Source: a virus (taxonomy: Duplodnaviria; Heunggongvirae; Uroviricota; Caudoviricetes). From it: DNA of 12,948 bases. Below the pieces are notes generated by a model. It searched no databases. It saw only the letters and a list, made by a program, of their open reading frames with translations, and was not told where the DNA came from. The DNA is taken from the IMG/VR virus record IMGVR_UViG_2671180986_000009; one strand, 5' to 3'. A program made the position numbers and the translations under genes. Shown piece by piece: positions 1-12,948 of this stretch. How positions within the stretch are numbered: the stretch's first letter is position 1; every line of letters begins with the position of its first letter.

Positions 1-129
1 TACGCCGGACCACCGTTCCGCCGACCAGACTCTGCAGATCTTCCGCCATCCCGGTGACCATGCCGTACAGATTAGAGACTTTAACGTTTTAGTGCACTCA
101 TTGAGTGTTTCCTGCTGTATATCCTGCAT
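1..129 (-). pseudogene. Minor tail protein L homologue (lambda gpL-like), disrupted. N-terminal 13 codons (91-129) are joined out of frame to a mid-gene segment (1-88) that runs off the window edge.
   Basis: ATG at 127-129 overlaps the M stop (TGATG) and reads MQDIQQETLNECT, matching the lambda gpL N-terminus as I recall it. After codon 13 the frame reads unrelated sequence. A different frame, opened by a TAA at 89-91, reads NVKVSNLYGMVTGMAEDLQSLVGGTVVRR, which matches lambda gpL around residues 80-108. About 65 codons of L are therefore absent and the two parts are out of frame. Confidence 0.5.
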
Positions 130-470
130 CAGTGAGTGACCTCTTCAAAGGTACAGTTAAAATCGGTATACATGGCATTATCCGAAATGCTCCACTCCCT
201 GCAGACAACCCGGACAGTCCTGTTGTGTTTTGGCGGACGCCACAAAAAAGCACGAATCCCGGCATGACGGGATAAAAAACTGTCCAGCGCGGCACGGGAA
301 TATTCATCTGTGACACGAAATACCGGTTTAAACGTTTTCAGATCCGCATTCAGACCACCAGCCCGTCGCTGTTCATATCCGTCACCAAACTTTACCGTAA
401 TAACTGATGGCTTTCGTGTCGTCTCCATCCCCTCACGGGGGATCCAGTTAAAAACTTCAGGCTCAGGCAC
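129..470 (-). CDS. Minor tail protein M (lambda gpM-like)
   Basis: The translation contains KFGDGYEQRRAGGLNADLKTF...FLWRPP...CREWS...FEEVTH, colinear with lambda gpM (VRFGDGYSQRAPAGLNANLKTY...FLWTPP...CAKWS...FEQVVN). Preferred start is GTG at 468-470, preceded by GGAGGA with about 8 nt spacing; an alternative ATG lies at 483-485. Stop TGA at 129-131. The start overlaps the tape-measure stop. Confidence 0.8.
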   Translation of the reverse strand: MPEPEVFNWIPREGMETTRKPSVITVKFGDGYEQRRAGGLNADLKTFKPVFRVTDEYSRAALDSFLSRHAGIRAFLWRPPKHNRTVRVVCREWSISDNAMYTDFNCTFEEVTH

Positions 471-3400
471 TGTACAATCCTCCATCCCGACGCGATGACT
501 GCATAATTGACACAACCCTGCTGTCGATCAGATCCACCAGTCCCCTGGCTGAGCGCGCATCTATCTCGCCATTGCTCCCTTGATTCTGAATGCTGATGTG
601 ATACACGGGAGAATAAACAAATCCACCGCCACCATTCACATTTCCAATGGCCCTGACCCCAAGAGAGCCGTCCGCTGCCCGTGTCAGTGGCATGATTGCT
701 TCAGGCCCGGCCTCGCCCATCAACCCGGCACCTTTCGCAAAAGCAAAATACGTCGGTGTATCCACAATAGTGTTACTGTAAGCACTCAGATTTGCCGATG
801 TGTAAACACCACCTTTTGCGTTTGCCACTGCCCCCGAAATCCATCCGCCGACCGTACCAAGCCACCCTCCGGCACCGGAGAGTGATTTCAGTCCGTTAAC
901 AATGGCTGCATTCATCAGAATTTTTGAAACTTCCCGGAGAACTGAACTCCCCCAGTTCCTCCAGTCCACAACATTCCCGGCCAGTGCATCGGAAATATTT
1001 GATACCAGCCCGTCCATCGTGGAAACGACAGCATCTGCCGCCTGTGAAGCATAATCGGTGGCACTGTCTGCCCAGTTGGTCAGTCCCTCCTGGAGTCCGG
1101 CATTCCAGTTATTACGTAAAGCATCGGCCTTTGCATAATAATTCTGCTGATCGCTGAGACGCTCTTCCAGATATTTTTTATTCAGTTCTTTCTCCTGTTT
1201 CCACAGGGCTTCTTCAATTTCTCCGGCCTGATACTGTCTCAGCAGCTCGTTATTTTTCTGCTCAAACGCCTGCCGGATACTCCACATTTCCTGGAGTCGT
1301 TCACGCATCCGTGAGCCTTCACCATATCCCAACAACTGCGCTTCGTCAGATGCCCGGGCACTGGCATTACTGTCCGCCAGACTGCTCTCATACGCAGCAA
1401 GCTGCTCACGAATCTTTTTCTGGTCGATGAGTGCTGCATTCTGCAAAAGCGTTTTTTTCTGCGCTTCTGACAGGGTTGATAATTCGCCCTGACTGACCTG
1501 ATATTTCATCTTAGCCAGTTCAGTATTCTGCCCTGCCAGTGCTATTTGTTCTTTTTGCTGTTTAATCAGCCGTTTATAAATATCTTCTGTTTTTTCCGCT
1601 TCGGTCTTTTTATGCGCTTTGGGTTTATTTGCCTGGTTATTTCGCCAGGCATCCAGTGAGTTATTGATATAATTCTGTCTGGCTGTCTGATATGCCTCTC
1701 CCACAAAGCCGAGATCATCCGNNNNNNNNNNNNNNNNNNNNNNNNNNNNNNNNNNNNNNNNNNNNNNNNNNNNNNNNNNNNNNNNNNNNNNNNNNNNNNN
1801 NNNNNNNNNNNNNNNNNNNNNNNNNNNNNNNNNNNNNNNNNNNNNNNNNNNNNNNNNNNNNNNNNNNNNNNNNNNNNNNNNNNNNNNNNNNNNNNNNNNN
1901 NNNNNNNNNNNNNNNNNNNNNNNNNNNNNNNNNNNNNNNNNNNNNNNNNNNNNNNNNNNNNNNNNNNNNNNNNNNNNNNNNNNNNNNNNNNNNNNNNNNN
2001 NNNNNNNNNNNNNNNNNNNNNNNNNNNNNNNNNNNNNNNNNNNNNNNNNNNNNNNNNNNNNNNNNNNNNNNNNNNNNNNNNNNNNNNNNNNNNNNNNNNN
2101 NNNNNNNNNNNNNNNNNNNNNNNNNNNNNNNNNNNNNNNNNNNNNNNNNNNNNNNNNNNNNNNNNNNNNNNNNNNNNNNNNNNNNNNNNNNNNNNNNNNN
2201 NNNNNNNNNNNNNNNNNNNNNNNNNNNNNNNNNNNNNNNNNNNNNNNNNNNNNNNNNNNNNNNNNNNNNNNNNNNNNNNNNNNNNNNNNNNNNNNNNNNN
2301 NNNNNNNNNNNNNNNNNNNNNNNNNNNNNNNNNNNNNNNNNNNNNNNNNNNNNNNNNNNNNNNNNNNNNNNNNNNNNNNNNNNNNNNNNNNNNNNNNNNN
2401 NNNNNNNNNNNNNNNNNNNNNNNNNNNNNNNNNNNNNNNNNNNNNNNNNNNNNNNNNNNNNNNNNNNNNNNNNNNNNNNNNNNNNNNNNNNNNNNNNNNN
2501 NNNNNNNNNNNNNNNNNNNNNNNNNNNNNNNNNNNNNNNNNNNNNNNNNNNNNNNNNNNNNNNNNNNNNNNNNNNNNNNNNNNNNNNNNNNNNNNNNNNN
2601 NNNNNNNNNNNNNNNNNNNNNNNNNNNNNNNNNNNNNNNNNNNNNNNNNNNNNNNNNNNNNNNNNNNNNNNNNNNNNNNNNNNNNNNNNNNNNNNNNNNN
2701 NNNNNNNNNNNNNNNNNNNNNNNNNNNNNNNNNNNNNNNNNNNNNNNNNNNNNNNNNNNNNNNNNNNNNNNNNNNNNNNNNNNNNNNNNNNNNNNNNNNN
2801 NNNNNNNNNNNNNNNNNNNNNNNNNNNNNNNNNNNNNNNNNNNNNNNNNNNNNNNNNNNNNNNNNNNNNNNNNNNNNNNNNNNNNNNNNNNNNNNNNNNN
2901 NNNNNNNNNNNNNNNNNNNNNNNNNNNNNNNNNNNNNNNNNNNNNNNNNNNNNNNNNNNNNNNNNNNNNNNNNNNNNNNNNNNNNNNNNNNNNNNNNNNN
3001 NNNNNNNNNNNNNNNNNNNNNNNNNNNNNNNNNNNNNNNNNNNNNNNNNNNNNNNNNNNNNNNNNNNNNNNNNNNNNNNNNNNNNNNNNNNNNNNNNNNN
3101 NNNNNNNNNNNNNNNNNNNNNNNNNNNNNNNNNNNNNNNNNNNNNNNNNNNNNNNNNNNNNNNNNNNNNNNNNNNNNNNNNNNNNNNNNNNNNNNNNNNN
3201 NNNNNNNNNNNNNNNNNNNNNNNNNNNNNNNNNNNNNNNNNNNNNNNNNNNNNNNNNNNNNNNNNNNNNNNNNNNNNNNNNNNNNNNNNNNNNNNNNNNN
3301 NNNNNNNNNNNNNNNNNNNNNNNNNNNNNNNNNNNNNNNNNNNNNNNNNNNNNNNNNNNNNNNNNNNNNNNNNNNNNNNNNNNNNNNNNNNNNNNNNNNN

Positions 3401-4049
3401 NNNNNNNNNNNNNNNNNNNNNNNNNNNNNNNNNNNNNNNNNNNNNNNNNNNNNNNNNNNNNNNNNNNNNNNNNNNNNNNNNNNNNGTGATCACCGAACTG
3501 GCTTCTGCTGTACTGGCACCGGATAATTTCAGGCCCGTGGAGATCGCCTCGGTGACNNNNNNNNNNNNNNNNNNNNNNNNNNNNNNNTTTCAGTACCTCC
3601 TCAGAACTGTAACCATACTCCCGCATGGAAGCTGCAGAGCGGGCAAAAAGGCTGGCGTTATCAGAAAAAGCCGTCCCCGTTCTCTGGCTGATCGCCATTA
3701 ATTCACGCTGTGATGACTGAAAATCATCACTGGACTGTGAGGCCTGCTTCAGACGGGCATTTACTGAATTCCACTCATCGGCGAGAGAAATAAGATGACC
3801 GGTAGCAAAAGCCCCGGCAAATGCCCCCGCCATGTTCAGTGCCGAAGATTTAGCTGTATTTATCTGATCCGTCACTTCTGCCAGTGCACGCCGCATTTCA
3901 CGGGATGCAGCAGCGGACTGTCGGCCTCCGTTCTGCATGGTACGGTAGTAATCCTGCCCCATACGCGAAGCCCGGGAGATCTCTGACTGGAATGACCGGG
4001 AATTTGCCGAGATTTTAATAATCAGTTCACGTAATGTCGCCACACTCAT
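463..4049 (-). CDS. Tail tape measure protein (lambda gpH-like); interior largely N-masked
   Basis: N-terminal segment from ATG 4047-4049 reads MSVATLRELIIKIS...; unmasked island 3486-3556 reads VTEAISTGLKLSGASTAEASSVI; C-terminal 413 aa (463-1704) is coiled-coil rich and ends ...RRDGGLYSA, resembling the lambda gpH C-terminus (...RDGGLFSGGGR). The three unmasked pieces lie in different coordinate frames, so continuity across the masks cannot be verified. Confidence 0.75.
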
Positions 4050-4059
4050 TCTCCGGACG

Positions 4060-4081
4060 AAAAAAAACCGCCGAAGCGGTT
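4060..4081 (-). terminator. Intrinsic (rho-independent) terminator between the G-T gene and the tape measure gene
   Basis: Minus strand reads AACCGC-TTCG-GCGGTT followed by T8: a GC-rich stem, 4-nt loop and U-tract, lying between the T stop (4090-4092) and the tape measure start (4049). Confidence 0.6.
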
Positions 4082-4089
4082 ATGTTGAC

Positions 4090-4405
4090 TCACTGAGACA
4101 CTATTAAAAGCGCGTTTTCCAGTCCAGCAAATGGATCTGATACGCCTTCTGTCTGCTCCTTCTCCCACTGAAGAAGCGCATCATTCAGTGGCACTTTGAC
4201 CCCCTGCGCACCGTAAACAGCTGAAACAATCTGGGCAGCCCGGATATCAGCCCGTTCGTCCCCCAGCGGGCTGAACCTGTCAAATTCTGCCCACATCATG
4301 ATTTCTGATGCGGACATTTCCCGGCGTAACTCTGACAATGTGCGCCCCATCCTGAGCGCCAGCATCATCAGAAAACGCATCCCCGGAAGCGCTACTTTTT
4401 TTTAA
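4090..4405 (-). CDS. T segment of the tail assembly chaperone, expressed as a G-T fusion by -1 frameshift
   Basis: The ORF (MRFLMMLALRMGRTLSELRREMSASEIMMWAEFDR...) resembles the phage tail assembly protein T family. It lies in the -1 frame relative to the G ORF and begins immediately downstream of the A_AAA_AAG slippery site. The conventional start of this frame is blocked by a TAA just upstream of the slip site. Confidence 0.75.
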
Positions 4406-4608
4406 CCTCGCCAGCATCACTGATCAGTTCCAGAGACTGCCGAAGAAGCCGCGCANNNNNNNNNNNNNNNNNNNNNNNNNNNNNNNNNNCCGGGCCATAC
4501 ACGGCAATCACCTGTTCACGATCATCCACTGAAAATACAGGTTGCAGTCCGGTATCACACAGAACATCGATGAACAGTTCAACATCCGCTTCCAGATTTC
4601 GGCGGGCG
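4392..4608 (-). CDS. Tail assembly chaperone G (lambda gpG-like); partial, N-terminus masked, 34-nt internal mask
   Basis: Only one minus-strand frame is open on each side of the 4456-4489 mask and it is the same coordinate frame: ARRNLEADVELFIDVLCDTGLQPVFSVDDREQVIAVYGP...ARLLRQSLELISDAGEVKKK*, with TAG at 4392-4394. Position between the major tail and tape measure genes and the frameshift site support the call. Confidence 0.7.
4395..4401 (-). promoter_or_regulatory. Programmed -1 ribosomal frameshift slippery heptamer A_AAA_AAG (G to G-T)
   Basis: Minus strand reads GTT AAA AAA AAG TAG at the end of the G frame (run of 8 A's at 4396-4403). Slipping back one base puts the ribosome in the T frame (..K K V A L P G M R F L..). 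The position at the 3' end of G, just before its stop, is as expected for tail chaperone frameshifting. Confidence 0.75.
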
Positions 4609-4843
4609 NNNNNNNNNNNNNNNNNNNNNNNNNNNNNNNNNNNNNNNNNNNNNNNNNNNNNNNNNNNNNNNNNNNNNNNNNNNNNNNNNNNNNNNNNNNN
4701 NNNNNNNNNNNNNNNNNNNNNNNNNNNNNNNNNNNNNNNNNNNNNNNNNNNNNNNNNNNNNNNNNNNNNNNNNNNNNNNNNNNNNNNNNNNNNNNNNNNN
4801 NNNNNNNNNNNNNNNNNNNNNNNNNNNNNNNNNNNNNNNNNNN

Positions 4844-5542
4844 GACGGTAACAGTGCAGGAAGTAGAGGTCACCTTGTTAACAGGACTTGCTGAATCAGA
4901 AATCTCGCAGGTATACGCACCGGCATCACCGGATGCTGCTGATGCCTTACTGAACGTTGCCGCCGTCTGTCCGGAAACAGGAGAACCACCTTTTTTCCAG
5001 GCATAAGAATAAGGCGGCACACCACCCGCAGCCTCAACCGCCATTTCAAGTTTCGCTCCGGAAGAAACCCGCAGCGTGCTTTTTAAATCGACCTTCACTT
5101 TCAGCGGCTCTGTCGTCAGCACAGGTTTACCTTTCAGGCGCAGAGAAAACGTTGCAGCCACAACACCATTGGTTCCTGCAGACCAGGTATGCTGACGCAC
5201 CTCTGCCATAAAGGTAAATCCGTTGCCTGACGGAAAAATAACTTTAAAGCCATACGTGGTGTCATTGTCATAGGCACTGCGCAACGCGTTCTGGGCAGCA
5301 TTCAGATAAAAGTTGCCTGACATGGAAATCTCTGAAGCAGCCCCAAGGCCGTTAATATTTTCCTGCTCAACAGAACACAGCGTGGTGACATCAATATCCT
5401 GCTTTTGTCCTGCGGTAAACTGCACCTCTTTGATTGTACAGCTCAGGCCAAGATAGCTGGCAGAATCCAGGGTTTCTGCTGTTACCGGTGCAGACGAAAT
5501 CATAATTTTCGTCAGTTGCGAACGCTCAAAATTAGAGGACAT
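4844..5542 (-). CDS. Major tail (tube) protein, lambda gpV-like with Ig-like C-terminal region; C-terminus masked
   Basis: ATG at 5540-5542 is preceded by AGGAG with about 7 nt spacing. Translation MSSNFERSQLTKIMISSAPVTAETL... continues to an Ig-like stretch (...PPYSYAWKKGG...GAYTCEISD...TVTV) before entering the 4609-4843 mask. Position is immediately upstream of G/G-T. Confidence 0.75.
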
Positions 5543-5560
5543 ACTCGTCTCCTGAAAATA

Positions 5561-5579
5561 AAAAAACCCGCCAGCGGCG
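5561..5579 (-). terminator. Terminator-like hairpin plus T-tract just upstream of the major tail gene (partly masked)
   Basis: Minus strand reads CGCC-GCT-GGCG-GG followed by TTTTTTTATTTT, then the AGGAG ribosome-binding site of the major tail gene. The stem may extend into the 5580-5610 mask. Confidence 0.35.
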
Positions 5580-5636
5580 NNNNNNNNNNNNNNNNNNNNN
5601 NNNNNNNNNNGCGGGTGGGTAAAATCATTAATGACC

Positions 5637-5733
5637 TCAGGCTATTACCTGGAATTCAAGCGTGGCTCTGCTCAGACGGGAGTCAGGATCATAACCCTGC
5701 GCTTTAGAAATAACGGAGGGTGCCAGTTTTCTT
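5637..5733 (-). CDS. C-terminal end of a tail completion / tail terminator-like protein (gene immediately upstream of the major tail gene); remainder masked
   Basis: Open minus-strand frame ending ...RKLAPSVISKAQGYDPDSRLSRATLEFQVIA* with TGA at 5637-5639. Function is inferred only from position in the lambdoid gene order. The 6017-6039 island contains a possible ATGA stop/start junction (TGA 6033-6035, ATG 6034-6036) that may be its start. Confidence 0.4.
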
Positions 5734-6857
5734 NNNNNNNNNNNNNNNNNNNNNNNNNNNNNNNNNNNNNNNNNNNNNNNNNNNNNNNNNNNNNNNNNNN
5801 NNNNNNNNNNNNNNNNNNNNNNNNNNNNNNNNNNNNNNNNNNNNNNNNNNNNNNNNNNNNNNNNNNNNNNNNNNNNNNNNNNNNNNNNNNNNNNNNNNNN
5901 NNNNNNNNNNNNNNNNNNNNNNNNNNNNNNNNNNNNNNNNNNNNNNNNNNNNNNNNNNNNNNNNNNNNNNNNNNNNNNNNNNNNNNNNNNNNNNNNNNNN
6001 NNNNNNNNNNNNNNNNTCATCAATAGCCTGATTCATTCGNNNNNNNNNNNNNNNNNNNNNNNNNNNNNNNNNNNNNNNNNNNNNNNNNNNNNNNNNNNNN
6101 NNNNNNNNNNNNNNNNNNNNNNNNNNNNNNNNNNNNNNNNNNNNNNNNNNNNNNNNNNNNNNNNNNNNNNNNNNNNNNNNNNNNNNNNNNNNNNNNNNNN
6201 NNNNNNNNNNNNNNNNNNNNNNNNNNNNNNNNNNNNNNNNNNNNNNNNNNNNNNNNNNNNNNNNNNNNNNNNNNNNNNNNNNNNNNNNNNNNNNNNNNNN
6301 NNNNNNNNNNNNNNNNNNNNNNNNNNNNNNNNNNNNNNNNNNNNNNNNNNNNNNNNNNNNNNNNNNNNNNNNNNNNNNNNNNNNNNNNNNNNNNNNNNNN
6401 NNNNNNNNNNNNNNNNNNNNNNNNNNNNNNNNNNNNNNNNNNNNNNNNNNNNNNNNNNNNNNNNNNNNNNNNNNNNNNNNNNNNNNNNNNNNNNNNNNNN
6501 NNNNNNNNNNNNNNNNNNNNNNNNNNNNNNNNNNNNNNNNNNNNNNNNNNNNNNNNNNNNNNNNNNNNNNNNNNNNNNNNNNNNNNNNNNNNNNNNNNNN
6601 NNNNNNNNNNNNNNNNNNNNNNNNNNNNNNNNNNNNNNNNNNNNNNNNNNNNNNNNNNNNNNNNNNNNNNNNNNNNNNNNNNNNNNNNNNNNNNNNNNNN
6701 NNNNNNNNNNNNNNNNNNNNNNNNNNNNNNNNNNNNNNNNNNNNNNNNNNNNNNNNNNNNNNNNNNNNNNNNNNNNNNNNNNNNNNNNNNNNNNNNNNNN
6801 NNNNNNNNNNNNNNNNNNNNNNNNNNNNNNNNNNNNNNNNNNNNNNNNNNNNNNNNN

Positions 6858-6913
6858 CGGGCGGTGGTGACATTCAGAATAATTACGCGATCACGTAATC
6901 TGCCCGCCTGCAT
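6858..6913 (-). CDS. Head-tail adaptor / head closure protein, N-terminus only (rest masked)
   Basis: ATG at 6911-6913 is preceded by GGAGGAG with about 5 nt spacing, and overlaps the connector gene stop. Reads MQAGRLRDRVIILNVTTA, a typical N-terminus of HK97-type head-tail joining proteins. Confidence 0.5.
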
Positions 6914-6921
6914 GTCTCCTC

Positions 6922-7255
6922 CTACAAAGGAATAAAACGATAAGGCTCCAGCAGAGAAGAAAAACCAAACGGGACTGGTGCCTTGCTGACATCTGAGGAA
7001 TTTTCCCGGTTTTCGTACCAGTGCCCGACCAGCAACATGAGCGCCAGCAAAACATCATCAGCTATAAGCACCCCTTCAGGATCACCTTCCGGCACCGTCT
7101 CCTCATAAAGCTTACGGTTGATAAAATTTTCTGCCTTGCGGCAGGCAGCCCGGAAATACAGCATCAGNNNNNNNNNNNATCAGTAACTCATCATCAGTTG
7201 CATCATCTGTATCAATACGGCACTGCGCCCTGAGTTTTTCCACTATTGCTGCCAT
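6922..7255 (-). CDS. gp6-like head-tail connector protein; contains an 11-nt mask across which the reading frame changes
   Basis: ATG at 7253-7255 is preceded by AGGAG. N-terminal part reads MAAIVEKLRAQCRIDTDDATDDELL. After the 7168-7178 mask the family-like sequence continues in another frame (LMLYFRAACRKAENFINRKLYEETVPEGDPEGVLIADDVLLALMLLVGHWYENRE...PYRFIPL*), with TAG at 6922-6924. Confidence 0.65.
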
Positions 7256-7287
7256 CAGAAACTCCTGCCCGCAACACTGTGCGGGCA

Positions 7288-7310
7288 TAAAAAAACCGCG
7301 TCGGCGCGGT
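7288..7310 (-). terminator. Intrinsic terminator immediately downstream of the major capsid gene
   Basis: Minus strand reads ACCGCG-CCGA-CGCGGT (6-bp perfect stem) followed by TTTTTTTA, about 20 nt after the capsid stop TAA (7332-7334). A second perfect 7-bp hairpin (GCCCGCA...TGCGGGC, 7267-7286) sits directly upstream of the connector ribosome-binding site. Confidence 0.6.
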
Positions 7311-7331
7311 CTGTAACTGAACAACGAGTGG

Positions 7332-8549
7332 TTATTTGCCAGTGAGCGCCTTGATGGCTGCCACATCTTCCAGCACACAGTCAAAACGATGGAAAGCCAG
7401 AAATGCCACCTGATCAAACTCAGCATAACGCTCAACCAGACGTTTCAGTTCCATATAAGTAACGCGGCGAATGATAAAGCGGTTGAAATCCCCCAGGAAA
7501 ATGAATTTTTTTCCGGTACCAATCCCGTCAATAGCCTGATCAATAACATAAGGGATCCCCAGCACAGTAGCCGGCGTACCGCCTGCAATATCCGGCAGCC
7601 ATAACGGGCGTTTCTGCCCATCCTCCATCTCTTCAATAGTCTGCAATGTGGCATCATTGAATGCCCAGCGGTATTTCGGCCCACCACGATATGCCGGATC
7701 AATGGCATGTTTCAGGGCATTCATTTCTTTCCAGGTGAAAGCGGCAGAGGCTGCAGTCTGGATGGTTCCCGTCACCGACGCTGCCAGCCCTTTTGGCTGT
7801 AACGGTGATCCCGTTCCGGTCCCCTGAACCAGATATTTTGCCTCTCCACGACCAATACGCTGGGCAATACGGTTTGCCAGATAAGATTCAATATCCACCC
7901 CACTGTCCTGGAGCAGCTCATTGGACACACGAATTATTTTTGATGACAGCTTTTTAGCCCCCAGAATAGCGGTCCCGAACGTCACATCCTGTTCCGTTGC
8001 GGCTGTATTTTCCGCCAGCAGTTCGCCCTCTTCAGTCGTGCCATCAGACGTTGACCAGGTGATATCCTGCCCGGTTGATGTGGTCAGAAGTTGCGCCACA
8101 CTGGCAATCCCGCCATAAGCCTTCATGGTGTCAATGATTTTGTTACGCATCTGCGTGGGCACCGTATATCCGCCCTGAGAATCCGTTGTTACACTCTGAG
8201 CCCGCAGTTCACGCATCAGATTACGCTCTTCAGCATTCAGTTCTGCAAATCCGGCACGCAGAAAACGGTTAAATGCCGCAGCGCGCTTCTCTTCCACCGC
8301 CTTTTTCCCGTTCTCCGCCTCATTATTCTGGCGCTCTTCCGGCCCGGACTCATCCACATATGCCTGATCCTGACGGCGCAACTCTTCTTCACGGGCGATT
8401 TGCTCATCCAGCGCATCCAGCTCAGCTTTCGCCCTGTTCCACTCTGCCCGTTGCTCATCAGTCCATGCGTTATCACCAATTTTTTCATGCAGTGCACGCA
8501 TATCCTTTGCAATGGTGTTTCGTTTTTGCTTCATCTCATGAAGTTTCAT
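7332..8549 (-). CDS. Major capsid protein, HK97 fold
   Basis: 405-aa ORF with a charged coiled-coil N-terminal (delta/scaffold-like) region followed by a capsid-like body. Position is directly downstream of the prohead protease. Confidence 0.9.
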   Translation of the reverse strand: MKLHEMKQKRNTIAKDMRALHEKIGDNAWTDEQRAEWNRAKAELDALDEQIAREEELRRQDQAYVDESGPEERQNNEAENGKKAVEEKRAAAFNRFLRAGFAELNAEERNLMRELRAQSVTTDSQGGYTVPTQMRNKIIDTMKAYGGIASVAQLLTTSTGQDITWSTSDGTTEEGELLAENTAATEQDVTFGTAILGAKKLSSKIIRVSNELLQDSGVDIESYLANRIAQRIGRGEAKYLVQGTGTGSPLQPKGLAASVTGTIQTAASAAFTWKEMNALKHAIDPAYRGGPKYRWAFNDATLQTIEEMEDGQKRPLWLPDIAGGTPATVLGIPYVIDQAIDGIGTGKKFIFLGDFNRFIIRRVTYMELKRLVERYAEFDQVAFLAFHRFDCVLEDVAAIKALTGK

Positions 8550-8563
8550 CGTCAGTAGTATCC

Positions 8564-9163
8564 TTATGCATTAAGAAGAGTCAAAAGACGCTCACGCGCC
8601 ATTCGTTCGTTAACAGCTTTCTTCAGCGCACCACTCGCCCGCGCTTCCTGCCAGGCTTTCATTGAGCGGACACCAGAGTCTGCGTCCTGATAGGCCGGAT
8701 ATGTCACCGGGCTGACGTCATACAGACGAGAAATGCGCGTGATTTCCCGGATAACAATCCCCTCGTCGTCTTCATACCAGCTCTCTCCGTCACGGGCGAC
8801 ACGAAACGCGAACGAGGACTGATTAATGTCACCACGCAACATTGGAGACAGCACCAGGTCACAAATAGTCGGAGTATCCGGTGCAACAATGTCATAACGT
8901 AAACCGCGTTCATCCACCGACAATGACAACGTGCCGGCAGAACTTCGTCCGAGAATGAAATTAGGATCATGATTAAACAAGCCACGTACATCATCATTCA
9001 GTACATCATCAAAAGCCCCCGGCTTGATGATTTCACGAAATCCCCACAGAGGTTCTGAACGACTGTTAAATACCGAGCCATACCCCAGAATGTGGGTCGG
9101 GGCATTATCATATTGTTCCGCCCGCACCTCCCCGCTGTAACAGCGCGTTTCACGGTCATTCAT
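8564..9163 (-). CDS. Prohead maturation protease, HK97 family
   Basis: 199-aa ORF (MNDRETRCYSGEVRAEQYD...ILGYGSVFNSRSEPLWGFREII...DVSPVTYPAY...). GAGGA ribosome-binding site about 9 nt upstream of the ATG; start overlaps the portal stop by 8 nt. Confidence 0.85.
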   Translation of the reverse strand: MNDRETRCYSGEVRAEQYDNAPTHILGYGSVFNSRSEPLWGFREIIKPGAFDDVLNDDVRGLFNHDPNFILGRSSAGTLSLSVDERGLRYDIVAPDTPTICDLVLSPMLRGDINQSSFAFRVARDGESWYEDDEGIVIREITRISRLYDVSPVTYPAYQDADSGVRSMKAWQEARASGALKKAVNERMARERLLTLLNA

Positions 9164-10382
9164 CGTTCTTTTCCTCTTTGCCTTTCGTATCTTTAAAGTT
9201 ATTCAACGGATTTGCTGCATTTACGCTGACCAGCATTTCATCCAGACCGTCAACCGGGTTCATATCCTCAAATGCCCTGGCTTCATTCCGACTCATCCAG
9301 CCATCTGTAATGGCAAAGTGATAGAACTGCGCACGCTCCTGTGGGGTCCCACGGAGCAACCCCGTGAGGTTGAAACGAACGTAATACCCGGCAGCCCGTT
9401 CTGTACGGGTAAACAGGCGACGGTTAAGCTCCTGCTCCCAGTTCGCAACCCAGGGCATCATCGTGTAGCGAACAAACTGAATCGCCTGCTGCGTAATATT
9501 CGAAAATGTGGCTTTTTCCAGGTCATTAATCATGTGCGCCGGGACATTAAAAATCCCGGCAATCATCGACCGGTTCAGCTTGGTCATATCAATGATCTGA
9601 GCATCCACCGGAGAAACTGTCAGAGCGCGGTAATCCAGTTGCGCAGGCAGCAACATGGTTTTATTTTCCTGGCTGCGAAGCGCTGTCACCGCCCGCTGCC
9701 ACATATTTTTAAGCCTGCCCCAGCTTTGTTCGTTCAGTTCATTTTTCACAGAAATAATACCGGCAGGACGGGCATTACCGTTAAAAAAGGCGCTGGTATA
9801 CTGCTGGCCACTCATTCCCATACCAATGGTTTCAGCATGCTGCATGATCGGGCTCAGTCCCATTTTCTGATTGTTTCCCAGCGCCCTGATATGGATCATG
9901 TCGTCCGGACTTACCGCAAATGCACCCTCTTCGTTATACACCCCGTAAGTATGACGCCCACCGGTGTTAAGTAACGTGGTTTCCCATGGCATACAGCATT
10001 CAAGGCTGGTAACCTCTCCACGACGATTACGTTTTACCCACGTATAACCATTGCCCCACCCCAGCACATGACGCTGCTTCAGTTCCCGCCACTTATAGCT
10101 GGTCTGCCAGGCATTAGGTTCATCATGAACGAGCCAGAACAACGGATGATCGCGTGCCGGCTGAACATGCTCATTCGTTTTTCGCATCACATGCAGGGGC
10201 ATCTGAGCCACACTGGATGAAATAACATAAATACAGGCATAGACAGCAGCCAGCTTCATGGATGTTTCCGGACTGACATACACATCCCGGGCAAAAATAT
10301 TATCCGTCTCAGCGGCCTCTCCGGTTACCGGAACCGAGGGATTTTCCAGAGGCTCACTGCGAAACAGAGCATCAAGAAGCAT
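9156..10382 (-). CDS. Portal protein, HK97 family
   Basis: 408-aa ORF with a strong GAGGAG ribosome-binding site 5 nt upstream of the ATG at 10380-10382. Size and position between large terminase and protease fit a portal. Confidence 0.9.
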   Translation of the reverse strand: MLLDALFRSEPLENPSVPVTGEAAETDNIFARDVYVSPETSMKLAAVYACIYVISSSVAQMPLHVMRKTNEHVQPARDHPLFWLVHDEPNAWQTSYKWRELKQRHVLGWGNGYTWVKRNRRGEVTSLECCMPWETTLLNTGGRHTYGVYNEEGAFAVSPDDMIHIRALGNNQKMGLSPIMQHAETIGMGMSGQQYTSAFFNGNARPAGIISVKNELNEQSWGRLKNMWQRAVTALRSQENKTMLLPAQLDYRALTVSPVDAQIIDMTKLNRSMIAGIFNVPAHMINDLEKATFSNITQQAIQFVRYTMMPWVANWEQELNRRLFTRTERAAGYYVRFNLTGLLRGTPQERAQFYHFAITDGWMSRNEARAFEDMNPVDGLDEMLVSVNAANPLNNFKDTKGKEEKNDE

Positions 10383-10512
10383 GTTTTCTCCTCATGGACA
10401 CCACCAGTGCATAAAGCAGCAACAAACAGCCCGACAGCATCAGAGACGCTGGCAGACCTGCATACAGATAAACGCCAGCAGTGAGCAAACCGAAACCGAT
10501 CAGCCCGGTCAT
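10372..10512 (-). CDS. Small hypothetical hydrophobic protein (46 aa, predicted membrane peptide) in the terminase-portal intergenic gap
   Basis: ATG at 10510-10512, 17 nt after the large terminase stop; TGA at 10372-10374 overlaps the portal start. Translation MTGLIGFGLLTAGVYLYAGLPASLMLSGCLLLLYALVVSMRRKHAS. No clear Shine-Dalgarno, so expression would rely on coupling to the terminase gene. Below the length cutoff of the supplied ORF track. Confidence 0.35.
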   Translation of the reverse strand: MTGLIGFGLLTAGVYLYAGLPASLMLSGCLLLLYALVVSMRRKHAS

Positions 10513-10529
10513 ATCAGTAATAAGCTGTT

Positions 10530-12287
10530 TCACAGAATTAACAGGTCCTCATCAGGATCAAGCGTGGACAGAAAGTCATTCACGCCCCCGCCATTTACCA
10601 GAAAGCGGCTCATGGCCGTAAAAAGCGCAACAGGGCCGTCGATTTTGGCTTCAGGCGTGGATTTATTCGGGAAGATGTTGTCGTTTTTGTCCGGTTTTAC
10701 CGTAACGTTAGACATCATCCAGTTCATGACCGGATGATTGCTGTGATGGAAACGCCCGGCATAAACCAGTGATTCCGTTTCCTTCATGGCCTCTGACAGA
10801 TTGCGGACCGTCTGCGGAACCTCCACCAGCGGTATCCCTTCTTCAGCCAGTGCCAGGCTGAACTGCATTGCGCTCCACGGGTCAAATCCCAGTTCCCTGA
10901 GGTTTTCACCGCCAATCCATTCCAGTAAGTCACTTTTTATCTGAGCATGATCGATAACATCACCATCCGTCAGGATGAGCTTATCCATCTCCGCCCACTT
11001 CCGGTAAAGTTCTGCCTGCTGCCGCGAGCATCGCTCCAGCCGTCCTTCCGGAAGCCAGAATTTAAAATCAGCATGAACATGTCCGTTATCGGTTCGCCAG
11101 AGTTTTGCCGCCGCACAGATATCAATCTTATGAGCAAGGTCTACGCCGACCCACATGGGATATGTTTTCAGCTCATGTTGTGGAGCAATGTATTCGCACT
11201 TCTCCCACTTAATCATATCCATCCAGGCAGATTCGGCAGTGACCCACACATTCATGTGTTTGGTAAAAAAATTCACCCGCGCAGAGACCTGCTCCTTCGC
11301 TTTTTTCGCCAGACGACGCAGATCATCCCAGCGTTTACAGATGCCCAGGCCAGGATTCGCTTTCTGCCAGACCGTTTCATCAAACGGATCATCTCCCTCA
11401 TCGAGCGTGTAAATGATCGCAAAGTAGGAGTCGTCTTTTACCGCGCCCTCCACGTCGCTGTTATAGCCTCGCAATACCTTAATGGCGTAATCGCGCTGCT
11501 CGTAGCAAATCCCTTCCTTGTTAAAGCCAGCCGTGGTGATGCCAAATAACAGAGACTGCAGACGGGCACCGGTTGCCGTTTCCAGAACGTCCCACACGTC
11601 ACGGGTTTTATGAGCATGCAGCTCATCAATAATGGCGCAGTGGATGTTCAGACCGTCCAGGTTGTTTGCATCCGAGGAAAGCGGTTCAAATTTTGATGCG
11701 CTCTGCTCCTGGTAAATCGCCAGCTTGTTGAAATCAAACAACCGCCCGAGTGTCGACCGGGCTTTTCTGACCATATTTTTGGCGTCTTCAAACACAATTC
11801 TGGCCTGGTCACGCGTGGTTGCGGCTGAATACACCTCAGCACCGCCTTCACCATCTGCCCCCGTCATATACAGACCGATACCCGATGACAGGGTTGATTT
11901 TGCGTTTTTACGGGCAACTTCGTTGTATGCTGTCCGGAACCGGCGCACCATCACCGGGCGTCCACTGCCATCGCTGCGCATGACAACTTCCCCGGTTTCT
12001 TCATTCACCAGCGGAATGACAAAACCAAAAATATTAATGAGGATAAACACATGCCAGTCCATCAACTCAATGGGCTGACCTGCCAGCGCCCCTTTCACAT
12101 GGGGTACAAATTTGTAGAAATTAAGGATGTGCTGTGCACGAGGTTCACTGAAATAAATCCCCCGCTCTTCGCCGTACTTCAGATCATCAAGAAAACGCTG
12201 GCAGGCCAGACGGACAAATTCGCCAGCAACAATTTCTCCTGCAACAACACGTTCGGCGTAGCGGATCCCGTCACCCACTTTTGCCAT
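10530..12287 (-). CDS. Terminase large subunit
   Basis: 585-aa ORF (MAKVGDGIRYAERVVAGEIVAGEFVRLACQRFLDDL...) typical of HK97-like large terminases. Its ATG overlaps the small subunit stop (ATGA at 12285-12289). Confidence 0.92.
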   Translation of the reverse strand: MAKVGDGIRYAERVVAGEIVAGEFVRLACQRFLDDLKYGEERGIYFSEPRAQHILNFYKFVPHVKGALAGQPIELMDWHVFILINIFGFVIPLVNEETGEVVMRSDGSGRPVMVRRFRTAYNEVARKNAKSTLSSGIGLYMTGADGEGGAEVYSAATTRDQARIVFEDAKNMVRKARSTLGRLFDFNKLAIYQEQSASKFEPLSSDANNLDGLNIHCAIIDELHAHKTRDVWDVLETATGARLQSLLFGITTAGFNKEGICYEQRDYAIKVLRGYNSDVEGAVKDDSYFAIIYTLDEGDDPFDETVWQKANPGLGICKRWDDLRRLAKKAKEQVSARVNFFTKHMNVWVTAESAWMDMIKWEKCEYIAPQHELKTYPMWVGVDLAHKIDICAAAKLWRTDNGHVHADFKFWLPEGRLERCSRQQAELYRKWAEMDKLILTDGDVIDHAQIKSDLLEWIGGENLRELGFDPWSAMQFSLALAEEGIPLVEVPQTVRNLSEAMKETESLVYAGRFHHSNHPVMNWMMSNVTVKPDKNDNIFPNKSTPEAKIDGPVALFTAMSRFLVNGGGVNDFLSTLDPDEDLLIL

Positions 12288-12769
12288 CAGTCTCTCGCTT
12301 TTAAAAGCTCTGCCAGCGGATCAACATCATCCGGTCCGGCGGTATTTACTTTCGCCCGGCTTGCCGGTGACATACCAAACTCTGCAAGCATCGCCCGAAT
12401 CCGCTTCCAGGCATCAGCCTTCATCGCAGCAGCCGGGTGTGCCTTGATCAGCACATCGCCATTCTGCGTTTCCGTGCGGTAGGTATAACCCTCAACATCG
12501 AGTATTTCGCAGTGATGCCGGTATTCGGTGTAGGCTTCCACCAGTAACTCGAGCGCACGTGCATCGAGCTGAGAAATGATCCCTTCCGCATTCAGCTCTT
12601 CCGCCATTCGCCTGAACCAGTACTTCCCCTGCGCCCCTAAATGTTGCGGAATTTTAGGGAGACCTTTTTCATCCTTTTTAGCGGTTTTTTTGGAGTCTTT
12701 AACTGGCCGCTTAGAGGGGTTACCTCGTATCAAATGCAGGCGTGGCGGGGTTTTCGGGGGTCCAGACAT
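12287..12769 (-). CDS. Terminase small subunit (P27 family)
   Basis: 160-aa ORF with a basic N-terminus (MSGPPKTPPRLHLIRGNPSKRPVKDSKKTAKKDEKGLPK...), located directly upstream of and translationally coupled to the large terminase. Confidence 0.85.
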   Translation of the reverse strand: MSGPPKTPPRLHLIRGNPSKRPVKDSKKTAKKDEKGLPKIPQHLGAQGKYWFRRMAEELNAEGIISQLDARALELLVEAYTEYRHHCEILDVEGYTYRTETQNGDVLIKAHPAAAMKADAWKRIRAMLAEFGMSPASRAKVNTAGPDDVDPLAELLKARD

Positions 12770-12788
12770 AATCGGTTTTACCTATCAA

Positions 12789-12948
12789 TCATTTAATCAC
12801 ATTCCAAAAAAAAGTTTTCGAACCTGCGGCGATGCGAGGAAAGGTCAGGCGGCGGTACTGAGCAGCCAGGGTTGCAGAGATTTGACCTGCCCCTCCCCTA
12901 CAGATGGGAACTGTTATCAATTGATGCGTTCGCGCGCTGTTTTTGCTT
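12789..12948 (-). CDS. Possible C-terminal fragment of an upstream gene; may instead be non-coding packaging-site DNA
   Basis: One minus-strand frame is open from the window edge to TGA at 12789-12791 (...RGGAGQISATLAAQYRRLTFPRIAAGSKTFFWNVIK*). No recognisable family, no start visible. Confidence 0.2.
   Translation of the reverse strand, partial: SKNSARTHQLITVPICRGGAGQISATLAAQYRRLTFPRIAAGSKTFFWNVIK

Follow-up and report, generated by a model that had tools for sequence, protein, structure and literature searches.

An internal 190-bp deletion in the tail-tip gene L of a lambdoid Escherichia coli prophage sequence

The whole stretch of DNA analysed here, hereafter the window, is 12,948 bases long and appears to be the head-and-tail module of a lambdoid Escherichia coli prophage, with HK97-type head and packaging genes and lambda-type tail genes. 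Within it, the gene for the tail-tip hub protein L seems to have been hit by one internal 190-bp deletion, which takes codons 16–78 and one further base. Judged from its sequence, L is here a pseudogene of the gpL family, without an uninterrupted open reading frame (ORF) of about 232 amino acids that encodes the whole HDI domain (residues 1–166). We put the probability that the deletion is real at roughly 60%. The initial annotation had offered an either-or reading, in which the prophage is cryptic and tail-defective or the window carries an assembly artefact, and this reading is supported by the evidence below.

The L gene and its intact counterparts

All genes in the window lie on the minus strand. 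An intact gene for an M-like minor tail (distal tail) protein of 118 amino acids (129..485, minus strand; Pfam PF05939, 109.8 bits) is located directly upstream of L, and its TGA stop (131–129) shares one base with the L ATG (129–127); the other genes of the tail-tip block M-L-K-I-J fall outside the window. The start codon and codons 2–15 of L (MQDIQQETLNECTKT; L nt 1–45) are present in native frame at 85..129 (minus strand), as established by alignment to intact L. At 84..85, alignment and breakpoint analysis place the deletion junction: window 85 is the last base before it (L nt 45) and window 84 the first after it (L nt 236), which leaves out 190 bp of L. From there to the window edge (1..84, minus strand), alignment and a PF05100 hit identify L nt 236–319, made up of the last two bases of codon 79 followed by K80–R107 (KVSNLYGMVTGMAEDLQSLVGGTVVRR). 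Given that the loss comprises codons 16–78 plus one base, the frame shifts after 15 codons, and translation from the ATG gives MQDIQQETLNECTKT followed by the unrelated residues LKSLICTAWSPGW..., the out-of-frame part reading LKSLICTAWSPGWRKICRVWSAERWSGV as far as the window edge. Of this frameshifted reading frame, 43 codons are visible (1..129, minus strand), and its predicted product is 52 amino acids long if the DNA past the window continues as in relatives. The L remnant at 1..84 keeps the native L frame, which here is not that of the start codon, and is cut off by the window edge; this visible remainder of L (84–1) is undamaged. The frame to which it belongs, offset by 2, reads ...Q*VH*NVKVSNLYGMVTGMAEDLQSLVGGTVVRR, and its TAA stop just upstream of the junction (89..91, minus strand, read as 91–89) means that read-in from upstream is blocked. 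The cysteines of the C-terminal [4Fe-4S] site lie beyond window position 1 and are present in intact relatives.

The alignment took as its reference the L gene of E. coli strain 165 (L001), which is 699 bp long and annotated as ‘phage minor tail protein L’; EBJ003 (L004) and FDAARGOS_943 (L005, NZ_CP065615.1) were the further strains compared. Window 129–85 corresponds to L nt 1–45 and window 84–1 to L nt 236–319, with no mismatch to FDAARGOS_943, and the same two-flank match with a 190-bp loss is obtained against all three strains. The absent 190 bases (L nt 46–235) run GAGCAATCC...GGCCAACGC and encode residues 16–78 plus the first base of codon 79. The intact allele, which in E. coli prophages is 232 amino acids long, encodes a protein starting MQDIQQETLNECTKTEQS... 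and reads ...ECTKTEQS, with K14 and T15 native. An internal deletion disrupts L and shifts its frame, as the initial annotation proposed, and this can be seen directly from the two frames and from the alignment to intact L; our translations likewise agree with its description of a gpL N-terminus that diverges after the ATG at 127–129 and of a second frame with a TAA at 89–91. Its count of 13 retained codons has to be corrected to 15, K14 and T15 being native to the intact local allele, and its estimate of about 65 lost codons (about 200 bp) to 63 codons and one base, or 190 bp in all.

The resemblance to L is not a matter of chance, given that both flanks are nucleotide-identical to hundreds of intact L genes and that the 29-residue L fragment scores 28.8 bits against a PF05100 cut-off of 25 (profile positions 50–78). 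Window positions 85–1721 are 100% identical to FDAARGOS_943, the prophage of which shows 5 differences from the window in about 9.7 kb of visible aligned sequence and encodes an identical M protein. This exact M protein occurs in 9,756 blocks of a public collection, and an intact 232-amino-acid L directly follows the same M protein in 10 of the 10 places listed. Of 5,426 complete E. coli genomes, 4,172 match window 1–520 by megablast; the best matches cover the whole query, but in two pieces that span 710 instead of 520 bases. Genomes carrying the L region do so in a median of 2 places and in up to 7.

Searches for the junction in other sequences

When an 81-base query across the junction was compared by megablast with the 5,426 complete genomes of E. 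coli, all matches listed were in two pieces, whereas an exact match in one piece would have ranked first. For the 520-base query, too, a one-piece match to complete E. coli genomes was not found among the matches listed, the pieces lying 190 bp apart. In phage records (50,697), every junction-spanning match among those listed falls into two pieces and is about 190 bp longer than the query, and plasmids hold no place covering 80% of the query. A 32-base junction pattern has 0 matches in IMG/VR, GTDB species representatives and JGI metagenomes. A shorter pattern of 19 bases has 3 matches, all in unrelated sequences, and these were dismissed as chance. At the protein level, the 52-amino-acid frameshift product is found neither in a database of 5.8 billion protein clusters nor by exact look-up of 15 billion proteins. 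The C-terminal L fragments expected from a start at M87 are not found by exact look-up either, and the sole L fragment that it returned has an M91 start and is built from another allele (P0002); a 146-amino-acid L fragment with an M87 start and one residue different is present on 6 contigs (P0004). A scan for the K protein in GTDB representatives yielded 56 loci, 0 of them with N-runs or the junction. The junction is unique among the searchable sequences, and its occurrence in no other sequence indicates that it is not a natural variant of L. The initial annotation had named an intact ORF with the same junction in homologues as a finding that would overturn its reading, and no homologue listed in these searches carries such a junction.

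The sole related match to the 52-amino-acid product comes from a 548-bp ENA metagenome contig (P0001), which has a different out-of-frame internal deletion in L. It belongs to the same L allele family as the window copy, and its internal deletion shifts into the same wrong frame (...VWSAERWSGVRFTPVFWM), but the breakpoints differ and P0001 keeps residues 1–64. It represents either an independent event or an independent (assembly) artefact.

Alignment to intact L genes, proposed in the initial annotation as a way to define the endpoints and any flanking microhomology, fixes them at L nt 45 and 236 and reveals no microhomology at the exact junction, which lies one base off the nearest. The breakpoint analysis found no direct repeats spaced 190 bp apart; the nearest at the breakpoints are AACG, with copies 189 bp apart, and AGTGCA, with a spacing of 188 bp. 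Had the AACG repeat guided a deletion, 189 bp would be gone and the frame kept. No hairpin or DNA fold joining the two endpoints was found, nor do the missing 190 bases turn up in another visible part of the window. The junction thus reflects either one event that needed no repeat or two losses, of 189 bp and of 1 bp. If it arose in vivo, illegitimate recombination without repeat guidance would be the probable route, after which translation from the L start would leave the frame after 15 residues and stop after about 52, with the rest of L behind the TAA.

Scaffold structure and the origin of the junction

All unmasked segments of the window align to relatives without indels, which bears out the statement of the initial annotation that the other unmasked structural genes are intact. 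For M, T, the major capsid protein, the protease, the portal, TerL and TerS, at least one relative encodes exactly the same protein. The complete proteins of the window are all common alleles, and apart from the lesion in L no defect is visible. The head maturation protease (8564–9163 in the window) is one intact ORF of 199 amino acids, identical to the proteins of EBJ003 and FDAARGOS_943; in the phage records L002 (7822–8420) and L075 (8139–8737) the same gene is given as two CDS and appears split.

The window contains 3,207 N in 8 runs (1722–3485, 3557–3587, 4456–4489, 4609–4843, 5580–5610, 5734–6016, 6040–6857 and 7168–7178), two of which enclose an island of 23 bases (6017–6039). Compared with relatives that match the flanks exactly, 31 N stand for 0 bases, and where the flanks overlap, 11 N stand at a 5-base overlap and 31 N at a 3-base overlap; elsewhere, 34 N stand for 4 bases, 235 for 205 and 1764 for 1442. 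The N-runs therefore look like the gaps of a fragmented short-read scaffold and not like length-preserving masks, and with their lengths wrong, gene lengths and frames across them are untrustworthy. At face value the tape-measure gene H (463–4043, minus strand) is 3581 nt long, which is not a multiple of 3, compared with 3228 nt (1075 amino acids) in relatives; its frame changes across the N-runs, and the ORF list splits it into 463–1704 and 1566–4049. This odd length most likely stems from the incorrect sizes of the N-runs; that H is a second pseudogene is less likely.

The first base of the window is L nt 319, and an independent partial genome record, ON470607.1 (L075), stops at L nt 318; the last site in this stretch at which lambda-type L alleles and the window allele differ lies about 35 bases before that. 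This suggests that both sequences break off at one and the same repeat common to several prophages. The left edge of the window is therefore probably a true contig end, and its 12,948 bases are probably a whole scaffold. Two further records labelled ‘complete genome’, ON470621.1 (L002) and ON470586.1 (L003), end exactly at the M stop codon, without L, K, I, J and the rest, and are truncated prophage predictions, not complete phages. Ten loci in GTDB representatives (L019, L021, L022, L024, L026, L028, L030, L031, L032 and L038) encode an L protein identical to the lambda gpL of PDB 8iyk. The representative genomes concerned belong to unrelated taxa, namely Neobacillus, Pseudomonas, Shewanella, Chromatium, Paenibacillus, Bradyrhizobium, Leeuwenhoekiella, Oceanobacillus and a Chromatiales MAG, and several lie on contigs of about 1x coverage; these loci look like lambda DNA contamination of those assemblies.

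A real deletion is favoured by the geometry of the junction: the two points brought together are separated by 190 bp on one strand of a single gene, which is the signature of a deletion and very unlikely for a random chimeric join. The sequence continues for 84 further bases after the junction and ends one base beyond the end of ON470607.1, as a normal contig would on reaching a shared repeat. Decay, moreover, does occur in this lineage, as three IS insertions (IS21, IS110 and IS66) and a frameshifted Q are present in the nearest relative. On the other side stand the 8 N-runs of wrong length in a poor-quality assembly of a repeat-rich region, the position of the junction 85 bases from the apparent scaffold end, the lack of independent confirmation of the junction in any other sequence and the lack of microhomology at the exact breakpoint. 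A rival explanation, which we regard as doubtful yet serious, is an assembly artefact: the true L would be intact, and a chimeric or template-switched read, or a gap wrongly closed close to the end of the scaffold, would have produced the junction. In its favour, the N-runs behave as scaffold gaps of wrong length and leave the 23-base island, H measures 3581 nt at face value against 3228 nt in relatives, L is multi-copy in E. coli (median 2, up to 7 places per genome), and the other aberrant L junction, on the 548-bp contig P0001, may itself be real or an artefact. Assembly errors also concentrate at contig ends, and a junction only 85 bases from a probable one raises the chance of an artefact. 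However, a k-mer graph assembler needs reads that contain the junction, at which only 4 bases are shared, offset by one, and a random chimera rarely joins points 190 bp apart in the same orientation. An unflagged scaffold gap at L was considered and rejected: the scaffolder put N-runs at all other joins, and marked even true gaps of zero or less in this way.

That the 190 bases were removed after assembly, when the window was prepared and by the same process that produced the N-runs, seems improbable. The window is indeed not a base-for-base natural copy, its N-runs failing to preserve length relative to a prophage that differs at 5 positions in about 9.7 kb, but there is no N at the junction, whereas the other irregularities are N-marked, add length and fit ordinary scaffold gaps. 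It is scarcely credible that the window encodes a functional short L without residues 16–78, or one recoded by a frameshift at the junction. Beyond the undamaged visible remainder of L we found no point in its support, and a natural short variant or recoding is close to refuted by a junction found in no homologue, by the 63 residues of the HDI beta-sandwich that would be gone even with a perfect frameshift, and by the TAA that closes the downstream frame just before the junction.

Consequences for tail assembly

In lambda genetics, L mutants are without tail assembly. The L protein of an intact relative aligns over its full length with lambda gpL (PDB 8iyk chain L; 1.2e-150), at about 94% identity as counted from the alignment. 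In lambda, gpL residues 1–166 form the N-terminal beta-sandwich HDI domain, which makes up the last tail ring, and the C-terminal domain binds a [4Fe-4S] cluster through Cys173, 182, 205 and 212 (PMC10721106). Given that the lost residues 16–78 fall within the HDI beta-sandwich and that the frame is shifted, the window copy cannot yield a functional L, and the prophage would be unable to make its own tail tip. Tail assembly would thus be abolished unless another resident prophage supplies L, which is plausible in trans, as most E. coli genomes hold several L-bearing prophages, with a median of 2 such places in the genomes that carry the region. A defective prophage is one with at least one essential morphogenesis gene disrupted, and in the sequence as it stands L is such a gene.

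The gene for lambda gpL (PF05100, Phage_tail_L; PDB 8iyk, 8iyl and 8k35) follows M with the same overlapping stop and start as in the window. The window copy differs in that it is without nt 46–235 and frameshifted, and the full domain cannot be encoded. A lambdoid tail gene inactivated by a frameshift is likewise known from laboratory lambda, in stf (PMC10721106), but stf is dispensable, lambda remaining infectious without it, unlike L. The prophage of FDAARGOS_943 has the same gene order as the window, is near-identical to it and is itself decayed; its L is intact, however, and its lesions are insertions and a frameshift elsewhere, whereas the lesion of the window is the 190-bp deletion in L. 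In FDAARGOS_943 (NZ_CP065615.1) the lesion sites are at 2982–3670, 12481–14450 and 22392–26658: Q is frameshifted, an IS21 lies between the head-closure and gp10-like genes, and an IS110 and an IS66 split J. The IS21 site falls in the N-runs of the window at 5734–6857, and the source of the window may or may not share this IS21.

It is very improbable that the deletion is real and has been kept as useful to the host, be it in a tamed prophage that makes tailless heads or needs a co-resident L, or through the untouched C-terminal iron-sulfur domain, translated from an internal ATG (M87) and serving in another role. If the junction is an artefact, it serves as a warning on contig ends in fragmented assemblies of genomes with multiple prophages. 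Either way the finding entails no new biology and belongs to a known kind of event, ordinary prophage decay or assembly error. If the deletion is real, L should be annotated as a pseudogene and the prophage does not belong among the inducible, self-sufficient phages, even though another lambdoid prophage in the same cell could provide L or, through recombination, restore the gene.

Follow-up and report, generated by a model that had tools for sequence, protein, structure and literature searches.

Probable Programmed −1 Frameshifting at the Junction between Tail Assembly Chaperone Genes G and T in an HK97-like Escherichia coli Prophage

Introduction

Bacteriophage lambda expresses its tail assembly chaperone as a short product, G, and as a C-terminally extended fusion, G-T (Levin, Hendrix & Casjens 1993; Xu, Hendrix & Duda 2004, 2013, 2014; all as relayed in PMC5009743). 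The lambda slip motif ends in A_AAG, no strong stimulator of it is known, and the roles of G and GT have been described together with a G:GT ratio of about 30:1 (PMC5009743). The G/G-T recoding cassette was defined by Xu et al. 2004; as relayed in PMC5009743, PMC10885494 and PMC4493119, the definition describes two open reading frames between the tail tube and tape-measure genes, the second in the −1 frame and overlapping the 3′ end of the first without a convincing start of its own, with an in-phase slippery heptamer X_XXY_YYZ within the overlap, and two proteins, G and the G-T fusion, whose ratio is low and fixed and which are both needed to assemble tails. A counterpart pair, gp13 and gp14, is carried by phage HK97, and the structure of gp13 has been determined (PDB 2OB9, Pell et al. 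2013). In the Sakai prophage Sp9 of E. coli O157:H7, ECs1801 represents cluster A_AAA_AAG_25, which was listed as “tail assembly chaperone” with the mark “true” and a longer frameshift product, and whose predicted hairpin was no stabler than background (ddG/nt 0.020; Sharma et al. 2014, PMC4066793). ECs1801/ECs1802 and their Stx-phage homologues also form GeneTack programmed-frameshift cluster #10.

In E. coli, ribosomes have been proven to shift on the heptamer A_AAA_AAG, whose in-phase occurrence is strongly avoided in genes of the E. coli group (z = −10.1; Sharma et al. 2014, Table S3). In an E. coli reporter without stimulators it yielded 0.29% frameshifting, against 0.28% for G_GGA_AAG, and with a pseudoknot the two heptamers reached 39% and 43%, respectively (Sharma et al. 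2014, PMC4066793). In the canonical model, the slip occurs with AAA in the P site and AAG in the A site (Atkins et al. 2016). The same heptamer serves E. coli dnaX, where an upstream Shine-Dalgarno (SD) element and a downstream stem-loop accompany tandem slippage of tRNA-Lys at about 50% efficiency, and where the frameshift product is the shorter one (tau/gamma). In this study, we compared the G/T junction of an HK97-like E. coli prophage with these systems.

Materials and Methods

The window, meaning the whole stretch of DNA analysed, was the 12,948-nt viral record IMGVR_UViG_2671180986_000009 from IMG/VR. The features of the tail module discussed below lie on its minus strand, and coordinates that run from high to low follow the direction of transcription. 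Parts of G were N-masked in the window (4456-4489 and 4609-4843), with the start of the gene falling within 4609-4843; the start and the sequence of G were taken from the 99.5%-identical phage PhiR49_2 (L001:2693-3064). Relatives were gathered with a 5-sequence alignment of G, as an 8-sequence alignment was too divergent to use. Comparisons were made with 37 intact relatives of different species and, in addition, with phages that infect Vibrio, Halomonas and Burkholderia. A search with G in IMG/VR returned 80 viral-contig loci, all 100% identical in G, and this set was informative on the invariance of the junction alone.

Results and Discussion

Gene families and arrangement of the tail module

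Gene G (4392..4823, the latter coordinate approximate; 123 aa in the unmasked homologue) was identified as a tail assembly chaperone by its match to Pfam PF06222, Phage_TAC_1 (E=2.4e-58, 195.9 bits against a cut-off of 25), in which residues 1-123 aligned with model positions 1-124. G also matched PDB 2OB9, the structure of HK97 gp13 (E=4.6e-49), and phrog_344, and in Pfam no other chaperone family, that of lambda gpG included, was found at E <= 0.01. The T segment as it would be read after the slip (GTA GCG CTT ... TGA 4092-4090) occupies 4090..4395, and residues 30-98 of the −1 frame matched Pfam PF06223, Phage_tail_T, over model positions 1-69 of 73 (E=4.3e-19, 69.1 bits, cut-off 25.9), with a further match to phrog_337 (9.5e-40). 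Neither protein had a match in NCBIfam. A single model of 224 positions, phrog_14766, aligned collinearly with G on 1-121 and with T on 123-220, which indicated that collinear fused G-T proteins are annotated elsewhere.

Immediately upstream of G lies the major tail (tube) protein gene (4838..5542, approximate, 3′ end masked), whose product has a C-terminal Ig-like domain (Ig_2/Ig_3 in Pfam) and weak matches to Phage_TTP_11/Phage_tail_2. The tape-measure protein gene (1566..4043) follows T, with a GTG start at 4043-4041 according to the annotation of homologues; it is largely N-masked in the window, and its homologue in PhiR49_2 matched Phage_HK97_TLTM (1.9e-94) as well as TMP_3 and Tape_meas_lam_C. 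The order of tail tube, G, T and tape measure was found in the window and in L001, L003 and L084-L093. The two open reading frames therefore occupy the interval given in the definition of the cassette, with the tube gene assigned from the weak tail-tube matches and the Ig domain. An intrinsic-terminator-like hairpin, AACCGCTTCGGCGGTT, followed by a U-run (4060..4081) separated T from the start of the tape-measure gene, past the T stop as the first-pass annotation had placed it, with its stem at 4081-4066 and the U-run reaching to about 4060. A counterpart stands in the same position, ahead of the tape-measure gene, in Sakai Sp9, and one is annotated in HK106. At the level of the locus, this HK97-like E. 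coli prophage was matched in about 900 of 5,426 complete genomes (about 17%) at 90-99.8% identity.

Anatomy of the G/T junction

Read on the minus strand, G ends in ...GGC GAG GTT AAA AAA AAG TAG, in which the slippery heptamer A_AAA_AAG (4395..4401) is in phase with G and the UAG stop (4392..4394) follows directly 3′. The heptamer is the proposed point of a tandem −1 slip by two tRNA-Lys. The first-pass annotation had been correct in its reading of the G end from GAG to TAG, in placing the T open reading frame in the −1 frame and the heptamer at 4395-4401, and in the junction peptide, as the −1 reading again gave ...GEVKKKVALPGMRFLMM.... The −1 frame contains a TAA (4402..4404) and is thereafter open for 103 codons, up to the TGA at 4092-4090. 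By closing the T frame directly 5′ of the heptamer, the TAA at 4404-4402 limits the G/T overlap to exactly 7 nt, so that A_AAA_AAG (4401-4395), an in-phase X_XXY_YYZ motif, makes up the whole overlap and nothing else is shared. This TAA had been described as lying upstream of the A-run; the codon is indeed present, but its two A's already belong to the run, as the first two, and it is not strictly upstream. The run itself, A8 (4396..4403; codons AAA AAA AA-G), holds the A's of the heptamer, and RNA polymerase may slip on it to a minor extent.

As a bare string, AAAAAAG was not rare in the window (6 copies against 2.1 expected), but the junction copy was the sole in-phase A_AAA_AAG on the coding strand. 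After this heptamer, the −1 frame remained open for 101 codons, compared with 3-25 codons at six other internal in-phase slippery heptamers, which were rejected as candidate sites as their −1 frames were shut within that distance. Among the tail genes, it was the only in-phase slippery heptamer followed by a long open −1 frame. A T_TTA_AAA at the TerS/TerL junction was an exception to the short −1 frames elsewhere in the window; this motif shows background-level performance in E. coli. Across the near-identical IMG/VR copies, TTAAAAAAAAGTAG was unaltered in all 80, and the A8G-TAG junction was kept though flanking bases varied.

Conservation across relatives

The frame of T relative to G was −1 in 37 of the 37 intact loci, and every one of them carried an in-phase A_AAG or A_AAC within the overlap; the Vibrio, Halomonas and Burkholderia phages likewise had T in the −1 frame and one of these in-phase tetramers in G. 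The slip motif was A_AAA_AAG in 15 loci, G_GGA_AAG in 5 and G_GGA_AAC in 2, while the remaining 15 had the tetramer only; an in-phase A_AAA_AAG was also found in phages YYZ-2008, Vibrio Pm34, phiE125 and phi644-2. The first-pass annotation had set the dnaX-type heptamer of this locus against the lambda G_GGA_AAG; the heptamer was correctly named, but it is no departure from the norm, being the commonest motif in this G family (15/37). The two-frame layout with an in-phase slip motif was kept down to about 27-36% identity, and full-length tblastn matches down to 36% identity all fell into two pieces, corresponding to two frames. The −1 frame peptide was conserved even 5′ of any AUG, with the pattern KV..PG.(R/K)FLM, and in phiE125-type phages this pre-AUG peptide is encoded inside the G/T overlap. 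In most relatives, though not in all, the slip motif ran straight into a stop codon. Together, the protein families, the synteny, the −1 frame in 37/37 loci and the in-phase slip motif supported the earlier proposal that this is the conserved tail chaperone frameshift producing a G-T fusion.

Alternative explanations of the junction

On these grounds, a programmed −1 frameshift on A_AAA_AAG is, as read from sequence, very probably the route to the G-T fusion, and we infer both the slippage itself and the functions of the proteins. The alternative closest to current annotation is that T is a free protein of 92-96 aa, started at the AUG at 4368 (or 4380), possibly through coupling with the end of G translation, with the heptamer an incidental by-product of the Lys-Lys-Lys tail of G. 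Two T-frame AUGs (4366..4380) do stand 14-26 nt past the G stop, one at 4380-4378 and the other at 4368-4366, the M of the conserved FLM; the latter is called as the start of a separate 92-aa “protein T” by RefSeq/PGAP and in GenBank phage records, and a GGGG(A) element with anti-SD pairing of −5.7 kcal/mol lies 11 nt ahead of it. Klebsiella-type relatives, moreover, have a degraded heptamer (GCA AAG TAA), with an AUG 5 nt beyond the G stop. The position of AUG 4380, however, is occupied by V, I, T or L in other lineages, and the spacing of the SD-like GGGG is wrong for both starts (0 nt to AUG 4380, 11 nt to AUG 4368). SD pairing at all T-frame starts was found to be weak or mis-spaced and to be absent in 36 relatives, in which pairing ahead of the conserved FLM AUG averaged −0.9 kcal/mol and fell short of that at random AUGs (−2.9). 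The conserved peptide encoded upstream of the AUGs, which in phiE125-type phages lies inside the overlap, also speaks against internal initiation, and independent genes would need neither the −1 frame nor the in-phase A_AAG/A_AAC that were seen in all 37 intact loci. The fused product is the accepted form according to phrog_14766 and the joined HK106 coding sequence, and in the lambda model the T domain works as part of gpGT. An independent T is therefore highly improbable. The statement that T can be made only by slippage nevertheless held in part: no convincing start of its own was found, as in the described cassette, but “only” is too strong for sequence evidence when in-frame AUGs exist at 4380 and 4368.

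Frameshifting of another kind would arise if RNA polymerase stuttered on the A8 (template T8) and added one A in some transcripts, giving the same G-T (...KKKVALPG...) as the main route. The junction run does have eight A's, and 8-A runs are slippage-productive in some organisms, with about 10% corrected product for human apoB (PMC1088944). A8 also recurs in a subgroup made up of Serratia, Pectobacterium, Brenneria, Symbiopectobacterium and this E. coli prophage, and a Halomonas phage has A9. Nevertheless, the feature that is conserved is the reading phase of A_AAG and not the length of the run, since runs of 3 (G_GGA_AAG), 4-5 (GAA AAG, GCA AAG), 6 and 7 are all found in that place; for slippage by the polymerase the reading phase does not matter, and on such short runs it is negligible. 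Selection against slippage-prone runs is evident from 9 nt in many bacteria (PMC1088944), and A_AAA_AAG is itself a demonstrated ribosomal site in E. coli. The variation in A-run length from 3 to 9 among the relatives thus favoured ribosomal over transcriptional slippage, and polymerase stuttering as the main route is very unlikely; the products of the two are identical at the protein level, and polymerase slippage may be a contributor. It could also be supposed that the A8 was misread in sequencing, as homopolymers can be, or arose by a frameshift mutation after the prophage had died, and that G and T were once, or properly are, a single open reading frame. Homopolymer runs are error-prone, and some relatives are degraded, with G disrupted in L108 and L120 and an IS21 adjoining the module in L003. 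Such an error or decay is, however, exceedingly improbable, as the junction was the same in 80 independent IMG/VR contigs and in phage isolates, the two-frame layout extends across genera with differing heptamers, and G by itself is the counterpart of the crystallised HK97 gp13; in the roughly 900 complete E. coli genomes given above, the match was scored over the locus as a whole.

Stimulatory elements and the hairpin within T

The first-pass annotation had expected any stimulatory structure between 4300 and 4390, which was not supported. Folding of 4300-4394 gave z = −1.3 over 95 nt and z = −2.5 over 65 nt, with no covariation and no significant or conserved structure at canonical spacing. 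A hairpin was predicted inside T (4331..4372), with an outer stem at 4372-4363/4340-4331 and an inner stem, GCGCUC/GGGCGC, at 4359-4354/4347-4342. The outer stem begins 22 nt and the inner stem 35 nt 3′ of the heptamer, compared with hairpin spacers of 3-9 nt in Table S8 of Sharma et al. 2014. Among 41 distinct relatives, the inner helix was without compensatory change, and the outer helix was paired in 55% of cells, near the level of slid controls. The distance of 22-35 nt, the z values and the lack of covariation led to the rejection of this hairpin as a canonical frameshift stimulator. An upstream SD stimulator was likewise rejected: the sole candidate, a GAGG 4 nt 5′ of the heptamer, falls outside the 6-17 nt range applied by Sharma et al. 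2014 and was not conserved in other lineages.

The inner stem (4359-4342) nonetheless kept a constant spacing from the slip site, about 35 nt on its 3′ side, and in the 41 distinct sequences its codons were unusual for enterics (Leu CUC/CUU in 35/41, Gly GGG in 28/41, Ala GCG in 37/41), whereas adjoining synonymous sites were scrambled. The GC-rich hairpin could mask the internal FLM AUGs against independent initiation of T, or influence the frameshifting ribosome from a distance. That it is a selected RNA element tuning G-T expression in a non-canonical manner, with polymerase slippage on A8 as a possible second input to the GT:G ratio, appears unlikely.

Proposed mechanism of G-T expression

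In the proposed mechanism, the majority of ribosomes would read GAG GTT AAA AAA AAG, stop at the UAG and release the 123-aa chaperone G, while a minority would slip back by one base on A_AAA_AAG. The single tRNA-Lys of E. coli (anticodon mnm5s2UUU) pairs better with AAA than with AAG, a preference by which both tRNAs can re-pair in the −1 frame. Shifted ribosomes would continue with GUA GCG CUU ... for 101 further codons, yielding a 224-aa G-T protein with the junction ...GEVKKKVALPGMRFLMM..., for which Glu-C digestion is predicted to release the junction peptide VKKKVALPGMRFLMM.... The predicted masses are about 13.7 kDa for G and about 24.8 kDa for G-T. With A_AAA_AAG reaching only 0.29% in the absence of stimulators, the yield of G-T could be very low, and the efficiency at this site, which lacks a dedicated stimulator, probably ranges from about 0.3% to a few per cent. 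If the parallel with lambda holds, the tape-measure protein would be coated by the G portion that both products share, and the T portion would recruit the tail-tube protein; a low GT:G ratio would permit correct tail assembly, and G and G-T would both be absent from the virion.

Comparison with described systems

The locus resembled lambda in pairing a short product with a C-terminally extended fusion, in a slip motif ending in A_AAG with no strong stimulator known, and in sharing PF06223 between the two T proteins. It differed in its heptamer, A_AAA_AAG in place of G_GGA_AAG (the two being functionally equivalent in E. coli reporters), in a G of the Phage_TAC_1 (HK97 gp13) type, and in a G stop that directly follows the heptamer and leaves an overlap of just 7 nt. 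With HK97 gp13/gp14 it shared the G family (about 61-65% identity), the T family, synteny, a Phage_HK97_TLTM tape measure and the head module; in HK106, an HK97-like phage (61% identical), the fusion is annotated as a two-piece joined coding sequence, “similar to HK97 Gp14”. The junctions were nevertheless unlike, as the HK97-type sequence ...CGG GAA AAG UCU CAA CCC CCG GCG UAA has the A_AAG tetramer alone in phase, with GGGAAAAG out of phase for a classic heptamer. In those phages G runs five codons past the site, for an overlap of 49 nt, and an extra small gene (gp15) precedes the terminator. In Sakai Sp9, G (68% identical) also ends in ...AAA AAG UAG and is followed by T in the −1 frame; its run, in contrast, is A6 (AGA AAA AAG) instead of A8, its overlap is 22 nt instead of 7 nt, and its head module is lambda-like.

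The likeness to dnaX lay in the heptamer and the tandem-slippage chemistry of tRNA-Lys. Unlike at dnaX, no stimulator was detected at the G-T site, the frameshift product is the longer one, and a low efficiency is expected; no SD was found about 10 nt to the 5′ side of the heptamer, and no stable stem-loop about 6 nt to its 3′ side. The two sites share a common slip mechanism but are not homologous, and the G-T site is not a dnaX-type cassette.

Conclusions

Biologically, this locus brings nothing new: G-T frameshifting is recoding of the textbook kind, and the use of A_AAA_AAG by this G family has already been catalogued as a true case. The value of the finding is practical and lies in annotation. 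The RefSeq record and the phage records that were inspected or listed carry T as a stand-alone “tail assembly protein T / DUF4035” coding sequence from an internal AUG, without a ribosomal-slippage join, so that those protein sets lack the predicted 224-aa G-T protein, for a prophage module that matches about 17% of complete E. coli genomes. Frameshift predictors such as PRFect could also be benchmarked on the G-T frameshift series.

Anatomy of the G/T junction

The genes of the window lie on the minus strand, which at 4409-4392 read GAG GTT AAA AAA AAG TAG, bearing out both the G end and the in-phase heptamer that the first-pass annotation had described. A_AAA_AAG occupied 4401-4395 in phase with G, within an eight-base A-run at 4403-4396, and the G stop TAG lay at 4394-4392. 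The TAA reported for the T frame was found at 4404-4402, overlapping the A-run by two bases at its start, and the -1 frame had 103 open codons before a TGA at 4092-4090. The 7-nt overlap of G and T was exactly filled by A_AAA_AAG, and a -1 shift on it yielded the peptide that had been predicted, ...GEVKKKVALPGMRFLMM....

The two products belonged to the expected families. G (123 aa) was a full-length Pfam Phage_TAC_1 (E=2.4e-58) and matched PDB 2OB9 (E=4.6e-49), which is gp13, the HK97 tail assembly chaperone (PMC9603447); the -1 ORF matched Phage_tail_T, the lambda gpT family (E=4.3e-19). As phrog_14766 (224 positions) covered G on 1-121 and the -1 ORF on 123-220, collinear fused G-T proteins are already annotated in phage databases. 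G was preceded by a tail-tube gene with an Ig domain and T was followed by an HK97-type tape-measure gene (Phage_HK97_TLTM, E=1.9e-94), with an HK97-like head module (small and large terminase, portal, S78 protease, capsid) further upstream. The module is part of a temperate E. coli phage or prophage, matching 11 phage records and 902/5,426 complete E. coli genomes, chromosomal every time. In the FDAARGOS_943 prophage copy, an IS21 element (istB, positions 1-584 of the locus) adjoined the neck and tail genes, and the head module there seems interrupted or replaced.

The terminator hairpin said to lie downstream of the T stop was present on the minus strand, with a stem at 4081-4066 and a U-run to about 4060. 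With it, all elements of the original observation were borne out. A terminator stood at the same position before the tape-measure gene in three lineages: this prophage, Sakai prophage Sp9 (~20690-20720 of locus L094, with a different stem sequence) and HK106 (1528-1550 of locus L084, annotated as rho-independent). The hairpin's recurrence in Sp9 and HK106 points to a conserved partial terminator, through which the tape-measure and distal tail genes would be expressed less than the head, tube and G genes.

The window contained eight N-runs (1722-3485, 3557-3587, 4456-4489, 4609-4843, 5580-5610, 5734-6016, 6040-6857 and 7168-7178), of which 4456-4489 and 4609-4843 masked parts of G, and the complete G was taken from the 99.5%-identical phage PhiR49_2. 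Against that phage, 34 N stood for 4 nt and 235 N for 205 nt. Both runs were therefore 30 nt too long, which preserved the reading frame and left coordinates upstream of 4455 non-collinear with relatives and the G start (about 4823) approximate. ORFs across N-runs (e.g. 4508-5542, 5704-6873) are partly artefacts.

Conservation of the junction among relatives

The predicted fusion matched 235 phage records by tblastn, and its full-length matches, down to 36% identity, fell into two pieces in every case, indicating two reading frames. The junction was inspected in ten diverged phages and in 39 bacterial loci from different species, 37 of which were counted, the other two being visibly degraded. 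In those two, from Leclercia adecarboxylata (L108) and Ca. Symbiopectobacterium endolongispinus (L120), G was disrupted by an early stop or a change of frame far ahead of the usual junction, and both are probably decaying prophages.

At 37/37 intact loci T lay in the -1 frame, and at 37/37 an in-phase A_AAG or A_AAC fell within the G/T overlap. The commonest slip motif was A_AAA_AAG (15/37), followed by G_GGA_AAG (5) and G_GGA_AAC (2); the remaining 15 had the tetramer only, in an HK97 type (CGG GAA AAG) and a Klebsiella/Pantoea type (GCA AAG TAA). A_AAA_AAG was also present in YYZ-2008 and other Stx phages, Vibrio Pm34 and Burkholderia phiE125 and phi644-2, and lambda's G_GGA_AAG in mEp390 and ECP1. 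Halomonas phage vB_HmeY_H4907 carried an A9 run (A_AAA_AAA / A_AAA_AAC; GCA AAA AAA AAC TAA at 990-999 of locus L091), a length at which transcriptional slippage turns plausible, so this phage may use or add RNA-polymerase slippage.

Within the prophage itself, TTAAAAAAAAGTAG was unchanged in 80/80 IMG/VR copies, whereas nearby bases varied. The -1 frame peptide from the slip site to the first AUG, KV..PG.(R/K)FLM, was conserved across lineages, and in phiE125 it was encoded within the G/T overlap. Conservation before the first AUG indicated that this stretch is translated and hence reached by frameshift. Together, the gene families, gene order and junctions of relatives supported the programmed -1 frameshift and G-T fusion originally proposed.

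The full heptamer was lost in L087, L110-L112 (Klebsiella/Raoultella), L099, L114, L117, L122, L124 and L129, whose junctions read ...AAA GCA AAG TAA, GAG GCA AAG TAA or GAA AAG TAA, that is, A_AAG and then a stop; in the Klebsiella type an AUG lay 5 nt past the G stop (AAG TAA AATG). Single-tRNA slippage beside the stop may operate in such lineages, or T may have shifted towards termination-reinitiation.

Proposed slippage at the heptamer

As a bare word AAAAAAG is not rare in the window (6 copies vs 2.1 expected); the copy at the end of G was the only A_AAA_AAG in phase with a coding frame on the coding strand. The -1 frame after it was open for 101 codons, compared with 3-25 at six other internal in-phase slippery heptamers, and genes of the E. 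coli group show strong avoidance of this heptamer in phase (z = -10.1; Sharma et al. 2014, PMC4066793, Table S3). An in-phase T_TTA_AAA was also seen on the minus strand at 12299-12305, three codons before the small-terminase stop. Its -1 frame is the large-terminase frame (TGATG stop/start overlap, 12289-12285), so a slip there would fuse TerS to TerL. In E. coli reporters, T_TTA_AAA without stimulators gives 0.099%, which is background. TerL also has an AUG of its own, and the site is probably a coincidence.

The best explanation for the G/T junction is classic tandem slippage, in which two tRNA-Lys would slip -1 together on A_AAA_AAG. The single E. coli tRNA-Lys (mnm5s2UUU) pairs less well with AAG than with AAA (Atkins et al. 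2016, PMC5009743), a preference that places A_AAG and A_AAA_AAG among the most shift-prone motifs in that species (PMC5009743). The first-pass annotation had contrasted a dnaX-type with a lambda-type heptamer; the motif was indeed present, and it is not exceptional. Besides being commonest in the family, A_AAA_AAG equals G_GGA_AAG in reporters (0.29% vs 0.28% without stimulators; for both, about 4% with IS911 stimulators and about 40% with the IS3 pseudoknot; PMC4066793), making the dnaX-type heptamer a neutral substitution. If the proteins work as in lambda, the tape measure would be bound by G and by the G part of G-T, and the T part would recruit the tube protein. Lambda requires a G to G-T ratio of ~30:1, and neither protein is in the virion (PMC5009743); homology suggests that the same roles, ratio and absence from the virion would apply in this prophage.

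No stimulator was found in the downstream fold, hairpin spacing, covariation or upstream SD. Folding of the 95 nt after the slip site was no better than shuffles (z = -1.3), with z = -2.5 for the first 65 nt, and no stimulatory structure was supported in 4300-4390, the interval to which the first-pass annotation had confined any such element. A stable, GC-rich hairpin in T (minus strand; inner stem 4342-4359, with outer stem 4331-4372; GCGCUC(C)...(G)GGGCGC, coding ALR(M/L)GR) began 22 nt (outer) and 35 nt (inner) past the heptamer, beyond the 3-9 nt spacers of Sharma et al. Table S8 (PMC4066793), and was rejected as a canonical stimulator. Among 41 distinct relatives its inner helix was conserved, being paired in 81% of cells, with no compensatory change, and its outer helix was paired in only 55%. 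The same authors came to the same view of their cluster A_AAA_AAG_25, where the hairpin, with a ddG/nt of 0.020, did not improve on the average of its surroundings (PMC4066793). Upstream, GAGG was the sole SD-like element, 4 nt from the heptamer and not conserved, and was likewise discarded. The G stop directly followed the slip motif in this prophage and most, not all, relatives, and a slow-to-decode stop might contribute to frameshifting. As no stimulators were found, low efficiency would be expected, from about 0.3% to a few per cent.

The hairpin in T was built of codons unusual for enterics, with CUC/CUU as second Leu in 35/41 distinct sequences (the first Leu, by contrast, was CUG in 26/41), GGG as Gly in 28/41 and GCG as Ala in 37/41; Thr and Leu synonymous sites next to it were scrambled. 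Its distance 3' of the slip site was constant at ~35 nt, it was missing from 'LGK' lineages (Burkholderia, Halomonas, Xenorhabdus), and the internal AUGs of the window fell within its outer stem. It could be an RNA-level constraint or simply shared ancestry.

Alternative routes to T

RNA-polymerase slippage on the A8 run would yield an identical protein, and in some systems eight A's are enough for productive slippage (PMC1088944). Across the family, however, reading phase rather than A-run length was conserved, with 3 to 9 A's at the same site, which makes this very improbable as the main route to G-T; a minor contribution is possible. Independent initiation of T appeared slightly less probable still. 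Two AUGs, 4380 and 4368, are in the T frame, and the second opens a separate T CDS in RefSeq and GenBank, but AUG 4380 was not conserved among relatives, and a GGGG element was mis-spaced for either start (0 nt from 4380, 11 nt from 4368). Before the conserved FLM AUG, mean SD pairing in 36 relatives was -0.9 kcal/mol vs -2.9 at random AUGs. A sequencing error or pseudogene was excluded, since 80 independent contigs and the phage isolates all had the junction unchanged and two frames were kept across genera.

Relation to known systems and annotation

The site is one more instance of the conserved G/G-T recoding cassette (Levin et al. 1993; Xu et al. 2004) and, more narrowly, belongs to the HK97 gp13/gp14 family. 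Sakai Sp9 ECs1801, 68% identical to the window G and ending AGA AAA AAG TAG, represents cluster A_AAA_AAG_25 (53 genes, "tail assembly chaperone; [true]", GeneTack cluster #10; Sharma et al. 2014, PMC4066793). This heptamer is thus already catalogued for the G family in question, and the biology is already known. The slip chemistry is shared with dnaX; dnaX, however, has SD and stem-loop stimulators, and the G-T site, having neither, is not a dnaX-type cassette. HK97-type G genes (L084, L086, L095-L097, L100, L104, L109) differed in carrying CGG GAA AAG (CAG GAA AAG in L097) and five further codons past the slip site; in those with CGG, GGGAAAAG was out of phase for X_XXY_YYZ and A_AAG alone was in phase.

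Among the records inspected, only the HK97-like phage HK106 carried a G-T join, a two-piece CDS "similar to HK97 Gp14", annotated despite its tetramer-only HK97-type junction. RefSeq/PGAP and most GenBank phage records (L001-L003, L085-L093) gave T as a separate CDS from an internal AUG with no ribosomal-slippage join, named 'phage tail assembly protein T' or 'DUF4035 domain-containing protein', and vB_EcoM-606R7 had the region split into three 'tail assembly chaperone' CDSs. The frameshift interpretation was supported, and its useful residue is this annotation gap: the 224-aa G-T protein is missing from the records inspected, for a module that roughly one complete E. coli genome in six carries.

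Follow-up and report, generated by a model that had tools for sequence, protein, structure and literature searches.

The interval between the large terminase (terL) and portal genes of a Caudoviricetes genome (IMG/VR record IMGVR_UViG_2671180986_000009) encodes, we have little doubt after comparing it with its relatives, a real protein of 53 amino acids, and its substitution pattern indicates that this protein is under purifying selection. Our best reading, a tentative one, is that it is a late, translationally coupled inner-membrane hairpin which belongs to the portal/head module and possibly serves to tether the assembling portal to the membrane. The relevant features of the window, i.e. the whole stretch of 12,948 nucleotides that was analysed, are the following.

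10372..10533, minus strand: small ORF, 53 codons plus TGA, product MKQLITDMTGLIGFGLLTAGVYLYAGLPASLMLSGCLLLLYALVVSMRRKHAS with the GTG start read as Met; corresponds to WP_000811487.1 / phrog_7105
10530..10533, minus strand: GTGA overlap, in which the GTG at 10533-10531 shares 2 nt with the terL TGA at 10532-10530
10372..10382, minus strand: 11-nt overlap of the end of the small ORF with the start of the portal gene
10530..12287, minus strand: terL, 585 aa, TerL_ATPase and TerL_nuclease
10533-10577, minus strand: terL tail, the final ~15 residues DFLSTLDPDEDLLIL, inherited together with small ORF and portal
9156..10382, minus strand: portal gene, 408 aa, Phage_portal PF04860, co-varying with the small ORF
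10388..10392, minus strand: portal Shine-Dalgarno AGGAG, 5 nt upstream of the portal ATG and within small-ORF codons R48-R49; GGTGTCCATGAGGAGAAAAC followed directly by ATG

As the original prediction had it, a hydrophobic ORF spans without interruption the 147-nt gap on the minus strand that separates the terL stop (10530-10532) from the ATG of the portal gene (10382). It was then described as having 46 codons, and the arithmetic was right (ATG at 10512, 17 nt past the terL stop, 11-nt overlap with the portal), but the frame runs 7 codons further upstream. The sequences of the homologues make it almost certain that the true start is the GTG at 10533 (53 aa) and not the ATG at 10512 (46 aa), because homologues begin at the former position with ATGA, and because M1, K2 and D7 are invariant among them whereas Met8 gives way to V, I, L or A in other members. 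The overlaps of the ORF measure 4 nt with terL and 11 nt with the portal gene. The GTGA arrangement at the terL stop is typical of termination-reinitiation coupling. Among 20 loci encoding the same family (hereafter type A), all have ATGA at the matching position and 19 have the 11-nt overlap with the portal gene. Where the window has the portal Shine-Dalgarno AGGAG, homologues have AGGGGG or GAGGGGG.

The open frame of the window would not by itself identify a gene. When the 162 nt were shuffled, 5638 of 20000 sequences (28%) contained an open frame that was 52 codons long or longer; such long frames are frequent because the coding strand is A-poor. The caveat attached to the original prediction, that composition alone may yield such an ORF, was therefore well placed: the frame of the single sequence is no better than chance, and the status of the gene rests on comparative data. 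That prediction had also proposed to look in relatives for conservation of the reading frame and of the amino acids, and both are found. Frame 0 is the only one open in all 15 distinct diverged variants (median identity of 59% in nucleotides and 51% in amino acids), and the median dN/dS is 0.32 when computed on codons 2-44, which leaves out both overlaps. Four of the five control frames give dN/dS of 0.9-2.1, and the antisense frame sharing third positions gives 0.46. Substitution rates at the three codon positions are 0.40, 0.24 and 0.55. At a shorter evolutionary distance, 33 near-identical IMG/VR copies show 10 polymorphic sites, 9 synonymous and 1 non-synonymous (binomial P=6e-5). Residues D7, G13, G20, G26, L31, G35 and L43, all away from the overlaps, are invariant even in relatives with unrelated nucleotide sequence. 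That the ORF is not a gene but a frame left open by chance in an intergenic spacer rich in T and G, as frequent as equally long frames are in shuffles (28%), is opposed by all the comparative evidence and so improbable that we consider it ruled out by the conservation of the frame and by dN/dS.

The ORF had been presented as unannotated and missed by gene callers. This is not so: PGAP has WP_000811487.1 at exactly these 162 nt, and the protein matches phrog_7105 over its full length (E=9.4e-20, i.e. 9e-20 when rounded; residues 1-52 on positions 1-52 of a profile of 52); its homologues score E=1e-22 to 1e-23 against it. The window's ORF and phrog_7105 / WP_000811487.1 are the identical family, with the same 162-nt CDS, the same overlaps and no differences. 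RefSeq labels WP_000811487.1 as 'hypothetical protein', the gene is also called in RAST, Prokka and Pharokka-style phage records, and a 46-aa version is present in some records as 'putative membrane protein'. Carriers include E. coli HK97-like prophages and the phages Evi, vB_EcoS-733R4, Morganella IME1369_02, Edwardsiella EPP-1 and Klebsiella vB_VIPKPNMC05. Phage SfV has the small gene without annotation, because its portal start was set 48 nt too far upstream. This is a family of ~50-65-aa proteins of phages and prophages of Gamma- and Betaproteobacteria. It comprises 184 Enterobacterales clusters, nearly all of 52-53 aa, and 234 representatives overall, which retain the signature D7-G13-G20-YL-G26...L31-G35. 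The observation is thus an ordinary one: the ORF was already annotated as a hypothetical protein and already had a PHROG.

Searches beyond phrog_7105 returned little. Pfam and NCBIfam have no family for the small ORF; a sub-threshold match to PVV_CTERM was dismissed as compositional. Searching the PDB sequences with the family profile gave nothing at E<=10, and Foldseek against BFVD gave uninformative matches only, to uncharacterised phage hairpins of ~55 aa at E>=0.6. None of the PADLOC-DB models matched at E<=1, be it for type A or for the YmfR type introduced below. Rfam had no match on 10200-10700, and we therefore dropped the explanation by a structured RNA. In the literature that we searched we found no functional study of either family, only generic text on holins, lists of genes, a single transcriptome table and a single ASKA screen. 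Elsewhere in the window, the long overlapping ORFs lacking Pfam matches at 1566-4049 and 5704-6913 were set aside as artefacts of N-masked stretches.

The product had been thought to look like a one- or two-helix membrane peptide; both the AlphaFold model and the hydropathy profile predict two helices.

10456..10512, minus strand: predicted TM helix 1, residues ~8-26, rich in Gly/Ala/Thr, with invariant G13, G20, Y22/L23 and G26; holds the ATG of Met8 at 10512-10510
10393..10449, minus strand: predicted TM helix 2, residues ~29-47, with invariant L31, G35 and L43 and nearly invariant A42

The model is a helical hairpin (helices at residues 2-25 and 27-52, pLDDT 82). Mean hydropathy is 2.2-2.6 in the second helix and above 1 in the first, and there are basic residues at both termini. 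These predictions make it very probable that the protein is a two-TM helical hairpin with a turn of 2-4 residues. With K2 at the N-terminus and RRKH at the C-terminus, the positive-inside rule predicts that both ends are cytoplasmic, and the small conserved residues at heptad spacing (G13/G20/G26; G35/A42) would suit close packing of the helices. The basic tail RRKH is partly a by-product of gene overlap, since the portal Shine-Dalgarno AGGAG is read as codons R48-R49. The same overlap explains part of the C-terminal conservation (R48).

We then considered the genomic position of the gene. It lies in the slot between terL and the portal gene in all 20 type A loci and in all six distant members that we looked up, whose portals are 70, 62, 52, 39, 28 and 21% identical to that of the window. 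The homologue in Ralstonia phage Dina, gp25, is likewise between terL and portal. In all relatives examined, the gene of this family thus has the large terminase on one side and an HK97-type (PF04860) portal gene on the other. A protein that was said not to be expected in a head-assembly module turns out to adjoin the portal in every relative of the clade that we examined.

The association is with the type of portal. With a portal of 77% identity or more, type A is always present, including where the body of TerL has no more than 33-37% identity (SfV, Edwardsiella EPP-1, Salmonella F1055). When the same TerL type is found with a ~28%-identical portal, the slot has a different hairpin (YmfR type), and when it is found with a third type of portal (type C) there is no hairpin ORF. 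The divergence of the peptide is correlated with that of the portal (Spearman 0.63) and not with that of the TerL body (0.19). By these sequence comparisons, the small ORF is inherited with the portal and the C-terminal tail of TerL, not with the terminase body. From this linkage, it is probably a late component of the head module rather than a moron. The linkage may nevertheless merely mark recombination joints, which are within the last ~18 codons of terL, and not a functional partnership. The peptide also evolves much faster than the portal (43-62% vs 81-89% identity to the window), which is unusual for a tight structural partner. Closely related terL genes are found with portals lacking such an ORF, namely portal type C and those of Endozoicomonas, Serratia PhooPhighters, HK97-type HK140, Staphylococcus and Geobacillus. 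Hence, the hairpin is not a general requirement of HK97-like head assembly.

The different hairpin is represented in E. coli K-12 by YmfR (b1150; IPR020297; phrog_502) of the cryptic prophage e14. L37 of phiP27 ('putative integral membrane protein') and the SfI/SfII 'membrane protein' are also of this type. The slot is the same: ymfR lies between the terminase remnant aaaE and the portal remnant beeE, and L37 lies between terL (L36) and the portal (L38). As in type A, the product is a predicted two-helix hairpin encoded tight against the portal start in a late-operon position, and it replaces type A where a near-identical terL joins a different type of portal. The two types differ in length (58-64 aa vs 52-53 aa), in motif (G-x-AG...YGAWL-x-x-P-x-AGF...CL-x-WS in the YmfR type) and in the C-terminus, which is acidic and Gly-rich in the YmfR type and a short basic tail in type A. 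The YmfR type begins 10-16 nt past the stop of terL, and its end forms an ATGA with the portal gene. Type A matches phrog_502 with E=1.3e-6 (28.8 bits), hhalign of the two types gives a probability of 68% (E=4.9e-5) and cross-profile searches give 15-20 bits one way and 4-9 the other, values that the compositional bias of TM helices could explain. Kinship of the two families by sequence is only suggestive. The mRNA of ymfR increases by ~4.5 log2 with those of other e14 genes under SOS (PMC10012262), in line with expression of the analogue during the lytic programme. In a published screen, the ASKA clone of ymfR was able to grow under IPTG (PMC10299036).

The anatomy of the operon is informative on when the protein would be made. 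A consensus scan of the minus strand around the ORF found no promoter- or terminator-like sites, and the GC content at 10360-10519 (0.506) does not deviate from the flanks (0.49-0.52). The portal Shine-Dalgarno and start codon are within the final 21 nt of the small ORF. An ORF that lacks a promoter and a terminator, starts on the terL stop and carries the portal Shine-Dalgarno would be translated from no transcript but that of the late operon, by ribosomes on their way from terL to the portal gene, and the output of small protein would be tied to the amounts of TerL and portal.

The mechanism that we find the most likely, though it is speculative, builds on this arrangement. Co-translational insertion of the hairpin would draw the late mRNA, with the ribosomes on it, to the inner membrane. 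The portal, which is coupled and downstream, would then be synthesised at the membrane, and might be held or nucleated there by the hairpin. The system would be a minimal functional analogue of T4, where the portal initiator (gp20) is membrane-bound and gp40-dependent (PMC9958956). The likeness is that T4 gp40 is a membrane protein of a phage with a functional link to the portal at the inner membrane as heads are initiated (PMC9958956), whereas the small ORF encodes a predicted membrane protein with a genetic linkage to the portal only. We detected no sequence or fold similarity to gp40 in Pfam, PHROG, PDB and BFVD searches, which gave no match to any characterised protein. The resemblance is offered as a hypothesis only. 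T4 gp40 is not known to be encoded beside gene 20, and HK97-type proheads are not known to need the membrane. Our confidence is graded: it is possible, if somewhat short of likely, that the hairpin acts with its cognate portal, and doubtful that it is specifically a membrane tether or chaperone for portal assembly.

The protein could instead be a late membrane effector with a role outside assembly, which we find rather unlikely. It might block DNA entry of superinfecting or re-adsorbing phages, as Imm or gp15 do, or tune membrane integrity or the timing of lysis, as holins and antiholins do. Class II holins and pinholins (e.g. S21) are small, Gly/Ala/Ser-rich proteins with two TM helices, both termini inside and a charged C-terminus. 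The small protein is predicted to match them in the number of helices, N-in/C-in topology and charged C-terminus, its helices are rich in Gly/Ala/Ser, and in size and these same traits it also resembles small exclusion proteins. Its evolution, fast relative to the structural genes, is as expected for proteins at conflict interfaces, and related phages dispense with it. Yet, unlike a class II holin, it is encoded outside the lysis cassette, which precedes HNH and terS, and matches no holin family. The cassette, 2 kb upstream, is already complete (class II holin, RrrD lysozyme, lysis protein), and there was no match to a Pfam holin family or a PADLOC model. The product is also shorter than any holin we know of. 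As for exclusion, with no promoter of its own found by the consensus scan, the ORF would be unable to protect a lysogen. The head module also occurs with differing tails (SfV, a myovirus, vs the siphovirus tail genes in the window), and a slot conserved down to 21% portal identity is hard to square with an accessory effector. There is a precedent in HK97 gp15, a small inner-membrane superinfection-exclusion protein that is encoded by a moron inside the structural operon, but its exclusion depends on the incoming tail, whereas the small ORF is linked to the portal (PMC3594210).

Very unlikely, in our view, is that the ORF is a coupling spacer, which delivers ribosomes to the portal start and sets the TerL:portal ratio while its peptide is functionless and hydrophobic by composition. 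The GTGA/ATGA overlap with terL and the presence of the portal Shine-Dalgarno and start inside the ORF suit such a role. So do the coincidence of R48 conservation with the Shine-Dalgarno and the ease with which this composition yields an open frame (28% of shuffles). But the seven invariant residues from D7 to L43 are well away from the overlaps, the dN/dS of 0.32 was obtained on codons clear of both of them, 9 of 10 polymorphisms are synonymous and the length is kept at 52-53 aa. In some relatives the terL stop directly abuts the portal ATG, showing that coupling does not need 150 nt.

The original prediction favoured a moron-type membrane factor or a small toxin, i.e. horizontally acquired, independently expressed membrane cargo serving superinfection exclusion by the lysogen or acting as a toxin. 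We regard this as highly improbable. Its other suggestion, a packaging accessory protein, may hold, in that the linkage with the portal points to a role in the head module. Morons are defined by having their own promoter and terminator, for expression from a repressed prophage, by a deviant GC content and by being obvious additions, present or absent among closely related genomes (PMC3594210). The small ORF has neither promoter nor terminator that we could find; it is missing when the same terL is found with portal type C, and always present with its own portal type. HK97 gp15 again provides the closest parallel, as a small inner-membrane protein in the structural operon of an HK97-like phage. 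Its gene lies in the tail operon, deviates in GC content and comes with a promoter and a terminator of its own, and the protein is expressed from the prophage and acts against the incoming tail (PMC3594210); none of these features is seen for the small ORF. PHROGs files the analogous phrog_502 under 'moron, auxiliary metabolic gene and host takeover', which speaks for cargo. Speaking against it, the ORF overlaps both neighbours, its GC content equals theirs, PADLOC gave no match, and its slot is conserved over deep divergence instead of being sporadic or variable. The growth of the ASKA ymfR clone under IPTG argues weakly against toxicity of the analogue (PMC10299036).

We thus return to a late hairpin of the portal/head module. 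What our analysis adds to the existing annotation is the start at GTG 10533, the purifying selection, the lock to the terL-portal junction across phages of Gamma- and Betaproteobacteria, and the co-inheritance with the portal and the tail of TerL. The analogue, YmfR / phiP27 L37, already bore the label of a membrane protein in public records of phages and genomes. With its 53 aa and an analogue in E. coli K-12, the protein is a cheap and well-defined target for studying the use of the membrane in HK97-like portal and prohead assembly. The broadest form of the proposal, which we consider unlikely, concerns the clades with type A and YmfR-type portals, a large group of HK97-like phages of Proteobacteria. 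These phages may nucleate or hold the portal ring at the inner membrane by means of a dedicated, portal-specific two-helix protein, made by the ribosomes that run from terL into the portal gene. If this is true, membrane-initiated head assembly, so far a peculiarity of T4 (gp40/gp20), would be widespread, and a protein of 53 residues would provide a minimal handle on how exactly one portal vertex per capsid is specified.

The window covers a section of an HK97-like E. coli prophage. The genes of interest are all encoded on its minus strand, and a siphovirus tail module comes after the head genes. The features used here are:

12287-12769, minus strand: terS (P27 family)
10530-12287, minus strand: terL, stop at 10530-10532
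10533-10577, minus strand: last ~15 codons of terL, tail DFLSTLDPDEDLLIL
10372-10533, minus strand: small ORF
9156-10382, minus strand: portal, ATG at 10382
8564-9163, minus strand: S78 prohead protease
7332-8549, minus strand: major capsid protein

A single open frame fills the interval from the terL stop to the portal ATG. The original prediction placed here a 46-codon ORF starting at ATG 10512, and its arithmetic was correct for that version (17 nt past the terL stop, 11-nt portal overlap). Seven more codons stand in frame ahead of that ATG. The first of them is a GTG at 10533-10531, which shares bases with the terL TGA as GTGA and gives a product of 53 aa: MKQLITDMTGLIGFGLLTAGVYLYAGLPASLMLSGCLLLLYALVVSMRRKHAS. 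M1, K2 and D7 are invariant in one peptide alignment (A1) and K2 is nearly invariant in another of 30 sequences (A3), whereas Met8, encoded by ATG 10512, is not conserved among homologues. The start is therefore fixed at the terL stop.

Masked runs of N occupy positions 1722-3485, 3557-3587, 4456-4489, 4609-4843, 5580-5610, 5734-6016, 6040-6857 and 7168-7178. Long overlapping ORFs at 1566-4049 (-), 1692-3701 (+), 1715-3493 (-), 5704-6873 (-) and 6020-6913 (-) were rejected as artefacts of these runs, as was an apparent split of the tape-measure gene. The 701-nt terL-portal junction is 100% identical in another E. coli prophage (L001, NZ_CP065615.1). That copy is probably defective: IS21 (istA/istB; 10333-12302) lies between its head-closure and HK97-gp10 genes and its antiterminator Q is frameshifted. 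Upstream of its lysis cassette is a cluster of four tRNA genes (Ile, Lys, Thr, Gly).

The ORF had been described as unannotated, which turned out to be incorrect. A 701-nt query spanning the junction matches 13 phage records, and 630 out of 5426 complete E. coli genomes cover at least 80% of its length. The matched region bears a 'hypothetical protein' annotation in 20 of 20 genome entries among the matches listed, and in all nine phage records covering the junction. PGAP calls a 162-nt CDS with exactly the GTG start (WP_000811487.1), phage Evi has the identical CDS, phrog_7105 is a full-length match to the peptide (E = 9e-20), and the 46-aa form is present in some GenBank records as 'putative membrane protein'. 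The small ORF is real but already catalogued, and ordinary as a discovery. An intact ORF of this kind, hereafter type A, is unannotated in SfV (NC_003444.1, record positions 2289-2450). There, the portal gene (orf3) has its start annotated at 2392. This in-frame codon lies 48 nt upstream of the one that all relatives use, and the misplacement hides the small gene.

Taken alone, the small-ORF sequence of the window has an open frame no longer than chance allows: 28% of shuffles of these 162 nt contain one of at least 52 codons (the coding strand is A-poor, 27 of 162 nt). We relied on loci retrieved via TerL, independently of the peptide. Twenty of them encode a 52-53-aa homologue that begins on the terL stop (ATGA or GTGA); its overlap with the portal is 11 nt at 19 loci and shorter, 7 nt, in Salmonella phage F1055. 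The set represents 15 distinct nucleotide sequences, with median identities of 59% (nucleotide) and 51% (amino acid). The conservation of frame and amino acids that the original prediction expected of a real gene was borne out in these relatives. Only the small-ORF frame stays open in all 15 variants, and its median dN/dS, taken over codons 2-44 with both overlaps left out, is 0.32, against 0.9-2.1 in four control frames and 0.46 in the antisense frame sharing third positions. Substitution frequencies at codon positions 1, 2 and 3 are 0.40, 0.24 and 0.55. Among 33 near-identical IMG/VR copies, nine of the 10 polymorphic sites are synonymous (P = 6e-5). On sequence grounds, this comparative evidence, and not the single sequence, is decisive for coding status. 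The small ORF is a real gene under selection, with a small hydrophobic product, position-locked to the portal. A 159-codon antisense ORF (10258-10737, plus strand), spanning the small ORF together with the end of terL and the start of the portal gene, was taken as spurious, because antisense frames show no purifying selection except the expected mirror effect in one of them.

As judged from the compared loci, the peptide tracks the portal and not the terminase. Type A is present wherever portal identity is at least 77%, and SfV, Edwardsiella EPP-1 and Salmonella F1055 keep it with a TerL body just 33-37% identical. When the portal is ~28% identical and TerL 62-87% identical (last 200 residues), the slot is occupied by another hairpin, 58-64 aa long (17 intact loci). 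With a third portal type and a like TerL there is no ORF, and the terL stop abuts the portal ATG (10-11 loci). This third portal (434-443 aa, N-terminus MKKNKQPGRVKSALLNWLGVPISL...) is ~26-35 residues longer than the 408-aa portal of the window; loci having it and no intervening ORF are L012, L017-L019, L030, L032, L033, L041, L045 and L049. Peptide divergence correlates with portal divergence (rho 0.63) and shows no correlation with that of the TerL body (rho 0.19). Type A occurs in 33 of the 80 closest IMG/VR relatives, and the other 47 lack its motif; three junctions of the latter were read (L104, L120, L140) and all carry the other hairpin. All 47 have one TerL match boundary in common, at residue 567, and the recombination joint is within the final ~18 terL codons. 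The C-terminal TerL tail DFLSxLDPDxxLLxL accompanies the type A portal, and the window's tail is 65-76% conserved where the TerL body is 33-37% identical (L003, L005, L007). In its inheritance this tail goes with the portal type and not with the TerL body. In E. coli relatives (L104-L150) the joint to a different portal module is at about TerL residue 567. Terminase C-termini act in portal docking, and the co-inheritance would fit such a role.

The second hairpin is phrog_502, annotated in phiP27 as L37 'putative integral membrane protein' and in SfI and SfII as 'membrane protein'. Three records (ON470580.1, ON470603.1, ON470584.1) label it 'head-tail joining protein W'. We rejected this identity: the label is almost certainly a positional mis-annotation from lambda, where W is located between the A and B genes, and a protein of 60 aa with two transmembrane helices does not qualify as a gpW homologue. 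The hairpin is the uncharacterised YmfR (b1150) of the K-12 e14 prophage, whose gene is flanked by aaaE, a terminase remnant, and beeE, a portal remnant (PMC11541549). A comparison with type A by hhalign (68% probability, E 5e-5), together with weak cross-profile scores, is suggestive of a possible relationship. Our literature search found no functional study of ymfR. Under SOS-inducing conditions its mRNA rises by ~4.5 log2, in step with that of other e14 genes (PMC10012262), and its ASKA clone turned up in round one of an unrelated exporter screen (PMC10299036). Two hairpin copies are frameshifted as sequenced, one of the YmfR type in Xenorhabdus bakwenae (L050) and one of type A in Ca. Symbiopectobacterium endolongispinus (L015). 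The latter is presumably an insect-symbiont genome, and its frameshift is consistent with prophage decay.

The original reading as a membrane peptide holds as a prediction. From an alignment of 30 sequences, AlphaFold2 models a helical hairpin (residues 2-25 and 27-52, mean pLDDT 82), and hydropathy supports two membrane-spanning segments with just the short turn GLPAS between them. The hairpin is predicted to lie in the inner membrane, and the basic residues found at either end of the peptide imply N-in/C-in topology. Conserved small residues at heptad spacing (G13/G20/G26; G35/A42) would suit tight antiparallel helix packing. The basic tail highlighted originally is partly a by-product of overlap, because codons R48-R49 are the portal Shine-Dalgarno (AGGAG, 10388-10392), which together with the portal ATG falls in the final 21 nt of the small ORF; distant overlap-free members nevertheless keep basic residues after helix 2.

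A profile search returned 184 clusters at 90% identity, nearly all of exactly 52-53 aa and all named 'hypothetical', from Xenorhabdus, Proteus, Morganella, Providencia, Klebsiella, Citrobacter, Salmonella, Edwardsiella, Arsenophonus, Pantoea and others. An HMM run exhaustively against 1.84 billion representatives retrieved 234 proteins of 45-65 aa matched at full length (26 at E<=1e-10). All 46 inspected sequences of this set keep one signature: K/R...D at the N-terminus, then G-x-x-G...G-x-Y-L-x-F/Y-G, followed by a short turn, helix 2 with L...G...A-L, and a basic tail. Six of the more distant members were looked up; each has its gene between terL and portal, with portals 70, 62, 52, 39, 28 and 21% identical to that of the window. 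Gp25 of Ralstonia phage Dina, which has a Betaproteobacterial host, is a clear member (60 bits). The terL-portal hairpin does not occur universally. The slot has no annotated small ORF in Serratia PhooPhighters, Moraxella Mcat12 (where the translated 77-nt gap contains none either), Geobacillus PK3.6, Staphylococcus phiSa2wa, Methylophilaceae P19250A and HK97-type HK140, and none emerged when Endozoicomonas prophages were scanned for ORFs. The hairpin of Vibrio K311 is weakly similar.

No promoter- or terminator-like sites were found on the coding strand near the small ORF, so it would be translated from late polycistronic mRNA by ribosomes passing from terL to portal. Its GC content (0.51) is like that of its neighbours, and only its T-richness, typical of transmembrane coding sequence, stands out. 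Morons are recognized by their own promoter, own terminator and deviant GC content (PMC3594210), none of which the small ORF shows, and the suggestion of a moron or toxin fails. We infer late, translationally coupled expression, and membership of the portal/head linkage group. The mechanism that we judge most likely, though at low probability, is that the hairpin would draw the portal to the inner membrane for its synthesis and assembly. The T4 gp20 initiator is membrane-bound and gp40-dependent (PMC9958956); the proposed analogy of gp40/gp20 with the type A hairpin is in function, not in sequence. The main rival, a late membrane effector of exclusion or lysis timing, has a similarly low probability, and four points count against it: a complete lysis cassette lies elsewhere in the prophage, there are no holin or defence matches, the ORF lacks a promoter of its own, and the slot is deeply conserved. 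A pure translational-coupling spacer is very improbable given the amino-acid constraint beyond the overlaps and the relatives that couple terL and portal with zero spacer. The small ORF points to a well-delimited, portal-linked membrane protein family with an analogue in K-12.
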